NCBI GenBank assembly: GCA_951406725.2
Contig: OX597815.1
Span: 207,576,001 to 207,640,000 of the forward strand
Direction of reading: 5' to 3'
DNA from: Octopus vulgaris
Taxonomy: Eukaryota
DNA: 64,000 nt
In this document: piece by piece, positions 1 to 64,000 of the stretch
How the letters are laid out: the number at the start of each line of letters is the position of its first letter
How positions within the stretch are numbered: the stretch's first letter is position 1
The notes under the pieces: model-generated
The model's database searches: none
Seen by the model: only the letters and a program-made list of their open reading frames with translations
What the model was told of the DNA's origin: nothing
Position numbers and translations under genes: made by a program

Positions 1-387
1 ATTTTTATTGCGGTGAATTAGCTGACCCGTTAGCACGCCGGACACAAAGCTAAGCGGCATTTCGTCCGTCTTCACGTTCTGAGTTCAAAATACCGCCCAG
101 GAAGGATGAAAGGTAAAGTCGAACTTGGAAAAGGACTAAAATATTAGAACCGAGTTGTGAAAGTCATTTCAATATTGGTAAGATTGATATTAATGTTCAG
201 CAACAGCGTAAATAACAATGATTTCATATTTTGACATATTATTGAATAGGTCTGTGTGTCTGCAGTGATTGACAGAATTGGTTGGTTGTTGGTTAGAATT
301 CCATGAAATAATTTAGTCGTCTCATTTGAAGCTAATAGTAAAATGTTGGATGCTCATTCGACTAATCTAGACTATATAAAATTTACA

Positions 388-616
388 GGCGGCGAGCTGG
401 CAGAAACGTTATCACGCCGAGCGAAATGCTTAGCGGTATTTCGTCTTCTGTTATGTTCTGAGTTCAAATTCCGCCGAGGTTGACTTTGCCTTTCATCCTT
501 TCAGAGTCGATAAATTAAGTACCAGTTTCGCACTGGAGTCGATGTAATTAACTTAATCCCTTTGTCTGTCCTTGTTTGTCCCCTCTATGTTTAGCCCCTT
601 GTGGGCAATAAAGAAA
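388..616 (+). mobile_element. tRNA-derived SINE family B (representative copy)
   Basis: GGCGGCGAGCTGGCAGA...GAGTTCAAAT box B, then GACTTTGCCTTTCATCCTTTC...GATAAATTAAGTACCAG. Other copies at 10-130, ~1592-1757-, a minus-strand cluster 2080-4322, 37210-37408, 43348-43434, 52757-52985 and 61757-61958. Confidence 0.85.
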
Positions 617-1206
617 TATATATAAAACTTATTCCATTTTTTACACTCTGTTGTTTAGATTCAATAGAAAACATTTAAGAAAGAAAAATAAAAGACTTAT
701 AGCAGAGCAGATTGATCCAATCACGTTTATCTCTCTTGATAAAAGATTAATCATGTTTTAATCAAAATCTGTCCATGCTCACTACTCACTCCTATAACAA
801 AACTAAATTATGACGAGTAGCTATGTTAAGGGAGATAACTTTCTTTCGTCATTGTGTCTTCAACGCCTGCAGCGCATTCATGACTTTACAACGCAAGTCT
901 TACCGATTAAGCACGACGTCTCCAATGACCTACGATCAGACATCTGCGCTTATTTAAGGGTATCTGTATGACCACATTCTCTAATTGACTTACTTCTTCG
1001 TGGCGGTCGGATATTGTGTGTATGTGTGCGCAGGAGTGGCTGTGTGGTAAGAAACTTGCTTCCCAACCACATGGTTCTGAGTTCAGTCCCTGTGCGTGGC
1101 ACCTTGGGGAAGTGTCTACAATAGACTCAGGCCGACCAAAGCCTTGTGGGCGGATTTAGTAGACGGAAACTGAAAGAAGCCTGTTGTGTGTGTGTGTGTG
1201 TGTATG

Positions 1207-1253
<47 letters not shown>

Positions 1254-1259
<6 letters not shown>

Positions 1260-1463
1260 GAAAGAATGGAGTCGAACGAAGATTTTAACAAAATTGTTAA
1301 AATCTTCGTTCGACTCCATTCTTTCATTTATTCATATAAAAAACACACAAATTTCCACACAAGAACCCGGAGTTTCTACCCTTGACAGATCGCTTCAACC
1401 GTGTTTTCTGACGTGAATTTGCTACCCAGGTACCGGTTAAACGAATTTTCCATGCTAGGATAA

Positions 1464-1466
<3 letters not shown>
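1254..1466. mobile_element. Palindromic PLE-like terminus: 38-bp perfect arms plus ~135-bp tail, in the (TA)n tract of a SINE
   Basis: 1254-1291 is the exact reverse complement of 1294-1331 (2-nt loop); unique tail to ~1466; TA tracts on both sides. Confidence 0.65.
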
Positions 1467-1523
<57 letters not shown>

Positions 1524-2469
1524 GTGTGTGTGTTGTCCCACTCCCAACCTATTACCGCTTGAGTACTGGTGTTGCCCTCGGACAAAGGACCAACAGTTTT
1601 TAAGGAGAGGTGGAAGTTGATTACATCGACGCCAGTACTTGACTGACACTTATTTTATCGGCCCCGAAAGGACGAAAAGCAAAGTAGACCTCAGTAGAAT
1701 TTGAACTCAGAATGCAAAGCATTTTATCGGGCGTACTAACGATTCTGCTTGCTCGCCACATAGAAATTAATAAAGTAATAAATATTGCACCTCGCCTATG
1801 CATGTGTCAAGTAAAAAGCACTTAGTCCACTGTGCTGAGTGGTTGGTGTTAGGAAGAGCATCCAGCTGTAAAAATCCTGCCAAAACAGTTACAGAAGTCT
1901 GGTGCAGGCTTCGGCCTGGCCGGCTCTTGTAGTACCGTCCCATCCATGCTAGCATGGAACACGGACTTTAAATGATGATGATGGTGATTGGGTAAGAATA
2001 TGTCAGAAAAGGTGTATACTAGATAGACAATTAGTGCTCAGACCGACCAGAAACCTAAAATTCAATGTAGAGCGACGAGAGACGGAATCCAGGCGAACAA
2101 GAATTCACTAACTCTTGCTCTATTTACCTCGGTGGAACTTGAAGCCAGAAAGAAAAAGAGTCTGGACGAATGTCATCAAGCATTTTTATCCGGTGCTCTA
2201 CTGATTTTTCTTGGTGAAATGATATTTGTTACGAAATTTAGGCCAGCAACTTTAGATGGACGTATTTAGTCGACTGCCCCAACTCTTGTGCTTGATTGCT
2301 ACACTGTTATTGCTCGCGAAAGGCAAAGTTAACTAAGACGAAATTCGAGCCGAATGAAATACAGCTGGTCATTACTCGACATGTTAAAGAATTTTCCAGC
2401 TCATCGCCTTCATGATTTCAAATTTTGGGCACAAAGCAGGAGTGAATAAGGGTTCAACTGGTGCTTATT

Positions 2470-2511
<42 letters not shown>

Positions 2512-4323
2512 TTGCTTGTCAGTTGTTTGACCGTAACCAGTTGAGCATGTTCCTTAGTGGCTGACGATATGTGCATCTCCGATCACGAGCAGAAGTAGTG
2601 GGGGAGCATCATAGCCGTGTGTTGAGAGGGATTCTTTGGGGTTTGAATAATTCCCCTCTGGAAACATGTTTCGTTCAACACCCTTAAACAACCCTTATTC
2701 AGGGACCTTTTGAGTGGGATGGGTTACTTGACCTGAAGAAAATTCTAACTGGGCCTCACCTGCCAGGTCATGCGCTGTTTATCTTGGCATGAGATCACCA
2801 TGTCGCGCACATATGGTTGTGATGCATGTGCCTAGTGTACCCTTATCAGACGGGTAGTCATGATGGGCATACTGGGCTTCGTATATTTTACCCCAGTGTC
2901 ACTTTGATGGCATGCACTGCTCTCTGATTCAATAATAATAATAATGAAATTATTGTATACAGTGCCCAGGTGCATCACAACTTGTCAAAAATGTGTATAA
3001 AGCATATGCAGTAATGTACAAATGTCTGGGAAGTGAACAGTGTATGAGTCAGATACATGCTTGCGTGTGTATGGAGTGTGTTTGTCGACCCCAGAAGGAT
3101 GAATGGCGAAGTCAACCTTGGTGGTATTTGAACTTAAAAGGTAAAGAGTCGGAAGAGCTTGCCTCTCTGCATTTTGTCCAACACGCTAATGATTCTACCA
3201 GTTGACCGCCTCAGCAATCCATTCTGCTATAAACTCAAGGCCTGGAATTTGAGTGGGAGAAAGCTAGTCGTTTACTTGTGCTCAACTTGTGCTTATTTTA
3301 TCGACTCCTGGTGGATGAAAAGCAAACTAAACTTCAGCAGTATTTGAATTCAGAATGTTAAGTGTCAGAAGAAATGTCACTAAGTATAGTTGTCTGGTGT
3401 GATGACGATTCTGCCAACTCGCCGTCTTTAATTCTTTCTACTGTAGATACAAGGCATGAAATTTGCCGAGTGGGGCACAATCGATCACATCGTCTTCGAC
3501 AGAATTTGAACTCGGAACGTAAAGAGCTGACTCGGTAACGATTCTGCTAGCTCGCCACTCAGTACGAGACAGAAAACCTCCGTTCAAGAATTTGGACCTG
3601 GAGATCTCCATTTCCAGCGACTTCGAGGGCCACCTCCCAGTGGTGTTTGGCGTCAGCGAAGAGCCCTCGACTACAACAAGACGACCAAAGTTTTTTTTCC
3701 AAGGTCTGGGGTCTCCCACCCCTAATCACCTAATCACCCTTACCCGTCTTGTTGCTTAACAACAACAACAAGACAGAAAACCTGAAATTTTGATGGTGAA
3801 GAAGTGGCTAGTCGATAACATCAACCCCATTGCTCAACTGGTACTTAATTTATTGGTATCGGGAGGTAGAAGGGCAAAGTCGACCTTGGCAGAATTTGAA
3901 CGAAAAATGTAAAGATGGACGAAATACCGCTAAACAAATACTTAAATTATCTAGCGGGCCAACGATTCTACCAGCTCGCCGCCTTAATTAAAATAGTCTA
4001 GCAAAGTACAAGGCCTGAAATTTGGGGTAAGAATTTAATCGATACTAATAATTCCAGTATTTGATTGGTGCTTATTTTATTAAATTCGAAGGGAAGAATG
4101 GCAAAGAGCTAGAACAAATACCGCAAGGTATATGTTGGCCTTCAATTTCAGGGCAGGGGTCAAGGCGATTCATCGACACCAGTACTCATGTGGTACTTAT
4201 TTTATCGAAAGGACGAAAGGCAAAATCGATCTCGGTCGAATTTGAACTCAGAACATAAAGACAGATGAAATGCCACTAAACACTTTTCTCGGCATGCTAA
4301 CGATTCTGCCAGCTCACCATCTT

Positions 4324-4606
4324 GTTTGTTCCTTCTCGAGCCACGCCTGGCTCATTAGGGCCGGTTTCCCGGTTTCCTTGGCGTATAGATTTCCCCACCT
4401 GGACGGGACGCCGGTCCGTCGCAGGTGAGCTGCAAGATGCAGGAGGAAAGAGTGAGAGAAAGTTGTGGCAAAAGAGTCAGCAGATGTTCGCCATTACCTT
4501 ATGCTGGAGCCGCATGGAGTTTAGGTGTATCGCTCGGTCAGAGATTCGAACTCGCGATCCCTCCTCCGCGAGTCCGTTGCTCTAACCACTAGGCCATGTG
4601 CCTCCA
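4324..4606 (-). mobile_element. Young tRNA-derived SINE (family D) with 14-bp TSD
   Basis: CAGCTCACCATCTT at 4310-4323 and 4607-4620; minus-strand A box TGGCCTAGTGG and B box GTTCGAATC. Relatives at ~10620-11005 and ~51965-52515. Confidence 0.85.
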
Positions 4607-5080
4607 CAGCTCACCATCTTAATCGTGAAATAATATCGATTGTATACAAGCTACTTATTGTTAGTACCGATACGTATAAAATATGGCAATGTATTAAAAA
4701 TAATCTGAATAAAATTCTAAGCTAGTTGTCAATGGTAGAAAAGAAAGAATAAAATAAAATAAAATGCAGAACAGAAATTCATTTATCTTTCATGAGTAAA
4801 ATTTCCTTTCTAGATGTCAATTATCTTGGCAGTGCTTCTAAATATTTGAAAAGGTGGTGGTCATTGAGAAATCTCAAGCAAAATGCCGAGAGACATTTAA
4901 TCACAACACGACATTTTGCGTTTAAAGTTCAAATCCCGCCGAGGTCTACTTTGTTTTTATCATTCCGAAGGTCGATTATATAAATACTAGTCATACACTG
5001 AGGTTCATTTTTATCGAGTACAGCTTCCACGAAATTTCAAACCTTGTATCTCTGTAAAAAAATTTAAAATCCCTAATATA

Positions 5081-5480
5081 GGCATAGGAGTGGCTGTGTG
5101 GTAAGTAGCTTGCTAACCAGCCACATGGTTCCGGGTTCAGTCCTACTGCATGGTACCTTGTCCAAGTGTCTTCTACTATAGCCTCGGGCCGACCAATGCC
5201 TTGTGAGTGGATTTGGTAGACGGAAACTGAAAGAAGCCCGTTGTATATATATGTATATAAAATATATGTATGTGTATGTGTATATGTCTGTGTTTGTCCC
5301 CCAACATCGCTTGACAACTGATGCTGGTGTGTTTACGTCCCCGTCACTTAGCGGTTCGGCAAAAGAGACTGATAGAATAAGTACTAGGCTTACAAAGAAT
5401 AGGTCCTGGGGTTGATTTGCTCGACTAAAAATTGGTGCTTCAGCATGGCCACAGTCGAATGACTGAAACAAGTAAAAGAG
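5081..5480 (+). mobile_element. tRNA-derived SINE family A (representative full copy)
   Basis: Head GGCATAGGAGTGGCTGTGTGGTAAG...GGTTCAGTCC, internal TA/TG microsatellite, GTAAAAGA tail. Other copies: 1028-1585+, 6001-6408-, 7257-7660+, 15172-15548-, 20790-21193-, 36143-36525+, 43017-43344- (headless), 44409-44818+, 53151-53521+, 57652-58072+, 58186-58606+, 59208-59610+, 60525-60930+, 61023-61399+, 63416-63820+. Confidence 0.9.
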
Positions 5481-8400
5481 TAATATAGTTATGGGCAAAC
5501 TGCAGCCCGCCAAGAATGACACTCTAAACGAAGAATTACCTGAATCTTTTTCTCTCTCTCTCTCCGCGGCTCGCTTGACGATGAGCCAGGTCTCATGCTG
5601 CCCTCTTCTGGTAAAACATTACCAATGCGTAAAGGGTAAAAATGAAGCAAAAAAATTTTTTTTTAAATTGCTATTTTCAAGATAAATAACTTTTGACAAA
5701 TCTGAACGATCAGCAAGAGTTATTTCCCTTGTCTTGATTTCTGTTGCTGTTCCAACTTGAATTTCTTAAATGTACTTCATTTATGCCAATTACTCGGGAA
5801 ATGAATTATAATTGTGCTGATGCCAGAATGGTAGGAAATCTTTATAATTCCGATTTGCTATATTTTCCACTATCCTCAAGCATACTGAACCCTTTTAGAT
5901 GAGGGAGTTGTGGATCGTTTCATGCCGTGCTGCACAGAATAAATTTTTAAATTTTATTTCTATTTTATCAACTATTGCAATCGAAGAGTTTTTAGCTATA
6001 CTCTTTTACTCTTTTACTTGTTTCAGTTATTTGACTGCGGCCATGCTGGAGCACCGCCTTTAATCGAGCAAATCAACCCCAGGACTTATTCTTTTGTAAG
6101 CCCAGTACTTATTCTATCGGTCTCTTTTGCCGAACCGCTAAGTGACGGGGACGTAAACACACCAGCATCGGTTGTCAAGCAATGCTAGGGAGACAAACAC
6201 AGACACGCAAACACATACATACATATAGATATATATACATATATACGACGGGCTTCTTTCAGTTTCCGTCTACCAAATCCACTCACAAGGCATTGGTCGG
6301 CCCGAAGCTATAGTAGAAGACACTTGCCGAAGGTGCCAGGCAGTGGGAATGAACCCAGAACCATGTGGTTGGTAAGCAAGCTACTTACCACACAGCCACT
6401 CCTGTGCCTATATTATTAACATATCTTATTTTTCTTTTTTAAAATATATTCTAATGAGAATTAGTATTTACTGCATGTCATGTACACCCAAATTGACATA
6501 ATTCAACAAAATAGTTTCAAACATCATATTCCTCTTCAAAAGACACGTTAGTATATAAAACTGCTTTCAGTAGTTAAGGACAATGAAATTTTGAGTGGAT
6601 ATACCTGATTTCGGATTTAAAGGGTTGAGAGAGAATACTATTGATTATAGGGAGATTTTACTGCATTTCTAGTATTTTGAACTCTGGTATCATTGATAAT
6701 TAATTAGTGGTTAACAATGATAACAGAACTGAAAGCTAAAGAGTTGGCGAAACAGAAGGTTTAAGGTCGGTAAAAGTTAATGACTGCTGGAAAACGAAAA
6801 TGGTTTGTTGGACAGCAAAATGGTGAAAATGTATCTTCCATCTTTTGATTTAACAAATTCGAATCAATCTGACAAAATCACCACTCACCTCACTCAAACA
6901 AAACAACAATAATACAAAAATGAATGACCAACAACAATAGCAACAATACTTTTATAAAACGTCTTTATGACAAAAAAACTGGCTTCATCTCTTAATATTT
7001 TCGATGGCTGTCAGACGGACTTGATATCAGTTTATGTTTGAGAATGAGAAATCACATCTGTCTTGATTCCAATCATTAATGAATTTTTCAAATTTCTTTT
7101 TACTGTTAATAATTGTTAGAACTTTTTCTTACAATTTCGTTAATGAATATTTTAAGGGAATTTTTTTTTAAAAGAAATGGTATATAATGGTATTTACTGG
7201 GTTTACTTTCCATGGACAGATACTTTGAAGATCGTTTTAAATTAAAAATATTTATAGGCACAGGAGTGGCTGTGTGGTAAGTAGCTTGCTTACCAACCAC
7301 ATGGTTCCGGGTTCAGTCCCACTGCATGGCACCTTAGGCAAGTGCCTTCAACTAAAGCCTCAGGCCCACCAAAGCCTTGTGAGTGGATTTGGTAGATGGA
7401 AACTGAAAGAAGCCTGTTGTATATATGTGTGTGTATATGTTTGTGAGTCTGTGTTTGTCCCCCCACCCACCCAACATCACTTGACAACCGATGATGGTAT
7501 GTTTGCATCCCTGTAACTTAACGGTTTGGCAAAAAATGACTGATAGAATAAGTACTAGGCTTACAAAGAATAAGTCCTGGGGTCGAGTTGCTCGACTAAA
7601 GTTGGTGCTCCAGCATGGCCGCAGTCAAAATGACTGAAACAAGTAAAAGAGTAAAAGAGTATAGGATATTTCCCTATAAAGGCAATGACTGAAAGCTACT
7701 TTCTTATTCATGTATTTCTGTATAATTATGGATTTGTTCAATCTTTATTCCCTTATTTTACTTTAAGTGTCATTAGTTTTGTATGCTTGCTATCAAGATG
7801 CATTCCATGTGTCTCTTTTTCAAGCATATCTATAAGGGTTTTATTTTTTTTTGTGGTGAGGAAGCAACTTTTAATCACTTTAAGGAAATTATAAAATATG
7901 TAATGCCTGTATTTATACATTTGTTAAAATGTAACTTGTGTTCAAACTTTATATAATTCTTCACAAGTCTTTCTTTTTTCTATACCATACATCTTTTTTC
8001 GCTTTCTCTTGCCTTTCTGTTTTACCTTCTTTTTTATAAATGGCATCATTCAAAACATTAGATTCTCTTCTTCTGCTTCTTTCTGTTGCCTACTGACCCT
8101 CATTGTTTATTTTCCTTCATATATATTTTTTAGTCACATGTTTTCGCTTGATTATGTGTTTTTTGTTTCCCTTTCGGCCTCCAATTTTACTTGTATTACT
8201 TGTTACTCTCCCCTTACATTCTTATGAAACTACTCCACCACCACCACTTCACCAATCTGCTGACCATATCCTCTCTTATGCTCATCTACCTTGACTTTTC
8301 TCTGGCATGCCATCACTAGCATTTTTCTTTATCTTCATTGTCACACTTACTATAACTCTCTCTATATTTGTGGTAGCCATATATCCCCTCTATATCAAGA

Positions 8401-8994
8401 CATTTATTCTTGTCCCCCTATCAGTCTTTTAGCTTCTCAGCACCTGGCATAAAGCCACTTGTCCCTTCCTTCATCATTAGGATCTTCTCTTTTAACTTAT
8501 TTAGTAACCTCAATAGCACCAGTGGGATTTTAAAAAGTACCCAATACAAACTGTAAAGTGGTTGGTGTTAGGATGGACATCCAGCCATAGAAAACCTGCC
8601 AAAACTAATTCTAGAGGTCAGTGTAGCCCTGTGGCTCACCAGATCCTGTCAAATTGTCCAGCCCATGCCAATATGGAAAACTGATGTTAAATGATTATCT
8701 ATCATTCTCTCGTATATCTAGCTGTCTGTGTGCACCTATCCGTAGGTAGATAAGTACCACACTTTGTTAACCCTTGCATAATTGCAGTAAAGGTCCATAT
8801 ATCTTATGTCTGCAATTGCAATGTGTGAAGTTATGGAAGGCAGCTTCTACAGGAATCTAGATTATCACAACACAAATCTTTTCAATGTAATTGGAAAGAG
8901 AAACCTGTAAATAAGATCAGAAATGCACTTTTCTGAGCCAAGTGTCATCAGACGTTTAATACCTAGAGTTGAAAAGTTAATATAAACATATAAT

Positions 8995-9651
8995 GCCTAT
9001 AGCTGACGATCTTGGAGAGGCACAAAACCTATAGCTGACGACTTTGGAGAGGCGCAACGCCTATAGCTGGCGATCTTGGGGAGGCGCAACGCCTATAGCT
9101 GACGATCTTGAAGGGGCGTAACGCCTATAGCTGACGATCTTGGAGGGGCGTAACGCCTATAGCTGACGATCTTGGAGGGGCATAACACCTATAGCTGAAG
9201 ATCTTCGAGAGGCGTAACGCCTATAGCTGACGATCTTGGAGGGGCATAACACCTATAGCTGAAGATCTTCGAGAGGCGCAATGCCTATAGCTGACGATCT
9301 TGAAGGGGCGTAACGCCTATAGCTGACGATCTTGGAGGGGCATAACGCCTATAGGTGACGATCTTGGAGGGGCATAACGCCTATAGATGACGATCTTGGA
9401 GACGTGCAACGCCTATAGCTGACGATCTTGGAGAGGCGCAATGCCTATAGCTGACAATTTTGGAGGGGCGCAACGCCTATAGCTGACGATCTTGGAGAGG
9501 CGCAACGCCTATAGCTGACGATCTTGGAGAGGCGCAACGCCTATAGCTGACAATCTTGGAGAGGCACAACACCTATAGCTGACGATCTTGGAGGCATAAC
9601 ACCTATTGCTGACAATCTTGGAGAGGCGCAACACCTATAGCTGACAATCTT
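8995..9651. repeat. 32-bp minisatellite, ~20.5 units
   Basis: Unit GCCTATAGCTGACGATCTTGGAGAGGCGCAAC; one 30-bp unit; the variant GAAGATCTTCGAG recurs 64 bp apart. Confidence 0.95.
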
Positions 9652-11858
9652 CAACTATTTATACTTGAAGCATTTCATCATATTTCTCTGCAGTTCCCTA
9701 CAGTATTTTTATTTTCCAAGTACCAGCTTACTATAATATTCAATAAAGGAAAAATATAATCAACTTAATCTCTGTTTTTAATATCTTCAAAATGACTATA
9801 TTTGTTGGCCTATAGGATGCACCTTAGCCTAAGCTATTCTTTTGTAAATAAAATTACCACTAAAATAATGTTTTAATTATTCCACTTACCTGTATAACCT
9901 TGTGTTATTACTGGTCATTATAAGCAATTTATTGCATCCACATTCTATATAAATATACCATAGGCAATTGTTCACCGATAGATGGCAGCACATGTTTTGT
10001 AAGCATACATACGTTCTGAGCGAGTTTTGAGCCTACATTGAGTCCATTGGACACAGGATTTTTAAAACCATTTTGGGGTAAAAAAGGTGTGTCTTATAGG
10101 CCATCAAATATATAATTAAAACATGAAAGGTGTGTTTTTCATTAGTAATGGGCTACAATTTTCTTTTTTCTATTTTAACCCATTTTTTTTTTGTACTTTC
10201 CCAATTTCACAGTTTTTTTTTTTTTTTCGGTGTAACTGTCCTTTACTCTCAACATTGTTTCATTATTCCCATTTCTTTCTCTCCTATGTACAAAATTGTC
10301 CCCAATATTCCTTTATTTTATGGTGTTCATTCTAATCCTCTTTCATTGGTTTTGTTCCTCTGCTTTTATAAATGACAATCAGAATAAGAACCATTTAGCT
10401 TTAGCAAAGTTTGCAAACCTAGTTCAGAACTTAGTATTATCACAAAACAAGACAAATTTTGTTTGGATGATAAATAGATGAAATTATTTTCTCTTCATGT
10501 ACCATACCTACAGGCATCCAGTAATCAGACCTCTTTGTCCTCCTTCCTCACACAGATTAACACATTACTGGCTGGTCACTCTGAAACCAGCGAGGGTGAC
10601 CATTGTACCATTGTGTATCTTTGTCTTCCCTGCACTAGTGTAGATCGGTTACAATGATGGGTGTTCTAGTTGATCTGATCAACGGAACAGCCTGCTCATG
10701 AAATTAATGTGCAAGTGGCTGAGCACTCCACAGACATGTGCACCCTTAATGTAGTTCTCAGGGAGATTCAGTGTGACACAGAGTGTGACAAGGCTGGCCC
10801 TTTTGAAATACAGGTACAAGAGAAACAGGGAAAAAGTGTGAGAGAGAAAGTTGTGGTGAAAGAGTACTCCCATCCCCAACCTCACCCTCATGGAACTTTA
10901 GGTGTTTTTGCTCAATAAACACTCACAACGCCTGGTCTGGGAATCGAAACCGTGATCCTAAAACCACGAGTCCGCTGCCCTAACCACTGGGCTGTTGTGC
11001 CTCCACACAGGTGCAGAGTAATACACATCTAAAGCAGTCTGTCTGATCTTTGTCAACCCACTTTGAAATATGTTATTCTACTTATCTTCAATGGTGTGAA
11101 AAATGTTTTCAATTTTTCTCTTGCAAAACACTTTTCTGTTAATCTCCGGACATGATATAAAATTAAAAATATAATAAATTATGATAATTACCTAATGGTA
11201 GAATACAAATGTATACAGCAGCTGTCCTATTGAAACTGATGTTCAACAGATGCGTCATGAAGATAAAACAAAGCAGTCAAGTGGAGATCTGTTAAGATGG
11301 CTACTGAAGATAAAACAAAGGCTTGAAAACTAGCCAGTTCGTTGGAAGATGGCTAAGCAGTCTGGTACTTGTACAGCAGATGCATCATACAGTTTTTGTG
11401 TTTGATTTTTAAACTGAATGATAACAGGCGTTCCTTACAATTTCCTCTTTGCAAATTTTTCTTGATTCATCCTTGTTGCAACGATGGTTAAACATGTACT
11501 GTGCATGGCTGCTGTCAGTCGGCTTATTAGAAACTAAATTGCAAGTGTTTTGGTCAGCTTGAGCTATTAAACAAGCTCTTGGTCTGCTGTCAGCAATTGT
11601 GTGAACAACTTGCAATATTGCCTGAAAAATTACTGTTTATGCATCAGCTATAAATTCAACATAATGGAAAAATGTGGAAAGACTTTTAAATAATAGAACA
11701 TGAATCAGTGCAATTCTCCATTTCCCTACTTTCCTTACAAATGGAAGATTTAAGTCTATTTAATAATTTTAGCTGGTGTTCTCTTGTTGAATATGTAAAC
11801 TCATGCAAGTTATGGTTCGTTTCAGTGTTTTGTGAATTGTTCAAAATTGCGTAACATA

Positions 11859-12338
11859 CCGTAAATCCTCGAGTATAGTCCGGCCTTGAGTATAATACGC
11901 AGGGGATTTTTAGGGGGCTGTACTTCTGAAAAACCTAAAACTTGTGTATAATATGCACCCCTTCTCTAACTTAAGTCAAGGAGCTCTATATAGCGTCCTT
12001 GGTTTGTAAAAATGTATATGGTAACGCCCTTTATTATTATTGTATATATAACATAATGAAAATGTGTAGCTTTTTTGTGCCTTTTGTTTGTAGAAAATGA
12101 AGAAATAACAGTAATAACGTTTAATAAATGTTGCTTACTGCAAGTTATGGATGATTTAAGGTATTTTCGCGCCCGACATCACAAAATGCATCTGAATAAA
12201 CATTGCTGGACAGCAAATAGAGATTCGGACATTGCTTAGAAAATAATTTTCATTTTTAACCTCATGTATAATACGCACTAGGGATGTTGACCTTTAAATT
12301 TTGGGGAAAAAATGTGGATTATACTCGAGGATTTACAG
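11859..12338. mobile_element. Tc1/mariner (pogo/Tigger-like) MITE
   Basis: TA|CCGTAAATCCTCGAGTATA ... TATACTCGAGGATTTACAG|TA; TA target duplication; internal repeats of TATAATACGCA. Confidence 0.85.
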
Positions 12339-12371
12339 TACAAACTTCAGATGCATCACTAACTGCTAACT

Positions 12372-12606
12372 GGCAGGTTCATTTTAGCACTCATTTCCAA
12401 AACCCACCTGTTTAATGTACATTTGCAGTGGTGTGTATCATCCTTTGTAAATATTTTTTCAGTATGATTAGACAAGCAGCTGCTAACAGAAGTTGCAGCG
12501 GCTTGTCTAATCATACTGAAAAAATATTTACAAAGGATGATACACACCACTGCAAATGCACATTAAACAGGTGGGTTTTGGAAATGAGTGTTAAAATGAA
12601 CCTGCC
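12372..12606. repeat. Near-perfect palindrome, ~115-bp arms, unclassified foldback element
   Basis: GGCAGGTTCATTTTAGCACTC...CTGCTAAC-AGAA-GTTGCAGC...GAGTGTTAAAATGAACCTGCC; explains mirror ORFs 12359..12550 and 12428..12727. Confidence 0.85.
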
Positions 12607-12651
12607 TTTTTATGAAAGGGAAAAAGGTACACTGGAGTTGAAAGCTATCAA

Positions 12652-12863
12652 CCCTTTTATCAAATTTTTGTTGAGATACTCTGTGTTTCTTTCAATTTTA
12701 AATATAACAACCAAGTTATTTTACTAAATTCTTTATCATTAAGCTAGTGTTAGGAACATAAATTGTGGCTAAGGTTTGGAAGATTTTAATTCAGAACTTT
12801 TGAAAACAAGACATTTGTACTCCAGAACCAGAGGTGGTTTCAAATAGGTTGGTATCAAAAGGG
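12652..12863. mobile_element. piggyBac-type MITE (decayed left TTAA)
   Basis: TCAA|CCCTTTT ... AAAAGGG|TTAA termini. Confidence 0.5.
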
Positions 12864-12974
12864 TTAACGACAGTATTACTCACATACTTAGTGGTAATGA
12901 TTTGAGCTCCTGTTACATACGTTTATCATTGTAGGACACAAGTTGCTATGAGATCTTTTGCTACATGAGATCTT

Positions 12975-13400
12975 TTGTTACATAATGATCAAATAAAAAG
13001 CAGTGGATCACTAGAACAGTATTTCAAGATGGGCTTATTTTGTGTTTTTGCCCAACAGCCAGAAAGAGTATTGTCAGTCTTGAAAACAAATCTTTTTCTT
13101 GTGAACAATGCTTCTAGTTACACACCTAACATAAAAGATATGACTGATAATGTTCAAGTAGCTTTCCTACCTCCAAATGTAACCAACTTGATTTTATCTC
13201 TGGACAAGGGAGTTATTGTTCAATCAAAGCTTACCTTTTACTGTTTGCCTTTTAAGTAATTGCTTAAGCTTTTAGATGATGAAAAAAAAACGGCTCTGTA
13301 AAGAATTATGGCACAGTTACCATATCATTAATACTGTTAAGTACTTTATAAAGTCAAGTAGGCAGTAGGCGAGGTAAGAAGTAAAACTAACCACAATGTT
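12975..13400 (+). pseudogene. Decayed pogo/Tigger (CENP-B-like DDE) transposase fragment
   Basis: LVNNASSY...VAFLPPNVTNLILSLDKGVI resembles the DDE_1 motif LLDNASSH...FLPPNTTS-LQPLDQGVI. Confidence 0.7.
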
Positions 13401-15554
13401 TTTTTTTCGTTTTGAATAAAATCTATCTATCCAGACTACATTGTAAACTTCATGGGTTTCAAGGAGCCAATAAAAATGTCTATCAATAGATGAAGTTATA
13501 AAGGACTTCTTTTCAATATGAAGAAGCACCACTGTTGACATAGAATCCAATACATGTTGAATGGGTGGTGACTAAACCAGTATGCACACCAGTCTAGCTT
13601 AGTGAGGAGGATTACTAGAAACACAAGACAAAACCAGAGACACCTGAAAGAAAGATATACTCAAGGCAGCAGCATCAAATATCTAACTATAGTGCAATGT
13701 CAAAAATTCAGATCTTGTATCTTATGACCACTAGGAGTGAGAAATCCATTGTTTTCATTAGAATCCTGTCGCTGAGAGGTCACTCTCATATGAACTCTGT
13801 AACATTGCAAAGACAAATACCTCATTTTAGAAATTATTTGCTGTGATAAAGTGCAAGAATTTTGTTGAAAACTTTTTGTAAAATTCTTCTTTGAACATAT
13901 TTTTAATTAGACATCCAACTTTTTCAATGAATTACTCAGTAGAACCAATTACATTGAAGAGGCGAAAATACAAATGGTCCTACTGCATCAAAATTGAAAA
14001 ATATAGACTGTTATAAATGGCTTATTACTTACAAATGTTGGCACCAGTGCTAAAAACCCTGCTAAAACAGACAGTGAAGTCCAGTGCAGTCTTCTGTCTA
14101 ACCAGTCTCTGTCAAACCATCCAACCCATGCCAGCATTGAATACAGACATTAAATGATATACACACACACACACTGACGTTAGTAACGAACAATGGATGA
14201 AGTTCCTTTCTTTTCTTCTGATCTGGCATTATAAGGTGGTTATGTACCCATCTGACGAGACTAACTCGTGGCATAATAGTATATGTAAGTGAAACATGTA
14301 TAGATTATGTAATTTATGGTGTAATGTGAAAATTTTGGAATTGAATTGCCAGTTTAATTTTGTTCTTGAATATATATATATATCATCATCATCACCATTC
14401 TCATTTAATGTCTGCTTTCCATGCTGACATGTGTTGGATGGTTTGACTGCGGGCTGGCGAGCCAGAAGGCTGCACCAGGCTCCAATCTGATCTGGCAAAG
14501 TTTCTCCACCAACCACTCCAAGAGTGTAGTGGGTGCTTTTACGTGCCACCGGCACGAGGGCCATTCAGGTAGTACTGGTATTGAACATACTCAAATGGTG
14601 CTTTTTATGTGCCACTTGCACAGGGGCCAGTCCATCAGTACTGGCAACAACCACACTTGAATGGTGTTTTTTTTTTCGTTCCACAGGCACAGGAGTTGGT
14701 CAGGCAACACTGGCAACGATCACTCTCAAATGGTACTTTATACATGCCACAGTCAGCAGCCCTGGCAATGATCACGCTCGAATGGTGCTTTTAACATTCC
14801 ACTGACATGGGTGCCAATCAGCCACGACAACGATTTCACTTGCCTCAACAGGTCTTCGCAAGCATAGTTTATTGTCCAATGATTGAAGAGTACTCTTAAA
14901 TGGGCTGACTATACAGCACTGGCATAGGCCATGGTTATGGTCCCACTTGGCTTGCTGGGTCTTCTCAAGTGCAGCATATCTCCAAAGGTCTTGGTCAATT
15001 GTCATTGCCTCAGTGAGGCCCAATGTTCAGAGGTCATGCTTCAGCACCTCATCCCAGGTCTTCCTGGGTCTACCTCTTCCACAGGATCCCTCAACTTCTA
15101 GGGTGTGACACTTTTTCACACAGCTGTCCTCATATATATATATATTCATTTTTATATTTATACATATTCTTTAACTTGTTTCAGCCATTTGACTGCAGCC
15201 ATGCTAGAGTACTGCCTTTTAGTTGACTAAGTTGACCCCAGAACTTATTCTTTGTAAGCCTGGCACTTATTCTATTGGTCTCTTTTCTTGAACTGCTAAG
15301 TTACAGGAATGTAAACACAGCAACATCACTTGTCAAGCAATGGTGGCAGGGTGGGACAAATACATACACACACACACAAGATATACAACGGGTTTCTTTC
15401 AGTTTCCCTCTACCAAATCCACTCACAAGGCTTTGGTTGGCCCAAGGCTATATTAGAAGAGACTTGCCCAAGGTGGCATGCAGTGGGACTGACCCTGGAA
15501 CCATGTGGTTTGGAATCAAGCTTCTTACCACACAGCCACTCCTGTGCCTATATA

Positions 15555-16117
15555 TATATTTATCAAAAGAAAAACAGGATGCAAAGGATTTAGCGGTACA
15601 TAAGTTTCTGGCTTTATTAGACAGTTTACATCAATGCATAATTGATGTAATATGTATGTCAATAGCCTTCTTCAGCCGCACACAATTACCACACCGAAGA
15701 CATGTATTACATTATAAGTTTGGGAAGCAAATCCTCATAGTCACATACAGCAGAGCGAGACACCAAAACAAAAACAAATCGTCCATACCGTCTTTCATCA
15801 AGTGAAAGACGGTATGGACACTTTGTTTTTGTTTTAGTGTCTCGCTCTGCTGTATGTGACTATGAGGATTTGCTTCCCAAACTTATAATGTAATACATGT
15901 CTTCGGTGTGGTAATTGTGTGCGGCTGAAGAAGGCTATTGACATACATATTACATTAATTATGCATTGATATAAACTGTCTAATAAAGCCAGAAACTTAT
16001 GTACCGCTAAATCCTTTGCATCCTGTTTTTCTTTTGATAAATATACCCTACCACCTACACCACTAACTGGCGTATACAGGTGCTTACTGTTATCAAGTAT
16101 TCACCCTGAATTTTTTT

Positions 16118-16120
<3 letters not shown>
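15555..16120. mobile_element. Palindromic PLE-like terminus: 243-bp arms, 5-nt loop, one-sided tail
   Basis: 15555-15797 and 15803-16045 are a near-perfect inverted repeat with a hammerhead in each arm; tail 16046-16120; TA tracts flank. Confidence 0.8.
15921..16007 (+). ncRNA. Type I hammerhead ribozyme motif, canonical C3-G8 core; mirror copy at 15593-15679 (-)
   Basis: GCGG-CUGAAGA-A-[GGCU AUU GACA...UGUC U AAU AA AGCC]-A-GAAAC-UUAU-GUA^CCGC. Stem I GCGG/CCGC, long stem II, minimal stem III, GUA triplet. Confidence 0.75.
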
Positions 16121-16155
<35 letters not shown>

Positions 16156-16173
16156 AAATTATTTGTCAATTAA

Positions 16174-16237
16174 GGCTACAATTGGTTTCATGTTAAGAGT
16201 AGGAAAATATCCAAGTATCATAGCAATTTTTCAAGCC
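16174..16237 (-). ncRNA. Hammerhead-like motif with U3-A8 core (separate family)
   Basis: Minus strand: GGC-UUGAAAA-AUUG...CAU-GAAAC-CAAUU-GUA^GCC. Stem I GGC/GCC abuts both core halves; stem II is decayed; adjacent to a TA tract. Confidence 0.5.
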
Positions 16238-16399
16238 AATTACATATAATCATTGTTTTATGCCCCCTGTCTACAGTGGACAGGTTTGATGGATCCATTC
16301 ACAAACATGGTTCAGGGGACTTTATTTTGTGTTTTATTTTGTCTTGATTTCTATAGCTGTGCATACATGTACATACATGTGTTTAGTGATGCATTCCTA

Positions 16400-17985
16400 T
16401 ACATTTTCTGGAAGGCAGGTTTGGGAGAAATGCTTAGAGGAACAATTACCTGGTTTTCATAGATTTAAATGAGGCATTTGACACAATAAACGAGGCACTG
16501 TGGATCGTTTTGTGTTTGCTTGGTTGCCAAAAACATCTTCTACACATCTTTGAGGAACTACAAAGAAGCATGAAAGCTCAGGTAGTCTTTAATGGTGAAC
16601 TGTCTCACAAATTTTTGATTCGACATTGGTGTCAAACAGTGAGATATTCCTGGCTCTGCTATTTCCACTACTTATTTTGCTTCATTGCTTTGGTATGCTT
16701 TCAAGGATTGCAATAGGGAAATCAAATTTCAGACATCTGGTTGCATTTTTAATATTACCCATTTTACCTATAAAGCGAAGACTTTCAGAACATGAGTCAA
16801 AGAATTTCTTTACTCTGATGTTGATTTGTAAGCACACTCAGAGAAGGATATGCAACATATAATGGACAGATTTTACACTGCATGTGTACATTTTAGACTC
16901 AAAATTAAGTCTTGGGGAAAATTGAAGTAATGTTTGCTCCCACACCAGGACAAACATTCTGAACCAACCGTTTTTGTGAATGGAACAAGGTTAGAAATCA
17001 CTGACATTTTTGTTTGCCTTGGAAGTATACCGCCAAGAGATGGCTTTGATGCAGAGATATTCTATCGAAGAGTGATGGGAAGTGTTGCATTTGGAAAGCT
17101 AGAAAAGTGAGTATGGGTGTATAGAGGTATTTCCTTGCAGACAAAAATCAGTGTATTGACTGCACTTTTTTATTCAAATAAGACGTGATCCACTCACAGG
17201 CATCATATAGAAATGTTGGAAAGATTTCACCAAAAGTGCTTCAGACATATCTTAGGAATCAAGTAGGAATGTTTCATACCAAATACAAATGTTTTGCACA
17301 TGACCCATTGTAGCTCAATTGAACATGTCATCTTGGCTCAAATAAGATGGGTTGGACATGTTATTCGAGTGAATGATGAGCAATTGCCGAAGCACCTTTT
17401 TTATGGTGAGCTCAACTCTGGTAAGTAACCACAACATAAGCCAAGGAAAAGGTATAAAGACTGTCTGAAGGAAAACCTGACGAAACTAGATGTGAACATA
17501 AGTGATTGGGAAACTGATGCTCTGCATTGGAACAAGTGGAGAAGTGCTGTTAGGGCTGGTTGCAATGGCTGGGAAGAAAAGATGATTCATCACTCTGAGC
17601 TTGTGAGATGTTGAAAGAAACAATTAGAACTGAAATCAACAGTGGATATGTTTTGTGTGCCATCGTGTTCTGTTGTCAAAAGCAGGATATGTGAATCACA
17701 TGAACCCCAACCACGTCTTACGACTTGTGTCATATATCAGAAAACTTGTAGGACGATATCTGGACTTAAAAGACATATACTAGTACACAAAAACATTCCT
17801 GCAGAATCAGATTCCAAAGGGCAAAGATGTAGAAGAAGCTTGAATAATATCTGTCACTTGTGTTTTAAACCCTGTCAGTCAGCAGCTGGTCTTAAAAGTC
17901 ATCTGAGGCATCAACAGAATGATTGTGCTGTGTAATGGTGTGTGTTGATAGGATGGCTATCATCTATCTAGATGAAGCAATCATC
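16400..17985 (+). pseudogene. Decayed RTE (BovB-like) LINE: RT to C-terminal zinc finger
   Basis: Fragments FIDLNEAFDTIN, GVKQ, QIRWVGHVIRVNDEQLPKHLFYGEL, KPRKRYKDCLK, CHLCFKPCQSAAGLKSHLRH; many stops and frameshifts. Confidence 0.85.
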
Positions 17986-17998
17986 GTGTGTATGTATG

Positions 17999-18042
<44 letters not shown>

Positions 18043-18045
<3 letters not shown>

Positions 18046-18262
18046 GGATCAAAACAGTTTGATTCAAATTCATTGGTACTCATGAGTTTCAAGCGCAATA
18101 CTAATTGTCAGCCATTCTGAATTTTAATTTTAAAATTCAAAATGGCTTACAGTAAGCATCATACTTGAAACTCGAGTACCAACGAATTTGAATCAAACTG
18201 TTTTGATCCATACATGTAATTCCCAATAAATTGGTTGAGTGCATTTCTTTTGTTTGTCCACT

Positions 18263-18266
<4 letters not shown>
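18043..18266. mobile_element. Palindromic PLE-like terminus with tail, in (TA)n
   Basis: Inverted repeat 18043-18212, tail 18213-18266, TA tracts on both sides, hammerhead remnants in both arms. Confidence 0.7.
18074..18114 (-). ncRNA. Decayed hammerhead motif; mirror copy at 18143-18181 (+)
   Basis: (-) UGG-CUGACAA-UUAG...CUU-GAAAC-UCAUGA-GUA^CCA; (+) UGG-CUUACAG-UAAG...CUU-GAAAC-UCGA-GUA^CCA. Both have palindromic stem III loops. Confidence 0.55.
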
Positions 18267-18311
<45 letters not shown>

Positions 18312-18312
<1 letters not shown>

Positions 18313-18670
18313 CTATTATTTAAAATCTGTTCTGTCTGTCTGTGTATGTGTCTTCTAGGATCTCGGGCATCCTCCATCCAATTGTGTTCAAATTTGATAT
18401 GTAGATACCGATGGTATCAAGGCATGTATAAGTCTTGAAAAAATTACAAAAATCGTGGGAAAAAAAATTACAAAGGTCGTGGGAAATCGTTTTTCTTTGG
18501 AATAGAAAAAAAGTCTATTGTTATTTCTGCTTTTGCTGCTGTCTCAAATCTAGGTTAAATCGGTGTTTCTCAAAGGGGAGGCCTATGGGACGGTCCGATG
18601 AGTTGTTTTGAAAAAATTTGGTTTAAATGTTTGACAACTCAGCACTGTCCATTGGACGGGATGTGTTTTG

Positions 18671-18674
<4 letters not shown>
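18312..18674 (+). mobile_element. Non-autonomous Helitron (decayed 3' end)
   Basis: A|TCTATTAT start, (TCTG)n, subterminal hairpin CTGTCCA-T-TGGACGG. Confidence 0.55.
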
Positions 18675-18715
<41 letters not shown>

Positions 18716-18729
18716 ACAGATAAATTTTA

Positions 18730-20440
18730 ACACCTGTTTTGCCATGTCTGAGCAGGCAAGCATCTTCTCTCACACAGTATACCCCCCATCAACATGATCA
18801 TATGTCATCTTTGTGAGGTGTAACAGTTTCAGATCTGACTTCACCACTTTGATCCCAGTTTTCCTCAATCTCCCTCTTTCTCGGGTTCCTTTCATTTTGA
18901 GTGCATGACATGCAGTCCATCACACACTCATACTAATGCAGTCTTCTTTCTTGTACCCTAAACCTGGTTCCTGTTTATGTTTAGTTTTTCTCTCAGCTCA
19001 TTTGTGCATATGGGTGTATTCATGCATATAGGTGTTACGCATTCAGTGGAGCATACTCATTCCCTTCCTTTATAACCTTTTGAGATTGCCTGTTTTCAAG
19101 GCCCACATCTCACAACCATGTAGCATCACACTTCACACAAGTATTGTATAATTTGAACTTCACTTTGAGAGAGAAAATCCTTCATTATCAGCTGAAGTAA
19201 TGGTTCCTTAAACCTTCTCCGTCCAGTTCTTACTTTGGTCATTGCATCCTCAAAAAATACTCATCTTACTAAAAAAATTAGGTCTACTCTGCTGTCAATT
19301 TCTTCTAAAGAACCACCTAGGCATTGGATGGAGTCTGCATCACAAGTTCTCTTAGTAGTTACTGCCTCTGTGCACCTGTCACATGCAAAGTTCACCTTTG
19401 TTATCCTGCATCTGATCACTTAACACCACTTGTGCATCCACAGTTTACACTGAGTGCATCTACTTCTTTTCTCTATACTGAGCAAGGTAATTTCCCTGAT
19501 AGAAGAGGTTGTTATCTCTTTCCTACTTCAGTCTTCGCTAAATTCACTTTGAAGATCTATGATTTCATCTTTTCCCTCCACATCTGGAAATTCTTTTCTA
19601 ATTCTACTACAGATTCATCTATAAGAGCTGGGTCATTGGCATAAAGAATCTCCCATGGGTAACTAGGCTTAACCTTCACTGCTATGAAGAGAAAACCACT
19701 GAGGATTGTGACTTGGTGTACCTTGTCCTTATACTGAATTCATATATAATGAAATTATTGTATACAGTGCTCAGGTGCACCACAACTTATCAAAAGTGTG
19801 TATAAAGCATATGCAGTAATGTACAAATGTCTGGAAAGCGAAGCGTATGAGTCAGATACATCCTTGCATGTGTATGGAGGGGAGAAAATCAGGTGTAGTG
19901 TTGGCGAATCTCAGAAAGCATGGAAGTTTTGAAGGATGCAGTGCTCTGACAACAAACAACTGATGCCGGCAGTTTGTTCCATGCTTCAGCAACTCTTAGC
20001 ATGAAAAAATGTTTCCGAAAGTCATGGGAGCTGTGCTGTTTTCTGACTTTGTAAATATATCCACGAGTGTTAGACGGGTGGAGTTTGAAAAGGTGCTCAG
20101 AGTTATTGTTATCATTAACCCTCACCTTACTGACTGCACCTCTGTACATGGCTTGCACTGTTCTCACAAGCTATTCATCAACTCGAGGCTTTCTCAGTGA
20201 CCCCCCAGATCTCAGAACAGGGAACCTTATCGTGGTCTTCTCTAGGTCAACAGAAGCCATGTATAGAGGATTATTCCTATATGAAAACTTCTCCTGCACT
20301 TGTCTTTCTAGAAAGATGGCATTTGTAGTACTTGTTGGCACAAAATCAGACTGTGTATCATGTTAGCATGAATGATCAGGGAGAAAGTTTATCTCCACCT
20401 TCAAAATCTGGTCAAACAGTTAAATTCCACTCTGATACTT
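18730..20440 (-). pseudogene. Decayed RTE-clade LINE interrupted by a CR1-like fragment (~19745-20110)
   Basis: RTE-like RTVQAMYRGAVSKVRV joined to CR1-type HDFRKHFFMLRVAEAWNKLPASVV in ORF 19889..20167. Confidence 0.7.
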
Positions 20441-20461
20441 CGCCTTTGCAGCAGTTGATGG

Positions 20462-20706
20462 TGTAGTGATGCCATCTTGGAAATCTCCAGCATGCATGCA
20501 CAGGGTTGGAATCTTCCGGAAGGCCTGCCGGAAGTTCCCACATGCACATGCGCAGAAAACTAGCAGCAGTGAAATTCTCTTGTATCTCTCTCTTTGATGC
20601 TAGCAGCTGAACGATAAAGACGTGTCTCCAGCAGCTCTCTCAAGCTGCTACCTCATGGCGCATCTCTGCTATGCTTGAATGGGTAGGATTGACTCACTCC
20701 ACTAGA
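20462..20706. mobile_element. Possible solo LTR
   Basis: GC-richer island bounded by TGTAGTG ... CACTAGA (imperfect TG..CA inverted ends); no clear TSD. Confidence 0.3.
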
Positions 20707-22289
20707 CTACTACCTATAAGCTCCTAGGTTGCCAATTCACCCAGAGGAAGGAAATGTTTATATTGCAAATCAAGGAATAAATATTTATACTCTCATTACT
20801 CTTTTACTTGTTTCAGTCATTTGACTGCGGCCATGCTGGAGCACCGCCTTTAGTCAAGCAAATCAACCCCAGGACTTATTCTTTGTAAGCCCAGTACTTA
20901 TTATATCGGTCTCTTTTGCCGAACCGCTAGGTGACGAGAACATAAACACACCAGCATCGGTTGTCAAGCAATGCTAGGGGGACAAACACAGACACACAAA
21001 CACATACACACATATATATATACATATATACGACAGGCTTCTTTCAGTTTCCGTCTACCAAATCCACTCACAAGGCATTGGTCGGCCCGGGGCTATAGCA
21101 GAAGACACTCGCCCAAGATGCCACGCAGTGGGACTGAACCCGGAACCATGTGATTGGTTAGCAAGCTACTTACCACACAGCCACTCCTGCGCCTATACTG
21201 TTGAAGTCAACAGAAAATCTTGACTCTTTCTTCAATTGATATTTAATGTAAAGGATGCGAGCAGCACCCATCCAGTGCAGGGACCTCTCATCCTGTTACA
21301 ATGGTGATACTGCTTTGCCAGCCATTGAACATGACACCCTCCTGTACTACTTGATATACTCTGTGAGTGATCAGCTCGTGCCTTATACAAGATGCCTTAT
21401 ACATCTCTGCAGTGATTTGATAAACCAAGTGCCTTTCCTGTCAAGTTATCCTTAATCACTTAATCCTCCATACTGTTGTGAAGTTGGTTGTCTAGTCTCT
21501 TAGGTCTGCTTCAGGAAGACCCTCGTTTTTCATTCAATATATTCTCTTGTTCAATAGCATCTCATAACAGCACTTCCATGCCTCTTTCTTTTCAGTCTGT
21601 AAGAGTGAGAGTGCTGTTATCTTATTGTATATGTTTTTTCTTATCCACAACGATGTCTGGATTTTTGCATGTTTGTGTATGTATGTATGTATGTATGTAT
21701 ATATAAATAAACACATTCACAGACACACCTGAAAAATTTGAGATGTCATTGGAGAAAAGTGTGTGTGCCTATATGTAATATATATATGTATAACACGTGT
21801 TATACACATTTGTCTGTCTGTCTGTCTATCTATCTCTCTCTCATATATACGATCTCATATGACTATATGCTTTGTTTTACATTTATATACTTTTATATAT
21901 CTATATTTATATATTTTTACATATTTATATATTTTTATATTTTATATATATTTTTACCATCCATATATTATTTATTTCATGTGAGGGGTCGTATCTTTCA
22001 AAAACTATATAACGTTTTGGTTGTCAATATCTTGAAAATTGCTTTTCCATTAAAATCTATTTCACTTTATATTCTTTTCGCTCTATTTAGTGAGTGCTAA
22101 CTTTTTTTTCTGTATAGGAAATTCATTTCCTTCTATTTTCATAGTTAAGAAGTTTGCTTCCAATCCACTTGGTCTCATGTTCAGTCCTTTTACACAGAAC
22201 CTAGGGCAAGTGTCCTTTATAGCCTCAGGCTAAACAAATCCATGTCAGTGGATTTGATAGATGGAAACTGAAAGAAACCTGTTCCATAT

Positions 22290-23060
22290 TTTCTTCGAGT
22301 AGCCACAACTGAGATGCATTTCCTAATACTGTACTGTGTATCTCTGCTTTCCATTAGCTTTAGCTTATCCTCAGCTTCATTTTGTGTATCTCTGCCCAAT
22401 GACATCAATGTAGTTCCATGGTCTTGTCCTCTGTTAGGGTGCAAAAGTCTTGAAAATACATCTGTTAGAACCTGTTGTTTGACTCAATAGCAATGCCAAG
22501 CATAACTGACTCTGTGTTGATCAAAAATAGTAGAAGTGGGTGGAATGCATCCATGAATCTCCTCTTGGTTGGAACCGCGAATGGCTCACTATCTCCAGTG
22601 ACCTCACACGGGACAATCAAGCATTGGGCCACCATGGTTCGTGATGCCATCAGGACCAGAGAAGAAGCTGGCTCAACCCACCCTGGGTGAACACCATCAC
22701 AAGTACAATTATGAATCTCCTCTTTGGTTTTTGCACACCTGCAATGAGTTGATTCGAGCCTTCATGAAAAACAATGTACACGTACCATCAAGGTAATTTT
22801 GAAGCTCCTTTTTCATAGACCAGCTCTGGGTTCCACTAAGGAGAATCCTCTTGATATATTTGGCTGACAGATGTTTGAAAGATTGTTAACGGCACTACGG
22901 GTTGACTTATTTCATGTGAAAATATCTTTGTCAGCAATTTAGGATGCAATGAGCTGCATGCCCTCATTGGCAAAAACTAGCAAATGGCTTTCTTCTTCAT
23001 TCAGTCATGTTAAGGCTTCTTTTCATTGACTGCAGCTTTCTCAAGATGTTGGCAAGTCCT
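22290..23060 (-). pseudogene. Highly decayed non-LTR reverse transcriptase fragment
   Basis: GDSEPFAV...HPLLLFLINTESVM...NNRF echoes the RT segment around the QG--LSP-LF motif. Confidence 0.45.
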
Positions 23061-23158
23061 GCACATCACACAGTTGATGAGCTGTAAGGAAAAATTATAC
23101 TTACACACATACAAATTTGTGTGATTGCATACACATATACACACACATAAATTTGTAC

Positions 23159-23345
23159 ATATATATATATATATATATATACATGAATTTGTGTGCATAT
23201 ATATACATGAATTTGTGTGCATATATATACATGAATTTGTGTGCATATATATACATGAATTTGTGTGCATATATATACATGAATTTGTGTGCATATATAT
23301 ACATGAATTTGTGTGCATACATATATATGAATTTGTGTGTGAATA
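23159..23345. repeat. 24-bp minisatellite, ~7 units
   Basis: Unit ATGAATTTGTGTGCATATATATAC; gives the spurious MHTNSCIY repeat ORFs. Confidence 0.9.
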
Positions 23346-23886
23346 TAAACATATATGAAGAAAGGTGAGTGCATACATATATATAAATTTGTGAGTATAT
23401 ACATTTGTAAATATATGTGTGTGTACACACAGGTGCGTATGTATTAGAAAGAATAATAGAAAAAATATTGCTGACATCTCTGTTCCTTCCTACAGCTGTT
23501 CAATAATCCTTAGATTATCATGTTATTATATAACATGTAAGAATCACATCTTTAGAGAATGGTGTCCATAGAGAATTATGAGGGATATATAATAAGTTTG
23601 CTCTTCTTGAGGATAGAAAAATTATGTATAAATATTAAATACACAGTTTAAGAGAATTGGCAAGAAGCTATTTTGTGCATTATGTATTCAGTTAAAAGGT
23701 TGGATGACAAGCAATTCAATGAGGTAGAAACATTCTTCAGAGAAACAGTCATAAATTCAAATAATGATGATTTGACAGACAGGAGGTCTATGCACTAACA
23801 AACCAAGATAAACAGACACAAGTGCATGTGAATACCAAGTAGGTAATTCCATTCACAGACATACATACTGAAAACGTGTGTGTGTG

Positions 23887-23925
<39 letters not shown>

Positions 23926-23932
<7 letters not shown>

Positions 23933-24090
23933 AAACAAAATGGGACAATGATGCAAAACATCCAGAAGATGATACAAAAAACACGGACGGGTCATTTGAA
24001 GCCTTTAATCTTCAGTCAAGAACTGGATCGTCCTTGCAATTTCGACTGATTAATCATGAGATTGCTCCTGTCCCATTTTGTATTTTTATA
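23926..24090. mobile_element. Short element with terminal inverted repeats in (TA)n, probable truncated PLE terminus
   Basis: AAAACAAAATGGGACA ... TGTCCCATTTTGTATTTT, bounded by TA tracts. Confidence 0.45.
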
Positions 24091-24126
24091 TATATATATA
24101 TATATAGAGGCATACATACACTTTGT

Positions 24127-24181
<55 letters not shown>

Positions 24182-24216
24182 TTACAAAATTAGGCTGTTA
24201 TACTTGCTCATAAAAA

Positions 24217-24256
<40 letters not shown>

Positions 24257-24350
24257 TTCTGCTAGTACTCATAAAAAAAGCTCCTTAATGCATCATTCTA
24301 CAAAACATATAGAATATATAGTATGATACAAGAGAAAATTATAAGGAGTG

Positions 24351-24820
24351 TATAAAGTCATAAATGTCAGAAATTGATGAAATTTTATTTTACAATAAGA
24401 AAATTCTAATATCATGACAAATTGTTTTGTGACTTAAAAGCATGTAAATAATTTATATTATTATATTTAATAATAAATAAATGAATTACAAGCCTGCATC
24501 ATTGCAAAATGCAAGAAGTCTTTCACAATAATGCAGAATTTAAGCTACATCCTTAGATGAAAGAAAGTCTTTGTTAAATACTAAACTCTCAGCATAACAT
24601 TATAAGACTTTCTTTTACAGAGGATGTATCTTAAATCTTGCATTATTTTGAAAGACTTTTTAACGTTGATGCAGACATGTAAGTAATTCATTTATTAGTA
24701 AATATACTTTAAATCATTTACATTGTTTTTAAGTTTCTTATGAAACAATTTGTGATATTTGAATTTTCTTATTAAATAAATTTTCATCAAACTATTTCTT
24801 TGTCATTTATGACTTATATA
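24351..24820. mobile_element. Old decayed palindrome (~230-bp arms) with tail on the left
   Basis: TATAAAGTCATAAATG / CATTTATGACTTATA ends; internal pairings such as AATAAGAAAATTC/GAATTTTCTTATT and GAAAGTCTT/AAGACTTTC. Confidence 0.6.
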
Positions 24821-24859
24821 TAAATCAAAGTGTACAGGATTATACATCCGTTGTGACTG

Positions 24860-24942
24860 ATCTTACCAATCAGTTTCGCACTGGAGGTCCAATGGGAATT
24901 TAGATAACAGCCTGATTATGTAACCCTGCACTCTTCAGAGAT
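24860..24942 (-). ncRNA. Type I hammerhead ribozyme motif, canonical core
   Basis: Minus strand: AUCU-CUGAAGA-GUGC...GUGC-GAAAC-UGAUUG-GUA^AGAU. Stem I AUCU/AGAU, near-palindromic stem III, next to a TA tract. Confidence 0.7.
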
Positions 24943-26124
24943 GACAGTTATAGAAGAAGGTATGGTGACTGCTCTATTTTGTTGGAGACAAAAAGACACA
25001 TCTGGTTTGTGAATGCTGTGGAAAAAACATGAACCAAGCAAGGGTTGGCCAAGAGTTATGTCCCTTTGCACCAAAAACACTGCCTCTTGGGGTTTTGCAG
25101 CATGACTAGAGTTTTCTGGAAATGTGTGTATATATACAGGTTACAAAATACCGATAAGCATTTCGCTTGGTGTGCTAATGTTTCTGCCAGCTTGCTGTCT
25201 TTGTAATTTAGTTTCTTATACTCAAAATAAATGAGTGAGGATGATAGATTAACATAGATAATATTCAGTAATGGCTTGGCATTCCTAAATAATAGCCACA
25301 TTCTTTAATAATAACTTCCTCAGAGATGTTAACCGGAAGAAGCATCAAATTAGATTATCTAAACTATGGTTTGAATGTTAAGATGAGGCAGTATTTTTCA
25401 TAAGTTAATATTTTATTAATATCTGTGGATGTTAATTTAGCAGATAGTGCATGTATTAGGGTGATGGAAGACTGTGCATGTATACACACATGCACAAATG
25501 CATGAATGTCTACACAGTCTCACACACACATAGAATATAGAGGTCATATTAGACAATAATTAGTATTAATGCTTAAAAAATATACTTAAAAGATATGTAG
25601 GAAATACCTGAAGAAGTGGCTTTATATGTAAACAATATAACAATGTTGTATGATCCTGAATATTGTTACATTCTTAAACTATATGATGTACTGTGTTAAC
25701 ATTTTGCTACAGAAATATATGCACTTACTACTTTTAATATATGCATAAGCATGTGTGTATATGCACACCCACACACATATAGGTGTGTATATAAATGCAT
25801 TTATACATATATATATATAAGAAACACAATTGGTTATTCCTTTGTTGCTCTAATTTCTTATTACTGCTCTGTACTTGACTAATACTTCATTCTGAACTAT
25901 ATGTATATTGAGTTCTAATACCAGGTTATTAGTATTGCTATACCTAACCGAAATATCGTGTTTGTGTGTGTATATATATATATATACACGATTACAGCCA
26001 ACGAATCTAGTCAATGCGCAAGGCAGCCATTATGCTCGCCCCCACAAAGCACCACCACGTGGACTCTGTTGAAACTAGTAAGAAACAATTATGAACTTTT
26101 TTATTACACTTAAATTTTTTTAAT

Positions 26125-26174
26125 ATTTTTGATACGGTTCGGTTTTTTTCAAGAAGAACCGAAACACGTAAAAT
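26125..26174 (+). ncRNA. Hammerhead-like motif (U3-A8, A9 lost or replaced) in a TA-inserted PLE-like fragment (~25985-26235)
   Basis: AUUU-UUGAUAC-GGUUC...GAACC-GAAAC-AC-GUA^AAAU. Stem I AUUU/AAAU, 5-bp stem II. Confidence 0.5.
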
Positions 26175-27495
26175 CTCTAAGAAAATTAAAATTTATCTTA
26201 TATAGTGGCGTTTTCAAACTTCTTTTTTATAAATATATGTAGGAATATGCATAAATGTAGGACTTGTTATCATCACACCTGTATTTTTGGGTGCATCTAT
26301 AAATGTAATTACCCCATTTATTGTTATGCTCTTATGTTGGTACATATATTTATCTTGGCTTGTTGACAAATAGACTTCCTACCTGTCACTTATTGGTATA
26401 TACTTTGTAATGTAGTAGATAAGGGACTCAATAGTTTCTTGCCAGTTACTGAAATCTTTTCTTTATTTACTGTTTATGTTTTAATGCATTTTCATTATAC
26501 AGTATATATGAATGGATGTAATGCATTTTCATGTTTCTCCATCCTGAAAATATGATCCTTTCATCTTACATAACAGTATGGTGTTGTAAGAATTATTGAA
26601 ACAGCTGAAAGAACAGATAACCACCATTTGTTTTGTTATTTTTATGTTTTGTGTTGTTGTAGCCTAGATTTGCAGTAGATGCTATGATGTATATGGATAT
26701 ACATCTATACCTGTAGATTTAGCTGTTTAATGCAATAAATTACATTGATCTCTAATGTAATTGGTTGTTTTTCATACAGAACACATTGTAGTATTATTTC
26801 TTAAATTCATATATACGTCATATATATATATATACATATACTCAAACAGTTCAAATATTTACAGGAAGCTTATATATATATATGTGTGTGTGTGTGTATA
26901 TATATATATATTTGTGTGTGTGTATATATATATATTTGTGCGTGTGTGTATATTTGTGTGTGTATATATATATATATTTATGTGTGTGTATCTATATATT
27001 TGTGTGTATATATATATGTTTGTGTGTGTGTATATATATATATATATGTTTGTCTGTCTATATATATATATATATGTTTGTGTGTGTATATATATATATA
27101 TATTGTGTGTGTGTATGTATATATGTTTGTGTATATATATATATATGTATATATGTTTATGTTTGTGTATATATATATATGTATATATGTTTGTGTGTGT
27201 GTGTATGTATATATATTCGTGTGTGTGTGTATGTATAAACATACAAGTATTATACACTCACAAATACGTTGAAATACACGTGTGAAAGTCTGGATCCATA
27301 AAAAGAAAACTCTTTTCCTTTAATGCCCCAAATTATAAGGGATCAGATTGCTTCAGCTTGATTCTGGTTGACTGTAGAAAGAAAAGCAGAGACCTCAATC
27401 TGGAGACTTTGGTAATCATTCAACAACACATCATTTCTTGATGTACCTTCTTGAAAATGCTTTATAATTTCTCATACTAATGGCAAAAATGTACT

Positions 27496-27830
27496 TAACA
27501 CAAAAGCAATTGCAGCATGGCAGATGTTTGTAAGCTATTTAAGAACATACAAAAACCATTTAGTTTCACTTCAACATTTAAATTTAATTTGTGTCAAAAT
27601 ATTTTCACTGACAAAATTTCGTGCTGAGATGCAGCAGAAGGTTTTATCAGTGAACAGGTTGTGCTTTCAAAGTGACAAAAATATTTTTAACACAAATTGA
27701 ATTAAAATGTTGAAGTGAAACCAATGGTTTTTGTGTGTTCTTAAATGACTTACAAACATCTTCCATGCAGCAATTGTTTTTGTTACAGCACACGATATCA
27801 GATCAAGTCACTTGCTATGCAAGTACAGCT
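27496..27830. mobile_element. Inverted-repeat PLE-like element, same family as 49638-49828
   Basis: Arms GCAATTGCAGCATGGCAGATGTTTGTAAG... / ...CTTACAAACATCTTCCATGCAGCAATTG; tail after 27785. Confidence 0.65.
27645..27692 (+). ncRNA. Decayed second copy of the G3-C8 hammerhead-like family
   Basis: TATCA-GTGAACA-G-GTTGT-GCTTTCAAA-GTGAC-AAAAATATTTT-TAACA. Same family as 49718-49764 with CpG-type decay; the GTGAACA core is retained. Confidence 0.45.
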
Positions 27831-28078
27831 CTGTATTTAACGGCCTTGTTTAAATATTTTACATCTCTTTGCCAAAAACATGTCACCTAATTAAGTGATA
27901 AGAACAGATTGTAACATGTAGATGTATGTTCTTCCTTGTACTTTATTGTCAAAAATAATATTGACTTATTGATCTTTCACAAAATATCTTTACATTTTGC
28001 CCAGGCCACTATACATGGATCACAATGAGGAAAATTTATTGTGGATCCAGGCTTTGGACCTACATGTGTGTATGTATG

Positions 28079-28109
<31 letters not shown>

Positions 28110-28439
28110 GTGTATATATATGTATATATATATGTGTGTATATATATGTATGTGTATATATATATATACACACCCACTCACACATACACACCTCATATAC
28201 TTGGGTATGCATTGATCGATGTATTCATTCATTTATGGTTGTATATACTTCATGCTTCCCAAGATTTTTGTTAAGGAATTTCATTTGTGCTATGACAAAG
28301 CAATTGTTAAAAACATATATATACATATACATACATATATATATATATGTGTGTATTACACTACTAAAAGTATGGTTGTCTTCAACAAGCTGTAAATTTC
28401 TTTTATCCTTTGATAGTGCCAAGAAATTTAATACCTAAA

Positions 28440-31400
28440 AAAAGTTAGACATCAATAAAAAATAAAGGAAAAACGAGAAAAGAACTGTTTTTAGTTTTTT
28501 TCCTTTTTTCTGTATCATTTGTAAACAAAACAACAGATAAATAAAGTGTAAAAGAAATCTGCTGAATATGTTTGTTGCAGTGATACAAGTTGTAACATAA
28601 CAAATATTTGAAAATAGTTCACAGACAGTACAGATATGATTGCAGCAACAGTGGCAGGTTTGGATTTATAAGCAACAATTTAAATAGATTTCAAAAAATG
28701 TTTTCTAGAAAATAAATTTTATCAACAAAGTTTAGAAAACTCCCTTCCCACTTTTCTGAAAAAAGATTAAATTGAAGTACATCTTTGCATATATATATAT
28801 ATGTATGAATATATATATATAACAAATGTCAAAGAAAAAATATGTCTAAGATATTTCTGAAACAATCTATAAGGTTACTATAAGGTTTTTGAAATAAGTA
28901 AAACAAAATTTAAGATAAGAAGGATAATTTTGATAAAAATAACTTGGATTAAAATAAAATCCCTGACAAAGTTTGTAGAAAAGCTATATAGCTTGATACA
29001 ACCTCTGAAATTTGGCTACTTGGAAGAAAATTTGCAAAATGTATGGTGGTTAATGCTTTTGTATTGTGTTCATTAATGTGTGAACTATGTGTGTAAAATC
29101 AAATAACATGCATATATAGAAATATTTAAAAAACTTGTTTTTAAGGAATTCATAATTAAAATTTGTGTGAATGATTATTATAATTAGAAAGTAAAAGACC
29201 CCTAATGATCTGAATTCTTCTCATCTAATATATTTCAACTAATCATTTTCTGTTCTATATTTAAGAGATGAAGAATTATGCAAATTATTTACAATTGACG
29301 GATATTTGTCCTCATCTTGATGAGGACAAATATCCGTCAATTGTAAATAATGTCATCATTTTCTTCCTTAATTTGAGTTTTGAATCTTTGTTATTCTATT
29401 CTATTTATAATTAATTAACTTACTCTCATTCATGACCCTTAACTTTTTATAACCATCAGCTGACATTTTCTGTTACATTTTTTTTTTCTGCAATTTTACC
29501 CTGTAACCATTTTTTGTTGCCTTTCTCTCACATTATTTTCTATGTCATATAATTTTATGCTTCCCACATGAATAGCAATTAATTTGTTAAACAAACAACC
29601 TATTATTATTAGATAAAAGTTCAATAGAAGATATAGAAAAAAGTACTATTTTACAACAAGGAAATAGTGTCATAGAATATATAGATTTTTTTTTTTAAAT
29701 GACATAGAATTAATTTTAATTCCCAGTCTGGAATGGTGTTGAAGTCCCTTAGTTATACTTGCAGACCTTATCTGTTATCTAAATTGTCACTTAGGGGATC
29801 TCTGAAAATCCTTAGGTATTCATTGTCTTTTATATATTTAAGTAATCTCTTCTTATCTCCATTATCCCCACCTCCCTTATCTTAACAGTTAATCTTAGTT
29901 TAACAGAAGATCAGCTATAATTTAAATTTCCATTTCTGTTTTTTGTTTGTTTGTTTTCTTACTAAACTTGCAGCAAATGTATAAAAAAAAAAATTTTTAA
30001 TTCTCTCAAATAACCAGAATAAGTTAAAACTTCAAAAAAGTATTTAATTAAGGAATACAAATAAGAGGCAAAGAAAACTGTTTGTCTGTGCCAGCATAAA
30101 GAAAAAGAAAACAAACTTAATAAAATTCATTAAAATAAGATATAAATCTTTTAATGAATGAAAATTATGAATTATCATTATTATTATTATTACATAGCAC
30201 TAGGCTAACAAAATCAACTTATTTCTCTACTGGTTTCAAAATATTGAGAAATATTTTGATTTAAATAATTTAAAAGTAAGATTTGCTGCAAAAAAGCTAC
30301 GTAAGTCAGAGATCGCCACCTAAAATAATGATCATGATGAATTTTGTTATAGGAATTTTTGAATATTACTAATTAAAACTGGAAATTCTGAACTATAGAT
30401 TTACAAATGAGAAATAACTTGAACAAGGAAATTTCAAGAATAAGCTGCCAATTTGGCAGTTTTCTACATTATCATCTATTTCCTTTGAAAATTCTTCTTA
30501 AACATTTTGTTGAAAATATGTATAATGTAATTCCATTTTATAATAAAATTGAACACAATAAAATGGAAGTAAACTACTAATGGCCCCAATCCACGACCCC
30601 CACTTAGATTCTTGGTCAGAGCTATTTTATTTTACTTACATTCTTTGGAAAACATTGAAAATCACAAAGATTTCATGTGTATAAACATGACTCGAGACTG
30701 TAATTTGGAATGGAATCTACTTTGCCAGCTTAATTTGCCTTTCACTTATCACATGAAGAGGGGGTCTTCTGTTATCCCCTGCTACCCAGTGACTTACTGA
30801 AACTTGTAGCCTTAAGAGATTCAGAAGACTTCTCACCTGTGTAAGCTGCAAACTTGAATAAACAAGTCTAAATATTTTGTTTGAAATGAAAACAATATGA
30901 AGTTAAAGAGTGAGAATGCTTAACTTTTCTACACATTAATTTAACTTATTAGATAAATAAGCTATAGAAAAATAACAGAATGGTAGAATGCAGTCAGAAT
31001 TTATTTCATCTGTTGTATCTATGTACCATTAATAGACTGGCCTGAGATTCTCAAAAGATAAAAAATATATTCGAGATAAGGGTTAAAACTCATGCTCTGG
31101 GTAGGAAGACTACACTTGAATATATTGGCAGGGGAAAAGAACTATACTAAGGATTTAGCTAAAGAAAATAGATTCAATTTTGAGATTTGCAAAAATGGGA
31201 AGCTTCTTGATAAAAATACAATAGTTGGCTGTCAGGATTTGTTTAAATAAAATAAAGTAATTGTAATCCTGTAATCTCTTTGAAAGAATAGATTTTAAGA
31301 AAAGTGTGTGTGTGTGACATATTTTTCAATTTAAGCAGGTATATTAGGTTAGCAAAGAATGTTGGAAAACAAATTAATGTGCAATCAACAGCAAGAGATT

Positions 31401-33292
31401 GAATAGTTTCTTAGGTAGAAGAGATGTTTGAAGAAAACCTTTGGTTGAGTGCTGAGTGTTAAGGAACTATCACATTGATCGCAGAAGATTCAGACACAAC
31501 TCTACCGTTATAGGGTGATTGAAACAAATTAACCAGCTAGTCTAAAAATTGGGGGAAGATATCTATAGAAACTTCTATATCATCTGTAACGAAATCCTTA
31601 TTAGTGTTAAATGTGGTTTTAGCTCCATAATTATAATTGTTTCCCAGCAATGTAAGATAAAATAATTAGTTGACCTGTAAGAAGAAAGTAATACTGATAA
31701 CCAGTAAGATCCTAGACTCACCAGTTTATAGAAATTTTCCACAAAAAAATATCTTAATTTATAAATGAATGTCAACAATTATATTCACTTTTTTTTTTTG
31801 TATATGCAGCATAGAAACAAAAATAGTTAAAATTCTTTTTCTACTGTATTTTTATATTTCTTCATTCGAATTTTATGTGCTTATACTTGAGAAGGTATAA
31901 GATACTTTTCAATTCCTTCAATACAGTAGTTATTTCTTTAAAATACCTTTTTTTTTTTTTTTAAAGATATGGTTTTATCTTCTTGAGACATATAAACAGC
32001 TGCAGGCATACATACATATTCCTTTTAATAGTTACTGCATGTTTTTATATACCTTCTTTCCCTTATAATAGTCAGTGTTTTGCTTTTTTTTTTTTTCTGT
32101 GGAATGTATTGGTTTTCATTATGCTTTCCCTTATCACATTAATTTTGAAATTGAAATTGAAATTGAAATTTAACATTTCATTGCTTCATTAAATGCCATC
32201 CTATATCCCTTAGTTTTCCTAATTTTTATATCTTTGACATTTAACTGTCTCAAAATTCGTACAGCCTTACGGTTATTATTTAAATCAAATATTATCTTCC
32301 TTTTACCTACGTAAGTTTGCTGATATCATCCTGACAATGATAATACTGTTCTCCTTCACCATCAAACAATTTTATTAAATTAAAACATTTGATTTTTCAC
32401 CGGCCGTTTTCTTTATTTTTTTTTTGTTAATCAATTTTTTTTTCTAATTTTCTATTTGATGATGTTCAACAGCTATCAATTTATTCTATAGTTGACAGGA
32501 TATATGAGCTTAATACACTTCAAATATTGTAGCTATTTCTTGAGTTAGATGAAAGTAAAACAATAACTAACCATAAGTAGCTATTCTCAATAATCTGTTA
32601 TTGTTTCTACATTTGCAGCTTAAGACGATATCAATGTTCCAGTAGGTAAATACATATTCCACATAATTTTCTTAGCCAGCAGTGGAAAGTTCAGCATACC
32701 GGAGTCACACAGATAGTTAGGATACTATTTTTAATGACTTTTATTTCAATTACTTTTATTTTTTTCCTTTATCTTTATATGGAAAAAACAACAACAACAA
32801 TAATTATTAATAATTTTTTTTTTTTTTTTTCAAAAGGTTAACTTTTGATCATCCACTGTCATTTTTTTAGTGTCATTTCCTTTGATATACATGTGGAATT
32901 ACATACACATATATACAAAGGATATTTATGTGTATGTATGTCAGTATATATACACAAACACCATATATTTATATGGGGTATGCATATGTGTATACATGCA
33001 TATATATATGTATGTATGTGTTTGTATATTCATATATGTATGTGTGCATATATAAATCTTGATTCAATGTGCACACATAATGTATGTACATACATGTACA
33101 GATACATACATAGATATATGTACACACATACACAAATATATGCACAAATACACATACATTTGTATAAATGCACATATCAAGAAAGATTTCCAAATTTCAC
33201 CAATCATTCATATGGTACCACCATGAAGTGCAAGTAATCTCTGGTGGGGGGGTGTATGTTTTGTTATGTCTCTCACAACCAAGAAATTATTT
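28440..33292 (-). other. Candidate long 3' UTR of the RasGRF-like gene
   Basis: About 4.9 kb of AT-rich, nearly SINE-free sequence directly after the stop codon, with several minus-strand AATAAA sites (e.g. 32372-32377, 30999-31004; a further one at 27942-27947). The true end is unknown. Confidence 0.45.
29284..29351. repeat. Perfect 33-bp-arm palindrome
   Basis: ATTATTTACAATTGACGGATATTTGTCCTCATC-TT-GATGAGGACAAATATCCGTCAATTGTAAATAAT. Confidence 0.85.
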
Positions 33293-33409
33293 TCAAGGGT
33301 CTATAATAGGTACTGACAATCGTGATTGTTTAGGTTCGATTTCCAGTGATGCTCTATAAGCTTCTTCATCTGTCATAAGTCTGCTGGGATCCAATAAATA
33401 GTTGGTTAC
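33293..33409 (-). CDS. RasGRF: RasGRF-like last coding exon with stop codon
   Basis: CAG| acceptor. VTNYLLDPSRLMTDEEAYRASLEIEPKQSRLSVPIIDP*, TGA at 33293-33295; the SL-IEPK motif ends CDC25 domains. Confidence 0.95.
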   Translation of the reverse strand, partial: VTNYLLDPSRLMTDEEAYRASLEIEPKQSRLSVPIIDP

Positions 33410-34630
33410 CTGAAAAATAACAAATCTTATTATAGCAAAGAATTATCATACATACATCATCATCATCATCATCATCATCGTTTAACGTCCGTTTTCCATG
33501 CTAGCATGGATTGGACGGTTCGACCGGGGATCTAGGAAGCCAGAAGGCTGAACCAGGCTCCACTCTGATCTGGCAGTGTTTCTACAGTGTTTCCGTGAGT
33601 GTAGTTGGTCCTTTTTACGTGCCCCCTGCACAGGTGCCAGGCGAGGCTGGCAACGGCCACGATTGGATTGGTACATTTTACGTGCCACCAGCATGGAAGC
33701 CAGTCAAGGCAGCTCTGGCATCGGCCACGATTCGGATAATGCTTTTTACGTGCCACCGGCACAGGGATCACAACTGCAGTTTCCCTTGATTTTGATGTTG
33801 GTGTACTTGACTCAATGGATCTCCTCAAGCACAGGGTTGAAATGGTGTTTCTCCACTTGCCACCTGCACAGGATTCAGTCCAGCGGTCCTGGCAACTGCC
33901 GGGTGCCAGTCATAGGATTGGTTCAATTTCGGTGCTGGTGCCATATAAAAAGCATTCAGTCCACACTGTAAAGTGGTTGGCATTTGGAAGGGCATCCAGC
34001 AATAAAAACCCTGCCAAAACAGACACTGTAGCCTAGGGTAATTTTCTACATGGCCAGCTCCTGTCAACCATCCTATCCATGCATGGAAGAAAGACATTAA
34101 ATGATGATGTATATATGTATACATACATGTATGTATACATATATACACAAACACATAGCCTTTTCTGATTGCCAGGATTGTTTTCTCAACTTTGTACTAA
34201 AAAACCAATTGGTAAATTGACTGTTATGTAACTATAATATAACATTTTACAGATGATAATATACCCACTCTATTAACTACTATAGGAGTGTGTGTTTTTT
34301 CTCATTATACATACATATATATATATATATATAATCTCTCTCTTCTCCCTCCTTAATTCTTTTGTTCCTCCTTTTCTCCCTCTTCTCTTCCCACGTGACC
34401 AATAGGCCAGACTGCTGACTGTCTTTTGGGGTCTGATCGTAGTCAGTGCAACATCGATATTCTTCCCTGTGTTTCTGAAACTTTTGCATCTCTGCCGTAA
34501 GGCTTCATTTCCACACGCACCAACTGAATTTAATTTATCCCCAGTCAAGGCACCTGTTGTTATGTCCTGTTATTATTATTTTTATTGTAATTATATTTGT
34601 GTAACATTGTCTGTTTTTCGATCTTTGTTT

Positions 34631-35215
34631 TGCGAAATCACAGGTGATATGTAACTAAATTCTGTTTTTAAATGACTTGCTTTGAAGTTTTGCATTCGGT
34701 ACAATTTGTTTATTTTAGTAGTTTTGACTGCAAGAGTCCCTCCTAGCATGCGGTACCTATGAATAATAGTACCTTCTATATAAATATTCTCAAAGGTTCT
34801 TACGAGGTTTTTCACGCTAACTACTGATAATTTCTTATAAAGATTTTATCCTTAATTTTAAATTTATATTTTTCACCGGAATAGTTCAATACTGAATTTT
34901 TGTTCCGAATAGGCAAATTGTTACCGAAATGCATTGCGAAAACGCCCGCCATTTTCATAGATATGTAAAGATAAACATTCGTACATACTACGACGAATTC
35001 TACGGTTGGCTGTCGGGTATGCTATATTGTGTTTTTTCCTTACATGTCTTGAGTTCGTTGCACTGAAGAGCATAGAATGCACATTCTGCATTGATTGCGA
35101 AATCACAGGTGATATATAACTAAATTTTGTTTTTAAATTACTTGCTTTGAAGTTTTGCATTTGGTACAATTTGTTTATTTTATGTCCTGTATAATAATAG
35201 TACCCTCTATATAAT
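34631..35215 (+). mobile_element. Partial-tandem PLE-like terminus with hammerhead, abutting a long TA/TG microsatellite
   Basis: ~34631-34717 is directly repeated at ~35096-35182 (TGCGAAATCACAGGTGATAT...TTGTTTATTTTA); the complete hammerhead is only in the second copy. Confidence 0.6.
35057..35120 (+). ncRNA. Type I hammerhead ribozyme motif, canonical core, 5-bp stem III
   Basis: GUUGCA-CUGAAGA-GCA...UGC-GAAAUCAC-AG-GUGAUA^UAUAAC. The upstream direct-repeat copy (~34631-34655) has UGUAAC, which pairs fully with GUUGCA. Confidence 0.72.
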
Positions 35216-35222
35216 ATAAATA

Positions 35223-35223
35223 A

Positions 35224-35273
<50 letters not shown>

Positions 35274-35492
35274 GTATATATATGTATGTATATATATATG
35301 TATGTATATATATATGTATGTATATATATATGTATGTATATATGTATGTATGTATGTATATATATATGTATGTATATATATATGTATGTATATATATATG
35401 TATGTATATATATATGTATGTATATATATATGTATGTATATATATATGTATGTATATATGTATGTATGTATATATGTATGTATGTATATATG

Positions 35493-35579
<87 letters not shown>

Positions 35580-35765
35580 GTATATATATGTATGTATATA
35601 TATATGTATATATATATGTATATATATATATATGTATATATATGTATATATGTGTGTATATATATGTGTGTGTGTGTGTGTATGTGTGTATGTATGTGTG
35701 TGTGTATGTATGTATATATATGTGTGTGTGTGTGTGTGTATGTGTGTGTGTATGTATGTGTATGC
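35223..35765. repeat. Long compound (TA)/(TATG)/(TG) microsatellite
   Basis: Read directly; similar tracts at 26870-27240, 28065-28170, 38370-38660 and 39783-40200. Confidence 0.95.
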
Positions 35766-36731
35766 ATGCAGCTGGACCTCTTCTCCACTCCGATAACACC
35801 TCTCACCTCAGAGCCAAAAGGTCCTTTCTTTTGCACCACCATTCTCAAAGACCCTGCAACAGTCCTGGGCATTGCTAGCTCGTTTTAGGCCCCTTCTCCT
35901 CTGACTGATCCCTAAACAAATAGGTGCAAGTTTGGCCGTGTAATCGTATGGTCATCCTGCTGCATAGTAGAAGACTTCTACGAAAACCTTGGGCTGACCA
36001 ATGCCTTGTGAGATGGAGAAATGGAAACTGTAGAGAAGCCTAGTGTGTATCTGTTTCTGTGACTTTACATCCTGCATTTGTTATTCAATGTTTACAATAT
36101 TATCCAGAAACAAAATTAAAAAAAAATAGTGCAACAGTCATACGCGCAGGAGTGGCTGTGTGGTAAGTAGCTTGATTACCAACCACATGGTTTCGGGTTC
36201 AGTCCCACTGCGTGGCACCTTGGGCAAGTGTCTTCTGCTATAGCCCCGGGCCGACCAATGCCTTGTGAGTGGATTTGGTAGACGGAAACTGAAAGAAGCC
36301 TGTCGTATATATATATGTGTATGTGTGTGTGTGTGTTTGTCCCCCTAGCATTGCTTGACAACCGATGCTGGTGTGTTTATGTCCCCGTCACTTAGCGGTT
36401 CGGCAAAAGAGACCGATAGAATAAGTATTGGGCTTACAAAGAATAAGTCCCGAGGGTCGATTTGCTCGACTAAAGGCAGTGCTCCAGCATGGTTGCAGTC
36501 AAATGACTGAAACAAGTAAAAGAGAGTGCAACAGACATAACAAAATGTGTAGGAAAACGTATATGAAAAAAAAAAATGTGCGGAAATCAACAGGGTGGAG
36601 AGAGGAGTTCAGAAAGTTCACAAGATCCCCAGTTTTAGAGAGTGGGTATAAATCTAAATTTTAAATATTCCTCTGAATATTGAACCTGCATTACTCATTT
36701 TATATATTTTCACATACCAATAAATAAATAT

Positions 36732-36947
36732 GGAGGTATTAAAAAAAGAAAAAAAAAAAAATTAAAAATATCCTATACACCCCTCCTGCACAAATTTTTC
36801 CAAGTTTTGACACTTTAGAGACATCAGAGCTTATGAATCTAAAATGCCAAGATACATAAGATTTGATGTCTCTAAAGTGTCAAAAATTGGATAAATTTGT
36901 GCAGGAGGGGTGTAAAGGTTATTTAAAATTTTTTTTTAATAATTCCT
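36732..36947. repeat. Inverted-repeat (MITE-like foldback) element
   Basis: Core TACACCCCTCCTGCACAAATTT...GACACTTTAGAGACATCA / TGATGTCTCTAAAGTGTC...AAATTTGTGCAGGAGGGGTGTA. Confidence 0.7.
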
Positions 36948-37499
36948 TTTTGAATTTCCCCCTTTCTCTTATGGATATATACTGGGCAGAGACATTTGCA
37001 GTTTCAGGTCTTCTTTTATTTCTTTCAGCCAATTAACCAAGGCCATGCTGGGGCAGTGCTTTGAAGGGTTTAGTCGTAGAAATTGACCCCAGGACTTTTT
37101 TTCTTTAAAGTTTGATAATTACCCTATCAGCCTCTTGCTGAACTGTTACGTTACAGGGATGTGAACAAACCAACACCAGTTGTCAAGCTATACCAGGGAC
37201 AAACTGATATTGTGGCAAGCTGGCAGGATGGTCAACACGCTGGGCAGTGTTTCATGTCTTTACTTTCTGAGTTCAAATTCTGTCGAAGTCGACCTTGCAT
37301 TTCATAATTTCAGGGTCGATAAATTAAGTACCAGTTGCATACTAGGGTCGATCTAATCAACTAGCCCCCTCCCCCAAAATTTCAGGCCTTGTGCCAAGTG
37401 TAGAAAAGAATCTGTGTGTGTATATGTGTGTGTATGGGTATATGTGTATGTGTATATATGTATATGTGTATATATGTATGTATGTATATATGTATATAT

Positions 37500-38370
37500 A
37501 CATGGGCCGTGACTGCTGAGGATATGCGTAAGCTCGCAAGAAATGAAGCCAGTATGCTCCGTTGGATGTGTAATGTCAGTGTTCATACCCGACAGAGTGT
37601 AAGTGCCTTGAGAGAAAAGTTGGACCTAAGAAGCATCAGATGTGGTGTGCAAGAGAAGCGTCTACGCTAGTATGGACACGTAGTAAGAATGGATGAAGAT
37701 AGTTGTGTGAAAAAGTGCCACACCCTAGCGGTTGAGGAAACCTGTGGTAAAGGTAGACCCAGGAAAACCTGGGACGAGGTGGTGAAGAACGACCATCGCG
37801 CTTTAGGTCTCACCGAGGAAATGACCAGAGACCGAGACCTTTGGAAGTATGCTGTGCGCGAGAAGACCCGGCAGGACACGTGAGGCCATAACCCATGGCC
37901 CCTACCTGGGATGTAGTCAGTCCACCTGTGCATACCTTCCTTCTTGGGACACATAACTCTAGTTGTGAAGACCTGTTGAGGCAAGTGAAAATCAAAATCA
38001 AATCAAATCAAAACCAATGAACATCAATGGAATTTGCATTTTTGTGGCACATAAGTGAACCATCTGAACATGGCCGTAGCCAGTAACGCATCGACTGGCC
38101 TCAGTGCTGTGGGTACGTAACAAACACCATCCGATCGTGGCCGTTCGCCAGCCTCGTCTGGCCGTTCGCCAGCCTCGTCTGGCACCTGTGTCGGTGGTAC
38201 ATAAAAAGCACCCACTACACTCACGGAGTGGTTGGCGTTAGGAAGGGCATCCAGCTGTAGAAACACTGCCAGATCTGACTGGGCCTGGTGCAGCCTTCGG
38301 GCTTCCCAGACCCCTGTTGAACCGTCCAACCCATGCTAGCATGGAAAGCGGACGTTAAACGATGATGATA
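37500..38370 (+). mobile_element. RTE-clade LINE 3' end running into its 3' UTR and (GAT)n tail (family C)
   Basis: NEASMLRWMCNV...LREKLDLRSI...GRPRKTWDEVV, then the family-C body ending GACGTTAAACGATGATGAT. Same junction on the minus strand at ~14385-15130. Confidence 0.8.
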
Positions 38371-38632
38371 TGTATATATGTATGTATATATGTGTGTATA
38401 TATGTGTGTATATATGTGTGTATATATATATGTATATATATGTATATATATATGTGTGTATATTTGTATATGTATGTATGTATGTGTATGTACGTGTATG
38501 TATGTGTGTGTATGTGTGTGTAGGTATGTATGTATGTGTGTGTGTATGTATGTGTGTGTATGTATGTGTGTGTATGTGCGTGCGTGTGTATGTATGTGCA
38601 TGCATGTGTGTGTGTGTATGTGTGTGTATGTA

Positions 38633-38664
<32 letters not shown>

Positions 38665-39782
38665 CTGTTGTGTCTGGGGAGGGTAATTTTCTTTTTCTGC
38701 CTTATAATTTAACAAACTCACTGGTAATTTCCACTCATTTCTTACTTATTTTCCTAAAATTTTCGTTGCGTCTTGCAGCCTTTTCAATAGTCTTGACTGT
38801 CCGTTTTTTACACTGCGTTCCTTTTTGTTTGTTTGTGCGCATGTGTGTGGGTCAGTGTGTGTGTGTGTGTGCCTGCATGTGTATGCATATGTATATATGT
38901 GTGTGCATCTATATGTATGTATTCTGCATGTCCGTGTTTATGTGTTTTCTGTGTATGTGTGTGAGCGTGTATTTGTATATGTATGCACCTGTCTCCTTGT
39001 GTGTGAGCATGTGTGTTTTGCAACTATGTGCCATGTTTGTATGTATGGATGTGCATCTCTATATGTGTGGACCCGTGTCTCCATATGTGTCTTTATGTGG
39101 GGTAAAGTGTGTGTGTATATATGGTCATGTGTGTCAGTCTCCATTTGTGTGTGTGTGCTTGTCTGTTCTTATAACCTATGTACCTGTCCGTCTATATAAG
39201 AACAGACAAGCACACATACACAAATGGAGACTGACACACATGACCATATATACACACACACTTTACTCCACACAAGGACACATATTGAGACACGGGTCCA
39301 CACATATAGAAATGCACATCCATACATACAAACTTGCAAAACACACACAGACATGCACACACAAGGAGACAGAGGTGCATACATATACAAACACACGCTC
39401 ATACACACACATACATACATAGAAAATATACAAATACGGACATGCATGCACATGAATATGCAGAATACATACAAATGTACACACATACATATATACATAC
39501 ACATATATACATACATATGTATGTGCATGCATGTATGCATAGGCACACACACACATGCACACAAACAAACAAAAAGGAACGCAGTGTAAATAATGGACAG
39601 AGTCAAAACTATTGAAAAGGTTGCAAGACAGAACGAAAATTTTAGGAAAATAAAAATAAGAAAAAATAGTGGAAATTTTACCGGTGAGTGTGTTAAATTA
39701 TAAGGCACAAAAGGAAAATGACTCTCCCCAGACATAACAGAATATGCTTCAACACACACACTCATATAAAGAATCTTGCAAA
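38665..39782. mobile_element. Large inverted-repeat PLE-like element (~510/545-bp arms, ~21-nt spacer, tail) in the last RasGRF intron
   Basis: 38665-39173 pairs with 39195-39740; tail TTCAACACACACACTCATATAAAGAATCTTGCA; TA/CA tracts flank. Confidence 0.75.
38754..38790 (-). ncRNA. Hammerhead-like motif with U3-A8 core; mirror copy at 39609-39645 (+)
   Basis: CUA-UUGAAAA-G-GCUGC-AAGAC-GCAAC-GAAAAUUU^UAG. The two arms give a consensus stem II GUUGC/GCAAC; stem III is loop-less palindromic AAUU. Confidence 0.55.
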
Positions 39783-39823
39783 TATACACACACATATATA
39801 TATATACACACACATATATATAT

Positions 39824-39854
<31 letters not shown>

Positions 39855-39886
39855 TATATATACACACACATCACACACACACACAT

Positions 39887-39917
<31 letters not shown>

Positions 39918-39962
39918 CACACACATATATATATATACACACACACATATATATATACACAC

Positions 39963-40017
<55 letters not shown>

Positions 40018-40034
40018 CACACACACATACACAC

Positions 40035-40083
<49 letters not shown>

Positions 40084-40114
40084 CACACACATATATATAT
40101 ATATATACACACAC

Positions 40115-40197
<83 letters not shown>

Positions 40198-40978
40198 ACA
40201 CATATTGCATGCATTAAGAACAACGGCCAAGAGAAAATTATTGAAGTTTCTTTTTTCATGCACCATTAGTAATTCTTGTCTCCTTACTTCCAATAAGAGG
40301 AGTTTGAAATTTAGGTAATTTTTTTGAGCTTCAGTTTAGAATAACTTTTTTTTATAAAAATGATAAAAAAAAACCATTGCTGTTTTCTACACATTGATAC
40401 TACAAGGGCTGAACTGGTAATTTTATTGCCAAGGTGACATATTCTATTATTACACACATGTGAGTGAGAACACTGAGATATTTTTGGTATCTAACATATG
40501 TCAGATACTGCGAGCGCTGCTTCTGATTGGTCAATCCATGGTGATGACCTGAGTTCACGGTAATGGCACTACTTTTGTCATTCATAAGTTACAACTAAAC
40601 TTCATTCATTACTTTCAGGAGCAGGTAGAATGTAGCCATGTAATTAAACAAACATACTATCCTTTTTATACCAGATATCACTTAAAGTCATAGACACATA
40701 AAATATAAACATTTCTGGTTGTAATTCAATTTTTTGTTGCCAAAAAAATCACAACATATTATTAAAGTTATTGAAGATTCAATCTGTGTTATATATTTCT
40801 TGAACGTGAACTTGAATGTTAACAAAATGTTAAACAGTTATCAGTCATTTCACCTGAAAACTTAGCGCTATAAAGTCGGACTATCTTCCTGCGGCATGAC
40901 ATCTTTTACAAACTTATCAGCCTTTACTCTATTGTATTATGAAGAAAAGTTCTAAATTCGATGGTGCTAATTGTTTAA

Positions 40979-41200
40979 CCCTTTCGTGTTCACATTATTC
41001 TGCCAAAATTAATCCTTTTTTATCCACATTGTTTTGAACTAATCATGCATTAATCTTGTAGCTATGAGATTTTGATGAGGTAGCTGTTAATTTTTAAAAC
41101 GATATTGTAGGGTTGGTGTGAGAGACCAGATCTGGCCAATTTGAACATAAAACAGGCAGAATATTTTTGGCCAGATATGGCCGGTTTAAATGCTAAAGGG
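40979..41200. mobile_element. piggyBac-type MITE
   Basis: TTAA|CCCTTT ... AAAGGG|TTAA with TTAA duplication. Confidence 0.8.
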
Positions 41201-41307
41201 TTAAAAGAAATCTGTGAAACAGCAATATAGAACAATGTAAATGAAGTAACAATATATTCCAGTCATACATATAAAGAAACAAGAATTTGGAATTGGATAT
41301 CTCTTAC

Positions 41308-41376
41308 TCTTGGATGATGTTCAATTCTGTATGGTGTTTGCTGAAATACTTGTATTTCTCTAATGACGTGAGCAAT
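41308..41376 (-). CDS. RasGRF: RasGRF-like penultimate coding exon
   Basis: CAG| acceptor, |GTAAG donor, 69 nt. IAHVIREIQVFQQTPYRIEHHPR. Confidence 0.95.
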
Positions 41377-41789
41377 CTGAAATAATAAGGATGATAATTG
41401 TTTCAAATTTTGGCTCAAGGCCTGCAATTTTAGGGTCGGGGGGTTAATTATATTGGACCCAGCACTTGACTGACACATTATTTTATAAACCCCAGCAGGG
41501 TCAAAACAAAGATGAACTCAGAATGTGAAGAGCCTGAAGAAATGCTGCAAAGCATTTTGTCTGATGTGCAAAGGGCTTGCCACTTCAGTAATAATTCTTT
41601 CTAATTTTGTCACAAGATCATTAACCTTAAGGGGGAGGGGAGCAAGTTGATTTTTACTACAGAGTTGTTTTTCACCCAGATCCATCATATCAGCTGCATA
41701 TGTTTTGCTAATGCATGGATAATTTCATCTCCTGGTGTACATCTGTGACAAGACAGTTATGTGCTCATAATGCTTGTCTCAAGCATTTC

Positions 41790-42450
41790 ATTTTTACCCC
41801 CTTGTAACACACTAATAAACCAAGGACTTCTAGGTATTAGTCACTTTTGCCCCAACCCTACAGGGACAACTTCCTTCTTGGCCCATTTCTAAATGAAACC
41901 ACCCTATGCATGATCACTTCCAAGTTCCTGGTCAGCTGGTAGTCTGGTATAACTCAAACTCCAAACATCTCAACAAGACCCTTGGTCCAGCAACAGAAAT
42001 CGACACTGGCCAACATGGGCTTGCCTTTCCAGGTGCCACACATATTAGCTTGTCTTGATGTATGCTCCTGTATATCCCTGGTACCCTTCCCGTGTTGTGT
42101 CCACTGCTTCTACATCCAAACTGTCCAATGCTGTGACAGAGATATTGTTTGCATATGCAGAAAAGACTCTCCTCTGACCCAATTTGAGTGAGGTTCCCTT
42201 TCGAAGTTTCCATCACTACAGCAATAGCTCCAAAGTCAAGCCATACAGGAGAGGGGTGCAGTGGCATCCTAGACAAATCAAGGGTTAAATGCTATGCAGC
42301 CCTAAAAACGAAAAGGAGGCCATTTAGTTTTAGCACCAAGCACATGCTGTTGTACATTGTGGTGATCCAGCCTATAAAGATGGGATTGAAACCAACTGCT
42401 CGTAGGACAGCCACCAGCAAAGAATTGTTTCCAATGCCCTGATGATTCTG
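41790..42450 (-). pseudogene. Decayed L1/Tx1-clade RT fragment
   Basis: LLVAVLRAVGFNPIFIGWITTMYNS...LKLNG is typical of the L1/Tx1 RT segment before the QGCPL motif. Confidence 0.55.
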
Positions 42451-43916
42451 CCAATCCAAAGACGAAGGTAAACCATCCAGATACAATTATGAAAGACAAG
42501 AATGAAAATCTCAGTACTCTGATAAATGTTTTCATCTTGTCTTTCCAAAACATTACCTGGAAAGAATTGAAGAAATTAACAATGTATAAAGGTCTTGTAA
42601 TATAAGCAGAATGTAGAGTGTGAAAGTGAAAACTACTAATAATAAGTGGAGTACTAGGCATGAAGAAAATTTAAAAAATATATATAAAAACAATATCAGG
42701 ACTCACAAATATAAACAGGAAAAAAACTCAATCCCACTGCTCTATGTATGCACAACCCACAGCTCGCAGAGTACACTTTCTGCATAACACACCATTCTAC
42801 AGAATACACCTGTATAACACACTCTACACAATCATCAATCAATAGAAAGTATAACTCATACAAAACATTAAGAATTCACTCCCCAATAAAAAAAAAAATT
42901 TTTAAAGCAACCCACACAGCACAAACTTTACAGAATTAACATCCAATTAAAATATCAACACTTATTCTTAATTATCCCCACTTAATTGTGGATGTTCTGT
43001 TGGAACGAACAATACTCTCTTTACTCTGATTCTTTACTCTTTTACTTGTTTCAGTCATTTGACTGCGGCCATGCTGGAGTGCTGCCTTTATAGTCGAGCA
43101 AATCGACACCAGAGCTTATTCTTTGTAAGCCTAGTACTTATTCTATCAGTCTCTTTTGCCGAACCGCTAAGGTGTGGGGACGTAGACACACCAGCATCGG
43201 TTGTCAAGCAATGCTGGGAAGGGGGGTGACAAACAGCTACACAAACATATACACACACATATATATATGACGGGCTTCTTCCAGTTTCTGCCTACTAAAT
43301 CCACTCAAAAGGCTTTGGTTGGCCTGGGGCTATACTAGAAGACAAAAGGCGGTGAGCTGGCAGACACGTTAACACGCCGGGCGAAATGCTTAGCGGTATA
43401 TCATCTGTCATTACGTTCTGAGTTCAAATTCCGCACCTGTGGTAAATACCATGAGAAAAACTTCTCATATTGGCTTTTGGTGCAAAATGCACTCACGTTT
43501 ACTGCAGAATAGTTTGTTCTAACAGAACATCCATATTAAAGGGGAGATAAATATTACCTCTTGGTATTAATATTCCTTCTACTGCTAATACAAACTTATT
43601 CTTATATAATTGATATACAATAGAATACTTCACATACCACTATCAGCTTACAGAGCTTGCAAAATAGTAATATAACACAAACTACACAGCAGTACATTCT
43701 CTACACAACAAAGAAACAAACAACAACACTAAAACAGTACCAAAACAAAAAAAAGACAGGGAATAAATTTCAAAACAAAGCGAAACAAGGTGTAGAATAA
43801 CATAGACAATTCTGCTGTCCCAAAATCAATATCGCAGAAACCCAATAGCTTTGTTTATCCGTGTAATGAAACTATTCTCCCAAACAAGTATCATTTTAAT
43901 TTTCACTTTGACTTAC

Positions 43917-44034
43917 CATACGCATTTTCGAAAAGTTCACAAGCTTTTCATCTGTGAAATTTGGTGTACCTTCTTCAATAAAAGATAAATCAGTCAAATA
44001 CATGCCTAGATATGGAATGCAGGGTGGATCACAT
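43917..44034 (-). CDS. RasGRF: RasGRF-like exon (CDC25 helical hairpin)
   Basis: CAG| acceptor, |GTAAGT donor, 118 nt, phase 2/0. [39 protein letters not shown] is the hallmark RasGEF motif. Confidence 0.97.
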
Positions 44035-44563
44035 CTGAAAGATAAAGTAACAAGAAAACATTAGAGATGGGAGTAGGATACGTATAAAATGAAATAGAAT
44101 CACTACATTATTTAACAAACTATTTAGGTTGGTCTGTGTGAATAGAATATATTGTGCAAGACAAATACATCCCTAATCGACTGAATAAAATATGTATGTA
44201 TGCATGCACATCATCTTCGCTGTATATACAACTACACATCATCATCATCATTTAACGTCCGCTTTCCAAGCTAGCGTGGGTTGGATGGTTCAACTGGGGT
44301 CTGGGGAGCCCGAAGGCTGCACCAGGCCAGTCAGATCTGGCAGTGTTTCTACAGCTGGATGCCCTTCCTAACGCCAACCACTCCGAGAGTATTTTTAAAC
44401 ATATAGTCACAGGAGTGGTTGTGTGGTAAGTAGCTTGCTTACCAACCACATGGTTCAGTCCCACTGCGTGGCATCTTGGGCAAGTGTCTTCTGCTAGAGC
44501 CCCGGGCCGACCAATGCCTTGTGAGTGGATTTGGTAGACGGAAACTGAAGGAAGCCCATCGTG

Positions 44564-44595
<32 letters not shown>

Positions 44596-45913
44596 CGTGT
44601 GTGTGTGTGTATATGTTTGTGTGTCTGTGTTTGTCCCCCCAACATCACTTGTCAACCGATGGCGGTGTTTTTATGTCCACATAACCTAGCAGTTCGGCAA
44701 AAGAGACCGAAAGAATAAGTACTAGGCTTACAAAGAATAAGTCCTGGGGTCGATTTGCTCAACTAAAGGCAGTGCTCCAGCATGGCCGCAGTCAAATGAC
44801 TGAAACGAGTAAAAGAGTATCCAAGGGAAATAACCCATTCGCTCCTGAAAGTGATCCTTATATATAACCAATGGAAATAACCCATTCATGTTCGGAAATT
44901 ATTTCGTATAAATCAAATTCAGTATGCTTATTTCTTAGTATTTGAACTATTCGTGTTATTTTTGCAATTTATCCAGTACAACAATACTTAAACAAGTAAA
45001 TAGTATTTTCATAAACAATAGACCCACTTCTTTTGGTTAGTGACTTATTCACGAATATACCAACTCTAGTGCCGCTGTGGGTAATATTCTCTGTGAATGC
45101 ACAAAAGCTTTTTTCAGAGTTATTTACTTTGAATTGTTATTATCTCATATCTGATTAGCCTGTTATTACATAACATGCTTCCCGATTTTAGTATACATAC
45201 CTTTATTTCCTCCTAAGTTCTATACAATCTAGGCACATATTAAAACCCTTTTGGGGGCTACTTTATTTAAATTCTTACTATCGGGTAATTAATTTCATGT
45301 TATTACATAACTGACTTCACAATTTGGGTATTTATAACTTATTGGGAATTCCTAAAAGCAAGATCCTGTGTAAGACAGTATGGTATTTTCTGAAAATGCA
45401 CAAAAGCCATTTTAAGGGCTACATACTTTGTATTGATGTTACTGGATTAGTGAAACAATTATGAGAATGGAACCAAGGGATAAGCCCCGCTTTCCTGGGA
45501 ATTACCAGGTACCTCAGCATATGTGTGTGCGCGTATGTATGCATATATATATATTTTAAATTAGAGATAAAACCACTATTAGGCAAATCAAACAATGAAA
45601 AACATAAATCAAAACATAGAAATAAAATTAATTAATATAATATACAAAATATATAAAATATAAAAAGTCAAAATTTAAATTATCTAAATTTAAATCCTTA
45701 AAGAATCCTTAAAATCCTTAAAGTTAAAATAAAAAAAAAATTTTTTAAACTATTAATTTATACCTATAAATTTTTATATATATATGTATATTATTATTTT
45801 TATTTTTAATTTTTTTAATTATATATTTATTGATTTATTTATTATTTTATTTTTATCTTTTAAATATATATAACTATCAAAAAGTATTAAAAAGTTTAAT
45901 ATAAGATAATAAG

Positions 45914-45978
<65 letters not shown>

Positions 45979-46185
45979 ACAGTGTTATATATCCATTATG
46001 GCTGATTGTACCAATTGGTTTTACATTGGTAATTAAACTGGAGAATAGATTACAGCACAATTAACTAGTATTACATGCACGTTGAAGCTGGCATGTATGG
46101 AAAAATATATGACAACCGCTCTCCAATAATGGAGAGCAAATGCCATAATACCCAATGTGAAACTGACTGGTAAGATTAACCATAA

Positions 46186-46567
46186 TCTCTCTCTATATAA
46201 ACGGCAGTTTGTCTGTGCGTGTTTCTGTGTGTCTGTTTGCTTGTACCCTCACCCTGACCACGGCTTTCAACCGATTCTGATGAAACTTGACACACACATA
46301 GCCTAATGTCATAATTCAAAACTAACGCAGCGAAAATTTTGAAAAGTTCCCCCAGTTCTGAAAAAATCGATAAATTCGACATGGGGTCGAGAATCAGGAA
46401 CACAAACCACAAACTGTGTAGGGGACGCAACTCCACCTTTTTTAACTATCAAAAAAATTTACCATCATTTTTTCCCATTTTTTTGCTATTTTTTGGCTAT
46501 AACTCTCTAAAAATGCTTTATAGTTATTTCCCTTACAAACCTGAGCAACGCCGGGCGATACTGCTAG
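46186..46567 (+). mobile_element. Non-autonomous Helitron
   Basis: A|TC 5' end, subterminal hairpin CCTGAGCAACGCCGGG, CTAG|T 3' end (AT target). Confidence 0.75.
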
Positions 46568-46732
46568 TAGATATATAAAACTGTACATCTCAGTGCCGGT
46601 GGCATGTAAAAAGCACCCACTACATTCTCAGAGTGGTTGATGTTAGAAAGGGTATCCAGCCCTCAATCAAACCCTCCAACTCATGCCAGCATGGAAAGCG
46701 GACGTTAAACGATGATGATGATGCATATATAT

Positions 46733-47140
46733 ATATTGTTATATTTCGGAATGGTTATTTTGCCAGTTTAGCCAATAAAAACACACACATTATATATTTG
46801 GTGTTATTTTGCTTTAGTGTTATTTATTTTTTACATTAATCTTAATCTTATTTTGGCCAGCATTCTTTCGTCACACTGGCTGACTGTTAGTAAGGAGAGA
46901 CACAAATAAGAAAGAAGAAAACAAATGACCATTGATGCGGTCACAGGAGTGTGACGAAAGAACTCTGGCCGAAATAAGATTAAGATTAAGGTAAAAAATA
47001 AATAACACTAAAGCAAAATAACACCAAATATATAGTGCGTGTGTTTTTATTGGCTAAACTGGCAAAATGACCATTCCGAAATATAACAATATCTGTTTCA
47101 ACACACGACTTCACATAAAAAATCTTGCACAACAAATATA
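46733..47140. mobile_element. Inverted-repeat PLE-like element (~145-bp arms, ~70-nt spacer, tail)
   Basis: 46733-46877 pairs with 46948-47092; tail TTCAACACACGACTTCACATAAAAAATCTTGCA; TA tracts flank. Confidence 0.75.
46927..46970 (+). ncRNA. Hammerhead-like motif with degenerate core
   Basis: GACCA-UUGAUGC-G-GUCAC-AGGAGU-GUGAC-GAAAG-AA-CUC^UGGCC. Perfect 5-bp stem II and CUC triplet; the core deviates at positions 3 and 9. Confidence 0.55.
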
Positions 47141-48249
47141 TAAACGTATATATATATATAAAATTTCATTATCATCAAGTTTGTTTTTTTTCATATTTTC
47201 AGACTGCCAGTTTTAAATCCCTTTTTGGTAAACAAACCAGGCTGGAAATTTGTAATAAACAGAAGACCGAAAATCAAGTCATGATGGACACCATTCTGCA
47301 CATAAGATTCTTATCTAGGTTGGTTCTCACACCATTTTACCATTTTTCACAGATGTTCATCATCTGCTCCATTTTGTTTTGGCTTGGCTCTTACGACTAG
47401 ATGTCTCCCCTATCATTAAATGCATCACAGCATGGAATGGATGCATTTTATTGTGGCTATTGACACATGAGAAGCTGCTTATAGAAGGGCTAAAGGGTTC
47501 CCCCCCCATCTTGTCAATGTTCTAATTCAGTTGCTGGTTTTCAAAATGTGTTGTCGGTTACTGCTGCTGATGTTCAAATCACAGTTTATTTCTAGTGTAG
47601 GACAGTAATAATTGGGGTGACACTGTATAATCATCATCCCCATCATCATTTAACGTCCGTTTTCCGTGCTAGCATGGGTTGGACAGTTCGACCGGAGTCT
47701 GGGAAACCAGGAGGCTGCACCAGGCTCCAGTCCGATCTTGGCAGAGTTTCTACAGCTGGATGCCCTTCCTAACGCCAACCACTTCGAGAGTGTAGTGGGT
47801 GCTTTTTACGTGCCACTGGCACAGGTGCCAGGGGAGGCTGGCAGCGGCCATGGTCGGTTGGTGCTTTTTATTGTGCCACCAGCACAGAAGCCAGTCAAGG
47901 CGGTGCTGGCATTGGCCATGTCCGGATGGTGCTTTTTCTATCCAGTAAAATGTTTCTTAGGCAAGTTCATCAATGTTGAAATAAGAATGAGAGGTTATGA
48001 ATAAAAACCAATTGTATATTTGGCATGTGAATTTTATTCTATGATAGATAAAAATTTGTATTGTAAAATCTAAGATCATGCAACTGTAATGTGAAGGAAA
48101 AAGATACAATCTATTTAAAAGAAAGTAAGCTATAAAGAAATCTAATTCAGCATAGACATGACATTAAAAAAAAATGTAATTGCATAAAAAGCCATTATAT
48201 TGATCGATGTGAATAATTTTAAGCATTATAGACTTCAACATGAACTTAC

Positions 48250-48329
48250 CTATGAAGTGCGTCTCTCATGTTCTTGAACCTTCCTTCAGAGGAAACTAAT
48301 GTTTGGAGCTTATCAATCATTTGTCGTGT
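48250..48329 (-). CDS. RasGRF: RasGRF-like exon (CDC25 domain)
   Basis: TAG| acceptor, |GTAAGT donor, 80 nt, phase 0/2. TRQMIDKLQTLVSSEGRFKNMRDALH(R). Confidence 0.95.
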
Positions 48330-48719
48330 CTAAATACAAAAAGAAAGACAATTTAAAAGATTAACAATGAATCATAACAAAAGCATTTACATAGTTATTA
48401 AATTCTACAAGACTAAAAATGCTTTCTTTGAATTTAGTAATAAAGTAAGTACTGTAGGCAAATACGGTAATTTACTGTGACTCCAATACTCTATTTGTAT
48501 TCGGTTTTGTATTTCCTCCTATTCATCATCAACATCATCATCATCGTTTAACATCCGCTTTCCATGCTAGCATGGGTTGGACGATTTGACTGAGGTCTGG
48601 AGAACCAGATGGCTGCACCAGACTCCATTCTGCTCTGGCAGTTTCTACAGCTGGATGCCCTTCCTAACGCCAACCACTTCGAGAGTGTAGTGGGTGCCAG
48701 TCAGGTGGTACAGGCAACG

Positions 48720-48995
48720 GCCACCCCCACTATAGACTTGGTCACCTAGGTAGCAGAAGCTATCAACAACTTCTAGTTTCTCCCCCTGGCATGTGATGGA
48801 ATCAGTTTTCTGAGCATCTGCAGTGTTTATTGCCCCTGTGCATCTGCTACTCACAAATGCTATCTTCCTGGTTAACCTTCCTTTGATGCTGCTGCACCTC
48901 TTATGCATCCATAGCTTACACTGGGTACATCTTATAGTGTTTCTACCTGCACCTTTTCTACAGATCAAGCAGGGCCATCTACCTGAAGGGGTTTA
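48720..48995 (-). pseudogene. RTE-clade LINE internal fragment
   Basis: CRKGAGRNTIRCTQCKLWMHKRCSSI...EKLEVVDSFCYLGD in ORF 48645..48968. Confidence 0.75.
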
Positions 48996-49637
48996 TTTGC
49001 AATAAATTGCTGATACTTTTGCAATACACAAAATACTTTAATGATATTTTAAAAATACAATTCCTAATAATATTTATCACAAGATTTTTAAAACTTTGAA
49101 TGGGTATAAGGGCCCAGGAGAATAAAATAAGAATCACAGGGGTCCAAAGGCAAAAATGGTTGGGAACCACTGATATAGAAGACACCCATGGGAAATTTTC
49201 TAATATTTAAAATTATTAACCAATGAATAATTTTCACAAAAGGTCTAATGTCTGGTAATTATGTGTTAGAGGATACTTTGCTGAGGAGGACTAATAAAAC
49301 TGAAACATACTCATAGTTGTCATTGTAATTACTAAAGATCAGATTCATCTTTCATTGCATACATCTTCATTTAATTTTTTAATCAGTCTAGATTTCAAAA
49401 TTCCCTTTTTCTTGCTGCCCTTGGTAAAAACTCTCATTAACTTCAATTTTTTTCCTTCTCGCTTGCTTTGAACACACAACATTTAGTATGTTAGCCTGCA
49501 GTTAAACTACGTATGTCACCCTTGGTAAGTATGCTAATGTCACTGAATATGGTACTTGCTGTTATAACCTTACAATTTAAAATCCATACCTAACTTCTCT
49601 TTCAACAACTCATTAAATACAAGTTTATAATAGACAA

Positions 49638-49828
49638 TTGCAGCGTGGAAGGTGTTTATAAGCCATTTAAGAAACACACAAAAACCGTTAGATTCACTGC
49701 AACATTTAAATTTAATTTGCCAAAATATTTTCGCCACTTTGAGACCGCGACCTGTTCACTGACATGCAGTGAATCTAACGGTTTTTTAGTGTTTCTTAAA
49801 TGGCTTATAAACACCTTCCATGCTGCAA
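49638..49828. mobile_element. Inverted-repeat PLE-like element (~64-bp arms) with the G3-C8 hammerhead-like motif in the spacer
   Basis: TTGCAGCGTGGAAGGTGTTTATAAGCCATTTAAGAAACAC / GTGTTTCTTAAATGGCTTATAAACACCTTCCATGCTGCAA. Confidence 0.7.
49718..49764 (-). ncRNA. Hammerhead-like motif with G3-C8 swapped core
   Basis: Minus strand: UGUCA-GUGAACA-G-GUCGC-GGUCUCAAA-GUGGC-GAAAAUAUUU^UGGCA. Stems I and II are fully paired with G-U wobbles; stem III is palindromic AAAUAUUU. Confidence 0.6.
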
Positions 49829-50204
49829 AAGTTCAATTAGATATCATGAATCAAGTTAATGCAACCCCTTGCAAAAATGCAATTCTATAAATGTTTTCTT
49901 GGTGCTGTATAAAACACAAGCCTGCCAGTGGCATGTAAAAAGCACCCACTACACTAACGGAGTCGTTGGCGTTAGGAAGGGCATCCAGCTGTAGAAACAC
50001 TGCCAGATCAAGATTGGAGCCTGGTGCCGCCTCCTGGCTTCCCAGACCCCGGTCGAACTGTCCAACCCATGCTAGCATGGAAAAGGGATGTTAAACGATG
50101 ATGATGATAGTGTCAAAAAGTTTCATTTAGGGGTCCAGCTTTAAAGTTAAAGAAGAGATTTAATGTTTAGTAACGCTTGGATAAGTGAAATAACCATTTC
50201 TTAC

Positions 50205-50402
50205 CTGCTTTGATATTCTTTCCCACATTTTCTTCATTCTAAAAACTGAACTGTTCACAAATGCAGCACATATCTGTAAGACACCATTATAATTATGCAT
50301 GCAGCGACAAATATCTGCGATTGCAGCCCACTTTTCAAGACATGCTACTCTGTCTTGTATATTGGTACGTCCGACTATTTCCGACACTACCAAACGACTC
50401 AC
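50205..50402 (-). CDS. RasGRF: RasGRF-like exon (CDC25 domain core)
   Basis: CAG| acceptor, |GTAAG donor, 198 nt. VSRLVVSEIVGRTNIQDRVACLEKWAAIADICRCMHNYNGVLQICAAFVNSSVFRMKKMWERISKQ; lies within ORF 50160..50420. Confidence 0.96.
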
Positions 50403-53400
50403 CTGAAAAATTTGAAGCAAAATTTTAATAATATAAGGAGAGAAGATAAAATTATAATAGGTAACACATATTTACATCAACCTTCAAAAATATTTTTCCT
50501 TTTCAAAATCTTAGCTGTATTCCATGTTTAACAAGCAAATTTCATAGTATTATTATAATTATTTTTCCTTCTAGTTGAATACAGTCTCCAATTATCAGCA
50601 CATTACCTTTTACAGTCCTACTGTGTGGAACTGTCGGCAAGCGTCCTCCGCTATATCCTTGGGCTAACCAAAGACTTATGACTGGATTTAATAAACAGAA
50701 ACTGAAAGAAGCCAGCTATGTGTGTGTATGTATGTACGTATATATATATAGGCTTCTATGCCTTGACTGGCTTCTGTACCAGCGGCACGTAAAAAGCACC
50801 AACCAATCATGGCCGCTGCCAGCCTCCCCTGGCACCTGTGCCGGTAGCACATAAAAAGCACCCACTACACTCATAGGGTGGTTGGCATTAAGAAGGGCAT
50901 CCAGCTGTAGAAACACTGCCAGATCAGACTGGAGCCTGGTGCAGCCTCCTGGCTTCCCAGACCCCGGTTGAACTGTGCAACCCATGCTTGCACGGAAAAC
51001 AGATGTTAAATGATGATGATGATGATATTATATATAAACACACACACACGTTATCTTGCTTTGATATCACAAGATAATCATGAAGAAATGTTATCAACAT
51101 TGAAGCAGTGTTCTTCATTTCCGATCTTCCAAAATCATGTTTGGTCAAAGAGAAATATTACCCTACTTGCAAACAGGAGATGGTTGCTGACAGGAAAAGT
51201 ATCCAGCCATAGATATCTGTCTCAACAAATTACATCTAACTCGTGCAAGTATGAGAAAGTGGAGGTTAAGACTATGATGATTATGGCTCCTATTACAATT
51301 AGCCTGCTTGCAAAGACCTGTTAAGGCAATCGAAATCAAATTCGATGACTGGCATCCGTGCTAGTGGAGCGCTAAGAGCACCATACGAGCATTATCATTG
51401 CCAGAGCAACAAGCTGGCCTCCGTGCCGGTGGCATTTAAAAAGCACCATTTGAGCACCCAGTATAAGACAATGAGTAATGTGGTTGCATTTTCTATCCCA
51501 CACACTGTTATTGCAGTCTTTTATGTCTGGTCATAATGATTCTGTGCATTAAAATCAAGAGTATGATACATGCTAGAATTATCTATTATTCCCAAGTGTT
51601 CAATCATTTCTTTCCATACATCTTTTTCAGCAAGTTGCAATTTGGGCTATTCCGTGACAGAATTCAGCAAATGTGAAATAAAATTCATACTTCCCATTTA
51701 AGAAAAAATTACACACACATATATTTACTGTTTTTGTCAGTTTTTTAATGAAACTGCACCAATAAGTAAAATAGCTATGAGCCATAAGAGTTTTGTATAA
51801 AACAATTGATCATTACGGAATATACAATATTACATGTTCCAGAATTACTTCACAAATTCTCCCATGGAACAGTAGAGAGTGTTAAAATATTGTAATGAAA
51901 AATAAAGGTTTTGAATTTAAATTCAGCACAGAGATGTGGGTTTACATAAATATTTTATTTATTTATGCGCCCTTTTCAAGCCTAGCCAGGCTCATGGGCC
52001 TGGTTTCTCATTTTCTATGGCATATGTGTTCCCTCCTGCTGGACGGAACGCCAGTCCATTGCAGCGTTACTCAAGAAACAGGAAGAGAGAATGAGAGAAA
52101 GTTGGGGGCGAAAGAGTACAACAGAGGTCACCACCAGCCCCTGCCGGAGCCTCATGGTGCTTTAGGTGTTTTTGCTCAATAAACACACACAACACCCGGT
52201 CTGTGAATCGAAACCATGATCCTCCAACCACGAGTCCACTGCCCTAACCACTGGGCCATTGCGCCTCCACGAATAAATGTGCCCTTTTTAAAGCCTAGCC
52301 AGGCTCATGTGCCCGGTTTCCCAGTTTCAATGGCGTATGTATTCCCCAGCTGGATGGAATGCCAGTCCATCGCAGCGTTACTCATTTTTGCCAGCTGAGT
52401 GGACTGGAGCAACGTGAAACGAAGTGTTTTGCTCAAGAACACAACACGTTGCCCAGTCCAGGCAATCTTACGATCATGATGCTGACACCCTTACCACTAA
52501 GCTACGTGCCTCTACTTACATAAATATAGGGTTCCCAAAAATGTTTAATGGTGGAATCAGCATGAAATATGAGACTAATTAGGCAGAAAAAGGTAAGCTA
52601 TTGCAGCATCACTTTTGCATTTCATCCTGTTTGGTAATCGTAGCTATCAATAAGAACATTCAGAAAGAAAAGTACACAGCAAAAACATTTCAATATCTTT
52701 TTTGCTATTGGGATTAATGTATCTTCACATTGATGTGATCCATGGCATAGCATTCCCTGAGCTAGCAGAATCGTTAGCACGCCGGGCAAAATGCTTAGCG
52801 GTATTTTGTCTGCCGCTACGTTCTGGGCTCAAATTCTGCCAAGGTCGACTTTGCCTTTCATCCTTTCGGGGTCGATAAATTAAGTACCAGTTACACACTG
52901 GGATCGATGTAATCGACTTAATCCGTTTGTCTGTCCTTGTTTGTCCTCTCTGTATTTAGCCCCTTGTGGGTAGTAAAGAAATAAGTATTCCCTAGTGTCA
53001 GGAATGAGCACTCCATTATAACTTGTGGTTACATTTAGAGCATATAATGAACTTACTGTATACAGTGTTCAGATGCACTACAACTCATCAGAAAAAGTAG
53101 CCAAAACTGTACAAACAGTACATAGAATATATGCACAGGAAGTGAATAGTCGCAGGAGTGGCTGTGTGGTAAGTAGCTTGCTTACCAACCACATGGTTCT
53201 GGGTTCATTCCCACTGTGTGGCACCTTGGGCAAGTGTCTTCTACTATAGCCTCGGGCCGACCAAAGCCTTGTGAGTGGATTTGGTAGACGGAAACTGAAA
53301 GAAGCCTGTTGTATATATGTATATATGTATGTGTGTATCTTTGTGTGTCTATATTTGTCCCGCCAACATCGCTTGACAACCGATGCTGGTGTGTTTACGT

Positions 53401-53529
53401 CCCTGTAACTTAGTGGTTCAGCATAAGAGTCTGATAGAATAAGTACTAGGCTTCCAAAGAATAAGTCCTGCGGTTGATTTGGCTGCAGTCAAATGACTGA
53501 AATAAGTAAAAGAGCAAAGAGTGAATAAG

Positions 53530-54207
53530 TTGTTAAAAAAAGAGAAATGGAGGAAGGGGTACATCAAGTGTCCTGTTGGCAAATTTCAGGAAGCATGGAA
53601 GTTTTGAAGGATGCAGTATGCTGAGAGTTAACAACCGATGCATGTAGTTTATTCCATGCTTCAGCAGTTCTGAGTGTGGAAAAAAAGGTTTCCAAAAGTC
53701 ATGGTTGCTGTCTTGTTTTTTAAATTTGTAAGCATGTCCATGAGTGTTAGACATACAGAATTCAAAAAAGTGTGGATAATCTTGTGGGTGTCTACCAAGT
53801 GAGTTGCCAGACGCTGGAGTTTTAATGTGACCCTACCCAGGGAAGCAATATGTTCAGAGTATGGTAACTGACAGTGGGTAGTCATCTGGTTGCATGCCTC
53901 TCGCTGAGCAAGACAGGGGTTCCAGACTGCTGCATGAAAACAACATACGAATATTCAAATACAAATGACTTTGTGTTGTGTGTCCAAGAAGTCAGTTTGA
54001 GATTTATATCAGTTTGTCTCCTTCTACAGCTGGTGCATAGGCATATGTTCTCACAAAATGAGAATAGTGTGTGGTTAAGAATAATCCCTATTAGGGTCTG
54101 CCTAGGCTTTCATTCATATGATAATAGGTACCAAGCATATACTGGAATCAGTTCAATTTATTCATATTGCACCAAAACAAATTTGTGGCACTCTGTTCAT
54201 GGTAATA

Positions 54208-54239
<32 letters not shown>

Positions 54240-54585
54240 CATTGTGTACAGTGCTCAGGTGCACTACAACTCATCTAAAGTGTATGTATAATCAGGTGTA
54301 GTTTCGGCGGATTTCGGAAAGCATGAGGGCCTTAAAGGATGCAGTGTCATGGCAGTCAACACCTGACGCAGGCAGTTTGTTCCATGCTTCAGCAACTCTG
54401 AGCGTGTAAAATGTTTCCGAAAGTCATGGGAGCTGTGCTGTTTTCTGACTTTGTAGGCATGTCCACGTGGGTTGGACACATGGAGATCAAAAAGGTGTTC
54501 AGTGTTGTTGTTGGTGAGGTGGTTGATAACTTTGTGGGTGTTTACCAAGTCCATCGCCAGACGCCGGAGCTTCAGTGAATCCAAT
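53530..54585 (-). pseudogene. Two CR1-like LINE 3' fragments
   Basis: LKLRRLAMDLVNTHKVI...RGHAYKVRKQHSSHDFRKHF at ~54264-54584 with a (TAA)n tract at 54203-54236; a second copy at ~53530-53900. Confidence 0.75.
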
Positions 54586-54703
54586 CAGAAATCAATTCAT
54601 GTAATAAACATCCGATCATCTCCTGATAAATTATAAAATGTGTGTGTATATGTGTGTGTGTGTGCATCAGGTAAAGTGCATAGTTTTAAAACTTAAAACT
54701 CAC

Positions 54704-54788
54704 CTCATTGAATCTTTTTGTGACTAAATGCACATGAGGTGCCCTGACTTCCTTATCTGGTTTCATCCACGTCTGAGATAACAGTTCA
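54704..54788 (-). CDS. RasGRF: RasGRF-like exon (CDC25 domain)
   Basis: TAG| acceptor, |GTGAGT donor, 85 nt, phase 2/0. (D)ELLSQTWMKPDKEVRAPHVHLVTKRFNE. Confidence 0.93.
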
Positions 54789-56496
54789 CTAAGATATAAA
54801 GGATATAACAGGTAAGCCGTGATATTCAATAAGACAAAATGGTCCAGATAACGAGTAAAAATACTAAGTCATGCTAAAAGGATTTTTCATCTAATGGACT
54901 GAGAATTCACATTACAAATACCTAAGCACACATTTTGGCTCTATTTATATTTTACATTAATAATTTATTACAACATGAAAATTATTAAAATTTGAATGAT
55001 GAGATCATAAAAGTTTTATGCAAAAGCTAGAGATTTGAAGCTATCAGTTAATATACAGCTTGTGTCATCTTTGTCATATTCTCTCTTATAAGTACTGGCT
55101 CAGATAATCTTCTTTAAGAAATGCATATTTTACCACAACAAAACTCATTACAGAATTACATAAGTGAAAGTATATTTAAGTAGAACATTAAACAATTGAT
55201 ATCTGGTAAAAGTAAAATGATAATTGTTGATGACTAACATTTTCTCCATGACACATTTAAGCTGTTAGTATCATTCTTGCTATTAGTAGAAAGTGCATTG
55301 GGCTCAGTTCCTCAGTTATGTAGCCGAGTCTAACATTTTATCGTTGAAATGCTATAAATTTGTTTAATCTCTGCATTCTCAGTTCCAGCCAGTTATACAT
55401 ATACATACTGTCATAAACTTTCTTATTAGTTCCATACAGAAAACTACTTTTATTTTTTAAAGTTCAAATAAATTATTGGTGACATTTCAAATTGTTGTTC
55501 AGTTTTCTATAGGTTTCAGAAAACAGCTAAAAATACTAGGTATAGTCAATGAGTTGGAATTTCAATGCAAAGAATAGATGTTTCTTTGCTGCAAAGCACA
55601 TTATTTTGTTTGCTTTGTTTCACAAAGGGGACATACTTTCTGATCTGAATATATACGAGGTAACTTGTTCCTTCAAAGAACTATTCACACAAAGAATGCA
55701 TGCAAGTAACTAAATTTTAAAACTAGTCTAGGTTATACTAACCTAGAAGAATATATATATGTGGTTAAAATCATGGTCTAGTCATTGTAATAAAGCAGTA
55801 TCTCAGACTTCTTTCAGTAAGAAACTACTACTTACACTTTAAACGTAAATGAGGGTATAAAACCCTACAAGCCACAGTATTCCGGTAAGGAGCAATAACC
55901 CCAGGTATTGTTAGCATTGGAAGACATTGTGTCTAATACATATCAACAGAAGAACATCTCATAACAACTCCACCTAAATTTCTGATTAAATGCTGCAAGA
56001 GAAGCAGTTGAGAACTAAGACCTATGAACTTGTACACTAAACTATTTTCCAAATTTACAAGAAATCCTGAACTTTCTTACACATACTTTTCCTTTTCTAA
56101 GTATTCTTTTTCATTTTAGGGAAATTTGTCAAAGAGTGAAGTTAATCTAAAATAAATGGTTACATACAAAAATCCCAGCCTAAGGATTTCTAGTCTGTTA
56201 CTTAATTTTTGGACTTGATCATTGTCAGTTAGCATAAGCAAGCATTTTTCACAATGATATTAATTTCTACTACTAGAATGTCGAGATGTTACTGGGTCAT
56301 GCACTGCATTATAGAGTTGGTTCATTAGGTTTTTAAATTTAAACCTGCATATTAATTACTTTGTAAACATTATTCATTAACAAAATAAAAACAAGGTTAA
56401 AATAAGGTTCAAAATTACAAGGAGAAATAGCATGAGGCTGAAAGTGAAGAAGTATATTTGTATTATTGAGTTTGCAATGTTTGATAGAATACTTAC

Positions 56497-56594
56497 TCAC
56501 TGCGAATTGCAATAAAAATTTTATGGTCTAAATAAGTGAGTTGTTCTGCAATATCCAATGCTGATAATGAATCTGACGTGTCTGTTGAAGATGT
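56497..56594 (-). CDS. RasGRF: RasGRF-like exon, start of CDC25 domain
   Basis: CAG| acceptor, |GTAAGT donor, 98 nt, phase 0/2. TSSTDTSDSLSALDIAEQLTYLDHKIFIAIRS contains the RasGEF A-EQLT-LD motif. Confidence 0.93.
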
Positions 56595-57817
56595 CTGGAA
56601 AACAGATGAAAATACATTTTTTTTTTACAGTTTACAAATTCAAACTATTCTTCATCATCATTATCATTGTTTAATGTCCGTTTCCCATGCTAACATGGGT
56701 TAGACGGTTCTACTGGGGTCTGGGAAGCCAGGAGGCTGCACCAAGCTCCAGTCTGATCAGGCAGTGTTTCTACAGCTGGATACCCTTCCTAACGCCAACC
56801 ACTCCACGAGTGTAGTGGGTGCTTTTTACGTGCCACCAGCACAGGGGCCAGAGGAGACTGGCAAACGGCCACGATCAGTTGATGTTTTTACATGTCACCG
56901 ACATGGATGCCAGTCAGGTGGTGCTGGCATCTGACCAAAACTTTTTCTCAAAGGAAAATTAAATTTTCTTTTCTTTTCTTTTTTTTTTTCAGAAACAGGA
57001 AGAATGGATTCATGATAAATAAAATGAAGAATGAAAAAAGGAAAATGATAGGGAGCTGTGTATATGGAAGTGCAAATTTTAGGTTTAGCATATTAGGCAT
57101 GGCTTGTAAATAATGGAAAATTTTAGAAGAGAATATAATGTCTACAGTGGAATTCATTAAATATTTCCAAACAAAAACCTGTGTATCTTTTGATGATTAT
57201 GTAACCATGACACCAACTGATCCCTTAACATCAAATGGTCTGGAAAACTGTACCCACCCTATCTTCAAGTAACCTGGAACTGCACTCTCTCCATTACCAA
57301 TACAAAAAACCTGCAGCTCCCCATTAACATGACCCCTGCTGATATCAGATGAGAAATAATCAGTTGAGTTGGCAAAGGCTTCTCATAATGAATGCCACCT
57401 CTTCCATGTATGTCAATGCCAGGTTCAACAACTGAAGTTAAGAAGCTTCCTCAGTTGTGTCTGGCCTCTAACAACATCTCAGAAGAAACTAGACTCTGGA
57501 CCAGGGCTGGCCAACCTGAGGCCTGTGGGCCGCATGCAGCCCACAGACTTTTATCTCACAATCCTCTTGATACTTTCTTGAAATGGGTTTATTTAAACGA
57601 AAATTTCTAAAATTTTATCAAAAATTAAAGACTGTAAAGAAAACAAAAAAAAGGAGTGGCTGTGTGGTAAGTAGCTTGCTTACCAACCACATGGTTCCGG
57701 GTTCAGTCCCACTGCGTGGCATCTTGGGCAAGTGTCTTCTACTATAGCCTCGGGCCAACCAATGCCTTGTGAGTGGATTTGGTAGAAGGAAACTGAAAGA
57801 AGCCTGTCGTATATATG

Positions 57818-57854
<37 letters not shown>

Positions 57855-58356
57855 TTGTGTGTCTGTGTTTGTCCCCCTAGCATTGCTTGACAACCGATGC
57901 TGGTGTGTTTACGTCCCCGTCACTTAGCGGTTCGGCAAAAGAGACCGATAGAATAAGTACTGGGCTTACAAAGAATAAGTCCCGGGGTCGATTTGCTCGA
58001 CTAAAGGCGGTGCTCCAGCATGGCTGCAGTCAAATGACTGAAACAAGTAAAAGAGTAAAAAGAGTAAAAGAGTAACAGAGTACTGTTTTTGCAATGATAA
58101 TATTTCCTGTTGAATCAATAATCATTCATTCATTATTGTAATAATAGCATGAGAAAGCAAAATGCTTTCAATTCTATCAGAATCAGGCATAGGAGTGGCT
58201 GTGTGGTAAGTAGCTTGCTTACTAGCCACATGGTTCCAGGTTCAGTCCCACTGCATGGCACCTTGGACAAGTGTCTTCTACTAAAGCCTCAGTCTGACCA
58301 AAGCCTTGTGAGTGGATTTGGTAGACGGAAACTGAAAGAAGCCCGTCGTATATATG

Positions 58357-58387
<31 letters not shown>

Positions 58388-59012
58388 ATATGTTTGTGTG
58401 TCTGTGTTTGTCCCCCCCCCCCCCCAACATCACTTGACAATGCTGGTGTGTTTACGTCCCCTGTAACTCCGTAACTTAGCAGATCGGCAAAAGAGACTGA
58501 TAGAATAAGTACTAGGTTTACAACGAATAAGTCCTGGGGTCGATTTGCTCAACTAAAGGCGGTGCTCCAGCATGGCCACAGTCAAATGACTGAAACAAAT
58601 AAAAGAAGAATATACAAGCAGCCCTCAAAAAACTTTCTGTGATTAAAGTGGCCTGCAATGTAATTCAAGTTGACCAAGCCTACTCTGACTCTGGATGATA
58701 AAGCTTGAGAACAAACCTCTTCCAATTGACATAGGAATGTTCCTTGCTGAAAATATTCCACCGAACTCAGAAGCGCCATGGTCTTAGAGAAAGACACTTA
58801 AGCACATGAGACTGACGGAAACTCTGTGAGTGGATTTGGAGACTGAAACTGAAAGAAGCACATCATGTGTCTGCATGTGTCCCACACCATCACTTGACAT
58901 CTGATGTTGGTTTGTTTATGTCCCCATAACTTAACAGTTCGGCAAAAAGAGTTCAATAGAATAAGTGCTAGGCTTTAAAAGAAATTACTGTGGTTGACTT
59001 GTTTGACTAGAC

Positions 59013-59754
59013 CAGCATTTCTCAACTGGGGTTCCCTGGAACCCTAGGGTTCTGCAAGAGGTTCCTAGGGGTTCCGTGAGAGTGAGATAAACAAATGCTA
59101 ATTTCATGATCATAATATTACAATACATGCACAACATATTGGTTATTGTAATATAGACATCATCCTATCTAACCGTTTATGTTATCAAAAAAAATATAAC
59201 AACCATAGGCGCAGGAGTGGCTATGTGGTAAGTAGCTTGCTAACCAACCACATGGTTCTGGGTTCAGTCCCACTGCGTGGCATCTTGGGCAAGTGTCTTC
59301 TACTATAGCCTCGGGCCAACCAAAGCCTTGTGAGTGGATTTGGTAGACGGAAACTGAAAGAAGCCTGTCGTATATATGTATATATATATGTATGTGTGTG
59401 TATATGTTTGTGTGTCTGTGTTTGTCCCTCTAGCATTGCTTGACAACCGATGCTGGTGTGTTTACGTCCCTGTCACTTAGCAGTTCGGCAAAAGAGACCG
59501 ATGGAATAAGTACTGGGCTTACAAAGAATAAGTCCCGGGGTCGATTTGCTCGACTAAAGGTGGTGTTCCAGCATGGCCGCAGTCAAAATGACGGAAACAA
59601 GTAAAAGAGTATATATATATAGATATTTATCACATGAACTATGATGAAAAAAATAAGAGAAAGATATGGTATATAATTTTTTTGTGCAGGGGTTCCTTGA
59701 GACATGTAATTTATTTTAAGGGTTACGCAAGGGTAAAAAGGTTGAGAAACACTG
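59013..59754. mobile_element. hAT (Charlie-like) MITE inside one SINE and containing another
   Basis: TIRs CAGCATTTCTCAAC / GTTGAGAAACACTG; 8-bp target duplication GACTAGAC / GACTCGAC. Confidence 0.8.
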
Positions 59755-59865
59755 GACTCGACCCTTTGGACTGGTACCCTGGCATGGTCGCAGTCCAATG
59801 ACTGAAAGAAGTAAAATATAAGAGATAGATACTTATGAATTATAAAATAAAATGCAAATAAAAAA

Positions 59866-60225
59866 AACAAGAGTACTGAGAGAGTGCAAACCTCCACCAA
59901 GGCAACACCAACGTCCTCTCAACGATTAGCCTGAGATGATTTTTAAAATGAGAATATCTGAAATAAACTTGACTGCTTTCACAAACAAGAATACTAAAAA
60001 TGAACCCGTCCACTCTCAAAAATTAAGTAAAGAAACAGGAAAAATAATCCAGAATCCTTGTCCTGTCCAGTATCGGATCAATCCCAAAATCTAATCAGTT
60101 TGTGCCAGTCATGAGGCCAAATATCCCTGAAAGTTTCATCCAAATCTATCCAGCGGTTCTTGAGATAACAAACAAACAAACACAACTGAAAACAATACCT
60201 CTGCCTTTGCTAAGGTGGAGGTAAC
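59866..60225 (+). mobile_element. Helentron-associated (HINE-like) non-autonomous element
   Basis: AACAAGAG start, subterminal ACCTCCACC with inverted GGTGGAGGT in a 3' hairpin, (ACAA)n tract; ends ~30 nt from the donor site at 60254. Confidence 0.55.
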
Positions 60226-60254
60226 AAGAGGAAAAAACTGTTAACTCTACTTAC

Positions 60255-60434
60255 TGCAGGTGGGGCTAATAATATATCTAAATCAACTTTATTGCTATCT
60301 TGGCTCTCCTGGTTGATTATGCGTAATATGCCTGCAGCTGCTTTATGCTCAGCTGGTAGTAAAGAGGTGTTGCACACCATTTCTTCAAGTAAATCAATCA
60401 AAAAAGCTTTCAATTGTGCATCAGTGTCGAAATC
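60255..60434 (-). CDS. RasGRF: RasGRF-like RasGEF, first coding exon in window (end of REM region/linker)
   Basis: TAG| acceptor, |GTAAG donor, 180 nt, phase 0/0. Translates DFDTDAQLKAFLIDLLEEMVCNTSLLPAEHKAAAGILRIINQESQDSNKVDLDILLAPPA, resembling vertebrate RasGRF1 DFETNDELK...ERKAAANIIR (recalled). Confidence 0.93.
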
Positions 60435-60695
60435 CTAGTAAAAGATAGAAAGAAAAAATGTTATAACGATGTTATAATTATTATACCTCATTTACAATTA
60501 TTATTCTCATTTCAGTATTATCAAGGTGTAGGAGTGGCTGTGTGGTAAGTAGCTTGCTAACCAACCACATGGCTCCAGGTTCAGTCCCACTGCGTGGCAT
60601 CTTGGGCAAGTGTCTTCTGCTATAGTCCCGGGCTGACCAAAGCCTTGTGAGTGGATTTGGTAGACGGAAACTGAAAGGAGCTTGTTGTATATATG

Positions 60696-60728
<33 letters not shown>

Positions 60729-60932
60729 TTGGGTGTCTGTGTTTGTCCCCCTAGCATTGCTTGACAACCGATGCTGGTGTGTTTACGTCTCCGTAACTTA
60801 GCGGTTCGGCAAAAGAGACCGATAGAATAAGTACTGGGCTTACAAAGAATAAGTCCCGGGGTCGATTTGCTTGACTAAAGGCAGTGCTCCAGCATGGCCG
60901 CAGTCAAATGACTAAAACAAGTAAAAGAGTAA

Positions 60933-62075
60933 CCCTTTAAGCATTCAGATTGTTTTGTCAAATGTAATGCTTTTTCATTCACATTGTTTTTAATTATTTT
61001 GCAACTATGAAATTTTGATAATGTGGTGGCTGTGTGGTAAGTAGCTTGCTTACGAACCACATGGTTCCGGGTTCAGTCCCACTGTGTGGCACCTTGGGGA
61101 AGTGTCTTCTACTATAGCCTCGGGCCAATCAAAGCCTTGTGAGTGGATTTGGTAGACGGAAACTGAAAGAAGCCCATCATATATATGTATATATATGTTT
61201 GTGTGTCTGTGTTTGTCCCCGCCAACATTGATTGACAACCGATGCTGGTGTTTTTACACCCTGTAACTTAGCGGTTCGGCCAAAGAGACTGATAGAATAA
61301 ATACTAGGCTTACAAAGAATAAGTCCTGGGGTCAATTTGCTTGACTAAAGGTGGTGCTCCAGCATGGCCACAGTCAAATGACTGAAACAAGAAAAGAGTA
61401 TATTTTTAGAAGGCGCATGGCCCAGTGGTTAGAGTGTCAGGCTCACAATCATGAGGTAGTGAGTTCAATTCTCAAACTTGGCTGTGTGTGCAGCATTCTT
61501 GAGCAATCATTTCATTCCATGTTGTTCCAGTTGCCTCAGCTGTAGAAATGAATTGTGACATCACTGGTGCCAAGCTGTATCCCTTGGATAACATCCATCG
61601 GTGGCATGGAGAGGCAAAACTGGTATGCATGGGCGACTGCTGGTCTTCCATAAACAACCTTGCACAGACTCGTGCCTCGGAGGGGAACTTTCTAGGTGCA
61701 ATCCCATGGTTATTCATGACCAAAGGGGGTCTTTACCCTATATTTTTAGAATGGTTGGCGGAGAGTTGGCAGAAATGTTAGTGTGCCGGGCGAAATGCGT
61801 GGCTGTATTTCGTCTGCCGTTACGTTCTAGGTTCAAATTCCGCTGAGGTCGACTTTGCCTTTCATCCTTTTGGGGTCGATAAATTAAGTACTAGTTAATC
61901 AACTTAACCCATTTGTCTGTCCTCTCTGTGTTTAGCCCCTTGTGGGTGGTAAAAAAATATATATTTTTAGAATGGTTTTGAAGGGTGGGTGTAATAGGCT
62001 GGATTGGGCTGGTTAGAACATTAAAAAAAAGATAGCATATTTGGACTGGAACTGACCAATTTAAATGTTAAAGGG
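60933..62075. mobile_element. piggyBac-type MITE split by three nested SINEs
   Basis: CCCTTTAAGCATT at 60933 and AATGTTAAAGGG|TTAA at 62075; similar to 40979-41200; SINEs at ~61023-61399, 61412-61738 and 61757-61958. Confidence 0.65.
61412..61738 (+). mobile_element. tRNA-derived SINE with 13-bp TSD
   Basis: GGCGCATGGCCCAGTGGTTAGAG...GAGTTCAATTC head; TATATTTTTAGAA on both sides. Confidence 0.75.
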
Positions 62076-62759
62076 TTAATCAATAAATTAATGATTATTC
62101 AATACTGATCACAGATTGGTTTCATGTATGAAGATTCATAAAGAGAGCTGTCCTGCAGAAGCATGTTGGTGATAGACTAGGCCTATACAAGACAGACAGA
62201 CCCAGCCACAGTGGTTGTAAGGGAAATTCTGTTCTGTATTCGGTGGTGCCATGTTACAGGGTTTCCTCCTGCTCCTCTTGTCTTAAAGCTCAGCTCTGCA
62301 CATATTCACATCAGAGGAAATGGGCTGGTGAACTTCCATCTATTCATTAAGATCTTACTGTGAGGAGGGACAATAAAGCACTGGACTACATTCATTGAAA
62401 TACTTTCATCCTTATTGGACAGAAGTTCAAATTCTATTCATGTCCAACAACTGGGACTGAACAGATAAAATAAGCTGGAGTCAGTTCAATCGATATAGTA
62501 ATTATCAGTCAATAATAGTACCAATAATACATAGCTTAATCAATTTTCACCCTATTTCTATACAAAAGCACCTTGTAACAACTCAAAAGAAAATACATCA
62601 AGTCAATGAACTGAAACAAAAGATATATTAAACTAACTTTAATATATTTGAAGGAACTGTGAGTGTGTGTGTGTGTGTGTGAATATTTATATGATTTGTA
62701 GTTGGCATCCTTTTTGTCTTGGGAGACAATGGAGTTGTGCATAAAATAATCTAGTCCGG

Positions 62760-63270
62760 CTTTTACATTTCATGTCCTAATACATCTCCTGCTGCGGCTG
62801 TGTAGTCCTATCCTGGACAAACACTCCCTCTGGCAGGTACCGCAAATGTAGCAAAGACTTTGCCTGGTTGGTTGTAATGTCATAGTTTCTTGTTGACATC
62901 TTTTCTTGTCTTTCCATTTCTCCTCTCTCTCTCTCTGTCACTCCTCTGTATTCCCTCTTTTATGGTATGTCGCCAATCTCCACGGTTGCTGGCAACTGCT
63001 TCCCAGTTGCTAATATTGATGTCGCAGGCTTTCATGTCCCTTTTGCAAACATCCTTGTAACGTAAGAATGGTCTTCCCACAGACCTAGTGCCCATAGCAA
63101 GCTCTCCGTAGAGTATATCCTTGAGGATTCTGCCATCTTCCATACGACTAAAATGCCCAAGCCATCTCATACGTCTTTGTGTGAGGAGTGCAAACATGCT
63201 TGGTATTCCTGCTTGCCTGAGGACATCTTTGTTGGGGACATGATTCTGCCATTTGATGACAAGGATTTAT
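62760..63270 (-). pseudogene. RTE (BovB-like) LINE 3' fragment
   Basis: ORF 62880..63197: RRMRWLGHFSRMEDGRILKDILYGELAMGTRSVGRPFLRYKDVCKRDM. Confidence 0.85.
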
Positions 63271-64000
63271 ATTTATATGATTATCTTACAAATATACAAT
63301 AAATTGTATTCAACTGATATATTTAGTTATTTTTTTCTTAATTTTAATATATTGATATTTTTCTGTAGTTAGAGTAAGGTTTTGATTTTTTTATTTACAA
63401 ATTTGAATATATTCAGCATAGGAGTGGCTGTGTGGTAAGTAGTTTGTTTACCAGCCACATGGTTCCGGATTCAGTCCCACTGTGTGGCACCTTGGGAAAG
63501 TCTCTTCTACTATAGCCTCGGGCCAACCAAAGCCTTGAGTGGATTTGGTTGATGGCAACTGAAAGAAGCCCGTCGTATATATGTATATATATATATATAT
63601 GCGTGTGTGTGTCTGTGTTTGTCCCCCCACAACATTGCTTGACAACCGATGCTGGTGTGTTTATGTCCCCATTACTTAGCAAAAGGGACCGATAGAATAA
63701 GTACTGGGCTTACAAAAGAATAAGTCCCGGGGTCGAGTTGCTCGACTAAAGGCGGTGCTCCAGCATGGCCGCAGTCAAATGACTGAAACAAGTAAAAGAC
63801 TAAAAGACTAAGACTAAAGACTATATTCGTATTGTTAAAACAATTATTTTTGCAGTTCGTTGTTCATTCATTATTCAGTGGTAATAATGTAGAACTAGTC
63901 TTTGCCACTAGGTAAACCGTGACAAGCAGAGTTATGTTCCTTGACTTGAACCGCTGGTGGGAATGGTGGTAGAATCATAGCTATGATTATGGCTCAATAT

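What the first reader, a model, noticed from the sequence alone, without database searches (positions are those of the whole stretch)
38665..39782. 1.1-kb intronic foldback with U3-A8 hammerheads in both arms
Seen: ~510/545-bp inverted arms with a 21-nt spacer; each arm holds CUA-UUGAAAA-G-stem II-GAAAAUUU-UAG, with a loop-less AAUU stem III that can only form as a dimer. The minus-strand copy (38754-38790) is sense to RasGRF. Inference: the pre-mRNA can form ~500 bp of imperfect dsRNA that would sequester the ribozyme and be a strong ADAR substrate; extensive A-to-I editing is established for coleoid neural transcripts.
Basis: partly seen in the sequence, partly recalled or inferred. Interest (0 to 1): 0.7.

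Follow-up and report, generated by a model that had tools for sequence, protein, structure and literature searches.

The report
Head-to-head Penelope retroelement remnant, octopus intron
The 1.1-kb mirror-image repeat in an intron of a RasGRF-like gene is real and is most likely the decayed, head-to-head end of a Penelope-like jumping gene, an arrangement already described in other animals; its RNA is predicted to fold into a long double helix that would bury the small ribozyme-like motif and could be edited, which was not tested.

Summary
Arms are 38665-39173 (509 nt) and 39195-39740 (546 nt), with a 21-nt spacer and 91% identity, in the last coding intron of a RasGRF-like gene (minus strand). 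Each arm carries the UUGAAAA…GAAAAUUU motif. The two motifs are on opposite strands, so the pre-mRNA holds only one, with no dimer partner in the window; folding buries 39 of its 41 nt. The best reading is a head-to-head inverted pLTR insertion of a Penelope-like element (PLE). It has microsatellite flanks, a 42-nt tail on one arm only, a hammerhead-like motif 98 nt from the shared end, and a 22-codon ORF-start-like remnant running into the tail. A second element in another intron (46735-47138) has a homologous end and the same layout; two more such foldbacks lie in the window. Head-to-head pLTRs, one-sided tails, opposite-strand hammerhead pairs and the U3-A8 core are all in print. No reverse-transcriptase ORF could be linked. 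Editing, cleavage and family-wide U3-A8 conservation are untested. The differences between the arms show no sign of selection for pairing. Verdict: an apparently uncatalogued member of a known kind, probably neutral. The open question is how much octopus hyper-editing such foldbacks supply.

The parts
38665..39173 (-). Left (short) arm, element-sense on the minus strand, ending against a (TA)n run; lacks the tail
39174..39194 (.). 21-nt spacer at the head-to-head junction, bordered by TATA on both sides
39195..39740 (+). Right (long) arm, element-sense on the plus strand; inner part is degenerate CA-rich sequence
39741..39782 (+). 42-nt one-sided extension ('tail'), AC-rich, homologous to the tail of the element at 46735-47138; exact end uncertain by a few bases
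   Evidence: (E 1.8e-12 within window)
38754..38790 (-). Minimal type I hammerhead-like motif, U3-A8 core, extra G between 9 and 10.1, stem I 3 bp, stem II 4 of 5 pairs, palindromic AAUU, predicted site UUU; the only copy sense to the host gene
39609..39645 (+). Second copy of the motif, antisense to the host gene, stem II 3 of 5 pairs
39718..39783 (+). ATG and 22 codons (8 within the arm, the rest in the tail), likely remnant of the element's ORF start
   Evidence: 15 of 22 residues identical to the second element; P 0.02 in simulation; same motif in other records
38369..38664 (.). (TA)n/(TG)n microsatellite flank, likely insertion target
39783..40198 (.). (TA)n/(CA)n microsatellite flank
41308..41376 (-). 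Upstream coding exon of the RasGRF-like host gene (AG before, GTAAGA after)
33293..33409 (-). Downstream, stop-containing coding exon of the host gene
46735..47138 (.). Comparator: second head-to-head element in another intron of the same gene. Arms 46735-46877 and 46948-47090 (95%), 70-nt spacer, one-sided tail, degenerate hammerhead at 46932(+) with a perfect 6-bp stem II

Best explanation
This is most likely the decayed insertion product of a Penelope-like retroelement: two 5'-truncated copies of its ribozyme-bearing end joined head to head in a TA/CA microsatellite, inside an intron where the transcript is predicted to fold them into one long duplex that would silence the ribozyme-like motif. 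Shown directly: the arms, the spacer, the one-sided tail, the flanks, the motif 98 nt from the shared end, and the same layout with a homologous end in a second element. Inferred from published PLE biology: the element's protein, supplied in trans, cut AT-rich DNA and reverse-transcribed from sites just inside the ORF start (hence the two ends 42 nt apart), and the nascent strand self-primed at the TATA-bordered junction to give the mirror arm. Predicted for the RNA: the antisense arm is transcribed first, so the duplex would zip outward from the spacer and capture the sense motif as it emerges. The duplex is a likely passive ADAR substrate with no selected role.
For: Layout: head-to-head arms, 42-nt tail on one side, microsatellite flanks. 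The published PLE unit has an inverted 5'-truncated copy, a 30-40 bp tail at one end and (TA)n targets (PMC8557442). It is most often head-to-head, and in one rotifer element the pLTR holds 12 codons of the ORF and 22 with the tail (PMC3846280); here 8 and about 22. In an anole PLE the tail lies between two RT start sites in AC-rich sequence inside the ORF start (PMC11167929). Motif: U3-A8, the extra nucleotide between 9 and 10.1, G10.1-C11.1, palindromic 15.2-16.2 and opposite-strand pairs 100-700 bp apart are all described for PLE hammerheads (PMC4209133). U at the cleavage position occurs in Hydra-clade PLE hammerheads (supplement rows). Internal replicate: the element at 46735-47138 has a homologous end, a different hammerhead-like motif 125 nt before its short end, and 15 of 22 identical residues (P 0.02). 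Foldbacks at 15555-16119 (intact C3-G8 motif in both arms) and 18040-18266 (decayed motif) repeat the layout. Dispersal: the peptide motif occurs in one Octopus bimaculoides gene model and 7 short ORFs from unnamed assemblies, which diverge after the same point. Silencing: 39 of 41 nt paired, 61 kcal/mol to free; a homodimer scores 0.0 kcal/mol against -3.0 for each monomer. In vitro, PLE minimal hammerheads are inactive singly and weak as dimers or need the element's protein. No selection for pairing: on the pre-mRNA strand the transitions give 21 A-C mismatches and 11 G-U pairs.
Against: No RT or GIY-YIG ORF was linked to this end. Three homologue searches and one HMM search found only short or unrelated continuations; the one named hit continues into sequence with no Pfam match above cut-off. 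The peptide motifs are absent from the Craig 2021 supplement, and the octopus Hydra-1 element there has a different hammerhead and N-terminus. The coding signal is modest (codon-position skew P 0.07), and 3 of 9 HMM hits were chance matches to bacterial W-rich repeat proteins. The U3-A8 motif alone is not beyond chance under a loose descriptor and has no Rfam match. The arms are longer than the roughly 200-nt pLTRs, and the origin of the CA-rich inner part is unexplained. No target-site duplication can be read in the microsatellites. No genome was held, so no DNA copies of this family beyond the two arms were seen.
Confidence: 0.83

Rival explanations
1. A non-autonomous DNA transposon (MITE or foldback element) with long terminal inverted repeats and a TA target; the hammerhead-like motif is chance.
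For: Long inverted arms with TA-rich flanks. Hammerhead-free foldbacks that could be MITEs exist in the window (27500-27783, 36753-36937, 49638-49828). The loose descriptor finds about one U3-A8 hit per shuffled window. The named protein hit continues into a Cys-containing segment that recalls DNA-transposon accessory proteins (resemblance recalled, not tested).
Against: The ends are unequal, with a tail on one side only, in 4 of 4 hammerhead-bearing foldbacks. The second element's mirror arm stops inside its hammerhead stem II, as a truncation would. Different hammerhead-like motifs sit at a comparable position before a homologous end.
Confidence: 0.06
2. A solo PLE fragment was inserted first and was later duplicated in inverted form by a host DNA repair or replication template switch.
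For: The arms differ by 8.6%, with less difference near the centre (95.6% over the inner 136 nt), which an independent later event or gene conversion could give.
Against: Four elements of different sequence and arm divergence (2%, 5%, 9%, 13%) share the same layout. The mirror arm here stops at the microsatellite, 42 nt short of the tail end, and copies no host flank.
Confidence: 0.06
3. The foldback has been co-opted: editing or opening of the duplex regulates splicing or ribozyme cleavage of the RasGRF-like pre-mRNA in neurons.
For: It is the longest of the 11 local foldbacks delineated in the window, 449 bp predicted, 1.5 kb from the upstream donor. Octopus shows very high hyper-editing. 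The core letters are identical in both arms, though that is expected by chance about a quarter of the time at this divergence (my arithmetic).
Against: 14 gaps and 42 substitutions with no excess of G-U over A-C on the transcribed strand. The sense motif has a broken stem II pair, a 3-bp stem I and no partner. Editing would hit the core adenosines (established hammerhead knowledge). No complementarity to exons was seen.
Confidence: 0.04
4. Assembly or library fold-back artefact.
For: Chimeric fold-back reads give head-to-head palindromes (general knowledge).
Against: An artefact would give identical arms; these differ by 42 substitutions and 14 gaps and one has a tail.
Confidence: 0.01

Closest known systems
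Inverted-pLTR insertions of endonuclease-positive Penelope-like elements with a one-sided tail (Arkhipova et al. 2013, PMC3846280; Craig et al. 2021, PMC8557442; passages read)
   Same: Head-to-head arms with a short junction, tail on one arm, ORF start running from arm into tail, AT-rich simple-repeat target.
   Different: No ORF body is present, the arms are over 500 nt with a CA-rich inner part, and the parent clade (Penelope/Poseidon, Neptune, Nematis, Hydra) could not be assigned.
Minimal hammerheads of metazoan PLEs, including the U3-A8 variant of Schistosoma Cercyon elements (Cervera and De la Pena 2014, PMC4209133; parts 1-2 of 4 read)
   Same: Type I, no stem III loop, palindromic 15.2-16.2, extra nucleotide before G10.1, U3-A8 core, opposite-strand pairs within 100-700 bp (here 825 nt between the two cores).
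   Different: Stem I is 3 bp (4-5 there), stem II is 5 bp and broken in each arm, and the host is a cephalopod.
Hydra-1_Obim and Naiad_Obim/Ovul, octopus PLE families (PMC8557442 supplement)
   Same: Same host group and (TA)n preference; Hydra-1_Obim has a 3' hammerhead with U at the cleavage position.
   Different: Hydra-1_Obim has a C3-G8 core, a paired stem III and a different N-terminus. Naiads lack canonical hammerheads. Neither matches this end in the parts seen.
Palindromic repeats as ADAR hyper-editing substrates, such as the frog Harbinger repeat (Porath et al. 2017, PMC5625713; passages)
   Same: A self-complementary repeat that needs no neighbouring copy to form dsRNA.
   Different: Editing was shown there and is untested here; that study left octopus out of its repeat-class analysis.
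Non-LTR retrozymes (bioRxiv 10.64898/2026.07.22.740005, part 1 of 5 read)
   Same: Non-coding, PLE-related, type I hammerhead.
   Different: Retrozymes are direct tandem arrays with two same-strand ribozymes; this is inverted with one per strand.

Membership tests
Penelope-like element insertion | RT plus GIY-YIG ORF of PLE type in the element or its parent | tested here: inconclusive
   None in the foldback. Searches with the 22-26 residue end found no long relative, but short queries make this weak and no genome was held.
Penelope-like element insertion | 5'-truncated copy in inverted, head-to-head orientation | tested here: met
   orientation taken from the hammerhead motif and the ORF-start remnant
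Penelope-like element insertion | 30-40 bp tail on one end only | tested here: met
   42 nt here, 48 nt and homologous in the second element
Penelope-like element insertion | ORF start inside the pLTR, extended by the tail | tested here: inconclusive
   15 of 22 identity, P 0.02; codon skew P 0.07; ATG intact in 2 of 4 arms
Penelope-like element insertion | AT-rich or (TA)n target | tested here: met
Penelope-like element insertion | Many dispersed copies ending at the same two points | tested here: inconclusive
   Second element in the window plus 8 protein-level records diverging after the same point; no DNA copies available
PLE minimal hammerhead | Core 3-9 with a 3-8 pair, extra nucleotide, G10.1-C11.1, GAAA, palindromic 15.2-16.2 | tested here: met
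   U3-A8 form
PLE minimal hammerhead | Covarying stems across family copies | not tested
   Only two arms seen; their stem II defects are at different positions, which fits decay from a 5-bp stem but is not covariation
PLE minimal hammerhead | Self-cleavage as a dimer or with the element's protein | not testable with these tools
   Needs an assay; nearest-neighbour energies disfavour the dimer
Non-LTR retrozyme | Direct tandem units with two same-strand hammerheads | tested here: not met
   One motif per strand
MITE / foldback DNA transposon | Equal terminal inverted repeats at both ends with a target duplication | tested here: not met
   One end extends 42 nt beyond the inverted repeat; duplication unreadable in microsatellite
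ADAR hyper-edited intronic duplex | A-to-G clusters in RNA against DNA | not tested
   No read-level data were obtained

The most novel reading that the evidence does not exclude
Head-to-head Penelope insertions are a principal, unrecognised source of the octopus's exceptional dsRNA load and hyper-editing, the cephalopod counterpart of inverted Alus or the frog's palindromic Harbinger. Each insertion brings its own antisense, which buries its ribozyme and makes it tolerable in introns. In this window 4 hammerhead-bearing foldbacks and a fifth with a similar layout hold about 2.1 kb of arms (3.3%). They account for 1003 of 2968 nt covered by close (2 kb or less), 85%-identical inverted matches, and 768 of 1270 nt at gaps of 300 nt or less. 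Dispersed inverted pairs supply more at longer range (2671 of 4176 nt within 10 kb).
Probability: 0.2. Interest if true: 0.6.

Novelty: new member of a known kind. Interest (0 to 1): 0.25.

Why it matters
For this locus, little: it is probably a neutral retroelement remnant. It adds a cephalopod example of the U3-A8 hammerhead and a short conserved end that could be used to pull out an octopus PLE family I did not find in print (searches; Repbase and Dfam could not be searched). The wider use is a testable question. Octopus has among the highest hyper-editing and dsRNA-forming potential measured, the passages I read do not name the repeats responsible, and this window suggests PLE foldbacks as a dense candidate class.

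Tried and rejected
No whole genome is held. Rfam: 0 matches at gathering level in the window; no hammerhead at E up to 10 in the outer right arm or in the 15.8-16.1 kb element. Run search: no RNA holder listed. Of 24 runs listed, 16 under five organism codes held 22-46% of 110 sampled words. None was laid and CA-rich words may inflate the shares, so this is not used as evidence. No read-level data were obtained, so editing, expression and family-wide U3-A8 conservation stay open. Motif scans: 1 hit in metagenome contigs, a chance match inside bacterial coding sequence (L001); 0 in viral contigs; 0 in prokaryote genomes. Profile searches for a full-length parent ORF: 2 of 29, 4 of 726 and 3 of 7 candidates passed, none with an RT or endonuclease domain. 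The HMM search gave 9 hits, 6 short related ORFs and 3 chance bacterial proteins that I dropped. Craig 2021 supplement: five peptide motifs and one tail motif 0 hits, one unrelated hit for a second tail motif, and 2 of 8 TTGAAAAG places seen, both unrelated. A pLTR intron at GTGAGT (39685) was considered and dropped: the second element has no matching acceptor. An edited-template origin for the arm differences was dropped: A/G changes are 6 against 7. The C/T skew of 15 against 4 (P 0.02) falls partly in poorly aligned CA-rich sequence and is unexplained. Lunse et al. 2017 on dimer cleavage could not be read and is known only through a review passage. Earlier scan notes had nothing on this genome or sequence.

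Full report
Observation. The arms are 38665-39173 (509 nt) and 39195-39740 (546 nt) with a 21-nt spacer. They share 445 matches, 42 substitutions and 14 gap openings, 91.4% at aligned columns: 95.6% over the inner 136 nt and 82% in the most CA-rich block. With low complexity masked the outer part still matches at E 3e-45. The motif TTGAAAAG-N-GAAAATTT occurs twice in the window, at 38787(-) and 39612(+), and in 0 of 100 shuffles; a structural descriptor gave the same 2 hits and 0 in 100 block shuffles. That descriptor was written after seeing the motif and the two hits are one element. A looser descriptor allowing a long stem II yields 0.97 U3-A8 hits per shuffled window, the right-arm copy failed its stem II threshold, and Rfam has no match. 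The motif alone therefore does not prove a ribozyme; its context carries the argument.

Host gene. Minus-strand exons of a RasGEF-domain protein lie near 60.3, 50.3, 48.3, 44.0, 41.3 and 33.4 kb. One exon matches Pfam RasGEF at E 1.7e-19 and PDB 2IJE at E 3e-20, far above SOS1; that 2IJE is RasGRF1 is recalled. Splice signals give an intron 41307-33410, and the next exon carries the stop. The foldback is 1.5 kb from the donor. The host is taken to be an octopus from the O. bimaculoides hit below; the species was not determined.

What it is. The right arm runs 42 nt past the inverted repeat (39741-39782) before a TA/CA microsatellite; the left arm ends on (TA)n. Searching the window with the outer right arm found a homologous end at 47000-47129 (E 1.8e-12). 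That end belongs to a second head-to-head element in another intron: arms 46735-46877 and 46948-47090, 95% identical, 70-nt spacer, 48-nt one-sided tail, short TA runs on both sides. It has a different, degenerate hammerhead-like motif at 46932(+) with a perfect 6-bp stem II; its core is two changes from the canonical one, and its mirror arm stops inside that stem. The two ends translate from ATGs at 39718 and 47067 into 22-residue peptides with 15 identities and differences at codon positions 4/4/10. In simulation, that identity in the best of six frames has P 0.02 and the positional skew P 0.07; the ATG is intact in 2 of 4 arms. Profiles of this peptide found an O. bimaculoides gene model and 7 short ORFs from unnamed assemblies, all diverging after the same point, as dispersed copies with a common end would. 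Three of the 9 HMM hits were chance bacterial proteins and were dropped. No long RT-bearing relative was found. Of 11 local foldbacks delineated, two more have the arm-arm-tail-(TA)n layout with hammerhead features: 15555-16119, 98% arms, intact C3-G8 motif with a long stem II in both arms (shuffles 0.26 per window), and 18040-18266, 87% arms, decayed motif.

Comparison with print. Arkhipova et al. 2013 (PMC3846280, passages) describe inverted pLTRs, most often head to head and best explained by self-priming, with an optional 31-bp tail; in one element the pLTR holds 12 codons of the ORF and 22 with the tail. Here it is 8 and about 22. Craig et al. 2021 (PMC8557442; passages, section 11 and supplement searches) give the same unit, a 30-40 bp tail at one end and (TA)n targets, and list octopus Naiad and Hydra families that do not match this end in the parts seen. 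The anole study (PMC11167929; passages and part of the main text) places the tail between two RT start sites in AC-rich sequence inside the ORF and finds the hammerhead inactive without the element's protein. Cervera and De la Pena 2014 (PMC4209133, parts 1-2 of 4) report U3-A8 in about 1,300 Schistosoma hits, the extra nucleotide before G10.1, palindromic 15.2-16.2, opposite-strand pairs 100-700 bp apart, no cleavage by single motifs and low cleavage by dimers; their supplementary alignments were not seen and may hold mollusc examples. PLEs are a recognised, partly recent component of the O. vulgaris genome (PMC13282606, passages). Every element of the finding's anatomy is therefore in print. 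I found no paper on this family or linking PLE foldbacks to cephalopod editing, but repeat libraries could not be searched. Three earlier scan notes on other genomes reach the same reading; they are unchecked and not counted as support.

How it likely works. Birth (inferred): the element's protein cut AT-rich DNA, reverse-transcribed from sites just inside the ORF start, stopped after about 550 nt and self-primed at the TATA-bordered junction. Two templates joined at their 5' ends is an alternative that I cannot exclude. RNA (predicted): the pre-mRNA strand folds to 449 inter-arm pairs with uninterrupted helices of 49, 47, 35 and 35 bp. Of the sense motif's 41 nt, 39 pair with the other arm, and holding it open costs 61 kcal/mol. 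The antisense arm is transcribed first, so capture would be co-transcriptional. Isolated, each motif does fold into its stems I and II, but the homodimer scores 0.0 kcal/mol against -3.0 per monomer, tertiary contacts not counted, and there is no second sense copy in the window. Cleavage of the pre-mRNA is thus unlikely. Editing is plausible: octopus has one of the two highest hyper-editing rates and dsRNA potentials in a survey (PMC5625713, passages; also bioRxiv 2020.01.19.911685, passages), and the finding's stretch holds 336 adenosines on this strand. It was not tested, because no read-level data were obtained. Against a selected role, transitions between the arms give 21 A-C mismatches and 11 G-U pairs on the transcribed strand (P 0.11, no excess of pairing-preserving change), and arm divergence across the four elements runs from 2% to 13%, as neutral decay would give.

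Novel reading. PLE-like foldbacks hold about 3.3% of the window. They account for 768 of 1270 nt of 85%-identical inverted matches at gaps up to 300 nt, 1003 of 2968 up to 2 kb and 1003 of 4176 up to 10 kb; masking hides this element's middle, so these are underestimates. They are a dense class of local hairpins, but dispersed inverted pairs cover more at longer range, and one window cannot stand for a genome. I put 0.2 on their being a principal editing substrate.

Verdict. Observation confirmed, interpretation partly supported. A new member of a known kind (confidence 0.83 for the PLE reading, with the parent ORF not shown). Interest 0.25.

Noticed in passing
window 46735-47138: Second head-to-head PLE-like element in another RasGRF-like intron, homologous end and tail, degenerate hammerhead (U3, G8, C9) with a perfect 6-bp stem II.
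   Followed up: yes
window 15555-16119: Young foldback (98% arms, 7-nt spacer, 74-nt one-sided tail, TA flanks) with an intact C3-G8 hammerhead motif in both arms, stem II of about 60 nt, GUA site; missed by Rfam. It resembles the 'half core' cases noted for Naiads and is the better candidate for an active family.
   Followed up: partly
window 18040-18266: Older foldback (87% arms, 51-nt one-sided tail, long TA flanks) with decayed hammerhead core and palindromic stem III.
   Followed up: partly
window 1250-1345: Very short foldback (42-nt identical arms) against a (TA)n run; possibly a PLE end too short to include a hammerhead.
   Followed up: no
window 24938-24870 (minus) and 24351-24820: Intact C3-G8 hammerhead-like motif with a long stem II next to a 470-nt AT-rich foldback; relation unclear, and chance is not excluded (0.26 per shuffled window).
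   Followed up: no
window 12372-12606, 27500-27783, 29261-29371, 36753-36937, 49638-49828: Further foldbacks without a hammerhead; 27500 and 49638 look like one family with 63-72 nt spacers, possibly MITEs; two lie in RasGRF-like introns.
   Followed up: no
window 39195-39740 against 38665-39173: Substitution skew in element-sense orientation: left C against right T 15 times, the reverse 4 times (P 0.02); unexplained.
   Followed up: partly
P0001 (UniRef A0A0L8I3J7): This O. bimaculoides gene model starts with the repeat's 26-residue end and continues into unrelated sequence; probably a chimeric gene prediction.
   Followed up: partly
window 43035-44819, 47641-50103, 5074-7664: Inverted pairs of abundant dispersed repeats within a few kb, several inside the RasGRF-like gene, also able to form dsRNA.
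   Followed up: partly

Follow-up and report, generated by a model that had tools for sequence, protein, structure and literature searches.

The RasGRF-like locus and the hammerhead fold

The window, i.e. the whole 64,000-nt stretch of octopus DNA analysed here, carries exons of a RasGRF-like gene on its minus strand, and the intron between two of them contains a hammerhead-like motif. A protein labelled Octopus vulgaris agrees with the genome at 100 %, which makes this species the most likely host. The features discussed below are:

50205..50402, minus strand: host exon 5' of the intron, RasGEF domain of the RasGRF-like gene (Pfam and PDB match)
48251..48329, minus strand: host exon 3' of the intron, bounded by AG/GT, in which the RasGEF frame continues
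49718..49764, minus strand: type I minimal hammerhead fold with a swapped core (layout read from the letters and from folding)
49630..49764, minus strand: right arm of a palindrome, running from stem I to a short 3' end and without tail; pLTR, truncated at its 5' end, of a Neptune-type Penelope-like element (subfamily A)
49765..49828, plus strand: left arm, an inverted partner from the same pLTR, more truncated and lacking the ribozyme
49664..49666, minus strand: ATG matching the likely ORF start of the element, 56 nt downstream of the predicted cut
27500..27783, no single strand (palindrome): older, second inverted pLTR pair, subfamily A'

The frame of the upstream exon matches the RasGEF domain (PF00617, E 1.7e-19), and in the PDB it comes closest to 2ije (E 9.6e-22), which we take to be RasGRF1, far ahead of SOS (~1e-5). 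Exon 48251..48329 had no Pfam match by itself; its presumed likeness to RasGRF was judged by eye from sequence motifs. Since the gene lies on the minus strand and the exons at 50205 and 48329 flank the motif, the motif is in sense orientation within the intron, as had been proposed, and the exon borders agree with this. A PHD-finger-like Pfam match (E 5.7e-6, 48648-48992, minus strand) occurs in the same intron, and a weak ASK_PH match (E 1e-4, below the cut-off, 50927-51157, minus strand) in the upstream intron. Elsewhere, the window contains a SINE-like dispersed repeat (a 226-nt segment in 11 copies, at 5086-5311, 57652-57877 and nine more places, dense at 57-64 kb), a tandem array with a 32-nt period at 8895-9721, and two long hairpins, probably other inverted-repeat elements, at 15724-15876 and 12432-12546, with sub-threshold Rfam microRNA matches.

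Read on the minus strand, the 5' strand of stem I is 49764-49760 and its 3' strand 49722-49718. The core letters are G3-U4-G5-A6-A7-C8-A9, with G3 at 49759, C8 at 49754 and A9 at 49753, followed by an extra nucleotide 9.1 (G at 49752). Stem II has five base pairs (49751-49747 with 49737-49733), G12-A14 occupy 49732-49730, helix III is a 6-nt palindrome (49729-49724), and U17 at 49723 closes a UUU triplet, which places the predicted cut between 49723 and 49722. Triplet and cut site came out the same on re-reading, and the claim that the stems can pair throughout, in part as G-U, was borne out, with all 10 pairs of stems I and II possible and 3 of them G-U. The canonical core has C3 and G8 (CUGANGA); the window motif has G3 and C8, which can form a Watson-Crick pair, and it is filed as a hammerhead variant and not as a canonical member. 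All other letters looked for are present (U4 G5 A6, A9, G12 A13 A14, A15.1-U16.1, G10.1-C11.1 and an NUH triplet). The motif also has the extra nucleotide 9.1, the short palindromic helix III and the pLTR location of the minimal, dimer-type hammerheads of Penelope-like elements. On their own the 47 nt were no more stable than shuffled sequences (z -0.78), and Rfam, at E up to 10, showed no hammerhead model among the best 150 of 197 rows. A shorter pattern of the motif had 7,110 exact genome matches with G3/C8 compared to 0 for the reversed control, and the motif is therefore genuine and repeat-borne. A swapped-core fold in sense orientation within a RasGRF-like intron is thereby confirmed.

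The motif forms the loop of a palindrome of ~200 nt (z -17.7) that was overlooked in the first reading and is a retrotransposon remnant: the left and right arms pair into a long hairpin. The window copy is a solo pLTR fragment without tail, and no ORF remnant of the element was found in the 64,000 nt. Two G-U changes have affected its stem II, for which the predicted probability of the correct register is 0.19, compared to 1.0 in a young copy of subfamily B and 0.69-0.99 in a subfamily A copy. Stem I is clamped by the long hairpin with a probability of 0.91-0.98.

The only other copy in the window, at 27.6 kb, belongs to the pair at 27500..27783. The earlier note had described the copy at 27645-27692 as sharing the GTGAACA core. 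This holds, G3 and C8 both being present, but the copy lies on the plus strand, antisense to the gene, and its G12 has changed to A. The likely stop is near 33293, in the exon taken, by its motif, to be the last of the host gene, and this copy lies ~5.5 kb beyond it. Host regulation through this copy as a dimer partner was ruled out by the wrong strand and the lost G12. In the opposite, inverted arm of the same pair (27500-27625), stem II has been deleted between two GAA repeats.

A Neptune-type Penelope-like element

A search of the genome gave 1,146 first-look candidates. The copies form inverted pairs with one arm shorter than the other and often adjoin (TA)n. A tail of ~60 nt was present on one arm only in 27 of 29 palindromic loci, on neither arm in 2 and on both arms in none. 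A one-sided tail combined with a pLTR has been described as the signature of Penelope-like elements (PMC8557442, PMC11167929). Longer copies have an upstream microsatellite-rich spacer and then an ORF with the reverse transcriptase (RT) motif YVDD, a C-X3-C-X2-C linker and a GIY-YIG domain. This domain was recognised as PF01541 (E 2.7e-6, in copies outside the window), and homologues of the linked ORF are labelled reverse transcriptase, while Pfam RVT_1 did not score on the element ORF. A single ORF with RT and C-terminal GIY-YIG, the mark of Penelope-like elements with endonuclease (EN+), is thus found in linked copies elsewhere and not in the window. Similarly, the inverted 5'-truncated pLTR with one-sided tail is a property of the family, the window copy itself having no tail. 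The linker that joins RT to EN has the form CX2-5CxxC characteristic of Neptune, being C-X3-C-X2-C in subfamilies A and B. Judged from its sequence the element is of Neptune type, the clade name resting on the linker and the tree holding unnamed relatives only. A non-LTR retrozyme, with short units in head-to-tail tandem that each bear a hammerhead, was considered and rejected, as the copies seen are solo, in inverted pairs or ORF-linked.

Subfamily B is young: its copies are nearly identical, and the longest open frames reach 839 and 1025 codons, the frame of 1025 taking in an inverted 5' piece. An ATG is found 56 nt downstream of the predicted cut, and a homologous peptide opens the 1312-codon frame of a sister family, D. 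The tail is therefore likely to be the start of the ORF.

Positions 3 and 8 in the lineage and in its sister families

The swap was suggested in the earlier note to be probably ancestral to the family. The other genomic copies support this and show a family trait, not decay. The subfamily A pattern with positions 3, 7 and 8 left free had 2,088 exact genome matches, and among the first 100 listed (tallied by eye) 94 had G3 and C8 and none had C3 and G8. In subfamily B, G3 and C8 were present in 16 of 16 young loci. No other letter made up at least 3 % at G3 or C8 in any of four public contig sets (4/4, under four organism codes). G3/C8 is thus conserved in other copies, which the idea of a swapped-core family required. 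The older, decayed family E, whose motif has C7, six base pairs in stem II and a helix III of four letters, had G3 in 10 of 15 copies and C8 in 13 of 15, several of its positions being fixed by the search pattern. The tree holds no E protein; the decay of this family and a spacer identity of 0.67 give its presumed place in the age order. Family E was brought to light by a loose-pattern hunt for unrelated G3-C8 families, which otherwise stayed at chance level (381 matches compared to 558 in the control).

The swap is present in subfamilies E, A', A and B. From E to A/B, N7, loop II and the length of helix III changed, helix III remaining palindromic with a difference of two letters, and the swap outlasted these changes as well as those in stem II. 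The agreement of copies inside one family reflects only its master, and the evidence for constraint therefore lies in the comparison between families.

The C3/G8 version of the pattern had 259 genome matches, which belong to a separate family, C; 7,110 to 259 is not a ratio of family sizes because the pattern flanks fit A/B. Family C shares the ORF-start peptide with the A/B element, and its endonuclease is ~40 % identical to that of B. The young family D has C3-G8 in 30 of 30 loci. Its copies (L237-L266, e.g. L242) are ~99 % identical, with open frames of 1312 codons, and have A9 changed to C. This A9C form was the commonest among the first 100 of 5,292 matches listed, and C9 was also seen in a metagenome locus (L267).

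A scan with positions 3, 8 and 9 left free found 11 motifs in 62 metagenome loci with related ORFs; the remaining 51, many of them too short, had none. In 8 of the 62 a sense motif follows the ORF match at 98-182 nt, six with C3-G8 and two with U3-A8. One further locus (L328, motif 1,043 nt away, weak ORF match) was excluded from the tree and from the count of 10 lineages, and antisense matches in L294 and L297 were left uncounted. Five shuffled controls gave 0-3 matches each, none with 3 and 8 paired. Every lineage compared has a Watson-Crick pair at 3-8, and no mismatched pair was found among them. The permutation p for this pairing was 0.003 with 10 lineages and 0.017 with 6 collapsed ones, both values being optimistic given the kinship of the lineages. 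In the protein tree, which has long outgroup branches, a short row for C and none for E, A+B is sister to C+D (support 99/99) and stands among C3-G8 and U3-A8 rows. This placement makes G3-C8 derived on the tree, and from the sequences compared the swap is most likely a derived state. In an alignment of 8 rows only, the stem II pair 10.4-11.4 has also changed on both sides, from A-U to G-C.

A U3-A8 pair can be reached from C3-G8 by two transitions with a U-G intermediate, whereas G3-C8 takes two transversions without a paired intermediate. The reverse complement of positions 3-8 in family E is identical to the following six letters in their C and D form, and in C and D themselves positions 3-8 match that mirror at three of six. 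One template switch across this short imperfect palindrome would set positions 3, 7 and 8 together (G3, C7, C8). By a rough estimate, made after seeing the data, all three changes would fit the mirror by chance about 1 time in 64. The mirror creates a rival hairpin; this hairpin was dominant in three of the 15 E copies and none of the 5 A/B copies, in which N7 has become A. Later changes may have weakened the rival hairpin while the hammerhead was kept. The swap may accordingly have arisen by one template switch, and with such a one-step origin selection need only have kept the double change and need not have brought it about.

Predicted cleavage, alternative readings and known systems

The 3-8 pair forms in the active hammerhead conformation. 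The motif very likely represents a hammerhead variant whose activity is weak and dependent on a helper. By analogy with characterized ribozymes, intact elements are likely to cut slowly after U17. Minimal hammerheads of Penelope-like elements have been reported to cleave weakly, as dimers (PMC4209133), and the Poseidon hammerhead of Anolis to need the protein of the element (PMC11167929). The statement in the earlier note that engineered G3-C8 double mutants regain the activity lost in single mutants was right as to direction but too strong as to extent, the restoration described being only partial (PMC11167929, PMC8495972). In tandem elements, two copies would join via the palindromic helix III, G3 would pair with C8 and place the 2'-OH of residue 8, G12 would act as the base, and the RNA would be cut after U17, 56 nt before the ORF start, slowly enough for most reverse-transcribed templates to stay uncut. 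Helix III never formed in monomer predictions and its self-duplex had only -0.2 kcal/mol; folding two free copies of the window motif together did not give a double hammerhead.

The 5' ends of copies were compared with the predicted cut in 78 arms chosen by the tail alone. Only one arm started at the cut, by an internal deletion, in a weak test in which ~0.8 would be expected by chance; in the canonical family C the figure was 0 of 21. The ends exclude frequent use of cleaved templates, but not cleavage itself. Starts at -61 to -52 relative to the cut were found in 25 of the 78 arms. This cluster of A/B ends (L177-L206, L329-L383), 52-61 nt upstream of the cut, lies at a branch-point, pyrimidine and AG stretch resembling a 3' splice site, and is a candidate for a spliced template or a start site. 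An untemplated G before the common start, considered as a mark of capped templates, occurred in 5 of 14 and was unsupported.

The reading we prefer, to which we give a probability of about 0.7, is that the motif is the pLTR hammerhead of a Neptune-type Penelope-like element, that its lineage is naturally G3-C8 and probably cuts itself at a low rate, either as a dimer or together with the element protein, and that the worn intronic copy is likely inert. A more far-reaching version, in which this is the first natural G3-C8 lineage of its kind, created by a single template switch, catalytically competent and retained by selection while an active retrotransposon passed through four or more successive subfamilies, is tentative and stands somewhat below even odds. 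The main competitor of the preferred reading is that the swap is a dead relic: an accidental template switch set G3 and C8, cleavage was lost or became negligible, and the fold has been kept for structural reasons (protein binding, translation or splicing near the ORF start) or by hitchhiking. The exact mirror in family E and the absence of a pile-up of 5' ends at the cut are what such a relic would leave, and mutants of the Poseidon hammerhead leave insertion in vitro unaffected (PMC11167929). Family D has spread despite its change of A9 to C and, as Naiads also spread without canonical hammerheads (PMC8557442), cleavage may be dispensable. However, U4, G5, A6, A9, G12-A15.1 and U16.1 stayed constant from E to B (several of the E positions being fixed by the pattern) while changes occurred at N7, in loop II and in the flanks, helix III changed by two letters with its palindrome kept, and no lineage was seen with a mismatched 3-8 pair. 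We consider the relic unlikely, though a serious competitor.

Far less probable is an effect on the gene through cleavage of the RasGRF-like pre-mRNA by the intronic copy, a cut that the earlier note had thought possible. The sense orientation, the complete core letters and the clamped stem I would all suit such a role, but stem II is predicted in register at only 0.19, and the window offers no sense-strand partner with an intact core, its one other copy being antisense and without G12. More than 7,000 copies lie on both strands of the genome, the window has no ORF remnant, and no sign of conservation marks this passenger fragment. With stem II decayed and no partner in the window, control of RasGRF by this copy is unsupported; it probably does nothing to the host gene. 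A foldback or MITE-type DNA element with a hammerhead-like string by chance has been largely refuted and has a negligible probability. It would account for the near-perfect palindrome, for the 47 nt folding like shuffles and for the lack of a hammerhead among the best 150 of 197 Rfam rows, but not for the one-sided tail, the variable junctions and the direct link to RT and GIY-YIG, nor for the canonical hammerheads that sister families carry at the same place.

The preferred reading makes the swap interesting as a family and ordinary as a single intronic copy, and no new way of RasGRF regulation has been shown. A lineage that has flipped 3-8 yet kept it paired, and that has young, intact ORFs and normal-core sisters within one genome, is a natural experiment. 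It is also an instance of two transversions in a catalytic core for which a one-step origin can be proposed. Standard descriptors have a blind spot for the swapped core. If the lineage is indeed selected and competent, it would be genomic proof that Penelope-like elements, whose hammerheads have been described as unclear in function and as possible parasites (Craig 2021, PMC8557442), need a cleavage-competent fold, and searches with CUGANGA fixed would miss whole families with many thousands of copies. Natural 3-8 covariation has already been published as U3-A8 (PMC3088659, PMC4209133). In the literature searched, which was without Lünse 2017 (the likeliest place for an earlier record) and the Craig and Perreault supplements, G3-C8 was found only in engineered variants (PMC11167929, PMC8495972, PMC3884650) and in no natural hammerhead. 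This natural core variant of the hammerhead in an active retrotransposon lineage of Penelope-like elements is real and probably unreported.

The octopus motif resembles the minimal type I hammerheads described from Penelope-like elements of Metazoa (Cervera and de la Peña 2014, PMC4209133) in its pLTR location, the nucleotide between 9 and 10.1, G10.1-C11.1, the short palindromic helix III, the NUH triplet and the predominance of solo or inverted copies. Fig. S3 of that paper shows 56 representative motifs, all with C3-G8 except for two with U3-A8 and one with U3-G8; none has G3-C8 and none is from a cephalopod. Natural U3-A8 variants (Perreault 2011, PMC3088659; Schistosoma Cercyon) are likewise a both-sided natural change of the 3-8 tertiary pair, but by two transitions compared to two transversions in octopus. 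With the Neptune clade (Craig 2021, PMC8557442) the element shares RT, the cysteine linker, the C-terminal GIY-YIG, the inverted 5'-truncated partner, the one-sided tail and the (TA)n neighbourhoods, whereas the tail of ~60 nt is longer than the 30-40 nt described for Neptune. The engineered C3G/G8C form of Anolis Poseidon (Frangieh 2024, PMC11167929) has the same swap, the same element class, a ribozyme near the ORF start and a tail made of the first codons of the ORF. The Poseidon ribozyme overlaps the ATG, whereas that of octopus lies 56 nt upstream of it, and C3G/G8C in Poseidon is a laboratory double mutant with partial rescue, whereas in octopus the swap is the wild type of a spreading Neptune-type lineage.
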